From NCBI RefSeq assembly GCF_024521635.1, contig NW_026250427.1, positions 186,001 to 250,000 of the forward strand: DNA of 64,000 nucleotides, written 5' to 3'. Shown here in pieces: positions 1 to 64,000 of the stretch. The notes beneath the pieces were generated by a model, which did not search any database, was not told where the DNA came from, and was given only the letters and a program-made list of their open reading frames with translations. Within the stretch, counting starts at the first letter, position 1. Every line of letters starts with the position of its first letter. The position numbers and the translations under genes are program-made. Origin of the DNA: Tricharina praecox. Its lineage: Eukaryota.

Positions 1-50
1 TCCGCAAACATATACACTTGGCCGTCCAGTCTGCGGAGTGCTGGGGCTGC

Positions 51-2054
51 TCAAAAATCCTCCGGCTCACTCTCATTCCTTTCCCAGAATGGAGGGGCCT
101 CCGTCATTGCTTCATCCTCCACCACAACCGCCGCAGCCTTGTGTTGCTTGGACCTCGGTCGAGTGGGTTCGGCATCCTGGGTGTCCCGCTTTCTCTTTGT
201 CACGGATGACACCTTTAGACTCTCGGGGAGTTCGGTACCCGCGACTGTTTTTCTGGCGTAGCATTGGAAGGTCCGGTGGCCGTCTCGTCCGCAACGCCAA
301 CAGTCGCACTTGGATGCTTTGTGGGCATCGATCTCCTTCTGGGGAACCCCTACCAGAGCCTCCTTTGCTCCTGCGTAGATGTCCCCTTCCCTTGTCCTTC
401 CCTTCCTGACCCCTGTTGCTTCCTTGGCCTTTCGGCCCTCCGGGGAGTCCCCACTTTCCTTGCGGCCCCCGGGGTCTCTGCCCTTTCCTTGGCCCTGCCG
501 GCCGTTGCCAGGTCCCTTCCGGTCGCCGCCGGAACCTTGGCTACCCGATCCCCCTTTCCTCATTGCCCTTGCCTTCTTCAGCGCATCCCGCCGTTCCACA
601 TAGTTGCCAGCCCTGAGCACCGTTTCCAGGAAGTCTTCATCGTCTTCGTAGGGTTCGGTGTGCTGGTTGAAGCACATGTCGACGATGTCGGTGGTCATGG
701 CCTGGTTGACTATGTCTTGTAACGGTTCGCCGGTGGCGCGAGCGATCATGTTGAGCGATCGGAAGGAGGTCATGTAAGCCTGGATGTCTCCTTTGTATTC
801 GAGGGCCCACATCCTTCTTAATGCGTTCGCTCCTTCCTGCGTGTCGCGGTACGCCTCCTTGAGTGCCTCTTGGTACGCCTGCCACGTATCCTCCAAGTGT
901 AGCTGCCTCAGGCTTTTTCGACGGGCCTGATGCCATTCTGCCGCTGTTCCTTCCAGTCGCGATCTTACCCACGCTATCTTCTGCTGCTCGTTTGTCTCTG
1001 GGTGGAACTCAAGATGTTCTTCAACTGAGTCCCACCATGGACGGAAGGCTGTCCTTTGCTTGCCATCGAACGGCTTGGGCTCTTTCATCTTTAGCTTGAT
1101 GGCCCTTGGGTTCGATGCGGAGACGGCAGCGGCGATGATCCGAGCGAAGCAACTCTCTTCGTCTTCGCCGTCATCTCTTGGTAGCGGAGCGTTTCGGTGA
1201 CGGGGCGGCGAACGACGCGGCAAGGGGATGGAATCGTCATCATCTGATGGTTCCTCATCCGAGGGATCACCTCCAAGGTTAGTCACTGGACGTCTTGGGG
1301 GGGGAGGAGGAGGGGACATTCCTGCACCTGCCAGAGTTTCCCTTGTTGCTGATCTTTCTGCCCGCGATCCTCCTCTTGGGGTGGAGTTTACCCACTCTGG
1401 CGCCTTTTCCTTCGCCTTTCCTGTCCTTACCTCCACAGCCTTCAATTTTTTCTCCGCTCGAGCGATTTTTTCCTTGATTCGCTGTTGCTCATTGTAGAGG
1501 TATTCTGCCTTCTCTTCCTGTTTCCCCGCCCATATTTCCACGTTGCGGTTGTACACCGCTTGCTCCCTGCGTTGTTCGACTTGCGCGGTTTCGAGGAACA
1601 CAATGGTGTCTTGTAGCCGAGCGTTTGCAACGCTTTGCAGCTCGCGGTTGTCTTCGTCTTTCTGGTTATGTTCTCGAATGAGTGCCCATACGCCGCTGCT
1701 CAGGGCGTGCGCCGCGTTCGCTAACGTTGACAGCTCGGTTCGAAGCCATTCTGTATTCATTTCGGCATTGTGAGCGTGGAGGTTGTACACATACTTGACC
1801 CCATCGCAGAGTTGTTCGTAGTTACTTCTGATTTCCTGAATTCGGGAGTCCTCTTCTTGGAACTTCTGATCGCATGCTTGGTAAAGTTGGCGCAGGTCTC
1901 TTTGTGCCGTTTGGTATTGGTGGTTCATCAACCTGAGCCAGGCTGCCGAGTTTTGCACTTCGACAGTTTCGGATGCTTGAGGAATGCTAACGAGCGCGTT
2001 GCTCAGGGTCTGAGGAAGTTCGAGGCGGAGCATGTCGAGGTTTGAGGAGGACAT
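51..2054 (-). CDS. gag: Gag polyprotein, family A (667 aa, intact)
   Basis: Retrotrans_gag-like core (EPKPFDGK...WW), CCHC zinc knuckle CWRCGRDGHRTFQC, starts 40 nt after the LTR, ends at GGATTTTTGA. Confidence 0.93.
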   Translation of the reverse strand: MSSSNLDMLRLELPQTLSNALVSIPQASETVEVQNSAAWLRLMNHQYQTAQRDLRQLYQACDQKFQEEDSRIQEIRSNYEQLCDGVKYVYNLHAHNAEMNTEWLRTELSTLANAAHALSSGVWALIREHNQKDEDNRELQSVANARLQDTIVFLETAQVEQRREQAVYNRNVEIWAGKQEEKAEYLYNEQQRIKEKIARAEKKLKAVEVRTGKAKEKAPEWVNSTPRGGSRAERSATRETLAGAGMSPPPPPPRRPVTNLGGDPSDEEPSDDDDSIPLPRRSPPRHRNAPLPRDDGEDEESCFARIIAAAVSASNPRAIKLKMKEPKPFDGKQRTAFRPWWDSVEEHLEFHPETNEQQKIAWVRSRLEGTAAEWHQARRKSLRQLHLEDTWQAYQEALKEAYRDTQEGANALRRMWALEYKGDIQAYMTSFRSLNMIARATGEPLQDIVNQAMTTDIVDMCFNQHTEPYEDDEDFLETVLRAGNYVERRDALKKARAMRKGGSGSQGSGGDRKGPGNGRQGQGKGRDPGGRKESGDSPEGRKAKEATGVRKGRTREGDIYAGAKEALVGVPQKEIDAHKASKCDCWRCGRDGHRTFQCYARKTVAGTELPESLKVSSVTKRKRDTQDAEPTRPRSKQHKAAAVVVEDEAMTEAPPFWERNESEPEDF

Positions 2055-2093
2055 TTCGATAGAAATCGGTGACTGTAACCTTTAAGATTATAG

Positions 2094-2784
2094 TGTGAGA
2101 CTGGAATGAGTTTGTGTCGTCGGAGTCTAGGGTAATATCGAGTGTAGAATAAAAGTCAGGGATTTCGATAATTCACAACGGAATAATCTTAAGGGTGTTT
2201 GTTCGATGGTTTGGTCGGTGCGATGATTGTTGTTTGCTTCGGTTGCCCGATCGGTTCGACTTATAGTCGTCCCGATCCTCAGCACGTGATTCCTCTAGAG
2301 TGCGGCCTAACGTAGCTCCGTTGCTCCCTTTGCATCGGAGTTCCGCGGCCTAGCCTTGAGTCGTCGTCAGCTCTCTTCGGATAGTCTTCTCGACTAGGCA
2401 GGTGGTAAGCACCACGCGCCCAAGATAGATTGGAGTTCCCGAGCAATTATCTCCCTCATGCGCCGGCAGAGTTCTTCGCTCGAAGTTGTCTGCCCCCATC
2501 GGTCGATGATCGATTCTCTCGTCATAACAGTTTTTCCCTGGATTGGAGTTCCTACTGCGGGGCCCTATGAACGGAGATCTCAAAGTCCTCTGGACTGTTA
2601 TCCCGATCTCCCGCATCTCCGATCACTGTCCAGACTCTGGAATCCGTTTGCTCCCTCCTTCCTATCTTGTCCTCGATCGCTTCTAACTATCCTTTCAGCT
2701 CGCACCTCTATTCCAATCACCCGAACTATATAATCACATCTCTTTGCGACCGTCGTGACCTCCGATACCTATCGGGGTGTCAAA
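2094..2784 (-). repeat. LTR-A (5' LTR)
   Basis: Near-identical to copies at 8071, 10963, 12763, 14849, 32549 and 34658. Confidence 0.95.
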
Positions 2785-4814
2785 TAAGCAATGTGCCTAT
2801 CCACACGATGCGCTGGCGGTCCTCGGTCCGCGGATAGAAGTCAAGGTATTCTTCCACCGCGTCCCACCAAGTGCGGAAGGGGGTGGTAGGCTTCCCGTAA
2901 AAGCTCTTTGAATTGCTGAGACGGAGCTTTTGCACTCCTTCTTGGGAAGCTCTGAATGCTTCCGAGAGAACTCTAGCGAAGCGGCGTTCGTCGGTCTCGT
3001 TGGGTTCGCGAGATGCGCGAGTCTCCCTCGGTCGGCGCGGAGGTGCGCTTGATGAATGCCTGCTGTCTTCGTCCATCGGGTCGTCGTCCGATGGCGGCCC
3101 ACCTGGGGGAAGTACTGGAGGTCTCGGGGGGATTGGGGGTGCTCCTCCACGTCCGGTGCCACTACTCTGAGGTGGTGGATAAGAGTCCGTTGACTCAGAT
3201 CTTCGCGGGCTCCTGTGGGCCCACGGGGGTGTAGCGTCGCGGGGTGCCCGGCTGCGAAGGGAGACTTCTCGGGTTGCCCTTTTTGTTTTGGCTAATGCGT
3301 CTGCGAGTTTCTTCTGTTCTGACGCGAGCCAAGCCGTCTCCGCTTGCTCCTGTGCTGCCCATCTTTCCAGGTTTTGTTGGTACTGGGCCTGCTCCCGTTG
3401 GCGTTCGAGATCTGCCGTCTGGAGGAATACCATCGCGTCTTTCGTGCGTGCATTCGCTTCTTCCTGGATGAAGATTCGCCGTGTGGCATCGTTCGTTTTT
3501 TCAGTGATCATGTCCCAGACATCGTGTCACAGTTCAGAAATCCTGGCCTTAAGTAGCTACTGGGATGATGGCCTTCAGCCATCAAAATACCTTTTGGTCG
3601 AGTGGTATAGTACTTTCCCAGTGTACTTTATTACACATCGCTAAGAAGGCCTGCGCCGCGTTCGCTATTGCGGATAGCTCCCTGCGCAACCATTCTTGTT
3701 GGACCGTTGCGTCTGAGTTCTGGAGGTCGAACAGGTACTGGCAACCGCGATAGAGTGCCTTGTAGTTTTGTTCGATTTCTCGCATTCGGCGGTTCCCGTG
3801 GTCGAATGTTTTGTCACAGGCGACGTAGAGGGATCGGAGGTCCCTTTGCGCCGTGCGATGGAGGTTGATCATCATCCGGACCCAGTCTGCGGGGCTGCGA
3901 ACTTCTACGGTTGAGTCATCAATAGAGGTATCATTGATGACCTCTTGTAGGGATCGTGGGCACTCCAGCCGGAGCATATCCACGTTGGAGGAGGGTGCGG
4001 CAATCGGCCTGGAGGGGGATGCCATTTCGTAGGTGGTAATTCTTTAGAAAAGGATCGATTTTTCTTAAGATTACAGTGTGAGACTGGAACGATTTCGGTC
4101 GTCGGAGTCGATTGATAGAATAGGATAAGAATGAAGATAGATAGTATTCTTTCTTTCACAAGCGGAATAATCTTAAGGGGTAGTGTCGATGGTTTTCTGG
4201 TTGCTGATTCTGATGATGAATCTGTCGCCGTGTCGTCGGAAGTCAATATAGTTAGGTGATTTGGTCGAGTCACGTGCCAGCCGTTGCCGTAGCTTGTTGC
4301 CGGATGGAACCCTGGCGTGAAATCTCTGCACTTGGTGCGGAGACTTTCTCTGCCATGTCATCAGAGTCGTCGTAAGCCTTCAAGATAGTTTATACAAACT
4401 AGGCAGGTATGGCGCACCAATCCTTACCCGAGCATAGTCCGGTTTCAGCTATCTCTTCGCTGGGCAACAGCTGCGCCTTTCGGCACGGCTCTTATTTGCT
4501 TGAGACGCGAGAAGAGGGGCAACACTCGTCATAGTGGTTTTTCTCCGATCAGAGTTTTCTCTGCGCGTGTTCCGCGATTCGCCTGCTTCAAGTCAAGCAT
4601 GACTGTATCGGACTTTTCGTGCGTATCGCTGCGCCTCCGATCCCACCTAGACTCTGGTCCCGTTTGCTTCCTTCCTTCCTATCTCGTCTCTGACTAGCTA
4701 CGACTAATCTAAAGGTTCCCTCCTGTTCCCCGATCTATCTAACTATTTTTCCCGAACTCCCGTTGGTAAGAAGCCGGACCCTGAAGTCGGGCCGACTGCG
4801 ACCAGGGTGTCACA
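2785..4814 (-). mobile_element. Ty3/Gypsy family B, 5' part (LTR-B 4077-4814 plus disrupted gag 2785-4025)
   Basis: gag matches the intact copy at 28419-30407. LTR reads TGTGACACCCTGG...CCAGTCTCACA on the minus strand. Inserted into an LTR-C. Confidence 0.95.
3525..3635. mobile_element. 111-bp solo mini-LTR-like insertion in gag
   Basis: TGTCACAG...TTATTACA flanked by a perfect CATCG duplication; absent from the intact gag copy (around 30017-30021). Confidence 0.8.
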
Positions 4815-7800
4815 ACGGGGGCAGGGACAAGGACTACGGCGCAGACGGCAGCCGAGGCAAGGACAGAGGTAACAGTGATTGAATCAACAAGTTGTTGCGT
4901 GAAGAACCAAATACAGAGGGGCAACCGTCCGTTCATATAGAAGATCCTCCACTTCTTCCTGCAACCTGACAAGGTCCGTGGGCGTGTGCCAGACCCTGAG
5001 AAATCCACCTTGCCAGTACCCCCGCTTCCATGACTCATACCCTGCGCAGCCGCAACACCCCTGCTTCCTGCACACAGCCCTAATCCCCTGCGACTCATTA
5101 CTACGCTATCCCTGCTCCCTGCACACAGCCCCCAATCCTCTGCCACTTATCCTTGCACTGCCGGTGCATTGCCTGTGCACTGCCTCCCAACTCTCCCTAT
5201 TCAAGCACCGACCCTACCTTCATCATTCCGTCGCAAGCCGTGACAGTAGTCCCTCCTAAGGCTCGAGTTCCCACGAGAGCAAGTTCGACTGGTCCAGGCT
5301 GCATGGGGTGTCGTCCATGGAACTCGTCCACAGCTTGTATTTCGGTAAGCTTCTCCTCTGGTTCCCATGTTGGTGCCGCGTAGCCTCTCCATTTCACCGG
5401 GTACTGGAGTTTGCTTGCCCCTGAGGTTCCCGCTGTCGAGAACCTCTTCAACCTCCCATTCTTCTTGGTCGTCCACGATTACCGGAAGTGGTGGCGGTGG
5501 AATTTGTCCAGGGAAGTGATTGTCAGCGGAGGCATAAAGGAGGGATACAGGAAATGTTCGCTGCTTCTGAACGTTGTCTGGAATGTCCAATTCGTAGGCG
5601 TGGGTTCCAATTGTCCGAATCATACGGTAGGGACCATGGTATTTGTTTTACAGCTTGCGACTGGGTTTCTCGGTGCGCCAGTTCCGACCATCCACCCATA
5701 CAATGTCGCCCGGTAGGAAGGCTGGTGCAGGGGTTCGGTGTCAGTCGGAGTCGTCCTGTTGCCGTGCCTGAGTATACCGCATTTGGCTGCGGACGCTGTC
5801 GCGGATTTGATGCAACCGTTCCGCTGCACTCCGAGCTTGATGTTTCTCCTTGAAGTTGACACGGATATCCAGCTCAAAGTCACACCGTGGGTGGTATCCT
5901 AGGTTTGCAAAGAATGGGGACAGGGTAGTCGTGTCGGAGACCTGGTTGTTGCCAGCGAATTCGGCCAAGAACAGGTAGTTGACCCAGTCATCCTGGAGGT
6001 AGCTGACGTACACGCGGAGGTGCTGTTCCATGACGGCGTTCATCCGTTCGGTTTGGCCGTCAGTCTGGGGGTGGCAGGCAGTCGACAGGCGTGGCTCGAT
6101 CTTGAGGCATGAGCATAGGTGCTTCCAGAATCTCGAGGCAAATTGGGGACCCCTATCCGGGACGATGGTTTCTGGCAACCCGTGGTACCTGAAGATCGGG
6201 TCGCAGAACAGCTCGGCCAGTCCTTCCGAGGTGATGGTCGTGGTACATGGTAGGAGATGACGTTGCTTGGTCAGTCAGTCAACAAAAACACAGATGTCGT
6301 CAAACCCCTTTGAGGCCGGTACGCCAGTGACAAAGTCGACTGAGATGTGTTGCCATGGCTTCTCGGGTACTGGGAGGGGGCGCAGGACACCATAGGGTGC
6401 GTGCCGGGTGGCCTTGGTTCGTCGGCAGGTGTGACAGTTTCAGACAAACTGGTCAACGTCCTTTCGCATCTGTGGCCAGTAGTACCTCCGAGGAAGTAGT
6501 TCCAGGGTTTTCGCGCGCCCTGGGTGCCCCATGGTTGGTGGGCCGTGGTGGTCCTGGATCAGTCGTAGTCGAAGTCGGTCTTACTCTGGAACATAGAGGC
6601 AGTCTCGGTAGATCAGTTGCCCGTTGACTTCGCGGCATTCGGCCAAGGAGATCTCCTTCGAGTGGCGTGTACCATTTCGGAGTAGCTCGAGGATTCGAGC
6701 CGGGACGGGGTCTATGTCGTAGCCTTCTGTTATCAGTGACGTGAGGAGGAGACGATCTTGTTCGGGTGTGTTGGTTGCTGCCAACCGGAGCTCTTCCGGT
6801 AGGTTGTCAGGTTTCAGGACTGCCTGCTGGTTGGCGAGCAGTCTTTCATCCCCTTCTTTAGGGAGGTCTCCTGACCTCCTGGTCAGTGCATCCGGTTTTC
6901 TTCCCGCTTTGCCTGGTCGGTAGACAATCTTGAAATGGAAACGGGAAAGGAACTTTGACCATCGCGCTTGTCGTCGGTTGAGTAGTTTCGTTGTCATGAA
7001 ATACTCCAGATTCTTGTGGTTGCTTAGGACTTGGATGGGGTGAGGAGCGCCCTCCAGATGTGGTCTCCACTCCTCAAAGGCGCGGATGATTGCAAGGAGC
7101 TCTTTGTCGTAGATCTCGTAGTTGCATTCTGCCGGGGAGTGTTTCTTGGAATAGAATGCCACTGGGTGCAGGATTCCCTCGTCGTCGTACTGAGATAGGA
7201 CTCCGGCAGAGACGTAGTCGGAGGCGTCAGTTTCCACTACTATCTGCCGATCGTAGTCGAAGTGCCGGACGATCGGGGCCGAGGTGAATGCTGTTTTTAG
7301 TTCGTCGAATGCTTTCTGCTGTTCCAGTCCCCGCACGAAGGGAACATACTTTCCATCCTCCTTCTTGGTCAATGCTGTCAATGGGGATACCACCTTGGAA
7401 TAGTCTTGGATGAATCGCCGGTAGAAGTTCGCAAATCCCAGAAAGCATTGCACATCGGTGACGGTACTCGGCTCCTCCCATTCCAGTATGCAGGAGACTT
7501 TCCCTGGGTCCATCTTGATCCCGTTTGTTGTAATGATCAGTGCCAAATACTTGACTTCCGTCTGGTGGAAATGACATTTTTCGGGTTTGAGATGTAGACC
7601 GGCTGCAGATAAGGCCTGAAGTACTTTCCTGACATGTTTCCGGTGTTCATCTAAGGATCCGCTGTAAATGAAGACGTCATCGATGAATGCGGTACAGAAG
7701 TCGTCGAGGATCGGGCGTAGCACATCGTTGATCAGAGCTTGGAAGTCGGCAGGGGCGTTGGTGAGGCCGAAGGGCAGGACGAGGGATTTGAAGAGCCCAT

Positions 7801-7985
7801 AGCGTGTCCGGAAGGCAGTTTTCTACTCTTCTCCTTCCGCCATCCGCACAAGGTTGTAGGCACCGCGGATATCCAGGGTGGTGAAGTATTTTGCCCCGGA
7901 TAGCCGCATCAGAGTTTCTTGGAGGAGTGGGAGTGGGTACCTGTTCTTGATTGTTCCTTCGTTCAGGCCCCTGTAATCCACACAC
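4815..7985 (-). mobile_element. pol: Ty3/Gypsy family C, 3' part (degenerate RT, RNase H, integrase, chromodomain; partial 3' LTR 4815-5245)
   Basis: FIDD RT motif, ETDAS RNase H, integrase DRGPQF...QTDGQTER, chromodomain EEWEVEEVLDS, PPT AGGAGGG next to the LTR; stops and frameshifts present. Confidence 0.93.
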
Positions 7986-8070
7986 TGTAACGGCACGGTC
8001 GGGCAAGGCTCCAGGTAGCGAAGTCGGGCTGGGGATCGGGTTCTAGCTTCGGCAGAGGCAAGGCGGGTTC
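7986..8070 (-). repeat. LTR-C fragment inserted in family C pol and truncated by an LTR-A
   Basis: TGTAACGGCACGGTCGGG end matches the LTR-C termini at 12136 and 22599. Confidence 0.85.
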
Positions 8071-10883
8071 TGTGACACCCCGATAGGTACCGGAGGTCAC
8101 GACGGTCGCACCAGATGTGATTAGATAGTTCGGGTGATTAGAATAGAGTTGCGAGCCGAAAGGATAGTTGGAAGCGATCAAGGACAAGATAGGAAGGAGT
8201 GAGCAACCGGATTCCAGAGTCTAGACAGTGATCGGAGATGCAGGTGATCGGGATAACAGTCCAGAGGACTTTGAGATCTCCGTTCATAGGGCCCCGCTGT
8301 AGGAACTCCGATCCAGGGAAAAACTGTTATGACGAGAGAAATCGAACATTGACCTATGGGGGCAGAGAACTTCAAGCTAAGAACTCTGCCGGCGCATGAG
8401 GGAGATAATTGCTCGGAAACTCCGATCTATCTTGGGCGCGTGGTGTTTACCACCTGCCTAGTCGAGAAGACTATCCGAAGAGAGCTGACGACGACTCAAG
8501 GCTAGGCCGCGGAACTCCGATGCAAAGGAAGCAACGGAGCTACGTTAGGCCGCACTCTAGAGGAATCACGTGCTGAGGATCGGGACGACTATAAGTCAAA
8601 CCGAGCAGGCAACCGAACCAAACCACAATCATCGCACCGAACAAACCATCGAAGAAACACCCTTGAGATTATTCCGTTGTGAATTATCGAAATCCCTGAC
8701 TTTTATTCTAAAGTCGATAATACCATAGACTCCGACGACACAAACTCGTTCCAGTCTCACACTATAATCTTAAGGTTACAGTCACCGATTTCTATCGAAA
8801 TGTCCTCCTCAAACCTCGACATGCTCCGCCTCGAACTTCCTCAGACCCTGAGCAATGCGCTCGTTAGCATCCCGCAAGCATCCGAAACCGTCGAAGTACG
8901 AAACCCGGCAGCCTGGCTCAGGCTGATGAACCACCAATACCAAACGGCACAAAGAGACCTGCGCCAACTTTACCAAGCATGCGATCAGAAGTTCCAAGAA
9001 GAGGACTCCCGAATTCAGGAAATCAGAAGTAACTACGAACAACTCTGCGATGGGGTCAAGTATGTGTACAACCTCTACGCTCACAATGCCGAAATGAATA
9101 CAGAATGGCTTCGAACCGAGCTGTCAACGGTAGCGAACGCGGCGCACTCCCTGAGCAGCGACGTACGGGCAGTCATTCGATGTGAGACTGGAACGATTTC
9201 GGTCGTCGGAGTCGATTGATAGAACAGTTTTAGAATGAAAATAGATAGTATTCTTTCACAAGCGGAATAATCTTAAGGGTTAGTGTCGATGGTTTTCTGG
9301 TTGCTGATTCTGATGATGAATCTTTCGCCGTGTCGTCGGAAGTCTATATAGCCGGGTGATGTGGCCGAGTCACGTGCCAGCCATTGCCGTAGCTTGTTGC
9401 CGGATGGAAACCCTGGCGTGAAATCTCTGCACTTGGTGCGGAGACTTTCCCCGCCATGTCATCAGAGTTGTCGTAAGCCTTCAGGATAGTTTATACAAAC
9501 TAGGCAGGTATGGCGCACCAATCCTTACACGAGCATAGTCCGGTTTCAGCTATCTTTTCGCTGGGCAACGGCTGCGCCTTTCGGCACGGCTCTTATTTGC
9601 TTAAGACGCGAGAAGAGGGGCAACACTCGTCATAGTGGTTTTTCTCCGATCAGAGTTTTCTCTGCGCTTGTTCGCGATTCGCCTGCCTCAAGTCGAGCAT
9701 GACTGTATCGGACTTTTCGTGCCTATCGCTGCGCCTCTGATCCCACCTAGACTCTGGTTCTGTTTGCTTCCTTGCTTCCTATCTCGTCTCTGACTAGCTA
9801 CGACTAATCTAAAGGTTTCCTCCTGCTCCCCGATCTATCCAACTATTTTTCCCGGACTTCCGTTGGTAAGAAGCCGATCCCTGAAGTCGGGCCGACTGCG
9901 ACCAGGGTGTCACATTCGAGAACATAACTAGAAAGACGAAGACAACCGCAAGCTGCAAAGCGTTGCAAATGCTCGGCTACAAGACGCCATCGTGACCCTC
10001 GAAACGGCGCAAGTCGAACAACGAAGGGAGCAAGCGGTGTATAACCGCAACGTGGAAATATGGGCAGGGAAATAGGAAGAGAAGGTTGAATACCTCTACA
10101 AACAGCAACAGCGAATAAAGGAAAAAATCGCTCGAGCGGAGAAAAAATTGAAGGCTGTAGAGGTAAGGACAGGGAAGGCGAAGGAAAAGGCCCCAGAGTG
10201 GGTAAACACCACCCCAAGAGGAGGATCGCGGGCAGAAAGATCAGCAACAAGGGAAACTCTGGCAGGTGCAGGAATGTCCCCTCCTCCTCCCCCCCCAAGA
10301 CGTCCGGTGACTAACCTTGGAGGTGATCCCTCGGATGAGGAACCATCGGATGATGACGATTCCATCCCCTTGCCGCGTCGTTCGCCGCCCCGTCACCGAA
10401 ACGCTCCGCTACCAAGAGAAGACAATGAAGACAAAGAGAGTCGCTTCGCTCGGATCATCGCTGCTGCCGTCTCCGCATCAAACATGAGGGCCATCAAACT
10501 TCAAATGAAAGAGCCCAAGCCGTTCGATGGCAAGCAAAGGACAACCTTCCGTCCATGGTGGGACTCAGTCGAAGAATATCTTGAGTTCCACCCAGAGACA
10601 AATGAGCAGCAGAAGATAGCGTGGGTGGGATCCCGACTGGAAGGAACAGCGGCAGAATGGCATCAGGCCCGTCGTGAAAGCCTGAGGCAGCTACACTTGG
10701 AAGATAGGTGGCAGACGTATCAAGAGGCACTCAAGGAGGCGTACCGCGAAACGCAGGAAGGAGCGAACGCATTAAGAAGGATGTGGGCCCTCGAATACAA
10801 AGGAGACATCCAGGCTTACATGACCTCCTTCCGATCGCTCAACATGATCGCTCGCGCCACCGGCGAACCGCTACAAGACATAG
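8071..10883 (+). mobile_element. Family A element, 5' part (LTR-A 8071-8761, PBS, disrupted gag from 8800)
   Basis: gag near-identical to 51-2054; interrupted by a solo LTR-B and truncated by an LTR-C. Confidence 0.95.
9181..9914 (-). repeat. Solo LTR-B
   Basis: TG...CA termini, TSD TTCGA on both sides. Confidence 0.95.
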
Positions 10884-12136
10884 TGTCACGGCTCGCGATG
10901 GAATAACGAAGGGAGGGTCGGCACAAGGATCGGGAGAGTTGGGGGGCAGTTCAGAGGCAGTGTGTGACACCCCGTAGCTATCGGAGGACACGACGGTCGC
11001 AAGAGATGTGATTAGATAGTTCGGGTAATTAGAATAGAGTTGCGAGCCGAAAGGATAGTTAGAAGCCATCAAGGACAAGATAGGAAGGAGGGAGCAAACG
11101 GATTCCAGAGTCTAGACAGTGATCGGAGATGCGGGTGATCGGGATAACAGTCCAGAGGACTTTGAGATCTCCGTTCATAGGGCCCCGCAGTAGGAACACC
11201 AATCCAGGGAAAAACTGTTATGACGAGAGAATCGAACATCGACCGATGGGGGCAGAGAACTTCGAGCGAAGAACTCTGCCGGCGCATGAGGGAGATAATT
11301 GCTCGGGAACTCCAATCTATCTTGGGCGCGTGGTGCTTACCACCTGCCTAGTCGAGAAGACTATCTGAAGAGAGCTGACGACGACTCAAGGCTAGGCCGC
11401 GGAACTCCGATGCAAAGGGAGCAACGGAGCTACGTTAGGCCGCACTATAAAGGAATCACGTGCTGAGGATCGGGACGACTATAAGTCGAACCGAGCAAGC
11501 AACCGAACCAAACTACAATCATCGCACCGAACAAATCATCGAACAAACAGCCTCAAGATTATTCCGTTGTGAATTATCGAAATCCCTGACTTTTATTCTA
11601 TCCTCGATATTACCATAGACTCCGACGACACAAACCCGTCCCAGTCTCACACAGTGCACTGGCAGTGCAAGGATGAGTCGCAGAGGATTGGGGGCTGTGT
11701 GCAGGGAGCAAGGATAGCGCAGTAATGAGTCGCAGGAGATTGGGGCTGTGTGCAGGAAGCAGGCGTAGCGCGGCTGCGCACGGTATGAGTCACGGAAGTG
11801 GGGTACCGGCAAGGTGGATTTTTCAAGGTCTGGCACACGCCCACGGTCATTGTCAGGTTGCGGGAAGAAGTGAAAGATTTTCTATATAAACGGGCCGTTG
11901 CCCCTCTGTATTTAGTTCTTCACGCAACAACTTGTTAATTCAACCATTGTTACCTCTGTCCTTGCCTCGGCTGCCGTCTGCGCCGTAGTCTTTGTCCCTG
12001 CCTCTGTTCTCAGTTGCCGTCTGCACTGAGCCCTGCCTCACCTTGTCCCCTGAACCCGTGTTGCCTCTACCGAACTTAGAACCCGGTCCCCAGCCCGACT
12101 TCGCTACCTGGAGCCTTGCCCGACCGTGCCGTTACA
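10884..12136 (+). repeat. LTR-C (recombinant solo LTR, contains a nested solo LTR-A)
   Basis: TGTCACGGCTC...CCGTTACA; flanks CATAG and CGTGG do not match. Confidence 0.9.
10963..11651 (+). repeat. Solo LTR-A
   Basis: TSD CAGTG/CAGTG. Confidence 0.95.
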
Positions 12137-12762
12137 CGTGGAGCACAGTTCTTCACCAAGATTGACCTGAAGAATGGGTATCACCTGGGACACATCAAAG
12201 AAGGGGACGAGTGGAAGACAGCATTCCGAACACGTTATGGCCTCTACGAATTTCTCATTATGCCGTTTGGGCTGTCCAACGCACCTGCTACCTTCCAGGA
12301 CATGATTAATCATATCTCCCGGGATATGATTGATGTCGGCCTCGTTGCCTATATTGACGACCTTCTCATCTACGCCTCTACCAGGGCGGAGCATGATGAA
12401 ATAGTCAAAGAAGTCCTGCGACGTCTGACGGCTAACAAACTGGCCGTATCAGCGGAAAAATGCGAGTGGAGGAAGCATGAGGTGGAATTCCTAGGCTACA
12501 TAGTCGGCCGAGAAGGAATCAAGATTGCAGGGGACAAAGTGGAAAGTGTGCTTGAGTGGGAAGTACCCCGGTCCCTGCGAGACGTTCAATCCTTTCTGGG
12601 CTTCGCTAACTTCTATCGCCGCTTTATCAAGGACTACTCGAGGGTCGCACGCCCGTTGACGGAGTCTACGAAAGGTGATAAGAAAGATTGGCAATGGACG
12701 CCCAAGATGCAGAAAGCCTTTGACGATCTGAAGAAACGCTTCACTACCGCTCCGATACTGGC

Positions 12763-13451
12763 TGTGACACCCCGATAGGTATCGGAGGTCACGACGGTCG
12801 CGAAAGATGTGATTAGATAGTCTGGGTGATTAGAATAGAGTTGCGAGCCAAAAGGATAGTTAGAAGCGATCGAGGACAAGATAGGAAGGAGGGAGCAAAC
12901 GGAGTTCAGAGTCTAGACAGTGATCGGAGATGCGGGAAATCGCGATAACAGTCCAGAGGACTTTCAGATCTCCGTTCATAGGGCCCCGCAATAGGAACTT
13001 GGATCCAGGGAAAACTGTTATGACGAGAGAATCGAACATCGACCGATGGGGGCAGACAACTTCGAGCGAAGAACTCTGCCGGCGCATGAGGGAGATAATT
13101 GCTCGGAAACTCTGATCTATCTTGGGCGCGTGGTGTTTACCACCTGCCTAGTCGAGAAGACTATCTGAAGAGAGCTGACTACGACTCGAGGCTAGGCCGC
13201 GGAACTCCGATGCAAAGGAAGCAACGGAGCTACGTTAGGCAGCAATTTAGAGAAATCACGTGCTGCGGATCGGAACGACTACAAGTCGAACCGAGCGGGC
13301 AACCAAACCAAACTACAATCATCGCACCGAACAAACCATCAGAGAAACACCCTTAAGATTATTCCGTTGTGAATTATCGAAATCCCTGACTTTTATTCTA
13401 CACTCGATAATACAATAGACTCCGACGGCCCGAACTGGTTCCAGTCTCACA
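12763..13451 (+). repeat. Solo LTR-A
   Basis: TSD CTGGC/CTGGC. Confidence 0.95.
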
Positions 13452-14848
13452 CTGGCCCACTTCCAACCCAACGAACCAGTTATCGTTGAAACAGACGCAT
13501 CGGGTTTTGCCCTCGGTGCCGTCCTATCCCAGAAGGATGAAGAAGGAAGACTGCACCCTGTCGCCTACCATTCGAGGAAATTCTCTCCCGCGGAAATCAA
13601 CTACGCAATACACGACAAAGAGCTACTCGCCATTGTCGACGCTTTCAACCACTGGAGACGATACCTCGAAGGCGCACAGCACCAAGTGCAAGTCTTTAGC
13701 GACCACCAGAACCTCGAGTACTTCACAACCACAGAAGTACTCAATCGACGCCAGGCACGATGGGCACAGGAGCTCGCCGGCATCGATTTCAAGATCTACT
13801 ACCGACCCGGAAACCAGAATGGAAAACCTGATGCTCTTTCCCGGCGCCCGGAATACCGCCCTGAAAAAGGGGGGGGTGAGGATCAACCAATCACGACGAT
13901 CCTGCACGGAAAACACTTTGCAGGAAAGAACAATGTCTCTTCGATCAGCACGGCTGGACACGGTACCCTCGTTTCTGATCTCGTCGGTACGGCTAACCTC
14001 TACCCCAACACGGAAATGGTCTTTGGAGTTTTTGGAGTTGGTGCGCGAGAAGGGAGGATGTGACGCTGAGTGGGAGAAAGCTCTCAAAAGCGTTGGTGAA
14101 GCGGCTTCTGAGGAACAGGAGCCGAATACCGGAAAGGGTAAGGAGGTAGCGGCACGTGGGAATTCCATGCCGAACGACCGCAAGGTCAAGGAGGATGCCG
14201 TTCGGAGCAGAGACTCTGAACGGATGAGCCAAAAGGCCGGGATACTGAGGGTGGAAGATGGATGTGTGTACCGGAAGGAGAACTTGTGGATACCGAACAA
14301 CAAAGGCCTGATCCAGCAGATCCTGGAGTCAGAGCACGATACCAAAGTCGCCGGCCATATGGGCAAGGACAAGACGATCGAGTTGATTCGACGCAACTTT
14401 TGGTGGCCAAAAATGGACGAAGCCATCATCGACTTCGTGCGTGGCTGTCCTGAATGTCAAAAAAACAAGACAGCGCGACACCAACCCTATGGACTCCTAA
14501 ACCCCCTCGAACTGCCTTACGCTCCATGGCAATCCATCGCTATGGACTTCATAACCGATCTACCCGTGTCTGAGGAATGCGACCAACTCTGGGTAGTCAT
14601 CGACCGATTCACCAAGATGGCTCATTTCATTCCCCTACGAAAGGACGGCAAGACAGCCAGCGACCTCGCGAAAATCTTTGCCCGCGAAATCTGGCGCTTC
14701 CACGGCCTACCCTCGGATATTGTATCGGACAGAGATTCCCGCTTCACGTCGGATACGTGGAAGGAATTTATGAAGCTTTTACGCATCAAGGCAAGGATGT
14801 CTACAGCGTTTCACCCCCAAACAGACGGGCAAACAGAACGCCTCATCC

Positions 14849-15541
14849 TGTGAGACTGGAACGAGTTTGCATCATCGGAGTCTATGGTAATATCGAGTAT
14901 AGAATAAAAGTCAGGGATTTCGATAATTCACAACGGAATAATCTTAAGGGTGTTTCTTCGATGGTTTGTTCGGTGCGATGATTGTGGTTTTTTGGTTCGG
15001 TTGCCCGCTCGGTTCGACTTATAGTTGTTCCGATCGTCAGCACGTGATTCCTCTAGAGTGCGGCCTAACGTAACTCCGTTGCTTCCTTTGCATCGGAGTT
15101 CCGCGGCCTAGCCTTGAGTCGTTGTCAGCTCTTTTCGGATAGTCTTCTCAACTAGGCAGGTGGTAAACACCACGCGCCCAAGATAGATCGGAGCTTCCGA
15201 GCAATTATCTCCCTCATGCGCCGGCAGAGTTCTTCGCTCGAAGTTGTCTGCCCCCATCGGTCCATGTTCGATTCTCTCGTCATAACAGCTTTTCCCTGGA
15301 TCGGAGTTCCTACTGCGGGGCCCTATGAACGGAGATCTCAAAGTCCTCTGGACTGTTATCCCGATCTCCCGCAACTTCGATCACTGTCTAGACTGTGGAA
15401 TCCGTTTGCTCCCTCCTTCCTGTCTTGTCTTTGATCGCTTCTAACTATCCTTTCGGCTCGCAACTCTATTCTAATCACCCGAACTATCTAATCACATCTC
15501 TTGCGACCGTGGTGACCTCCGATACCTATCGGGGTATCACA
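14849..15541 (-). repeat. Solo LTR-A
   Basis: TSD CATCC/CAACC (1 mismatch). Confidence 0.93.
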
Positions 15542-16688
15542 CAACCAGGCGATCGAAGCATACCTCCGCTCGTTCGTCAACAAAGACCAAGACCACTGGG
15601 TCAGCCTCCTCACCATGGCTGAGTTTGCCTACAACAACTCGGTCACCACGGCTACTGGATTCTCACCGTTCTACGCGAACTACGGATTGCACCCAACAGC
15701 TAGCGGACTTACTGCGACGGACCCCATCAAACCCGCCAGCACGGTCTATGCGCACTGTATGCAGACTGTGCACGAGGAGACCATCAAGTCCCTTGAGCAA
15801 ACACAGGAACGCATGCGCCGCTACGCCGACCGACGTCACCAAGAGGCCCCCGCTTATCAGGTAGGAGACCTGGTAATGCTCAGCGGACGGAATATACAAA
15901 CCCGCCGCCCCTCGAGGAAACTGGACCACAAAAATCATGGCCCGTTCCAAATCTACAAGATCGTTTCCCCCCTTGCCGTCAAGCTCACGTTACCGCGGAA
16001 ATGGAAGATACACAATGTCTTCCATGTCTCGCTGGTCGAACCCTACCGAGCAGGCAACCGAGATCCCCTCGACCCGTCGAAAATACTCAAGGAAGCGGAT
16101 GACGTCGAGAGCAATGAGGAATACGATGTCGAGGAGGTTATGGGTAGCACCAAGAAAGGACAGCGCGTACGCTACCCCCGTGAAATGGCTCAACTATACC
16201 ACCAAACGGGATTGGATTCATGAGCATTTCGACAACTTTTCAGTAGGTGGTCGGGAGAAACTGCGGGAATTCCACCGCAAGAATCCGGACGCACCGAGGG
16301 ACTATCGGCTCACAGAAGACTGAGAGTTTTTTCCCACTGGGTTTTTCTCTTGAGTCGAGCGATAGTAGGATGCAGGGGTTGGAGGACTGCATTCACCGTA
16401 CAAAGACTAGATAGAACTCCGCACACTTCGGGACGAAAGCGTCGGAGAGGGGAGATGGTGTCACACCCTGGTCGCAGTCGGCCCGACTTCAAGGTCCAGC
16501 TTCTTACCAACGGAAGTTCGGGAAAAAGAGTTAGATAGATCGGGGAACAGGAGGGAACCTTTAGATTAGTCGTAGCTAGTCAGAGACGAGATAGGAAGGA
16601 AGGAAGGAAATGGAACCAGAGTCTAGGTGGGATCAGAGGCGCTGCGATACGCACGAAAAGTCCGATCCAGTCATGCTTGACTTGAGGC

Positions 16689-19600
16689 CTCATTCCTGCA
16701 TTGCCGCCTGCGCAGCCGCCTGCGCAGCCCTGCGCTACCTTCCAACCCCTTTTTCGACTCTTCCTCGAACGTTCCGTTGTGAGCCGTGACAGTAGCCCCT
16801 CCTAAGGCTCGAGTTCCCACGAGAGCAAGTTGGACTGGTCCAGGCTTCATCGGGTACCGTTGGTGGAAGTCGTCCACCGCTTGTACGTCTGCCAGGTTCT
16901 CCTCGGGTTCCCACGTCGGTGCTGCGAAACCCCTACACTTGACCAGGTACTGGAGTCTCCCCCTCAGCGTTTGGCTGTCCAGCACTTCCTCCACCTCCCA
17001 TTCTTCCTGGTCGTTCATGATTACCGGCAATGGTGGCGGCAGGATCTGGCCAGGGAGGGGGTCGTCGGCGGATGCGTGGAGGAGGGACACTGGGAAGGTG
17101 CGGTGCTCCTGGATGGTTTTGGGGATGTCTAGTTCGTATGCGTGGGTTCCGATGGCTCTGGTAATCCGATAGGGTCCGTGGTGCTTGTTTTCCAGTTTCC
17201 GGCTCGGTCGCTCGGTCCTCCAGTTTTGGCCGTCCACCCATACCAAGTCCCCAGGATGGAAGGCCGGTGCGGGGGTTCGGTGCTGGTCCGTGTTGTCCTG
17301 CTGCCGTGCCTGGGCATAGCGCATCTTGCTGCGGGAAACGTCGTGGATCTGCTGGAGTCGCTCTGCCGCTGTCTGTGCCTCTCGTTCTTCGTTCGTGTCG
17401 GTTCGGATGTCAAGCTCGAAGTCACAACGGGGGTGGTACCCTAGGTTAGCAAAGAACGGGGACAGGGTGGTGGTGTCGGATGCCTGGTTGTTGCCAGCGA
17501 ACTCTGCCAAGAATAGGTAGTCAACCCAGTCGTCCTGCAGGTAGCTCACGTATGCTCGGAGTTGTTGTTCCATGATTGCGTTCATCCTTTCTGTTTGGTC
17601 GTCGGTCTGATGGTGGAACGCGGTGGAGAGCCGTGCGTCGATCTTCAGGCAGGCGCACAGGTGTTTCCAGAATCGTGACGCGAACTGGGGGCCTCGGTCC
17701 GAGACAATGGTGTCGGGTAGCCCGTGGTATCTGAAGATCCGGTCGCAGAACAGTTCCGCCAGTCCCTCCGAGGTGATGGTCGTGTTGCAAGGGAGTAGGT
17801 GTCCTTGCTTGGTGAGCCGGTCCACGAAGACACATATGGCGTCGAATCCTTTCGAGGGCGGCAGTCCGGTTACGAAATCGACGGAGATGTGTTGCTAGGG
17901 TTTCTCAGGTACAGGGAGCGGGCGGAGGACGCCATAGGGTGCATGTTGGGTTGACTTGGTCCGTCTGCAAGTGTCGCAGTTCCTGACGGACCGGTCAACA
18001 TCCTTCCGCATCTGGGGCCAGTAGTAGTTCCGGACCAGGGGTTCCAAGGTCTTTGCTCTTCCAGGGTGACCCATAGCCGGTGAGCCGTGGTGGTCCTGGA
18101 TAAGGCGCAGCCGGAGTGGGTCGTTGTGAGACTGGAACGATTTTGGTCGTCGGAGTCGATTGATAGAATAGGATAAGAATGAAGATAGTTAGTATTCTTT
18201 CTTTCACAAGCGGAATAATCTCAAGGGGTAGTGTCGATGGTTTTCTGGTCGCTGATTCTGATGATGAATCTTTCGTCGTGTCGTCGGAAGTCTATATAGT
18301 TGGGTGATGTGATCGAGTCACGTGCCAGCCGTTGCCGTAGTTTGTTGCCGGATGGAACCCCTGGCATGAAATCTCTGCACTTGGTGCGGAGACTTTCTCC
18401 GCCATGTCATCAGAGTCGTCGTAAGCCTTCAGGATAGTTTATACAAACTAGGCAGGTATGGCGCACCAATCCTTACCCGAGCATAGTCCGGTTTCAGCTA
18501 TCTCCCCGCTGGGCAACGGCTGCGCCTTTCGGCACGGCTCTTATTTGCTTAAGACGCGAGAAGAGGGGCAACACTCGTCATAGTGGTTTTTCTCCGATCA
18601 GAGTTTCCTCTGCGCTTGTTCCGCGATTCGCCTGCCTCAAGTCAAGGATGACTGTATCGGACTTTTCGTGCGTATCGCTGCGCCTCTGATCCCACCTAGA
18701 CTCTGGTTCCGTTTGCTTCCTTCCTTCCTATCTCGTCTCTGACTAGCTACGACTAATCTAAAAAATCCCCTCCTGTTCCCCGATCTATCTAACTATCTTT
18801 CCTGAACTCCCGTTGGTAAGCAGCCGGACTCTGAAGCCGGGCCGACTGCGACCAGGGTGTCACAGTCGTGTTCGGGGACGTAGAGGCAATCGCGATAACG
18901 CAGTTGTCCGTTGGCTTCGTTGCAGTCGGCAAGCGAGATGTCTTTCGAGTGGCGTGTCCCGTTTCTTAGTAGTTGGAGGATCTTGTTCGGCGCTGGGTCT
19001 ACCTGGTATGCTACGGTTATCAGGGTAGAGAGTGCCGGACGGGGTACTTCCGATGGGTTGGTCGCTGACAATCTCAGTTCTTCCTGCAGGTTCTGGGGTT
19101 TGAGGACTGCTTGTTGGTTCGCCAGCAGTCTTTCATCCCCCTCCTTAGGGAGGTCTCCTGACCTCCTGGTCAAGGCATCCGGTTTTCCTCCTGCTTTCCC
19201 TGGTCGGTAGACAATTTTGAAGTTGAAACGGGACAGGAATTCCGACCATTGTGCTTGCCGGCAGTTGAACAACTTGGTTGACATGAAGTATTCCAAGTTC
19301 TTGTGGTCGCTCAGGACTTGGATCGGATGCGCGGCCCCTTCAAGGTGCGGTCTCCATTCCTAAAAGGCCCGAACGATTGCCAACAATTCCTCGTCGTAGA
19401 TTTCGTAATTGCATTCTGCCGGGGAGTTTTTCTTTGAATAAACGGCAACCGGGTGCAAGATTCCATCGTCGTCGTACTGGGAGAGGATACCGGCCGATAC
19501 CTAATCCGAGGCATCAGTTTCCACCACTATTTCCCGGTCGTAGTCGAAATGTCGGAGTATCGGGGCGGTAGTGAAGGTAGTTTTGAGAGTGTCGAAGGCT

Positions 19601-22600
19601 TGCTGTTGGTCAATACTTCATTCGAAGGGGACGTAACTCCCATTTTCCTTTTTTGTCATCGCCGTCAGGGGAAATACCACCTTGGAGTAGTCCTGAATAA
19701 AGTGTCGGTAGAAGTTCGCAAAGCCCAAGAAACACTGCACATCCGTTACTGTCGTCGGTTTCTCCCATTCGAGTACGCAAGAGACTTTGGCAGGATCCAT
19801 CTTAATCCCCTCCGTGGTTATGATCAGGCCCAGGTATTTGACCTCCGTCTGGTGGAAGTGGCATTGTTGCGGGTACAAGTGCAGTCCTGCCGATGAAAAG
19901 GCGCGTAACACCTTGGTGACCTGTTTTCAGTGTTCTTCCAGTGACTCGCTGTAGATGAAGACGTCGTCTAGGAAGGCGGTACAGAAGTCGTCCAGGAACG
20001 GTTGTAAAACGTCGTTGATCAGGGCTTGGAAGTCGGCTGGCGCATTTGTTAGCCCGAAGGGCATTACCAACGATTCGAAAAGTCCGTAGCGGGTCCGGAA
20101 GGCCGTTTTCCATTCCTCCCCTTCTGGCATTCGTACCAGTTTGTAAGCACCGCGGATGTCCAGTGTTGTGAAATACTTTGCACCGGATAGTCGCATCAGG
20201 GTTTCCTGAAAAGGGGAAGTGGGTAGCGGTTCTTGATGGTTCCTTCGTTCAGGCCTCGATAGTCCACACACAGTGGCAGAGAGCCGTCCGATTTTTTGAC
20301 AAACAGGATCGGTGATGCCGCTGGTGATGAGGAGGCACGGATGAATCCCTTGCTCAGATTGTCGTCAAGCCATTCCTTGAGTGCGATCAACTAGGTTTTC
20401 AAGAGCGAATAGAGGGGTCCGTAAGGGGGCACAAATCCTTCTTTTAGTGGGATCTTGTGGTCGTATTGCCGGTGGGGTGGTAGCTTCTGCGCCAACCTCT
20501 CAGAGAAGAGGTGGAGAAATTTGTGGTATTCGGGGGGAATGTGGGCGGTTGAGCTTAGTTTCTCTTCGGATAGAGCTTCATCAATCTCCGTCAGGGTCGT
20601 GGCGAAGATGGTGAGGTTCTCCTTTTCCGCCATCTGCTGGAAAGGCTTTATTCGGAGGGCCGAGATTCTGACCGTGGGTTTTCTCTGGTTAGCGTCCTGC
20701 TGGTGCTCTTTGATCTGGGGAGACGTAATGCATCGGGCCACAATGTCGCCGGCCCCCGCGCTTTCTGCTGGCTCTTCCAGAGCTACGTTTGGTGCGACAG
20801 CGTAGGGTAGTTCTGGTGGGTCCGTGGTGATACCGTGGGCTACTGTAGGTACCGTGTTGCAGTGTGGAGTGCAATATTTGGAACCAACGGTGAGGGTGCG
20901 GGAGCTGAATCGGATGGCCACGTCGTGTAGGTCCATCCAGGGAATTCCGAGTACGATTGGGTAGTGCCCCAGCTTGGTGACGAACATGGGGAGTTCTTCG
21001 TGGTGCTCTTGGATTGACAGGGTAGTGGTGGCGACGTGTGTGATGTCGCCGGACTCGATGGGGCGGCCGTCGATGACCTCAAGGGCGCGCGGGAATTCTA
21101 GGGGTACGAGGGGTAGGTTGTGATGGCGGGCGAAGTCTTTGTCTACAAAGGCAATTTCTGTTGCTAAACAATCGATCAGTGCATGCGTGGCAATGGTTTT
21201 GTCACCAAACGAAAGGTTACATAGCACAACGAGATGTTTTCCTTCCGTTGATGATTCCTCCACTACCATCCCAGACACTGACAAATTGGACAAACGAAAA
21301 TGAGTAGAAAAGGGAGAAAAAGACTTATCCTGGGTACAACCAACAACGGTGCCATCAAGCGGTTGTTGGTCTAGGCTTTTCCCGACTGTCCCTGGTTGTC
21401 GCCACAGTTCTGGGTGCAGTTGTGGTAGGGATGGTCGGGGGTCGGAGTTCCGGGCTGGTCAAGGCCCAGCTGTGCTGCTGCAGCGCGGAAAGGGCTGCGG
21501 TTCTTGTTGGGGCAGTGTCAGGCCATATGGCCACTGGCTCCGCAGTACAGGCAACGACCTTCACGGAGCCGGGCTGCACACTCTTGGTCAGAGATTTTCC
21601 AGCTGTTCGCGCTAAGGTGCATGGGCCCCGGGGGTGCCGGTGTCGTGTTCGTGGAGTGGGGGACAAGGTTCTGAGGCTGGTGACGGGGCTGGGTTTGGGT
21701 TTGGTTGGCCGGCGGGGAGGAGGTGTGTGGTTTGTTCGGGTTGCGGCGTCCTTCACGCAGCTGGGGGGCGCGCAACTCTGAGTCCAAGCTTTGGCATAGT
21801 GCCACAAACTGGTTGTAGGTCAACCCATGGGTGCGGCCCACGGGTTGCCGGTGGAGTTCGATAGAAACACCCTCGCGCAACGCGTCGAGCTTTGCGTGCT
21901 CGTCCCAGTTCAGCTTGGACACCAGTCGCTGGAACTCCGCGAGATAGGATGTGAAGTCCTTGTTTCCTTGTTTCAGGCAGTGGAGTTCGGCTCGGGCTTT
22001 AGCGGCTGGATCAGGGTCGCCAAAGGCGTTCTCGAGGATGGTGATCATTGCATCGGCGTCGGTCAGGCTGATGATGTTGTTCCAGATGTAGGGGAGGATC
22101 TGATTCAAGGCGGTCGAAGGTGTACGCCAATCTGAGTGCTGGTGACGGGAAACGGGTGGGGTCGCTATATAGCTTTGGTCGGAGTTGGGCCACGAATCCC
22201 TCAAGCTTTTCCCTGGTACTGTCGAACATGGCAGGTACCGGGACACGTTCTGCACGGCCCTGGGGTTGAGTTTTTAGGGTGGCAAGGCGGTTAGCGATGC
22301 GGCGGGAGTTGGCGAGTTGTTCTTCGAGGTTGTCTACTCGCCAGGTTGGTGCTGCTGTGGGGGACTGGGTAATTGCGCGTGCGATGATTTGGAATTGGTT
22401 ATACAACCCTATCAGGGTCGCATTGCCGGCGGGTGTATCATGGTTTACGATGATTTCGAGTTGTTCGTAGATGGCGGAGGGAATTTGTCGGTAGTAGGGT
22501 GGTGCCACCAGTACTTCCTCCTGCTGGGGAAGGTCTGGTGCTGGGGTGTTGGTGGCCATGGTCTTTCGCTAGGTGGAGAGATGCGCGACGCAACAAAGTG

Positions 22601-23109
22601 TAACGGTACGGTCGGGCTAGGCTCCAGATAGCGAAGCCGGGCGGGTGATCGGGGACTAGGCGGGGCTGAGACGAGGCGGGCTCAGAGGACGACGCAGAGC
22701 AGGGCTCAGTGCTGACGGCAACTGAGAAACAAGGACAGAGACAAGGACTACGGCGCAGACGGCAGCCGAGGCAAGGACAGAGGTAACAGTTGTTGTATTA
22801 ACAAGTTGTTGCGTGAAGAACTAATTACAGAGGCGCTTCGGCCCGCTTATATAGGAAATCCTCCACTTCTTCCCGCAACCTAACAATGACCGTGGGCGTG
22901 TGCCAGACACTGAGAAATTCTCCTCGCCGATACCCCGCTCCAGTGACTCACAGCCTGCGCTGCCGCGCTACCCCTGTCTCCAACACACAGCCCCAATTCC
23001 TGCGACTCATTCCTGCATTGCCGCCCGCGCAGCCCCCTGCGCAGCCCCTGCGCTACCTTCCAACCCCTGTTCCGACTCTTGCGCGCACGTTGCGTTGTGA
23101 GCCGTGACA
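16689..23109 (-). mobile_element. Near full-length family C (subfamily C2) chromovirus, degenerate; 5' LTR 22599-23109, truncated 3' LTR 16689-16791
   Basis: gag about 22559-21371 with CCHC (CLYCGASGHMA*HC), protease (ALIDC), RT (FLDD), RNase H, integrase and chromodomain; several stops and frameshifts. Confidence 0.94.
18125..18864 (-). repeat. Solo LTR-B
   Basis: TSD GTCGT/GTCGT. Confidence 0.95.
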
Positions 23110-23650
23110 GTAGGCATCGCAATCGTCCAAGGGAGCCACTTCGAAGGTTTCGTTGGTGTAGTTCCTCCGGTGTTGGAGGAGCATCGGCATTGTATAATAT
23201 TCCCCGGCTCCTTTCACTATGGTTCCGTGGAAGTCCTTGATTTCCACCGGCTTGGGTCGTTGAATGAGGGGCAACCCAAGTTCTCGTGCAAGGCTTCGTT
23301 TGACGATCGGAATGGCACATCCTGTGTCGAGGAGTACTCGGATCCGTCGTCGCTTGTGCTCAGACCAGAGGAGCATCATTTCTGTGATTGGTCGTGGTCC
23401 GCTGACAGGTTTTGGCGGCTCACACCCTGAGGCCCGCGGCGCGGTTGGACTCGTAGAAATCGGTTGGTCCGTTCGGCTTCGCTTATCTCTGGATTCGCTT
23501 TCGATATCCTGAGGCCGTGGTCTCTTCATTCCGCAAATATATACACCTGGCCGCCCAGTCTGCGGAGTGCTGGGGCCGCTCAAAAATCCTCCAGCTCGCT
23601 CTCATTCCTCTCCCAGAATGGAGGTGCCTCCGTCATTGCTTCATCCTCCA
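23110..23650 (-). pseudogene. Family A gag-end/protease fragment
   Basis: Right end matches window positions 1-120; aspartic protease motif VLLDTGC. Confidence 0.88.
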
Positions 23651-23747
23651 TGTGACACCCTGGTCGCAGTCGGCCCCGACTTCAGGGTTTGGCTTCTTAC
23701 CAACGGGAGTTCGGGAAAAATAGTTAGATAAGATCGGGAACAGGAGG
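23651..23747 (+). repeat. LTR-B 5' fragment (first ~97 nt)
   Basis: TGTGACACCCTGG start; ends at GGAGG, where an oppositely oriented LTR-B begins. Confidence 0.88.
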
Positions 23748-24623
23748 TGTGAGACTGGAACGATTTCGGTCGTCGGAGTCGATTGATAGAATAGGATAAG
23801 AATGAAGATAGATAGTATTCTTTTCTTTCACAAGCGGAATAATCTTAAGGGGTAGTGTCGATGGTTTTCTGGTCGCTGATTCTGATGATGAATCTTTCGT
23901 CGTGTCGTCGGAAGTCTATATAGTTGGGTGATGTGATCGAGTCACGTGCCAGCCGTTGCCGTAGTTTGTTGCCGGATGGAACCCCTGGCGTGAAATCTCT
24001 GCACTTGGTGCGGATACTTTCTCCGCCATGTCATCAGAGTCGTCGTAAGCTTTCAGGATAGTTTATACAAACTAGGCAGGTATGGCGCACCAATCCTTAC
24101 CCGAGCATAGTCCGGTTTCAGCTATCTCCCCGCTGGGCAACGGCTGCGCCTTTCGGCACGGCTCTTATATGCTTAAGACGCGAGAAGAGGGGCAACACTC
24201 GTCATAGTGGTTTTTCTCCGATCAGAGTTTCCTCTACGCTTGTTCCGCGATTCGCCTGCCTCAAGTCAAGGATGACTGTATCGGACTTTTCGTGCGTATC
24301 GCTGCGCCTCCGATCCCACCTAGACTCTGGTTCCGTTTGCTTCCTTTCTTCCTATCTCGTCTCTGACTAGCTACGACTAATCTAAAAAATCCCCTCCTGT
24401 TCCCCGATCTATTTAACTATCTTTCCAGAACTCCCGTTGGTAAGCAGCCGGACTCTGAAGTCGGGCCGACTGCGACCAGGGTGTCACACCATCTCCCCTC
24501 TCCGACGCTTTCGTCCCGAAGCGTGCGGAGTTCTATCTAGTCTATATACGGTGAATGCAGTCCTCCAACCCCTGCATCCTACTATCGCTCGACTCAAGAG
24601 AAAAACCCAGTGGGAAAAAACTC

Positions 24624-27600
24624 TCAGTCTTCTGTGAGCCGATAGTCCCTCGGCGCGTCCGGATTCTTGCGGTGGAATTCCCGCAGTTTCTCCCGACCAC
24701 CTACTGAAAAGTTGTCGAAAGGCTCATGAGTCCAATCTCGTTTGCTGGGATAGTTGAGCCATTTCACGAGGTAGAGTACGCGCCGTCCTTTCTTGGTGCT
24801 ACCCATAACCTCCTCGACATCGTATTCCTCATTGCTCTCGACGTCATCCGCTTCCCGGTGTATTTTCGACGGGTCGGGGGGATCTCGGTTGCCTGCTCGG
24901 TAGGGTTCGACAAGCGAAACATGGAAGACATTGTGTATCTTCCATTTCCGCGGTAGCGTGAGCTTCACGGCGAGGGGGGAAACGATCTTCTCGATTTGGA
25001 ACGGGCCATGATTTTTGTGGTCCAGTTTCCTCGAGGGGCGGCGGGTTTGTATATTCCGTCCGCTGAGCATTACCAGGTCTCCTACCTGATAAGCGGGGGC
25101 CTCTTGGCGACGTTGGTCGGCGTAGTGGCGCATGCGTTCCTGTGCTTGCTCAAGCGACTTGATAGTCTCCTCGTGCACAGTCTGCATCCAGTGCGCATAG
25201 ACCGTGCTGGCGGGGTTGAGGGGGTTCGCCGCAGCAGGTCCGCTAGCTGTTGGGTGAAATCCTTAGTTCGCGTAGAACGGCGAAAATCCAGTAGCCGTGG
25301 TGACCGAGTTGTTGTAGGCAAACTCAGCCATGGGGAGGAGGCTAACCCAGTCGTCTTGGTCTTTGTTGACGAAGGAGCGGAGGTATGCTTCGATCGTCTG
25401 GTTCAGGCGTTCTGTTTGCCCGTCTGTTTGGGGGTGAAACGCTGTAGACATCCTTGCCTTGATGCCTAAAAGCTTCATAAATTCTTTCCACGTATCCGAC
25501 GTGAAGCGGGAATCTCTGTCTGATACAATATCCGAGGGTAGGCCGTGGAAGCGCCAGATTTCGCGGGCAAAGATTTTTGCGAGGTCGCTGGCTGTCTTGC
25601 CGTCCTTTCGTAGGGGAATGAAATGAGCCATCTTGGTGAATCGGTCGATGACTACCCAGAGTTGGTCGCATTCCTCAGACACGGGTAGATCGGTTATGAA
25701 GTGCATAGCGATGGATTGCCATGGAGCGTAGGGCAGTTCGAGGGGGTTTAGGAGTCCATAGGGTTGGTGTCGCGCTGTCTTGTTTTTTTGACATTCAGGA
25801 CAGCCACGCACGAAGTCGATGATGGTTTCGTCCATTTTTGGCCACCAAAAGTTGCGTCGAATCAACTCGATCGTCTTGTCCTGGCCCATATGGCCGGCGA
25901 CTTTGGTATCGTGCTCTGACTCCAGGATCTGCTGGATCAGGCCTTTGTTGTTTGGTATCCACAACTTCTCCTTCCGGTACACACATCCATCTTCCACCCT
26001 CAGTATCCCGGCCTTTCGACTCATCCGTTCAGAGTCTCTGCTCCGAACGGCATCCTCCTTGACCTTGCGGTCATTCGGCACGGAATTCCCACGTGCCGCT
26101 ACCTCCTTACCCTTTCCGGTATTCGGCTCCTGTTCCTCAGAAGCCGCTTCACCAACGCTTTTGAGAGCTTTCTCCCACTCAGCGTCAGATCCTCCCTTCT
26201 CGCGCAGCAACTCCAAAAACTCCAAAGACCATTTCCGTGTTGGGGTAGAGGTTAGCCGTACCGACGAGATCAGAAACGAGGGTACCGTGTCCAGCCGTGC
26301 TGATCGAAGAGACATTGTTCTTTCCTGCAAAGTGTTTTCCGTGCAGGATCGTCGTGATTGGTTGATCCTCACCCCCCCCTTTTTCAGGGCGGTATTCCGG
26401 GCGCCGGGAAAGAGCATCAGGTTTTCCATTCTGGTTTCCGGGTCAGTAGTAGATCTTGAAATCGATGCCGGCGAGCTCCTGTGCCCATTGTGCCTGGCGT
26501 CGATTGAGTACTTTTGTGGTTGTGAAGTACTCAAGGTTTTGGTGGTCGCTAAAGACTTGCACTTGGTGCTGTGCACCTTCGAGGTATCGTCTCCAGTGCT
26601 TGAAAGCGTCGACAATGGCGAGTAGCTCTTTGTCGTGGATTTCGTAGTTGATTTCCGCGGGAGAGAATTTCCTCAAATGGTAGGCAACAGGGTGCAGTCT
26701 TCCTTCTTCATCCTTCTGGGATAGGACGGCACCGAGGGCAAAATCCGATGCGTCTGTTTCAACGATAAATGGTTCATTGGGTTGGAAGTGGGCCAGTATC
26801 GGAGCTGTAGTGAAGCGTTTCATCAGATCGTCAAAGGATTTCTGCATCTCGGGCGTCCATTGCCAATCCTTCTTATCACCTTTCGTAGACTCCGTCAACG
26901 GGCGCGCGACCCTCGAGTAGTCCTTGATAAAGCGGCGATAGAAGTTAGCGAAGCCCAGAAAGGATTGAACGTCTCGCAGGGATTGGGGTACTTCCCACTC
27001 AAGCACACTTTCCACTTTGTCCCCTGCCATCTTGATTCCTTCTCGGCCGACTATGTAGCCGAGGAATTCCACCTCATGCTTCCTCCACTCGCATTTTTCC
27101 GCTGATACGGCCAGTTTGTTAGCCGTCAGACGTCGCAGGACTTCTTTGACTATTTCATCATGCTCCGCCCTGGTAGAGGCGTAGATGAGAAGGTCGTCAA
27201 TATAGGCAACCAGGCCGAGATCAATCATATCCCGGAAGACATGATTAATCATGTCCTGGAAGGTAGCAGGTGCGTTGGACAGTCCAAACGGCATAACGCG
27301 ATATTCGTAGAGGCCATAACGTGTTCGGAATGCTGTCTTCCACTCGTCCCCTTCTTTGATGCATACCAGGTGATACCCATTCTTCAGGTCAATCTTGGTG
27401 AAGAACTGTGCTCCACGGATCCTGTCTTGTAGTTCAGACATGAGTGGGAGTGGGTATCGATTGGCGATAGTGACGCGGTTGAGTCCTCGATAGTCGACGC
27501 AAAGGCGAAGACCACGTCCATGGGCTTTTGGGACGAAGAGAATGGGGGCTCCCGCGCTGGAGGTGGACCGACGTATCTTTCCAGTCCGTAGCATGTCCTT

Positions 27601-28425
27601 CAACCATTCTCGGAGGGCTTCGAGCTCTGCTTCTGAGAGGGCATAGATCGGACCCCAAGGAGGTGTGGTATCTTCCTTGAGCCGGATCTCGTCGTCGTAG
27701 GAGCGGTGTTCCGGAAGTGCATCTGCGGCTTCTTTTCCCATGATATCAAGAAAGTCGCGGAATTCTTCTGGTATCTGTTCCAAGGGGTCCGCCACCAGCT
27801 CAACGGCCGCGGCGTATCCTATTACCCTAGCGTCCGGATTGTTTGCAATCTCCGGATCATAGCTTAGGGGAAACTCCGTTGCTGCGTGCTTGGTGTAGTT
27901 CTTCAAATAGGAGGGGCTGTTGAAGCGGAGTTCGGGGGTGTCCCAAGCACCTTGTGGGGTGTGCTTGGCTATCCACCAGTAGGGGAGGAACGCGTCCACT
28001 CCCGGTTCGAGGGAGGTCATCTCGAAGACTTCTTGGGAGTAGTGGTTCCGGTGTTGGAGGAGAAGGGGCATTGTATAATATTGGCCGCCTCCTTTGATGG
28101 GTTCGCCGGTAAAGCCACGCAAGCTGACGGCTTGTTCGTGCTTCTGCCGGGGAATCTTTAACCGCGAAGATAGGGAGGAGTCCAGGAGGGGGGTAGAACA
28201 GCCGGTGTTTAGTAACACTCGGATTCGGCTTTGTTGTTTGTTGCCCCAGTGTAACATCATCTCCACTATCGGTCGGTTTCCGTTTCTTGGCTTGGGCGCG
28301 GACGTAGGGGTTGTCCGTCTTCGCTTATCCCGTTCGTTTTTTGAGGGTTCGGGACCCGGCCGTTTTCTGGATGTGCCGCATATATACACCGTGGTCTTAG
28401 GCTGCGGCATGCCTTGACCTAACAA
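24624..28425 (-). pseudogene. pol: pol of family B (PR-RT-RNase H-IN-chromodomain) with premature stops and a frame change
   Basis: ORFs 26443-28425, 25263-26615 and 24624-25187; YIDD; protease DTG appears as NTG. Confidence 0.9.
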
Positions 28426-30407
28426 AAATCCTGCTCCTCGTCCGAACCTTCCGCCCAGACGGGAGGGACATCTCTCATGGCCTCGTCCCTGATATCCACT
28501 GCAGCGGTTTTGGGTGCCTTGGATTTTGGTGGTTCCAATGAGTCATTTGCGCCGCGCTTTCGCTTGTTTGCGCCTGCGATTTTTCGTGGGGCTGGGGGAA
28601 GTTGGGTGTTACCGACCGTCTTCGCTGCATAGCAGGCAAGCGCTCGGTGTCCTTCTCTTCCACATCTCATGCAGCCACCGGATTTCTTGTGGGCGTCTAT
28701 CTCCTGCTGAGGGACCCCATCCAATGCTGCCTTCATCCCATCCCAGATCCCCTCCTCTTTACCCGTCCGGGAACCGGACTGACCACCTCGGCTCGAATCT
28801 CCCTTCGGCCGGTGGTCCTCCTTTTTCTTTCCCTGGCTTTTCGGCCCCTTGCCAGATTCCTTCGAGCCACCACTCGAACTCTGGCCACCCGATCCACCCC
28901 TCTCCTTTGATTTCAACAGCGCCTTCTTGCGCTCCACGTGCCGTCCTGCTTCGTAGGTCGCGTGTAGGAACGGCTCGTCTTCCCGGAAGATTCCCGCGTT
29001 CTGGGCAAAGCGCATATCGATGATATCAGCAGGCATGTCTTTATCGATCATGTCCTGCAAGGCTTCTCCGGTGACTTGAGCGTGGAGATTCAACGCTCTG
29101 AATGAGGTGAGGTATGATTTGATGTCTCCCTTGTAACGAAGGGCCCACATCTTGTCCAATGCCTCTCCGGCCTCACGGGGGTCCAGGTATTCTTCCTGAT
29201 TAGCGTCTGCGTACGCTTGCCAGGTGTCCCGACGTCGCAAGGTCCTTCGCCGTGCCTGGTGCCATTCCAGTGCCTCATGGGTAAGCAACGTGCCTATCCA
29301 CACGATGCGCTGGCGGTCCTCGGTCCGCGGATAGAAGTCAAGGTATTGTTCCACCGCGTCCCACCAAGGGCGGAAGGGGGTGGTAGGCTTCCCGTCAAAG
29401 CTCTTTGGATTGCTGAGACGGAGCTTTTGCACTCCTTCTTGGGAAGCTCTGAATGCTTCCGAGAGAACTCTAGCGAAGCGACGTTGGTCGGTCTCGTTAG
29501 GTTCGGGAGATGCGCGAGTCACCCTCGGTCGGCGCGGAGGAGGGCTTGGCGAATGCCTGTTGTTTTCGTCCATCGGGTCGTCGTCCGATGGCGGCCCACC
29601 TGGGGGAAGTACTGGAGGTCTCGGGGGGATTGGTGGTGCTCCTCCTCCTCGGGTGCCACTACTCTGAAGTGGTGGGTAAGAGTCCGTTGACTGAGATCTT
29701 GGCGGGCTCCTGTGGGCCCACGGGGGTGTAGCGTCGCGGGGTGCCCGGCCGCGAAGGGAGACTTCTCGGGTTGCCCTTTTTGTTTTGGCTAATGCGTCTG
29801 CGAGTTTCTTCTGTTCTGACGCGAGCCGAGCCGTCTCCGCTTCCTGCTGTGCTGCCCATCTTTCCAGGTTTTGTCGGTACTGGGCCTGCTCCCGTTGGCG
29901 TTCGAGATCTGCCGTCTGGAGGAATACCATCGCGTCTTTCATGCGTGGATTCGCTTCTTCCTGGATGAAGATTCGCCGTGTGGCATCGTTCGTTTTTTCG
30001 GTGATCATGTCCCAGACATCGCTACTGAAGGCCTGTGCCGCGTTTGCGATTGCGGATAGCTCCGTGCGCAACCATTCTTGTTGGACCGTTGCGTCTGAGT
30101 TCTGGAGGTCGAACAGGTACTGGCAACCGCGATAGAGTGCCTCGTAGTTTTGTTCGATTTCTCGCATTCGGCGGTTCCCGTGGTCGAAGGTTTTGTCACA
30201 GGCGACGTAGAGGGATCGGAGGTCCCTTTGCGCCGTGCGATGGAGGTTGATCATCATCCGGACCCAGTCTGCGGGGCTGCGAACTTCGACGGTTGAGTCA
30301 TCGATAGAGGTATCATTGATGACCTCTTGGAGGGATCGTGGGCGCTCCAGTCGAAGCATATCCACGTTGGAGGATGGTGCGGCAATCGGTCTGGAGGGGG
30401 ATGCCAT
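28419..30407 (-). CDS. gag: Gag polyprotein, family B (662 aa, intact)
   Basis: Homologous to family A gag; CCHC CMRCGREGHRALAC. Confidence 0.93.
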   Translation of the reverse strand: MASPSRPIAAPSSNVDMLRLERPRSLQEVINDTSIDDSTVEVRSPADWVRMMINLHRTAQRDLRSLYVACDKTFDHGNRRMREIEQNYEALYRGCQYLFDLQNSDATVQQEWLRTELSAIANAAQAFSSDVWDMITEKTNDATRRIFIQEEANPRMKDAMVFLQTADLERQREQAQYRQNLERWAAQQEAETARLASEQKKLADALAKTKRATREVSLRGRAPRDATPPWAHRSPPRSQSTDSYPPLQSSGTRGGGAPPIPPRPPVLPPGGPPSDDDPMDENNRHSPSPPPRRPRVTRASPEPNETDQRRFARVLSEAFRASQEGVQKLRLSNPKSFDGKPTTPFRPWWDAVEQYLDFYPRTEDRQRIVWIGTLLTHEALEWHQARRRTLRRRDTWQAYADANQEEYLDPREAGEALDKMWALRYKGDIKSYLTSFRALNLHAQVTGEALQDMIDKDMPADIIDMRFAQNAGIFREDEPFLHATYEAGRHVERKKALLKSKERGGSGGQSSSGGSKESGKGPKSQGKKKEDHRPKGDSSRGGQSGSRTGKEEGIWDGMKAALDGVPQQEIDAHKKSGGCMRCGREGHRALACYAAKTVGNTQLPPAPRKIAGANKRKRGANDSLEPPKSKAPKTAAVDIRDEAMRDVPPVWAEGSDEEQDFC

Positions 30408-31107
30408 TTCGTAGGTGGTAATTCTTTAGAAAAGGATCGATTTTTCTTAAGATTATAGTGTGAGACTGGAACGATTTCGGTCGTCGGAGTCGATTGATAG
30501 AATAGGATAAGAATGAAGATAGATAGTATTCTTTTCTTTCCCAAGCGGAAAAATCTTAAGGGGTAGTGTCGATGGTTTTCTGGTTGCTGATTCTGAAGAT
30601 GAATCTTTCACCGTGTCGTCGGAAGTCTATATAGTTGGGTGATGTGATCGAGTCACGTGCCAGCCGTTGCCGTAGTTTGTTGCCGGATGGAACCCCTGGC
30701 GTGAAATCTCTGCACTTGGTGCGGATACTTTCTCCGCCATGTCATCAGAGTCGTCGTAAGCTTTCAGGATAGTTTATACAAACTAGGCAGGTATGGCGCA
30801 CCAATCCTTACCCGAGCATAGTCCGGTTTCAGCTATCTCCCCGCTGGGCAACGGCTGCGCCTTTCGGCACGGCTCTTATTTGCTTAAGACGCGAGAAGAG
30901 GGGCAACACTCGTCATAGTGGTTTTTCTCCGATCAGAGTTTCCTCTGCGCTTGTTCCGCGATTTGCCTGCCTCAAGTCAAGGATGACTGTATCGGACTTT
31001 TCGTGCGTATCGCTGCGCCTCTGATCCCACCTAGACTCTGGTCCCGTTTGCTTCCTTCCTTCCTACCTCGTCTCTGACTAGCTACGACTAATCTAAAGGT
31101 TGCCTCC

Positions 31108-31679
31108 TGTGACACCCTGGTCGCAGTCGGCCCGACTTCCGGGTTCGGCTTCTTACCATCGGGCTGGGGATCGGGTTCTGGGTTCGGTAGAGGCAAGACG
31201 GGTTCAGGGGACAAGGTGAGGCAGGGCTCAGTGCAGACGGCAACTGAGAACAGGGGCAGGGACAAGGACTACGGCGCAGACGGCAGCCGAGGCAAGGACA
31301 GAGGTAACAGTGGTTGAATTAACAAGTTGTGGCGTGAAAAACTACATACACAGGGGCAACGGCCCGTTTATATAGGAAATCCTCCACTTCTTCCTGTAAC
31401 CTGACAATGACCGTGGGCGTGTGCCAGACCCTGAGAAATCCACCTTGCCAGTACCTCACTTCTGTGACTCATGCCCTGCGCAGCCGCACTACCGCTGCTT
31501 CCTGCACACAGCCCCAATCTTCTGCGACTCATTACTGCGCTATCCCTGCTCCCTGCACACAGCCCCCAATCCTCTGCGACTCATCCTTGCACTGCCGGTG
31601 CACTGCCTCTGCACTGCCCCCCAACTCTCCCGATCCTTGTGCCGACTCTCCCTTCGTCATTCCGTCGCGAGCCCTGACA
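31108..31679. repeat. Fused LTR-B 5' fragment (+, 31108-31158) and LTR-C (-, 31159-31679)
   Basis: LTR-B start TGTGACACCCTGG switches to LTR-C sequence at a CGGG microhomology; the LTR-C terminus is GCCCTGACA. Confidence 0.85.
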
Positions 31680-34587
31680 TTGTGGATACCGAACAACAAA
31701 GGCCTGATCCAGCAGATCCTGGAGTCAGAGCACGATACCAAAGTTGCCGGCCATATGGGCCAGGACAAAACGATCGAGTTGATTCGACGCAACTTTTGGT
31801 GGCCAAAAATGGACGAAACCATCATCGACTTCGTGCGTGGCTGTCCTGAATGTCAAAAAAACAAGACAGCGCGGCACCAACCCTATGGACTCCTAAACCC
31901 CCTCGAACTGCCTTACGCTCCATGGCAATCCATCGCTATGGACTTCATAACCGATCTACCCGAGTCCGAGGAATGCGACCAACTCTGGGTAGTCATCGCC
32001 TGATTCACCAAGATGGGGCATTTCATTCCCCTACGAAAGGACGGCAAGACAGTCAGTGACCTCGCTAAAATCTTTGCCCGCAAAATCTGGCGCTTCCATG
32101 GCCTACCCTCGGATATCGTATCGGAAAGAGATTCCCGCTTCACGTCGGATACGTGGAAGGAATTTATGAAGCTTTTAGGCATCAAGGCAAGGATGTCTAC
32201 GGCGTTTCACCCCCAAACAGACGGGCAAACAGAACGCCTCAACCAGACGATTGAAGCATACCTCCGCTCCTTCGTCAACAAAGACCAAGACGACTGGGTT
32301 AGCCTCCTCCCCATGGCTGAGTTTGCCTACAACAACTCGGTCACCACGGCTACTGGATTCTCGCCGTTCTACGCGAACTACGGATTCCACCCAACAGCTA
32401 GCGGACCTGCTGCGACGAACCCCCTCAACCCCGCCAGCACGGTCTATGCGCACTGGATGCAGACTGTGCACGAGGAGACCATCAAGTCCCTTGAGCAAGC
32501 ACAGGAACGTATGCGCCGCTACGCCGACCAACGTCGCCAAGAGGCCCCTGTGAGACTGGAACGAATTTGTGTCGTCGGAGTCTATGGTAATATCGAGTAT
32601 AGAATAAAAGTCAGGGATTTCGATAATTCACAACGGAATAATCTTAAGGGTGTTTGTTCGATGGTTTGTTCGGTGCGATGATGGTTATCTGGTTCGGTTG
32701 CTCGCTCGGTTCGACTTATAGTCGTTCCGATCCTCAGCACGTGATTTCTCTAGATTGCGGCCTAACGTAGCTCCGTTGCTTCCTTTGCATCGGAGTTCCG
32801 CGGCCTAGCCTTGAGTCGTCGTCAGCTCTCTTCGGATAGTCTTCTCGACTAGGCAGGTGGTAAATACCACGCGCCCAAGATAGATCGGAGTTTCCGAGCA
32901 ATTATCTCCCTCATGCGCCGGCAGAGTTCTTCGCTCGAAGTTGTCTGCCCCCATCGGTCGATGTTCGATTCTCTCGTCATAACAGTTTTTCCCTGGATCG
33001 GAGTTCCTACTGCGGGGCCCTATGAACGGAGATCTCAGAGTCCTCTGGACTGTTATCCCGATCACCCGCATCTCCGATCACTGTCTAGACTCTGGAATCC
33101 GTTTGCTCCCTCCTTCCTATCTTGTCCTTGATCGCTTCTAACTATCCTTTCGGCTTGCCACTCTAATCTAATCACCCGAACTATCTAATCACATCTCTTG
33201 CGACCGTCGTGACCTCCGATACCTATCGGGGTGTCACAGCCCCCTTATCAGGTAGGAGACCTGGTAATGCTCAGCGGACGGAATATACAAACCCGCCGCC
33301 CCTCGAGGAAACTGGACCACAAAAATCATGGCCCGTTCCAAATCGAGAAGATCGTTTCCCCCCTCGCCGTCAAGCTCACGCTACCGCGAAAATGGAAGAT
33401 ACACAATGTCTTCCATGTCTCGCTTGTCGAACCCTACCGAGCAGGCAACCGAGATCCCCCCGACCCGTCGAAAATACTCCGGGAAGCGGATGACGTCGAG
33501 AGCAATGAGGAATACGATGTCGAGGAAGTTATGGGTAGCACCCAGAAAGGACGGCACGTACTCTACCCCGTGAGATGGCTCAACTATCCCAGCAAACGGG
33601 ATTGGACTCATGAGCCTTTCGACAACTTTTCAGTAGGTGGTCCGGAGAAACTGCGGGAATTCCACCGCAAGAATCCGGACGCACCGAGGGACTATCCGCT
33701 CACAGAAGAATGAGAGTTTTTCTCACTGGGTTTTTCTCTTGAGTCGAGCGGTAGTAGGATGCAGGGGTTGGAGGACTGCATTCACCGTACAAAGACTAGA
33801 TAGAACTCCGCAGGCTTTGGGACGCAAGCGTCGGAGAGGGGAGATGGTGTGACACCCTTGTCGCAGTCGGCCCGACTTCAGGGTCCGGCTGTTTACCAAC
33901 GGAAGTTCGGGAAAAATAGTTAGATAGATCGGGGAGCAGGAGGAAACCTTTAGATTAGTCGTAGCTAGTCAGAGACGAGATAGGAAGGAACGAAGCAAAC
34001 GGAACCAGAGTCTAGGTGGGATCAGAGGCGCAGCGATACCCACGAAAAGTCCGATACAGTCATCCTTGACTTGAGGCAGGCAAATCGCGGAACAAGCGCA
34101 GAGGAAACTCTGATCGGAGAAAAACCACTATGACGAGTGTTGCCCCTCTTCTCGCGTCTTAAGCAAATAAGAGCCGTGCCGAAAGGCGCAGCCGTTGTTC
34201 AGCGAAGAGATAGCTGAAACTGGACTATGCTCGGGTAAGGATTGGTGCGCCATACCTGCCTAGTTTGTATAAACCATCCTGAAGGCTTACGACGACTCGG
34301 ATGACATGGCGGAGAAAGTCTCCGCACCAAGTGCAGAGATTTCACGCCAGGGTTTCCATCCGGCAACAAGCTACTGCAACGGCTGGCACGTGTCTCGACC
34401 AAATCAACCCAACTATATAGACTTTTGACGATACGGCGAAAGATTCATCATCAGAATCAGCAACCAGAAAACCATCGACACTACCCCTTAAGATTATTCC
34501 GTTTGTGAAAGAAAGAATACTATCTATTTTCATTCTTATCCTATTCTATCAATCGACTACGACGACCGAAATCGTTCCAGTCTCACA
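31680..34587 (+). mobile_element. Family B element, 3' part (integrase, chromodomain, PPT, complete 3' LTR 33848-34587)
   Basis: Matches the reverse complement of 24489-25963. Confidence 0.94.
32549..33238 (-). repeat. Solo LTR-A
   Basis: TSD GCCCC/GCCCC. Confidence 0.95.
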
Positions 34588-34657
34588 CATACGGCGCGCT
34601 TGAATTTCTTGAGGAGCCACGAGATGATGTGTTTGCTTGTGGATATTCGTCTCTTAC

Positions 34658-35348
34658 TGTGACACTGGAACGAGTTTGTGCCGTCGGAGTCTATGGTAAT
34701 ATCGTGTGTAGAATAAAAGTCAGGGATTTCGATAATTCACAACGGAATAATCTTAAGGGTGTTTCTTCGATGGTTTGTTCGGTGCGGTGATTGTGGTTTG
34801 GTTCGGTTGCCCGCTCGGTTCGACTTATAGCCGTCCCGATCCTCAGCACGTGATTCCTCTACAGTGCGGCCTAACGTAGCTCCGTTGCTTCCTTTGCATC
34901 GGAGTTCCGCGGCCTAGCCTTGAGTCGTCGTCAGCTCTCTTCGGATAGTCTTCTCGACTAGGCAGGTGGTAAACACCACGCGCCCAAGATAGATCGGAGT
35001 TTCCGAGCAATTATCTCCCTCATGCGCCGGCAGAGTTCTTAGCTCGAAGTTCTCTGCCCCCATAGGTCGATGTTCGATTTCTCTCGTCATAACAGTTTTT
35101 CCCTGGATCGGAGTTCCTACTGCGGGGCCCTATGAACGGAGATCTCAAAGTCCTCTGGACTGTTATCCCGATCACCCGCATCTCCGATCACTGTCTAGAC
35201 TCTGGAATCCGTTTGCTCCCTCCTTCCTATCTTGTCCTTGATCGCTTCCAACTATCCTTTCGGCTCGCAACTCTATTCTAATCACCCGAACTATCTAATC
35301 ACATCTCTTGCAACCGTCGTGACCTCCGATACCTATCGGGGTGTCACA
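34658..35348 (-). repeat. Solo LTR-A at the edge of the cluster
   Basis: TSD CTTAC/GTTAC (1 mismatch). Confidence 0.92.
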
Positions 35349-36308
35349 GTTACTACATGCTTCCAGAGTACTTGGAGTTGCGGCCGGGCATCGTATGTGA
35401 GTACTCCTGGGGTGCCTAAGACCAGCGAAACTAAGTAACCACTCCTACAGCCCCTGCGTCTAGTATTTAATCCTACACAATCCATCTGTATCATGCACAG
35501 GACAGTACTATTGTCGCACTACGTTCCCTCGCCGCTGCATTCCACCGCCTGCCCACCAAAGTCATGTTACCGCCTTAGGAATGCTTCCTGGGTACTCCAC
35601 CCTCCACCAGCCTTCGCCATGCCTAGTTGGATTGTTCACCCTTGTGTTCGCAATATCATCCGTTGGACAGCTTCCTGCACCAAGTACGGATAGCGACTGC
35701 ATGAGGCCGCTGGGCACCCGTGCCACCCATGCCACCAACCCTTCCATCTTCCTTCCCCGTAGTATAAAAAAGGTGTTCGCTCGCAGCCCGGCATCGGTCT
35801 CTAGGAGGCGTGTACGTATCGGATCCGAACCAACTTCTGACTCGCGCAATGTATTCGAGTGATCGTTTATGACGTCTACCGTGATTCCAGTGGGCAAATG
35901 GTTCCGCGGAATACCGGTATTCTATGATACTTGAAGTTCATCAGCTCTGCAAACTTTCAATCGTGTTTTAGATGACCATTGACATGCGCGCTCTTCATCA
36001 AGTACGTTTCGCGAAAGACATCCGGATAGTTGTTGAGCCGAGTGGGGTTCCGTGAGTCATTCCGCCGGATCGTGGGGGCCGTCGACTCATAAACCCAGGT
36101 GGCTGCCGGAGACACCACTCTCTACATCCAAGTTCATGTTCGCCGACTTTGTTCATCACTTCACCAGTAGGAGGCACGACACATCCCTAAACACGTCGAC
36201 ATGATCATGAATACATCAAATTACCACCGTGTCTCCGTTTCTCCGTCACGGTCATAAAAAAAACGTCCAACGACAGTATAATAACCAACATTGCGCAAAA
36301 CACCACAC

Positions 36309-38909
36309 CTAGCAGACCATGCCACCGGGGCACCCCGCGGGCGAAGCATAAACACTGCTTCCGATGCCGGCAATCTCCAGGACGGCATTAACGACGCCGC
36401 CCAATCCCTCACCGGCAATCATTCCGGCCGCGACAGCGTAGCAGAAAATATCGAAAGCGACGGGATTACGCTTTGCCCAGATCACGGCAACGATGGAGCC
36501 CATCAACATAGCGGTACCGTACTGGGTGGCGGGCAGGACGAAGGCGAGACCCACGGCCATGAAGTTCGGGACAAACTTGCGGTACTTGGCCCGCTCGCCG
36601 GCGAGATAGTTGTGCCGGAAGATGACGACGATGATCGAGAAGAGGCCCAAGACGATCGCGAAGATGCCAGAGCTGTTGGGCACCGGGAAGGTCGGGTCTG
36701 TAACGGCGATAGCGACGGCGCGCCAGGCGGCGACGCTGGGCGCTTGAAAGCTGCATGTCTCCGCTGTGAGATCGATGACGCAGGGGTAGGCTTTCATGAA
36801 GAGGCTGGAAGCATGATTAGCAAGGTACCGTGGAGAAACTGCAGGGCGGAGTTACATGAACATCCCGGGCGACAGAAACATGGCGACGATGCTGCCGACG
36901 ATCTGCGCATACCACTGCAATTTCGGTGGAGTTTTAAGTAGGAATCCAACACGGTAGTCGACGACCAGATCAGTGGACTGGCTTGCTGCACCGGATGCGA
37001 TGGCACCCCCGACAAGATTCATCCGCTGGGCGATGAGGATAGGGTGGCTTTGGGTTGCAGCCCCCAAGACCAACTGAGTGGCCTTCGCTGCAGCCGTAAG
37101 GGGCGTCGTGTCGGTCGCTCCTGTGCACTGAATAGCCAAGAAGGCAAAGATGAAGCCCAAAAGGATGGCGAGGATGGAAAGGCCGACATTTAGTTGGTAT
37201 TGAAGACCTAGGACTATACAGGTCGCGATGATGACAAGGATCAATGAGGGTCCCCACTGCCACAGCTTGACTTGATCCTCTTCCGCTGCGGGGTCTTGGT
37301 CGACCATATCGGATTCGGAATTGGCTTGCTTGTCGAGAAACACACTCGGCTTTCCCATTTTTGTGGCGAGGAAATTTGTACCTCCCGCAATGGCTTTCCA
37401 GACACTCTTCATAGCAAAGCCAAGGAGTTTGTACTGAACTCCGAGTTCAGCGAAGGAAGCACAGATCATGAGTAGGACACCACTATCGGTCCGTTAGAAC
37501 TTCACGTCTACAAGAGAGGAGGTAGTCTCAATACTCACGGCCACAGTAGCCAGTATCGGGGCGATGGCATATTCTTGGGATCCTTCAGATTGAAAGAGTT
37601 GAACGAAACGAGGCCGCCCCAGTGCTCATACTGCGGTTCTTCCGGAGAGAACAAGGAGACTCCGTATGCAGCACCATTATGCACAAGCGCCGGTCCGATG
37701 ATACCTGTCGTCGTCAGCCACCAGAACACATCCACAAGCCAGAGCGCCCCACTTACCCCACGCAAGAACGCCTCCTCCAAAGAACGAAATGGCCGGGTTG
37801 AGACCGACGAGCATACCACTGCCAATGAAGGCGGGCGTCCACTCGATGAACCATCCCCAGTTCTCGATGGCCAGGGCGGCGTTGGAGTAGTTACTCCACT
37901 GCGACACCAGTCAACTCTCTGTTCGCAAATCAATCTCGGACACGCTGTACAACGCACCTCGAAGAACCAACTGAAGATATGCCAATCCCACAGGATACCT
38001 GGGGCGTAGGAAGCTCCAACACGGAAAGCCAAGCAGACCGCGAACGTGATACCCAGTGCACGGGTCCTCTTCATCGCATTGACGTTCGAGTCACCACCGA
38101 TGGAATGCATCGACCGAATCGTCATGGCGGCGGCCGTCGCAGTTGGGAAGATGAGATTAAGCTCACGCGCAACATGGATGATGAAGAACTTCCGCACTGC
38201 GGCAGTCAGTAGTTGTCCCTACAAGTACGTCACACAAGGAGCGCTCACGAGGTGTCGCAAAGAGTAATCCATAGTAGGCGGAGACAATAGTGAACGTTAG
38301 GAGCCTAGGGAAGTCGGAGACGGGATCTCCGAGAAGGTCCATCTGATATAGCGCCGGGATCGCAGAGACGAAGATGCCACCGAGCCCACCCGCCGCTGTA
38401 GCAGCGGTCTGGACGATGGCATTCTCCTTCGGGCCAAAGCTGCCGCCGAGAATGGGGAAATTCTCTCCGAACGTGCGGCTACAGAACTTGAGAAACGCGA
38501 AGCCAAAGATCGTGCCGAAGAGATTTGCCGGGAACTTGAGAGGTATCAGTAAAGTCAGCGGGGCTCCGCTGGTAGATAGGCAAGCTCAAACTCAAGGTCG
38601 AGATGTACATACAGTCCACCCGGTCCTCAATCCCAAATAAACATTCGACGCATTAACGAGACCGCCGAGAATGCATCCCGTGACGACAGCGCGGATAGTG
38701 AGAATCTGCGAGTGCGCCTCCCGGGGCATATTCGGGTCGTCGGGAAAGGGAACGAAGGGATCCGACTCGATCTCGTGGACACTCTTGTTCTCGTCGCTGT
38801 CGATTCCCACATTGTGGAAGTCCTTCTTCTCGTCGTACGAAGGAACATGCTCGGTCAAGGAGACTCCCTCGAGAGGTGGAGGCGGAGTTTGCGGCCGGAC
38901 TGGATCCAT
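36309..38909 (-). CDS. OPT superfamily oligopeptide/metal-chelate transporter (YSL-like clade), multi-exon
   Basis: Motifs LTIRAV...SNVYLGLRTGW, FGPKENAIVQTAATA, FPTATA, TGATDTTP, AAGMIAGEGLGG; many TM segments; GT-AG introns (e.g. 38535-38612). Confidence 0.9.
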
Positions 38910-39998
38910 TTTGCTGCTGTTCTCTGGGGTTTGTCACGTCTCCGTGAACAGGAGGGAGGAGGAGGAGGAGGAGGGGGAGGAGCTGGAGGAGGTAGTTGGA
39001 GGAGGACAAGGACAAGAAACAGTGGGGACGGAAAAGGGAAAGGAATCCATGATTGCCATCCGTCCCTTATATCGTACACTCCCAAAGCGTCTATCGGCGT
39101 ATAAATCCAGCCACTCCATCCTCCTTCCCAGACCTGCCCCCTCCCCCTCCCCCTCCCCCGTCCCTTGCCACTATCAAACACAAGCACACTCAAAAGCTCA
39201 AGCACAGGCGAGCACCGATACGATACGGAACTAGAAACTAGAAACAAGACGTAGGACAGTGGGACGGTGGGACGTGGGAGGGCACCTATCCACCCTCCCT
39301 CACCTGGTAGGCATGTGCCCCACACAAGGCGCGGACAAGGCACTGCAGCTAGGTATAAACTCGGACGCTCTCTGGACTCTCTCTCGTCGCTAACCGCCGC
39401 GCCGAGTTGACGGGTACATAGAGTACATGACTATCACAAGCAAAATTCACAAAGTCTCCACCCAGACGAAACATTATGTAGCCCCCCCTATCCTAGCTAT
39501 GTCTGGCCAATCGTTAGCGAGATCCACAGATGCTTAACCTAACGGTGCGGATCCACTGCCAAAGCGGGAAGGACCGTGATTGACATTTATCTGGAAGTCG
39601 CCGCGGGAGAGCGCAAGACTGCGTGTTGCGCAGACGGACGGCACAGACGGGGGGCGGAGACGGACGGTGAAGACCTACGGTACTATCTACATACCTGGTT
39701 CGAGAAGTGATGTTACAACTGCGGGAAGTAAGGATCGTATGCTGCCCCGTTGGTGGCCACCTGCCGCCGCCGCGCGACACGGAAATTCTCCGGAAAGAGG
39801 AAAAGAATAAGAACTGCGACTCGCGACTCGCGAGTCTGCAAGAAAGATCGGATACCCGCCGCGAAACCGTCAACAACCTTCGCAGTCGTGCAACCGTCTT
39901 CGTAAAAAGCCCCCAAAATGTCTATGTAATCCAAGAATTTCCTATGTACTGTACAACAATATACATTTCACGTGTCACAGCGATCTAATCTCCACCTC

Positions 39999-41674
39999 TT
40001 AATCCTTCCTCAGCGGCTTCTGCCAATCGTTGACGTGCTTCCCGATGATGGCCGCTGCTTGCTCCGGCGTGTGTTGACGACCCAGCGCCTCGACGAAATC
40101 ACCGTCGGGATCTGCCGGTGTCAATCAGCTTGCGATCCAATCGAAAAACGGTGCGGCAGATAACCCTTCGATGCAAGGGTCGGAGGGGTGGAGTGCAGGT
40201 GATTAGACAAGCGTCAAATGACAGCCGACGAACTTTCTCCGCCGAACGCACAGGAGCAGCCCAGCGTAAATCGTGGGGCACGCTGTGGCATCGCAAATGA
40301 CGATCTCACCTGCAGCTTTTCTACCGCAGGCCGGTACTCGGAGAACCGGCACGTCACTGGCTCGGCGATCTCCGCCCATGCATAATGAAGGTGTCGAACC
40401 TCACGGGGAAATCAAATGCGCATCAGAATACGGTGGGTGCTCAACATACCCATCAAGTAGAAGTAGATTGAGTGGTCAACGAGGTAGTCCTGTCCAGGCT
40501 TGATATCGGGCGGCGTCGAAAAGTATACGCGGTATGCTTTGCAGAGCTGTTTGATCTGATCGTACGTGCCTGTATCCAAAGGTTAAGAGATCATGCAGGC
40601 TAAAGTGAACGTTCGATACCGAAGGAAGGAAGGAAGTAGCCTTTCAGAGTACGAGCGATAACCGTCGATAAGGGCACACGCTACAAGACTGCGAGGAAAG
40701 CGTCTCCATCCTCCTTCCAATCGCGCCAATGGTGTGAGGTGGTGATATTACTGACCGGTGAATCCGATAAGATCCGGGTGGAACTCTTCCAAATATTCCT
40801 TCATCTGCGATGCGCATCGAACCAGGTTAGCCGGCCGGCCGGGCCATTTCGGTAGCAAAGCTCCGTTCCCTCGATGGAGAATCGACTCGCGGGATAACGT
40901 ACGACTTCGGGCGTATCGCGTGCCGGATCGCAGGTGATGAACATCGGCGTCATGATGTTACCGTGGTTTTTCTTGACCACTACAGACCGATCCTTCGTCA
41001 CTCGTGAATTTCCCCAAGAGAAGAGCCGCAAAGAAGGAGAAAACCATACGATCGATCATCCCGGCCATTTTGTCCAGCTCCTCGGGGCATATATCTGGAC
41101 AATGGGTGAATCCGAAGTAAACCTGCGACGCATTGTCAGCCATCACCACCCCATCGACATCGTCGCGCATTTCTTCCCTTCTGATCGCCAACTCACCAAT
41201 CGGTACTTCCCCGCAAACTCCGCATCCTCCCTCACTTTCCCATTCTGATCCACGAAGCCCGTCACCGGGCCTCCGACCTTAGGCCTCCCGACACCCTTTG
41301 ACAACTCGGCGATTTTCTTCCTCGCCATCCGTTCCTTCTCCATGCGGAAGTAAAACGCCAGTCCGACACCGGAAGCGACAAACAGAAGCCCGGCTTTCCA
41401 CGAGAACGGCTACCCCCCCACCCCAGTGATCAGCTACTGCCATCACCATCACCACCACCATCCCGAAGTCTCATCGCGTGTAGCTGGGGGGACGGGGAGA
41501 CGGGAGGGTACAGGTACTGACTCCACTACGATACCTCGCCTTAGCCTCCTCGACGGTTTTGAACTTCTGGAGCATGGGCGACGAGTGGAACTGCTTCGTC
41601 CGGGCAATACGAAGGAGGCATTGCGGCGACGGCGCTGGGCGGTGCAGCAGACGGAGGGTCTTGGACGCGTTCAT
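39999..41674 (-). CDS. SCO1: Mitochondrial copper chaperone SCO1/SCO2, multi-exon
   Basis: Presequence-like N-terminus, single [17 protein letters not shown] (CxxxC), [24 protein letters not shown]. Confidence 0.93.
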
Positions 41675-41849
41675 GGTGGCGTACGCTGGTGGGGGTGATG
41701 TATGGCGGGGAATGGTGGGATGTGTAGCTTCGGCAACCAAGTGGTTCGATGACGAGGGTGGCCCGACCTAAACTTTGATCCGTCGCCAAGCCGGGCCGGA
41801 TTACGTAGCTCAGCTACATGGCGTCTCACTCGGGTTACAATGAGCTTTG

Positions 41850-42716
41850 TGTTGATGATTCATCAGTCATCTCGCGTCTGCTTGCCTATCCTAGCTTACC
41901 CTAGCTCATAACAACCTTGGCACTACCGCAGACTTCATCATATCCCCATCTTCTCTTCTTCAGCAATCCATCTCATTACGATCATCTCGTATAAACTCTC
42001 CATCTTATATCTCTAACAGGTTATGAGCCCGGGTCAGCGTAACTAATATCGACGATCTCATCCTTTATCCTCAACAAGACATCAAAGACCCGTCCGAGAT
42101 CTGCAGGATCCTTCGAGACAAACTCGACAACCCGGCCAACGAAGTGGACCGATCGATTATGGTCCGGGGATTCTACAAACAGTCCCCCGTCCCGAATGAG
42201 ACACTCCGAAGCTACTTCGAGCGTCTCATCCAATACCGTCCCCTCTCAATGGCACAGAAGAGCAAATCACGGATGCCCTTGAGGGTGGAGCGGTATAGGA
42301 TAAGACGCTCAAAGTAGCTTCGGAGCGTCTCGTTTGGGGCGAGGGACTGTTTGTAGATTCCCCGGACCATAATCGATCGGCCCACTTCGTTGGCCCAGTT
42401 GTCGAGTTTTTCTCGAAGTATCCTCCGCATCCCGGACGGGTCTTTGTTGCCCCCGAAGGCTTGTTGAGGATAAAGGATGAGATCGTCGATATTGGTTACG
42501 CTGACCCGGGCTCGTAACCTGTTGGAGATATAAGATGGAGAGAGTGTACGAGATGGTCGTAATGAGATGGATTCCAGATCTCGGACGGGTCTTTGATTCC
42601 CCGAAGGCTCGTTCTCGGCCTTGGTCTTGGTTGGTATGAGCCACTCTAATGTTGATTGTCACAATTAAAATCTAGGATAGGCAGGCAGACGTGTGATGAC
42701 TGATGAATAACCAACA
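41850..42716. mobile_element. Foldback made of two convergent Ty5/copia-like 5' ends (LTR + PBS + gag fragment)
   Basis: Left: TGTTG...TAACA 41850-42018, then PBS GGTTATGAGCCC. Right (minus): TGTTGG...CCAACA 42716-42520, then GGTTACGAGCCC. Arms are reverse-complementary around a ~19-nt loop at 42255-42273. Confidence 0.8.
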
Positions 42717-43628
42717 CTGCGCGAGGAAATAAACTTGGGAACGCAGAGTTCATGGTCTAGAAAGGCTGTGTGCGAAATATAATTGAGGATTCCAACTCCC
42801 CCAGCCCCTCTCTTTGATAACGGAGGGCATCGACGTCTGTATGTTGGTTTCTAAGGCGGCGGACGGCGAGGAGGGAGTCTGAGTCAGCGATGCCTCTGGA
42901 GAGCATCAGGAAGAACAGCGGTTCGAGGGATGGAGGGAGTGGAGGCGTTTGGCTCGTTATCCGGAGTGCAGACTAGTCTTGGTTAAATATCTGCTGACAT
43001 GATGAATTAAGAAAAACGATATGGGGTGTGTTGTTCATGAGGAGGATTGATCCACGCCGATAGACCCCTCGCAAGACTACCATACACGCCCGACTCGCGA
43101 TTTCCGCAGGTGCTATTTACTCGCCACCGCCTCTGACGATGTATAAGCCGGATAGAGCCAGCCTGTGTAGCTGTGGTGAGCAGGTTCTAACAGGAGGGAT
43201 AGCTATCCCGACGCTAGTAAGCGTCTGCCTCCAGTGGCTGGTTAGGTTCGAGAAACCGTTTGAATCGAAGTGAGAAACAAATGGAGACATTGTTGGAGAA
43301 AGAGTTTAGCAATCTCATGGACGCGATAGAGTCGTAGGTAGGTATCAGGGTGTCAATCGGGCACGATGCAAGTTTGGAACGGCCGCAGAGCACAAACAGA
43401 ACCCTCTCGGCAATATCGCACTGATGCCCGCACTCTCTGAGATATAAGCCACAGGCCAGAGCCCGTTCATAGATATCCAACTCGATCCAATCCAGCATAA
43501 TCCAATCCCACGCAATCCAATCCGAAATCCCTCAACTCAAACATGCAAAATCCCAAAGCAAAGTCACAAAACTGGTATACCCAACCACGAAGCATAACCA
43601 ATCCATCCACCGCCACCACCAATGAACC

Positions 43629-43835
43629 CTAACGATGCGCGTAAATCCCCCTCGCCATAGCCGGCAGTATCCTCCTCTTTGGATTCCGGCGGCAAGGATA
43701 GCAGTCAATCGCATGCCGCGTCTCGAGCGGCACCTCAAACGTGTTGCAGTGCAACGGGTACCTGTTCGCGCACGGCTTCTCGCGCGTGATGTAGGAATCC
43801 CCGCATGCGAAGATCTGGAGTTTGTACTGGCACAT
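43629..43835 (-). CDS. Small cysteine-rich hypothetical protein (68 aa)
   Basis: MCQYKLQIFACGD...C...C...CYPC pattern of small fungal putative zinc-binding proteins; ATG at 43835. Confidence 0.5.
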   Translation of the reverse strand: MCQYKLQIFACGDSYITREKPCANRYPLHCNTFEVPLETRHAIDCYPCRRNPKRRILPAMARGIYAHR

Positions 43836-44860
43836 TGGGGGAGTGGGATGTGGGATGTACTTTGGCGGCGAAGTAGCGAGTGACGGTGAAGCGAAGGTGG
43901 GGGGGTTGCCGTCGATGCGAGGTGAATAGGACCTAAAAGTGGCTGTCGGTAGCAACTGCAGCTGGAGCTGGGAATCGGAAGGCTCCTAATCGAAGAGCAG
44001 CGGATAGCTTGAATGAGGTGTAACTAAAGCTAGGAAATAGGAAGAGCGACGGATAGTTTTGCTGATGCTCGGTTTCGCACGATCGTCGACGATGCGAAGG
44101 GTATTCCGGACTGAAATCGGCGGGGGGCCCTCGCCCCAAATATAAGACCCAGTCCCACACACTCTCTCACACATTCACTCTCTCAATCTCTCACTCACTC
44201 GCTCACCTCACTCCTCCTCCTCAATAGTAGGCGACGTAGCAAGGGATGAACCAGCCCGCCCGCCCACCTTGGCTCGCACACACAAGAACAAAGGACTGGA
44301 ATCGAAGCCGCGTGTCTGCAGGCCGCCCTCTTGCATTCGATTCCTCTTGCGCCTTGCGTCCGGTTAGTGGCGGGTGGGGTGGAGGAGGAGGAGGAGGAGG
44401 AGGGGGAAATGGTTCCATGTAAGGGGGTGTACCGTAGTAGTTGAAAGTTCACCAGGCTGCGTGCGGGAATGTTTGCACCTACTTACTCACTTACTTGCCT
44501 CCAGGTACTTGATGGGATGGGAGCGATAAGGATCCGCCATTATGATGTGGTATGTCGATATGCTTAACAGGCTGGATGGGGGGCTGGATCGCGTGTCGAG
44601 TATGCGGGAAGCCGTGAGTCGTGACGGCTTTGCTGAGGCGGAGATATGTACGGACTATATAGTATGGGATTGAGGATGCAAAAACAAAGGTGGTATGATC
44701 GTATGAAGACGCTCAGCTCTTTTGCTGGCCGATCCGGAAGTCTACCGTTAGTAATAGAGTGTGTAAATCTTCCGACGGTCCGAGTGGAGAATCCGCCCAT
44801 AGGTATGGACATACATGATACACTGGCGCACCCGGTGACGGTGGCGGTGACGGCATTTGA

Positions 44861-44919
44861 CTCCTCTCCTCTCCTCTCCTCTCCTCTCCTCTCCAGTCCA
44901 GTCCAGTCCAGTCCAGTCC
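44861..44919 (+). repeat. Compound microsatellite (CTCCT)n(CCAGT)n
   Basis: Seen directly. Confidence 0.9.
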
Positions 44920-46578
44920 ACTCCTCTTTCACCCGCGAACGGAAGTGAAGTCAAAGTGCAAGTGCCTCTGATCCATCCATCATCTTACCCACGGGGAAGC
45001 GGGAATCGCACAACAACTGAATTCTGCACATCGAACCTGTTGGGGGAGATTGGGCCGGATGGTGCCGGTGGTGGCGGTGGCGCTTTTTCCCTTCTTTTCC
45101 TTTTGAATTCTTTTCTTTGTCCGAGCCGGCGTAGGTACATGCTTGGGAAATCTATGAAGGACAATGGACAATGGATATGATTCTGACGTTTTCTGATCTA
45201 TCGCCTTCGGTACATAAGCACTCTACGTGCAGCCGGTTCACTCGCATTCGCATGGCGGGATGGGTTACTACCTGGCAGTTAGCCAATCCGCTGCACGGCT
45301 ATCGGAAGTGAAGGAGCGCCGGCAACCTGCACGCTCCCGCGAGACGTCTCATCTTCAGTAATCAGCTCGACGAAGATGCCGAGATTTACGTACCGTATTG
45401 CACTATGGGAAAACATCCGTGGTGGAGTCGTGCTTCTCACGAGTTGCGTGCAGTGCGGTGTTGAGTCGAGAGTTTGTATGATACTGTATTACTCTGCTCT
45501 ACCATGGAGGTGCTTCAAGTCTGACATCCCAGTCCACCCCACCTCTACCTCCACACCACCACCACTTCCACCACCACTTCCACCACCATTTCCACTCCCC
45601 TTCAATCCCCTTCACTCCCATCCACTACTACCACCACCACCACAATCTCCACCTCTTCAAACGCCTGGGAGTTCGATCCGGGACCGATGCACACGACTAC
45701 CGGCATAGTTCCGATGCAGGAAATCATCTACCGGTACCTCTGCTCTGCACGGAATCGGGACTGCCAGTAAACAAAGGAAGAGAAGCGGGCCGCTACCTGC
45801 CGTGAAAGAAGCTGGAATACCGGTACATAAAGCGGTGTAGCAGAATCTGTCGCTCTTGCGTCCGAAACCATGTGTGTCCATCAGCTCTCGCACACAGGAA
45901 CGAGATGGAGATAGCAGTATCCAACTCTCCAGCGTGCGGGAGACGAAACCACGAATGAATGAACGAACGAAATGGAGATATCCAACTCTCGAGCGTGCTT
46001 GAGGCGCAACCACGAACGAAGAAAGCAACGAACGAACGTCGAAACGACAGAAGCTGGCCCGGATGAATGGACGACCTGGTTGGTCGGGCGGTTCCTGCAT
46101 CTAGAGTGCATTCCAGCCAGTTGTTCTGCAGGGAACCGCAACGCGAGCTGCTGCGACAGATAGATTTTTTAATTTTTTTCTCGTGGTGCTGCTGCTGCCA
46201 GCGCATCCTACCTGCCAGGGCCTTGTATCAGAAACTCCCGCGACCTAGACCCCCAGCCGCCCTGCCCTGTGCACGCAGATGCAGATGGGCGCCGTCGCCA
46301 GTGACCAACGAATATGCTTAAAACCCCACCTACAGAACTGCCTAGCGACGTGCTGAGGATCTAACAGCGAGTAGGAGCGCGCATACGTGATGCACAGCCT
46401 TCTGGGGGAAAGGACGCCCCCTCCCCCCCCCCCGCCGAAAAGACCTGTTTAAATGTCTGGCGCTGAGGCAATGGGTGGAACGCTGAACAAGAGACCGTGG
46501 GAAAGTTAAAGTCCTTCACATCCATCACGACGTCCCACAATCACCCCTCCCCTGCCTACACACTCGAACTCGCCCTCA

Positions 46579-47633
46579 ATGTTCGCCCGCGCAGTCACCC
46601 ATCAATGCGTATCGATACCACGGCTTCTTGCAGTCCTTGCGGTCGTGCTCGCCCTACATGCCACCCTCGTCTCGGCCCACATGGCGATGGCGGATCCGCC
46701 AGCCCTGCGGTACAAGTCGAATCCCTACAAGGTTGCCGAAGATTACGATTACCTCTCGCCGCTGTCGCCGTCGGGCAGCAACTACCCCTGCAAGGGCTAC
46801 CATGAGGATCTCGGGACACCCGGCGGAAAGTCCGTCGCGACCTACAGTCCCGGGGGGAGCTATAAAATCCGGTGAGTTGACACCCATGGCTAGTTACCAC
46901 GCGATGGTACTCTGATGTGCTGGAAACAGGCTCGATGGTTCGGCGACACATCTCGGCGGCTCGTGCCAGCTGTCGTTCTCGTTCGACGGAGGAAATTCTT
47001 GGCAGGTCATCAAGTCATTCGTCGGTGGGTGCGTGAAACCGGACCAGGGAAGTGATCAGTCGTTCTCATTTACGGTGCCGAAGGGGACGCCTGGCGGGGA
47101 AGCGCTGCTAGCATGGTAAACCTTCCCCCGAACCTCCCACCACCGCGCTTTCCGCCTCCTTCTAACGCTTGCCATTCTCTCCCAGGACGTGGTTCAACAA
47201 CCAAGGCAACCGCGAAATCTACATGAACTGCGCGGTAGTGACCATCTCCGGCGGCAAGCGCAAGCTGATGGCGCGCGAGGAATTCAACGTACTCCCGTCA
47301 ATGCTCAAGAAGCGCGCACTGGGGCCCCAAGTCTTCCTCGCAAACCTGGGCAACGGCTGCACCACGCAGGCCGGTGCCGACGTTGAGTTCCCAGACCCGG
47401 GGAACAACGTGGAGCGCGGAGGCGCGGGGGATACTGCCGCGCCCGTGGGGGATTGTGGGAAGGTGGTGGTCAGCGGAGGGGCTGGAGGCACCGGCGGCGG
47501 CACCGGAGGCGGGAAGAATTGTGAATACTGGAGGGCTCAGGGTTATTACTGCTCTGGCGCGATCGGAGTCGAGGTGCAAAGGACGTTGGTCGTGCTGGTC
47601 GTCGTGGCGGCGTTTGCGGCAGCACTGTGGTAG
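46579..47633 (+). CDS. AA11 lytic polysaccharide monooxygenase (chitin-active family), secreted, likely GPI-anchored; introns 46872-46929 and 47116-47185
   Basis: Signal peptide ending VSA|H (His1), YPCKG, ATHLGGSCQ, WTWFN..GNREIYMNCA, hydrophobic C-terminal tail. Confidence 0.88.
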
Positions 47634-50601
47634 GCGAAAGCAGTACGGACGGTCAGCGGGCATAGGGGAACGGCGTTTATCAGTTGTATATATCATTTGT
47701 TTGCTTTTACGAGGTCAATGCCATGAACTTCATTGGAACGGGAAATCTACCAGTGTCTCCCTGGTCGGATGCGGCAGCTAGACGTCTCGAGCGGGCGCAA
47801 GAGCGGGCACGGTCCATCACACGCATCGGTAGAGCCAACTACACATAGCACGGTCCTGTGGTTTCCTATCCTGGATTGAAAACATATCAGACACACATTG
47901 GCCTCACCAGAGCGAACCGCATCTCGCAGAGTGATGAGATGAAGATTTGCGGATGCAAGAACGCTTTATACACAGAATTCCTCATTCCATCTCCTGTTCA
48001 CCTCTGAAGAGATAACAATGCCAATGCCAACCACCAACCATAGGCTGCACAACGACTCCATCGATTCGATGCGTTCAAAACCTCCCGACTAGCCGCCTTC
48101 GACACTGCCAACATCTGCCGTATGCAGACATGGAAATATCAGCTAGGGAATTCTGCGCACTCTACTATTCTTATACTATCGCTTCATCCGCCGGCCACGA
48201 GCAGCGGGCCGTGAGAAAGCACTACCGGTATCAATGATCACCGCACGACAGCACCAGACGCCCGTCGGCCAGGCCATGCTTGAATACTTGCAGCCATACC
48301 GGTATCCACTACTCGGCGCAACGATCGACCCGCGCGGGAGTATCCCCTAGGTAGTTAACTAGCAGGGTATACCGGAAGTTTGGCGCGAGCTCTCCCGCTT
48401 ATAGTAGCCTTCATGTCGAAGGGCAAGTCGGATCCGCGGCGTGGAGCGGAAGTCACTGCCTTTCAAGTTTCCGGCCGGTTCTGCGGAAGTCGAAAAAGAA
48501 GTTGGAACTTCACCGGCAGGAGAACGTCCCCGACCTGTGAAATCGACGCTTCGATCCACCTACATATAAGAGGCGGCTGGAGGGGCTGGAGAGGCCGGCG
48601 GTAGAGGAGTCAGTAGATGCTGAGTTTTTTATCCTCCGGGACTACCGACCAGAGGATCCTAGAAATCGCGAGGATCTCGTGCATGTGACGAGCTGCCCCA
48701 ACTACATACAGCGAGCACATACAGCGAGGACGTACGATTCGTAAAGGTCGTTCATGTGCAGGCTGTCTTGTCCTCCTTGTTCTGCTGCAACGCAAATCGA
48801 TTCACAGATTACATGTGAGAGCTAAGTATCCAGCAGGGCAAACATGGTCATATACAGGATACACTCCCGTTCATGTGAGTACATACCGTACCACCGCCCC
48901 ATTTACGGGGAAGAAAGTCCACCTTCGCCAACTCCAGATCTTGGATTCTTGGTGGACTGACCCCAAGGTTCGAACTTTGAACCGGACGCCGGCGCTGTGC
49001 ACACGGCGGGACCTTGCTTCCTTGTTTCCACGCTCAAGTCGGAAGTCGCACCCGGTTCGTGCCTTTGCATACGGTACTTGTGTTCCGGGGACGCCGCCGC
49101 TGCACTGTAAATGTGGGGAATGGGGAATCCGACGGGAGGCTGCAGATATGGGATGATTCCAGCCCTCCAGACCGATACCGTTTCTGCGGAACCCGTGATT
49201 ACCCCCGCCTCCGCCCCATACGGGTAGTAAGGCTGAGCGGAAACAAAAACCACCCGAACTTGTCTCAAGGATCCTCCGGCAGCGTTTCGAGACAATCATG
49301 TACTGTCATATGTAGGTGCATAGTCCAGGTACATAATGTAGGTACATCATTCCTTCTCGAACCCGGCAACAAATCTTCGGCAATCTCGGCAGTCTATTTT
49401 TGCCCCCCTGCGGCTGCGCATCGGGGCAGGACGCTAGCGTTTCGAGATGGGGGTCCTTCGCGTCGGCACTGGGCAGCATCTTCTTCCTCGATTAATGTTC
49501 GCCCTACATATCGCGTCAGCTATGCAAGAAAATGTCCTACTGAGACCTGTGTCGTTTAAGCGAAACAGTGGCCGATAGACGCCGACGTCACTTGAATCTC
49601 CGGGACGCTGCTGCATGTTGCCGGCGTCGGCTGTAGTCTGCTGCTGGTGGTAGTGGTACTGCTGGTGGTGGGGCTGCTGCTGATGGTGGTGCTGCTCGCG
49701 CTCGCTCGGCAGTGGCGATGTAACTCGGGAGCTTGAGCTTAACTGTTCTTCACTAATGGCGTTTCATGTCTGAAGAGAGTGAGAGTGAGGCAAGGGGAAT
49801 GAATCTGAGTGCACGTTAACCCGCTCGCTCGCTCGACCAACCACCCGATCAACCATCAACCACGCTCCACTCCAACCCCCCGGACATCATCAACATGGGC
49901 GAGTTGGCTGTGCTGTGCTGTGGTTGAATGTTCCGACCCGGAAGCCGAGCCGTCTCGTCCCTTGCCCTTTCCACGACTCATGCTCCCGGCCTGGGATCTG
50001 GGCGCAGCAAACTATACTTCAGCTTGGGTATGACCTCGTCCTTGGATGCATAAAGTACATGATATTAACATGTGCTTGCAATATGCTACAGATTCTTTTC
50101 GATGTCTGTTCGTATGCGTGCAATTGTGGATCCGAGACATGGCGCCCTTCGTCCAGAACTTCAGAGTGATCGGTTGACCTTTCAATGTCGTCAAGACATC
50201 GTGGCTGACAACCGATGCTACCACCACGGATTAAGGAATAAGAGCTGCAGTTCAACGAATCAGGTTAGCGGCTTACATTCCATCCTCCCTCCCGGGACAT
50301 GGTTCGTTTCTTTTGCTTTCTTCCTTCCTTCCTTCCTACTTTCTTTCCTTCCTCCTCTACAGTCGTCTTGAAATTCTTTCTGCGCGTTTATTTCCCTCTT
50401 CTCACTTTCTTTTCCTCCGCACCGTCATTCATTACTTATACTCCTCACTCGCCCTCCCTCCCAGTGCCTGTGAAGGACTCTTTTTGTATCGTTTATTCGG
50501 CCCAAAACCGCTTCTTCAACTCCTCCCCCAGTGCTCCTTCAAGTTGGTATCCTCAGGAATCCCCCAACGACCACCAAACTCCACATCGCCACTCCTGCAG
50601 C

Positions 50602-53100
50602 ATGAGGCCCCTTCAAACAGTCCTGTTCCTATGCATAGCCCTCGTTACCACGGTTGAGGCAAACATCTCCTTTCCCGCACCCTATATTGAGTGCCCGAAG
50701 AGTGTGTTCCAATGTCTCCGAGGCATGTCATGTGTTTATGAGCTGTGAGTACCCCCAATTCTACTTCCTATTTCGGTGTCCCTTTCCATGTGCATGATTC
50801 TGCTTCTTTCCGATACACCTTAGTGCTGTGGATACCCGTCTTGGCCTCTCTTTATACTGTACGTTTTTCGGTAACTGACCGTTTATAGTTGCGAGTACCG
50901 CCGCTCAGGAGGTCTCAGCCGTCGACGCCCATGGCCCGTGGCCAATGCCAGCCCAGTGGCCGTTGCGCAGGATGCTGTTCCATCTTCTCTGACCGAACCT
51001 GTGCTCTCTCGGCCCATCTTGATCTCTCAAGCTGTTGCTGGTGGTCCTCCCACTCAGGATGGAACTTGCGGCAAGCTCAAGGGAGATACCACCTGTGTCG
51101 GCTGGTCTACTGGAGAGTGCTGTTCGATGTACGGCTGGTGTGGAAAAACTGGTCTGTCACGCTATCGGTTTAGGATTAAGCAGTTGCTGACACAAGGATA
51201 GTTGACCACTGTGGCAAGGGATGTCAGTCCGGCCCCTGTACGGAGGAGGGGGGAACTCCGGAAGCCCCTGGCCCAGCCCCGGCTCCGATCACTAACGGTG
51301 GTCGCTTCGATGTCATCGGCCAGTCGGGGGTGCCGGCGATGCACGCGGCTCTCATGCAGAACGGGCGTGTCATGTTTCTGGACAAGGTTGAAGATTACAC
51401 CCAGCTGAAGTTGCCGAACGGTAGATTCGCATACTCGAGTGAATACAATCCGGAAACAAACAAAGCCGTGGGGTTGTCTTACAAGGTATGTGCTTCATGG
51501 TTTCTCACTGGTGAATCGATGTGCTGATTGTTTGGCAGACCAATGCATTCTGTGCTGGCGGTACTTTCCTCGCGAACGGTGACATGTTGGCTATTGGCGG
51601 GAACGGCCCACTCACTTGGCTCGACGATTCGGTCAGTGATGGTTTTGACGGTCTGCGGTTCCTGACTAGGTCTTCGACAAATGCTGCGCTTAATGGGCAA
51701 TCATGGAGGGAGCCTGGGCAGAAGTTGAATTCGAAGCGTTGGTATCCTTCCGTGCAGACACTGGCCAACGGAAAGGTCTTTGTGGTTTCTGGGTCGATCA
51801 ATGGGTAAGTCACATCCTCCCGCACTTGGCATCCGGTGTACTGACAACTTCGCAGACTGTATGTATCGACTCCGCGAACTATGCTGGGGATTTTCTAACA
51901 GACGCAGTGATCCGTCAGTGCCGGCGAACAACAATCCAACATACGAGATCTTGTCTGCCACCGGATACCCCCAGGGCGGTAGCATCCCAATGGAAATCCT
52001 TGAGGAGAATCAGCCGTACTACATGTACCCATTCATGCACCTCCTCAAAGACGGAAACATTTTTATCTTCACCGCCAGGGCTTCGCAGATCTTTAACATC
52101 AACACCAACAGTATCGTCAAGAAGCTCCCGAACCTCGCTGGAGACTACCGAACCTACCCCAACACTGGTGGTAGTGTCCTGATGCCTCTCTCGAGTAGCA
52201 ATAACTGGGCCTCGACGGTGATGATTTGTGGTGGTGGAGCGTACCAGGTGAGGAATGATCTAGTATTTCGGTATGCGTGTTGCTAAGTCGTGCACTAGGA
52301 TATCACTTCACCCACAGAGCCCAGCTGCGGTACCATTTCTCCGGAGTCTGCCAACCCGACCTGGTCAATCGAGTCCATGCCCGAGGGACGTGGAATGGTT
52401 GAGGCCGTGCTGCTGCCCGACGGCACTGTGCTGTGGCTGAATGGAGCGAACCGTGGTGCGCAAGGCTTCCTCTTGGCCACGGATCCCACGCTGCGGCCCC
52501 TCCTCTATGACCCCAAGAAGGCAAAGGGCAGCCGTTGGTCACAGCTGGCGGCGTCTAAGATACCGCGTCTCTACCATTCGGTGGCCCTCCTGTTGCTCGA
52601 CGGAACCATCCTGGTTGCCGGTAGCGGCCCGAACGAGATGCCAGTCCTGACTGCAAAGCCCGGAAATCCCTACCCCACCGAGTTTCGCGTCGAGCGCTTC
52701 ACTCCGCCGTACTTGCAAGGTTCCAAGGCGTCGCTCCGTCCGACCGCTCTCCAAGTGCCCGCTACGGTCAACGCCAATGGAGGTTCCTTCACTGTCTCGT
52801 TCAACGTTCCCACCTCCGCTAAGAGCGTGAAGATCGCGTTGTATCATGGAGGCTTCGTGACCCACAGCCTCCACATGGGACACCGCATGTTGTTTTTGGA
52901 CTTCACCGGCTGGAAGGCCGGACAAGCTAAGCAGACGCTTACTGTCAAGGCACCGCCGAACTTGAACGTTGCGCCACCGGGTCCCTATGTGATCTACGCA
53001 GTGGTGAGTCCCCCCAAATCCTTCATGCCGAATCACTGCTGACCACCATCTCAAGGCCGACGGCATCCCATCCGTGGGCAAGTTCGTCAAGGTCGCCTGA
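50602..53100 (+). CDS. AA5_1 copper-radical (glyoxal oxidase-like) oxidase with N-terminal CBM18 chitin-binding domain, multi-exon
   Basis: Signal peptide; CCSMYGWCG hevein motif; catalytic motifs AFCAGG, YRTYPNTG, PRLYHS, FVTHS; C-terminal APPGPY. Confidence 0.9.
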
Positions 53101-54130
53101 CTCGATGAGCAGCCGAGCGCCAACCCGGCGCCGACGACGCCGACCCCGTCCAGCAGAGCGAAAACGAGTGATAGCCCCGCACTAAAAGTTCCTTTTCCGT
53201 TTCGTTTTTTCCTTTCGTTCGCTCGTTTTTTACCCTTTTTGTTTTCTTCTATGCAACTTCAATAGCGTGTTGACTTGATGGATGGATGCATCAGTGAGAG
53301 GCGGTCGATCGATGGCGATGGCGATAGAGAAATCGCCATCAAGTCTTGTGCATACTAACCAGTGTGTGCGCAAGTGTGGGGGTGGGGTGGGGTGATGGGT
53401 GAAGGTGAAGGGCGTGAAGGGCGTGAAGCGGGTGAAGGGGGCTGTACATCTACTTCTTCGGGGGATCTAGTTGCATCGCTGAGGACAGGTTGAATGAGAG
53501 CCGGAAGGCATGATGACGACTTAACAGTTGGTGCTTGACTCTTGAGTGATATTCAGTGCATGAACTCGTTGGTGCTACAGACTGTATCCTACCAGAGCAT
53601 GCAGGGTGAGCCATAGTCGGTCTCTGTAGCTCGATTCCGTTGGGGCACACGTGTAGAAGCAGGTTCGACTGACGAACAAAGGCGAGCGGTCTCGCTTCAC
53701 CACGCAAGCGGAGTACGTGATGTTTCCAATGCAACCTACCTACCTAGATTAGTGACTGTCCAAGGCTCCAAGCTGCGATTTTGCTGCCATGCAACTTGCT
53801 CGGAACTCGGTACTATTGTAGCTTTCTGCAATCGAACTGTTCGTGAGTACTTCACATCAGAGACAGACAGGAGCAAATAGAGTACTTGTAGAAGAGGAAA
53901 CAAATGAACGTTGTATAAAAATCTAGGTAGGCAGGTGTCTATATCTACTGATCTAACCATCCACTATCTATCATCCCCATCTAACCCCTCGCATCCACAT
54001 CTCGCCTTGTCTATCGCAGCGCACTCACCGGGTATAAAAATCTAACGTAAACAAACCTGCTCAAAACAAAAAACCTCCAGATCTATCCCATCCCATCCCA
54101 TCCCACCACGCAAAAGCAAAAGCTAATGCA

Positions 54131-55543
54131 CTACACCTCCTCCCCGGCACACTCCTTCTCGCCCTCCAGCCCCTCCTCGTCGACACACTCCTCCTCCGGA
54201 CCGGAAACGGCGCAGACAACGCCGCCCCTGCCCAGGCCCCTCTTCAGCTCACTCATCCGCTCCGCCGCCATCTCCATCTTGACCTCGTCCTCGACGACGA
54301 GGAGCACGCGCTTCCCGCCTTTCCCGAGCGCCTCGGGGTCGGTAGTGAGCACGCTGCCCACCCTCTCCACCTCGTCACGAAGCGCGGTCCACATGTTCAC
54401 ACCCAGCGCGTCCTCGCGGGTCTTGACTACGGTGCCGACACACAGCTTCTCGAGCTTCGGCAGGGCGGGCAGCGACGCGATCAGCAGTCGCTCGAAGTCG
54501 TCGCCGCTGTCGGCTATGGCAAGGTCGGGGGTCGCGTAGATTGTGGAGTACGACAGCGCGCGCAGCGAAGTGGACTGCAGCAGCGGCAGGTCGTCGAGCG
54601 AGTAGTAGTGCGTCGCGGACTCGTCTTTGGAGTATACTGACAGCGCGACGTCGAGGGACTGTAGGTTTGGCGCGGCGGCGAGCGTGGCGGACAGGTCCGA
54701 CAGGGTATTGTCTTTGCGCATTTGACGGCGGAACTCCAGGTTGCGTAGCCGTGCGGCGTGGAGGGGGCTCTGTGACAGGAAGCGCGATACGCTAAGAAGC
54801 GTGAAGCCGAATGTGTAGTCGATGCTCAGTGTTTTGAGCGGGGGCAAGGCGGCGAGCGCGTCGTCGCGCTCCGAAGGGCGCGTGTAGTCCAGGTCGAAGT
54901 CCGTGAAGTATAGGTGCTTCAGCTTGGTGCGAGACAGGGTAGCGAGGTCAGAGTACCGGCTGTCGTCGGCGATGACGCTGCCCAGCGCGAGTGTTTCGAG
55001 GGAGGGCCACGAGGCGAAGAGCGATGCCAGCGACAGGTCGGTGAGGGTTTCGTCGTGGACAACGGCGGTTTGGAGACGTGTCAGGCCCGAGAGCGCTGCG
55101 AAGGAGGATGAAGCGGCATCGCTGTCGAACTCCTCCTCGTCCGCGTCGGGAAAAAAGGTCTCGACGCCGCTCAGTGTGCGCAGGTGAGGCGTCGCGGAGA
55201 CGACATCTTTCCAGAGGGTAGCGGTCGTGGGCTGCTCGTGCGAGAACTGCAGGTGCTGGACCAGCGCACCGAGTGCTGAGGTTTTAGAAACGGTCTGCTG
55301 GAGGGCGAAGAGGCGGCGCTCGTAGGAAGACGAGCTCTCTTCACTGTCATCGTCGTGAGATGAGACGAGGACGGGATTCGCGTAGAGGTACGGGGTTGCG
55401 ATGGCGCTGAGAATACTGGACGAAGAGCAGATGGCCGAAAGATCGGTCTGTAAACATGTGGGACAGTCGCTCGAGTCGTGGAGGTGGCGGATGACTTCGT
55501 GGATGAGCTCGGCGGGAAGGGGCAGCTGCGATAGCGACGACAT
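54131..55543 (-). CDS. F-box-like/LRR-like hypothetical protein
   Basis: Long intronless ORF; N-terminal LPAELIHEVIRHL F-box-like motif; LxxLxL repeats. Confidence 0.7.
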   Translation of the reverse strand: MSSLSQLPLPAELIHEVIRHLHDSSDCPTCLQTDLSAICSSSSILSAIATPYLYANPVLVSSHDDDSEESSSSYERRLFALQQTVSKTSALGALVQHLQFSHEQPTTATLWKDVVSATPHLRTLSGVETFFPDADEEEFDSDAASSSFAALSGLTRLQTAVVHDETLTDLSLASLFASWPSLETLALGSVIADDSRYSDLATLSRTKLKHLYFTDFDLDYTRPSERDDALAALPPLKTLSIDYTFGFTLLSVSRFLSQSPLHAARLRNLEFRRQMRKDNTLSDLSATLAAAPNLQSLDVALSVYSKDESATHYYSLDDLPLLQSTSLRALSYSTIYATPDLAIADSGDDFERLLIASLPALPKLEKLCVGTVVKTREDALGVNMWTALRDEVERVGSVLTTDPEALGKGGKRVLLVVEDEVKMEMAAERMSELKRGLGRGGVVCAVSGPEEECVDEEGLEGEKECAGEEV

Positions 55544-56166
55544 CGGGACGATCGATCGAAGGAATGTATCTATACTAGAGGTACCTATACCGTGTAACAA
55601 TAGCGAAAGGAAACTAAGAAAAATATAGAGAAACGGAGAGGAGAGAGAGAGCAAAAGAGCGAGAACGGCCGGTGAGGCAGCGGAACTGGACTTTTTTGGC
55701 GATTATCTGGGGGAAATTATGTGGAGAAGGAGAAGCAGCTAGCTAGGACAAGTTTTCTTAAGTACCCGAGTACTAGTACCTAGCGGTAGATCTGGCCTGG
55801 GTTTTCCGCCCGCTCGAAAAAAATTCTTGAACGCACATAAGTAAGCTTATGAATGCGTTCCGAAAGGAGGAACAAGGATCTCGCCTCGCGCCGACTTACC
55901 ATCTTCCGCTCCGCCTGGCTGGCTGGCAGGTTGGCACCTATCACCGCCTGTCTCCCCTTTGTCTCTGTTGGCAGTTGGCAGTGGCAGCCGCAGTCATTAT
56001 GTGGCGCTGTCGTCGGAGGTTATCATACCTGCGAGTAGGCACTCTATGTGCCTGCGTCAGGGGCACTATCGCGGCTGAACAAAAAAAAGTTGAAGTATCA
56101 CAGAACCCCGCGGCTCCGGTTGGACGCGACTGTGCCTTCCGCTTCGGATAAGGGGTTAGTTGGTGG

Positions 56167-56216
56167 CGTGGGGGCGTGGGGGCGTGGGGGCGTGGGGGCG
56201 TGGGGGCGTGGGGGCG
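56167..56216 (+). repeat. (GGGGCGT)n minisatellite
   Basis: Seen directly. Confidence 0.9.
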
Positions 56217-56722
56217 AGCGTGGGATGGGCACGTGAGTCCTCACAAGGTGTCACCCATGTCGTCAAGGAGACGTCCTTTCATGTTCGATTCGCCAGAGAA
56301 GTAGACGGGCTGTATGCGAAATAAATCGATGTTCTTTCTCTTTCGTTTTCAAGATCGATGCGGTCAAATACGGAAGATGCAACACAAAACTGGCCAACTT
56401 ATCGTTTCCGATGAGCTGGAGCTCAGCTGGAGCTGGGGACTGTTGTAAAAGGGGTTGCGGGAACAGAAATGAGTATATAGCTTTGTGTCACTAGAAATTC
56501 TCAACAGTTGCTGTTTCAGCCAGCTTTGTCGCAGCTTTGAAACATCACCATCATAGCAATACGGTACTTCTGTGGCTTGGGTCTGTACTTGACGTCGATT
56601 GTGGCCAACCCCCGACACGCCACTCGACGATGTTCATCAAATATCACCCATGCAAGATCATTCTTACGGCAAAAACCAAACCCACATATAGGAGTTTACA
56701 AATGGATATATACAACGCCGCC

Positions 56723-58850
56723 CTACGTCTCTGCCGGATCAGCATCAATGATCTTCCCGGGATTCAGCAACCACCTGTCAACTATTAGTCTCTTCCACCC
56801 TCTCACCAGTCGTCACGGAACACTCACAGAGGATCCAACGCGGCCTTAACCGTCCTCATAACCCCCAGCGTCTCTGCACCGAGTTCCTTCTTGAGAAACC
56901 CCTTCTTGCCGAGTCCCACGCCGTGCTCGCCCGTACAAGTTCCCTCCATCTCGAGCGCTCTATCGACCATGGCGTGCACCACCTTCTCTATCCGCGCCAC
57001 ATCCTCGGGATTCTGCTTGTCGTACATTATGCTCTCGTGGAAGTTTCCGTCGCCGACGTGTCCCAGGATGCTGGCGAACATGTTGAGAGAGTCTAGTTCC
57101 TTTTTCGAGATTTCTTCGCAAGTTAGCGGGAGCGCGGGGGACGAGGGAGGGAGAGGGGGGGAGGGGGGGGGGAGGGGGGGGAGGGGGGCAAACCGATGAT
57201 ATCAGCCAACCGACTGATCGGCACTGCCACATCCGTACTCCACACCTCCTCACCTGTCTTCCTGAGCGCGAGCATGCTCCACAAACTCTCCTTGCGCGCA
57301 CTCCACAGTCTCTTCGCCTCGTCGTCGCTCTTTGCAAACGTGAAGTCGCCCGCCTTGTGTCGCTTTGCGATCTCCTTGACCGTCGAGATGTTATCCAGCA
57401 CTCCCGCCTTGGTCCCCGAGAACTTAAAGAACAGCGTGGGCACCTCCTTCCACACCCGTCCGGTCGACCCGGCCTTGTTGACAACCATCATCTGCACATC
57501 GTCCATTATCTCCATCGCGGCCACGGGCACTCCCGCTCTCAGCACTCGTGACGCGGCGCCGGCGGCGTCGCGGATGGTCGGGAACGTTACCACGGCGACG
57601 GTAGTCTGCTGCGGAATCACCGCCAGCTTCAGCGTAATCTCAGTGACTAATCCGAGTGTGCCCTCGGAGCCGACGAAGAGCCCGTTGAGGTTGTAGCCGG
57701 CGGAGGATTTGCGCGGGCGACGACGGGTCTTGATAACAGTACCGTCGGCGAGCACCACCGTGAGGTTGATTACCCAGTCTTTCATTGTGCCGTAGCGGAC
57801 CGCGTTCGTCCCGCTTGATTGGAGGAGGTGTCAGCGCCGAGGTCACAGCTGTTGGATGAAGTAGGTTCACGTGTACCTGCAGTTCGTCCCAACCATACCG
57901 CCTATTTTCGCCTTTCCCGAATGCACATATCAGCACCACCGCCATCACACCACCCACACCAGTAGAATACCCACCGTGGGCCCCGGATCCACCGGAAAGA
58001 ACAATCCCGAGTCTTTAATCTGCTCGTTGAGGCCCATCCAGGAAACGGCAGGCTGCACGACGATATCCATACTACCGTCCACCTGTCAGCACTCTTCGTA
58101 CATATCTGCGAAAGAAGAGGCATCTCACTCCTCCTCGTTAAACTTCACAACCTGATCCATATGCGAGAAATCGATACTCATCCCGCCATGCGGCGCCGCA
58201 AAATTCCCCTCCAGACTGCTTCCGCCAGAGAACGGAACTGCCGGTCCCCGATCTCATCAGCTCCCGCACTGCCTCAAAAGATAAGAGAAGACAGACGTAC
58301 TCATAGGCACACGATAATTATGGCACAGCTTGACGGTGGCCACGACCTCGTTGGTGTTGCGCGGGTAGACCACGGCGATGGGAAGGCGGTCCACGTTGAT
58401 TGTGCTCCACGAGCTGTAGCCGTGCAGATGTAGGATGTCGTCGTCGGTGCTCACGGCGTCGGTGCCCAGGACTGCGCGGATCTCCGAGACCGCCTGGGGG
58501 GTATCAGCTTTCGTTCGCATACCTGCGACGGACAGACGACGGGGAGGGACTGGCTAGGTAGGTACCTTCATCATGTCACCAGCAGTACCGTACTGTGGCA
58601 GCGCAAGGAGCTTGCTGGCCACCCTCGAGCTCGCGCCTGCTCCGGTGGTGGAGGAGCGGTAGTATTCCCAGCCTGCAATGGATGCGCCGCCGGTTACTGC
58701 CGCCAGCGTAAAGACGGTCGGCGTGCTCCATCTCGTCGCCCTAGTGGGTGGAGGAGGTGTCGTTGAGCTGAGCCGCCGACACTGGCGCAGCGCGGAGCGC
58801 ACTGGTACCGAGTTCGAGCTCGAGCTTCGGCGGAGGGCGGAGGCTAACAT
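56723..58850 (-). CDS. DLD1: Mitochondrial D-lactate dehydrogenase (cytochrome), FAD-linked, multi-exon
   Basis: FFPVDPGP, RKSSAGYNL, GSEGTLG, GHVGDGNFH, GEHGVG, LNPGKI; presequence. Confidence 0.9.
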
Positions 58851-59917
58851 CGTGAGAACTGGGGGCTAGACTGGCTTGCGTGCGAGGGTGAGGAGGGGAT
58901 TTGGGATTGGGGATAGAGTTCCATGATGACCAGAGCACTGGTTGGGGCGGGCCCACGTCTTGCCTGCCTGCCATCGTGCGTGAATTCCGAGTCCAATAAC
59001 GAGGTGTGCATTGCCGCGCAACCGACACCCCCACCACTCACGACTCATCCCCACGACTCACACTACTCCGCTAGGCGTCCGGAAGTAAAGCACAAGATGT
59101 ATTTACTTATTCCATCGCCGCAGGCTGCCGCTAGAACCTCGCATTGCATTTCGCCGAAGCACCAACGAAGATCATCAAACTGCTAGTTACATGGCGAACG
59201 CGGGGTAGAGATGTATTTCGTTTGCACTCTATGTATGAGGTATGTACCTTACAGAATTCGACGGGAGGTACCTATCCTTGTACATGCACTCGGCGCCGTT
59301 AAAGGCATGGACGAGGACCGGCGGGAAACAAGTCCGAGATTGAGTTAGGCAGAATAGAGATAGTGGAGTGCGAACGCTGGGTTGAGGCCCCGTGAACTGC
59401 CGAACTGTAATGGGTGGGGCAGGATGGATGGATCACGCGGTGTCGTCAGTATGGGTATGGAGCTCTGGGAGTACATATCGGCTGCTTTAGTCACTGGTGG
59501 CAACAGCCCTACCGACGAATTGCGTATCCGAGTACAGAGGATACCGGTATGTTACATAGAAGCATGCGCAGGACGGCGGTACATGATTGAACGGTAGTTG
59601 CAGCATCGGCACTGTGCAACTCCCATGTTGACAACTGACAGACAGTCTCATATTCCCATACATTTTCACCAATTGGCATAACTACACCAAAACTCCCATC
59701 GCGCTCCGGCCGAGCACAACGGATCATCACTGGTGGCAGATTTCACAGGCATCACCATAGTACGCAGAAATCACTACACGAGGTACAATGAATTCGGCGG
59801 ATAAAAAGCAACCCAAACTCCAATCCAAGGAACTTTTTGGACTATGTGTATTCCCGCTCCTTGTACCTAGAAACGACAAACAAATCCAACCCAGAGCGAC
59901 CCACGACCAATTGACAT

Positions 59918-61132
59918 TTAGTTGGCAATGGCAGCGGCACGGCGACGGTCACGCTCCTCAGCAATGGTGAGCTGTTTCAGAGTTAGCAATACATTCTAGA
60001 ACATGGATAGATGGACAGTTCTACCTTGACACCCTTGCCCTTGGGCAGCGAGATCCAAGGCTTCTCGTCTCCGATGATGAAGACGTTGCTCAGACGGGTG
60101 GCGAAGGTGTTGTCAACAGCATCCTTCATGTGCACAATGTCGAAACCTCCATCGTGACGCTCACGATGGGTGATGACACCGACACGTCCCATGTTGCGAC
60201 CACCGGTAACCATGGCGATGACACCAGTGTCGAACCGAATGAAGTCGGTGATCTTGCCGGTGGCAAGGTCAACCTTGACGGTGTCGTTGACACGGATGGC
60301 AGGGTCGGGGTAACGGATGGTGCGGGCATCGTGCGTGACGAGGTAAGGAATGCCCTTCTTTCCGAGCTGGACGCGCTTGACCTTGCACAACTTGTACTCG
60401 GCCTCGGTGTCGGTGATACGGTGGATGGTGAAACGTCCCTTGGTGTCGTAGATGAGACGGAAGTTCTCGCTGGTCTTCTCGATCGAGATGACGTCCATGA
60501 AACCGGCGGGGAAGGTAGGGTCGGTGCGGACCTTGCCGTCAACCTTGATCAACCGCTGCATGACGATGGCCTTGACCTCACTGCGAATTATCAGCACATG
60601 TATCGAGAAAACTTGCAGGGGAAAAAAGCAAATGTCCATACCGTCCGTTCAGCGCATACTTCAGCCTGTTGCGGATGAACACAACAAGAGGCATGCAATC
60701 CCTCAACTTGTGGGGACCTGATGACAATACCCGTCAGTGACGAGGTACGGAGACTACTTCTCGAAGAAGCGATTCATACCAGGCGAAGGACGGGGCGCGT
60801 AGGATCCCGACAATTTGTCGAGAAGCCAGTGCGATGGGGCATTAAGCCGCTTCAAGTGCTTCTTACTGCGCAAGAGTTAGCCATCTCCCTCCCAATCAAA
60901 CCCGAAGCATCCACCGCCCAACAGGAGAGAATAATGCGATTCAGAATTCGAAGGCAGAGGTTTGTGTAGTAGTCGCGACGCTGATCGTATATTCCCACGC
61001 GTCGCTTCCTCTTATCCACATTCCTCCAGTCCACCGAATCATCGTCGCATTATTCCCTTCCGTCGGTCGTTCGGTCGTTCGGTCGTCGGTAGCGAAAAGA
61101 TCGAAGAGTGCGACTTACGGTCCACGGGCCAT
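59918..61132 (-). CDS. RPS4: 40S ribosomal protein S4 (eS4), multi-exon
   Basis: [40 protein letters not shown]. Confidence 0.96.
60924..61061 (-). ncRNA. Candidate intronic box C/D (K-turn) RNA in RPS4 intron 1
   Basis: Long terminal stem GGAAGGGAATAATGCGA/TCGCATTATTCTCTCC flanking C-box-like CGATGA and D box CTGA. Confidence 0.45.
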
Positions 61133-61930
61133 TTTTGTCGATTATGAGAGACTTGGTCGGAAAGGGTCTCGTCGTTGGTCGTGAGGGGTTGCTGGTCTTT
61201 CGGTTAGTTTCGCGCGGAATAACAAAATCGACAGTTTGGCGGAGCTTGCGTTTGGATTGTGTGCGCTGTGAAGTGTGGGGGAAAAACCACAGTCACAACG
61301 CTAAGGGCAAGGTACCACACCATCACTCACGTCACGTGGCTGCACCCACAAATCCTCTAATTTTAGGAAGCGCGACAACTTGTACTTCACAACGCATCAC
61401 CCAGAATTCCCTTTGAAACAAACGGAGTGCAACTTTGGCTCCTAACAGAGCGGGCAGGAAAGGAGTGCGACGGTTCGTCATAGTCTAGATAGGTTGCATG
61501 TGAAATAAACTGTAGATCACACACACTCTCTCTGGGCTCCTAACGTTGGGATGTGTGAAGACAACCGTTGAGAACAAACAATGCGTCTTTACTTTCCCAG
61601 TAAATACAATGCACGAACAAGCTGAGGCGACGATTTTGGGGAGTTTCAGGCACTGCCAATGGCCAATATTCGGGTGATCATGGGACTCTGCTTTGTTTCG
61701 GAGTATGGAAACTGAATCTTTGTGATATTCCGGGCGGTCGATGACGCATAAGCCGATTAAGTTTCAGACTCAACGGTGCACATGGGTATCTTTTCGCTCG
61801 TAAGAGACAGTGTTGCGAGTGTCTTTGATCTGCAACTTCAACAACTGAAGGCCACGTACCTATTGAGTGTCAAACTTTAACCTAAGACATCAATGATTGA
61901 GCACGCAGAGAGCTTGATTTGCCACTGAAC

Positions 61931-62003
61931 GCTCTGGTAGCTCAGGGGTTAGAGCGGTCGATTGCAGATCGACAGGTCCCTCGTTCAAATCGGGGTCAGA
62001 GCT
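61931..62003 (+). tRNA. tRNA-Cys (GCA), intronless
   Basis: Acceptor stem GCTCTGG/TCAGAGC, D arm, anticodon arm GTCGA-TTGCAGA-TCGAC, T loop TTCAAAT, discriminator T. Confidence 0.93.
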
Positions 62004-62184
62004 GGCTATGTCACACTGCGCGTGTTCCTTTTGGCAGTGAGAAGGAAGCAAGCTTTGGTCCGTTCTTTTGGATCTCGCGATTCGCGAAATCATGACAGTT
62101 GAGTGAATGGATTCTGGCGAAGGGATACGTCTATGATCTAAGCTCTATCGTTCTAGAAATCAAAAACAACGCTTTCTACAACCC

Positions 62185-62892
62185 TCAAAACATTGCGAGT
62201 AGATCATCAACAATCTCCTCCTTCTTTTCCTCCTTCACACTGCTCAATATGAACCCGACGAGCGCATTAACCATTGGCTTCTGCGCTGGTAAATAATGTC
62301 CACCAGGATGGTACACCGTCCGCTTATCCCCATCCACACACGCCTTCATGAGTTCGAGACTCCTTTCCTCATCAACAACCGTATCCAAACTCCCAATAAC
62401 ATGTAACACCTTCGTCTCGATGCTTGGTTCGTACCACTCCCGATACATGTCGGGCGCTCTGAAGCCGCTGTAGCAAACCGCGAACTTCAACGGCGGGTGC
62501 GAGGTAGTAAACTCCTCCGGCCGCTTCCGCCCCTTCTCCAGGATCGCTGCGAGAATAGCCGCGAAGGCGGCGCCCTGGGAGAACCCGATAACGCCGTCAA
62601 ACGGTCCATGGGTGTCGAGGTACGACGAGATGAAGAGGAAGGTCTCTGGAAGACCAGTGTACGCGGATGTGGGCGTTGCGCGTCGCCACCACGCGTACGC
62701 TTCGAGGTCGGCTGCATCGTCGGCGACCGCGTCGCCGGGGATGTCGGCGGGGGAGAGCTTAATCGGCGCTGTAGGAAAGTGAAGGGTTGTGTCGGCGCCC
62801 AGCGACTTCGTTAGCGCCTTCTGGACGGCTTTCGTCTTCGCAGAGAACAGCGGACCGGATTGCGTGTAGCCATGAAGGAAGAGAAGGTTCAT
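62185..62892 (-). CDS. Serine hydrolase, FSH1/OVCA2 family
   Basis: LHGYTQ, GPFDGVIGFSQGA (GxSxG), LHVIGSLD, HPGGHY. Confidence 0.9.
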   Translation of the reverse strand: MNLLFLHGYTQSGPLFSAKTKAVQKALTKSLGADTTLHFPTAPIKLSPADIPGDAVADDAADLEAYAWWRRATPTSAYTGLPETFLFISSYLDTHGPFDGVIGFSQGAAFAAILAAILEKGRKRPEEFTTSHPPLKFAVCYSGFRAPDMYREWYEPSIETKVLHVIGSLDTVVDEERSLELMKACVDGDKRTVYHPGGHYLPAQKPMVNALVGFILSSVKEEKKEEIVDDLLAMF

Positions 62893-63281
62893 GGCGATGG
62901 TGGTAGGTGAGGACGGGCCGGGTATGAGGATGAGGGATGAGAGGAGGACGGAAGTGACAGTGGTTATATCATGGTGGACGCGACATCGCGGGGATGTTTC
63001 GGACGGGATTGATCATCATGGTGAGTCTAGGATTAGTTACTTCTCTAGCCGAGGCGGAACGCCACCGGAGATACCCACGCCAAGCCGAGAGAGGTTAGAA
63101 AGCGAGTACGAGGTTATGAAGCGAGTGCAAAACTGTGGACTACTACGAGAGAAAAAGAGAGAGAGATTTTCCTTTTTCAAATCGTTGCCGAGACGACGGC
63201 ATCCCACCGAGTCACCGAGAAGTATCACAAACCACACCTTCATCATCCTCACCCACCACCCTCGGTACCAACACAATCGCA

Positions 63282-64000
63282 ATGGCCGCCAAGCTGCTTC
63301 GGCGGCTGCTCAGCCTCTCTATTTTCCTCTTGATCCTTGGATCTTTCTTTTTCTGCTTCACCCTCGCAGATCAGATCGTCCCTCGTGCTGACTCCCCTCA
63401 CGTCCCTGTCACCACTCACTTGCCTAGCTTCCATGGATACCCTTTCCCAAAATCTAGGCACGGTTCAGACGTCAAACAAAAAACCCCGCCTTTCCCGATT
63501 AACCAGATTGTGCTCTACGTCTGCGGCGTCATCTTCGTGACCAGCGGGATAGTCCTACGTTTTGTCTCCTACAGAGGCGACCAAGAGGACGACGTCGAGG
63601 TACTCAGGTCACGTAAGATTGGCGACTGGGCTGTCTGCATCGCCTTTGTGTTGTATCTCACCGTGACCGGCCTCCAGTTCTTCCTCCTCACGGAAGGGTA
63701 TAAACTGGCGGACCGCATCGATCCGGTGTATGGTGCGCACTTTGGCGTGAGTGTGGACGTGCGCGTGCGGAAAGGGAAGGTGAGATATTTGGACCGGTTG
63801 AGATCGAAGAAATATCGTTGCTGATCGGTTTGTTAATAGATCTTGTATGTGTCAAGGATCCTCTACTCCGTGGTCGTCTACGCCACCAAGATTCCCTACC
63901 TGGCGCACTACTCATCGGTGCGCCATGTGAGTAATCCGCGCTACAACTACTTGCTCCGGGTCCTGGGGGTCGCGACCCTGGTCGGCTTTTTCGTCGCCAT
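63282..64000 (+). CDS. Integral membrane protein, PTH11-like/fungal rhodopsin-domain type (5' part, runs off the window)
   Basis: Hydrophobic N-terminus, TM helices with LR...GDW and TK motifs; probable intron 63780-63839. Confidence 0.55.

Follow-up and report, generated by a model that had tools for sequence, protein, structure and literature searches.

To our knowledge, inverted fragments of transposable elements (TEs) are among the few known routes to a heritable silencer acting in trans, and the examples that we know of in filamentous fungi are scarce, in Pezizomycetes in particular. Hairpin-RNA (hpRNA) and inverted-repeat siRNA loci of Drosophila and Arabidopsis are defined by their small-RNA profiles and by their dependence on Dicer and Argonaute. 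In maize, Mu killer (Muk) derives from the DNA transposon MuDR, has near-perfect arms, gives rise to proven siRNAs, and causes heritable silencing of active MuDR. As reportedly described by Slotkin, Freeling and Lisch in 2005, Mu killer is an inverted duplication of a transposon 5' end from which read-through transcription produces a hairpin RNA.

To place a foldback located upstream of the SCO1 gene of Tricharina praecox among these systems, we analyzed it within a 64-kb stretch of DNA (the window). Like Muk, this locus is an inverted duplication of a transposon 5' end, with RNA that would be read through from the flank; it differs from Muk in its source, which is an LTR retroelement, in the similarity of its arms (85-91%), and in that no live target family was found. 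Like the hpRNA loci of Drosophila and Arabidopsis, the locus contains an inverted repeat that is long, imperfect, and a potential Dicer substrate, known here from sequence and RNA contigs. Its component parts, in turn, resemble those of Ty5 (Saccharomyces), copia (Drosophila), and Tca5 (Candida), with TGTTG..CAACA-type ends and a tRNAiMet primer-binding site (PBS) directly after the LTR, and relatives of its gag point to the PF14223 type of hemivirus-type Ty1/copia elements. In contrast to Ty5, copia, and Tca5, each arm comprises only ~400 bp of a 5' end, with a short LTR (169 and 197 bp) and with neither start codon, pol, nor 3' LTR. As identity to the closest gag proteins is no more than 37-43%, the copia family of the locus appears to be undescribed. 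By descent, its sequence places the locus as a remnant of this hemivirus-type family; by mode of action, its closest analogs would be Mu killer and other hairpin-RNA loci.

The foldback spans 869 bp and is composed of two arms (41849-42254 and 42274-42717) whose features are listed in Table 1.

Table 1. Coordinates of the foldback, its component parts, the adjacent gene, and the RNA contigs aligned to it (positions within the 64-kb window).
Feature	Position	Strand	Description	Basis
SCO1 gene	39999..41675	-	ATG at 41675
RNA contig, run X3	41784..42032	.	Left flank, left LTR, PBS	Contig alignment
Whole foldback	41849..42717	.	Two copia-type 5' ends; LTRs outermost, truncated gag ends face to face
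Left LTR	41850..42018	+	169 bp, TGTTG...AACA	Sequence, arm alignment
Segment skipped in one RNA contig, run X4	41986..42510	.	525 nt; joint at 6-nt direct repeat CTCGTA
Left PBS	42019..42030	+	GGTTATGAGCCC, directly after LTR	Pattern match
Leader	42031..42077	+	Without start codon; contains the ~34-nt identical run
Left gag fragment	42078..42239	+	54 codons, DIKDPSEICRILRDKLDN...YFERLIQYR; ~residues 90-142 of copia-type gag
Loop	42255-42273	.	19 nt, palindrome center; reads on as gag in the shifted frame of the left arm
Right gag fragment	42290..42451	-	54 codons; 12 amino-acid differences from left
RNA contig, run X3	42400..43067	.	Right gag, PBS, LTR, and 350 nt of right flank	Contig alignment
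Right PBS	42508..42519	-	GGTTACGAGCCC; one change inside the anticodon complement	Pattern match
Right LTR	42520..42716	-	197 bp, mirror of left; mid-part differs from left by several indels
Gag-derived patch in right LTR	42575..42613	-	~37 nt	Repeat search, blastn, arm alignment

The arms form three ungapped inverted blocks (I1, 159 nt, 88%; I2, 124 nt, 91%; I3, 49 nt, 88%), and blastn of the region against itself returned a single gapped inverted alignment (619 columns, 84.7%). The longest run of Watson-Crick identity between the arms is ~34 nt, starting at position 42045 in the leader. Plus-strand RNA of the foldback had a minimum free energy of -607.7 kcal/mol, far below that of dinucleotide shuffles (-263.2 +/- 8.3; z = -41.4), none of which (0 of 20) matched it, and minus-strand RNA reached -608.9 kcal/mol. 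The predicted fold contains 308-312 arm-to-arm pairs, and the duplex is imperfect, with a perfect complement in the right arm for just 19 of the 396 left-arm 21-mers. The first-pass annotation, made from the sequence alone, had described inverted arms of ~400 bp around a 19-nt loop and had expected a long dsRNA: the repeat search, blastn, and folding all recovered the former, and folding predicts the latter, as a long imperfect duplex.

Both LTRs carry the Ty1-like TG...CA ends by which Ty1/copia elements are recognized, and a PBS complementary to the anticodon stem-loop of tRNAiMet, a second mark of these elements, adjoins the 5' LTR. An excerpt of PMC4139406 gives TGTTG...CAACA as the conserved terminus of Ty1-like elements. 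PBS matches were found at only two positions in the 64 kb, one in each arm. The left PBS is identical (12 of 12 bases) to the 3' end of oPA1732, a published antisense probe for yeast Met-tRNAi; it thus pairs with an internal stretch of tRNAiMet and contains the complement of the anticodon. The right PBS agrees with this yeast probe end at 11 of 12 bases. According to the excerpted text of PMC5371799, priming of Ty5 proceeds from a cleavage inside the anticodon loop of tRNAiMet. Coordinates and probe match together agree with the earlier proposal of a TGTTG..AACA LTR and a half-tRNAiMet PBS in each arm. The middle part of U3 aligns poorly between the arms, with a 66-nt stretch in one facing a 95-nt stretch in the other.

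Behind the PBS, each arm has ~50 nt of leader and then passes directly into the middle of gag, with no ATG; only residues ~90-150 are represented, and the ~85 N-terminal residues are missing from both copies together with the start codon. A 1-nt frameshift interrupts the left gag, which then continues as LNGTEEQITDALEGG through the loop, and its post-frameshift segment LNGTEEQITD aligns by eye with LEGTPEAILD and LSGSAEEISED of two relatives. In the right gag, GCCTTCGGG adds 9 nt where the leader joins its 5' end. Direct scanning of both arms against Pfam returned no family at E <= 10, and a word-based homologue search with the left gag piece returned six longer-protein candidates, none at E <= 0.01. 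A HMMER profile built from the two arms, searched exhaustively against 1.84 billion representative proteins, identified three proteins at E <= 1e-3 and none at E <= 1e-10. Two of the three are copia gag proteins, assigned to PF14223 at E = 4e-19 and 7e-21 and aligned with the profile at residues 86-142. The remaining one is repetitive in sequence, and its Pfam matches include no retroelement family. Pairwise BLASTP of the arm gag against the two relatives gave 43% (E = 5e-14) and 37% (E = 8e-11) identity, and a homologue search with one of these proteins returned only unnamed JGI and ENA proteins.

Judged by their LTR ends, PBS, and PF14223 relatives, the arms can be identified as copia-type 5' ends, in agreement with the two Ty5/copia-type 5' ends with gag fragments noted in the first-pass annotation. 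Its suggestion that a search with the arms would lead to the parent family was borne out only in part, in that distant copia gags were recovered (37-43%) and no close member was present among the 1.84 billion proteins. A 19-nt leader pattern searched in metagenomes returned two loci, both of them chance matches of 19-21 nt by blastn. The only Rfam match, to mir-4484, reached 23 bits where the gathering score is 90, and was dismissed as chance. Searches for a pol or integrase relic (RVT_2, rve) to the right of the foldback were negative in 46 ORFs at 42.6-51.7 kb and in 10 ORFs at 43.5-50.7 kb. With neither pol (protease-integrase-RT-RNase H) nor a 3' LTR, what remains here is a fragment and not an element; it has no coding capacity and, as a relic, would be unable to move.

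The right LTR also contains the copy of gag sequence that had been put at ~40 bp in the first-pass annotation and that we delimited to ~37 nt (Table 1). Its segment 42575-42597 is 100% complementary to 42081-42103, in the left gag, and 42578-42613 repeats 42429-42465 in direct orientation at 86%. The patch carries both the right gag's GCCTTCGGGG and the left gag's ATCAAAGACCCGTCCGAGATCTG. Since it unites variants that are now split between the two gag copies, it resembles a copy taken early from the ancestral gag.

The first-pass annotation had taken the many synonymous differences between the arms as a sign of two diverged family members, which our comparison does not favor. The 54 aligned gag codons differ at 21 nucleotides, of which 7.5 count as synonymous and 13.5 as non-synonymous, against 4.9 synonymous differences expected from site counts (P = 0.09-0.19; dN/dS ~0.5); dN/dS is not significantly below 1, and the synonymous excess is suggestive at most. 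Over 332 ungapped nt the arms differ by 19 transitions and 17 transversions (~11%), a ratio that rules out RIP as the source of their divergence. Both gag copies end at the same point, within the 19-nt loop, and a simple estimate places the chance of such a shared end at ~0.008 for independent truncations of a ~5-kb element. Taken together, the shared loss of the gag N-terminus and the shared end point are the signature of one inverted duplication. In addition, the palindrome boundaries coincide exactly with the LTR tips on both sides, which points to a snap-back or inverted-dimer cDNA, as chromosomal fold-back repair is not expected to end there.

We therefore regard one inverted duplication followed by ~11% neutral decay as likely, with a real minority chance left to two templates. 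The U3 mismatch and the late synonymous differences (six of the last seven gag codon differences are synonymous) would also fit two diverged templates, and the missing target-site duplication counts against a single integration: no 5-bp duplication was found, the flanking CTTTG (41845-41849) and CTGCG (42717-42721) agreeing at 3 of 5 positions (chance P = 0.10).

The gene adjacent to the foldback is SCO1, whose exons encode a 265 amino acid protein that is letter for letter the NCBI SCO1/SenC-domain protein of Tricharina praecox (Pfam SCO1-SenC, 1.6e-8). The distance from the SCO1 ATG to the foldback is 173 nt, very close to the ~175 bp given before, and the end of the main mRNA contig (41695) lies 154 nt from the foldback. 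In three runs (X3, X4, and X7), contigs join 41409 to 41522, removing an intron at 41410-41521 that has GT..AG on the minus strand; the intron itself has depth 0 in each of these runs, which speaks against an origin of the contigs in genomic DNA at assembly depth. To the left of SCO1 lies an OPT transporter gene (36.8-38.6 kb).

Of seven sequencing runs found, four were aligned to the locus, namely the DNA run X1 and the RNA runs X3, X4, and X7. RNA was detected over the outer parts of both arms in two RNA-seq studies (X3 and X4), as the first-pass annotation had anticipated in proposing that the locus is transcribed. In X3, the SCO1 contig stops at 41695, apart from the two upstream contigs of Table 1, and no contig covers 42033-42399; in X4, a single 1419-nt contig is made up of 41300-41409, 41522-41985, and 42511-43052. 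X7 has no contigs to the right of 41670. The depth of the X3 contigs is ~1039 over SCO1 and 7-21 over the foldback, values that cannot rank expression. On the left, RNA contigs reach 65 nt beyond the left LTR and, on the right, 335-350 nt past the right LTR, and those of X3 and X4 match both arm-flank borders with 0 differences. Since contigs cross both LTR borders, transcription most likely starts in the flanking DNA and can be explained without an LTR promoter. The first-pass annotation had attributed the RNA to either LTR promoter; no LTR-initiated RNA was seen, and we infer read-through rather than LTR initiation, from contigs that give neither the strand nor the ends of the transcripts.

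The 525-nt skip in the X4 contig was ruled out as a spliceosomal intron, as none of the seven possible cuts at the direct repeat offers GT..AG on either strand. The skip reflects either a template switch during RT/PCR on a hairpin template or a microhomology deletion allele in the X4 strain. Template switching of reverse transcriptase, the subject of PMC2923612 and PMC5848618, is a known class of artefact. In general, a non-canonical "splice" across such a stem is more likely to be a template switch or a deletion than real processing.

Our analysis of the remainder of the window showed that positions 1-35349 hold a nest of Ty3/gypsy chromoviruses (RVT_1, RNase H, integrase, Tf2-type SH3, and chromodomain), in which several frames are open for 400-700 amino acids and seven LTR copies of ~690 bp are 93-97% identical. 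These LTR copies differ by 88 transitions and 64 transversions, without RIP-like bias; the family looks young and is possibly active. On the other side of the foldback, ~8 kb (42717-50870) contain no Pfam match in stop-to-stop ORFs of at least 70 amino acids and no internal repeats, a stretch that is unusually long as fungal intergenic sequence; low-depth RNA contigs reach at least to position 43300 within it. It is followed by a plus-strand gene (50875-53039) with a chitin-binding module and then glyoxal oxidase N-terminal and galactose-oxidase-like E-set domains. The sole tRNA gene in the window is a tRNA-Cys (GCA) at 61931-62003.

Taking this evidence together, we consider it probable that the foldback goes back to one defective Ty1/copia-type retrotransposon with a hemivirus-style PBS, of which it would be a palindromic relic in decay, transcribed by read-through. 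A single 5' portion (LTR, PBS, short leader, and gag residues ~90-150), with the gag start already lost, would have been duplicated in inverted orientation, most likely via a snap-back cDNA or an inverted-dimer intermediate. The arms would since have drifted ~11% apart, and would have gained the U3 indels and the small gag-to-LTR patch. Low-level RNA would come from the flanks, either as a divergent transcript of the SCO1 promoter or from an upstream start near 43060, and read-through RNA that includes both arms would fold into an imperfect duplex of ~310 bp. Dicer would probably cut this duplex, given that the related Pyronema confluens is reported to possess sets of RNAi genes (excerpt of PMC3778014). 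Given RNAi, the duplex would thus be a likely Dicer substrate, as a by-product and not as a demonstrated silencer. A single transcript with both arms, its hairpin in vivo, and its dicing would each be a step beyond the contigs themselves. In 15 of the 16 papers found to name Tricharina praecox, titles and opening lines of abstracts mention neither small RNAs nor this locus. In another Pezizomycete, repeats are known to undergo premeiotic methylation (excerpt of PMC13297926). The picture that results is that of an ordinary TE relic for which hairpin-RNA activity is plausible.

The first-pass annotation had gone further and proposed a Mu killer-type hairpin locus, in which parts of two diverged members would be transcribed from an LTR promoter and the resulting siRNAs would silence the copia family in trans. 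We consider this unlikely. The locus does offer a long, very stably folding inverted repeat of TE origin, RNA on parts of both arms in two studies with one contig linking the arms, a modest synonymous excess, and RNAi genes in a related genus (excerpt of PMC3778014), but the transcripts cross both LTR borders, few 21-mers are perfectly complementary between the arms, the shared truncations indicate one origin, and the synonymous excess is compatible with chance at the P values given above. Nor is a target visible, as near-identical elements were found neither among the 1.84 billion proteins, where no gag is closer than 43% identity, nor in the DNA contigs of run X1, where no contig other than the locus itself is >=90% alike on PBS, leader, or gag and only LTR bits of 36-47 nt reach that level. 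With close gag relatives absent from public protein space, the "family-wide silencer" of the first-pass annotation would today act without a visible object. This lack of a target is compatible with an extinct family and could, speculatively, reflect the past success of such a silencer. It is a long shot that the relic, which would then derive from snap-back cDNA, was retained by the host as a hairpin-RNA gene with divergent transcription out of the SCO1 promoter region, whose siRNAs would police copia elements or whose structured RNA would tune SCO1. A related proposal is a role in cis, with the foldback lying in a long 5' leader of SCO1 (minus strand, start at ~43060) or in a divergent non-coding RNA, and with the hairpin or LTR modulating SCO1. 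The X4 contig that runs from spliced SCO1 exons through 41985 to 43052, the common end of X3 and X4 contigs at 43052-43067, and the short distance to the main SCO1 mRNA end are all in line with it; yet a contig over two transcription units, with no strand given, does not prove one transcript, and the X3 SCO1 contig stops short of the foldback, separate from the upstream contigs. We hold such a role to be improbable.

Two further readings concern the reality and the mobility of the palindrome. A mobile non-autonomous foldback, either MITE-like or derived from a terminal-repeat retrotransposon, would be present in many copies, and its outer ends would be usable by integrase, as the exact LTR tips (TG..CA) found here are. 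LTR-like bits do occur elsewhere in the X1 sample, in contigs that match the LTR over 36-47 nt before parting into different flanks, but these matches are to short LTR pieces and not to the palindrome, the 64-kb window holds no second copy of any part of the foldback, and an arm divergence of 11% argues against recent mobility. Dispersed copies of the palindrome with target-site duplications, which the first-pass annotation had named as the mark of a MITE-like element, were thus not seen within the 64 kb, nor was a duplication present at this locus, and we give mobility only a slim chance. The other reading is an assembly artefact, in which two reads or contigs would have been joined chimerically at a repeat; certain errors in library preparation and assembly are known to generate palindromes. 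The whole foldback, center included, is covered with 0 differences by DNA unitigs of run X1, and one of them (42049-42489, 441 nt) crosses the palindrome center; X1 is possibly the window's own source, in which case its agreement would come from the same data. Nevertheless, the ~11% arm differences and the indels are not expected of an artefactual snap-back, and the RNA contigs of two other studies match both arm-flank borders without a difference, making an artefact highly improbable.

Were the locus a retained hpRNA gene, Pezizomycetes would gain their first described endogenous hpRNA locus of TE origin, and policing of copia elements by its siRNAs, if real, would explain the lack of live family members. 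In this respect the locus is a clean, testable candidate, as it adjoins a housekeeping gene, has visible RNA, and is present in one copy in 64 kb. For the present, its main value is as a well-resolved example of a palindromic retroelement relic and of the way in which such a relic decays.
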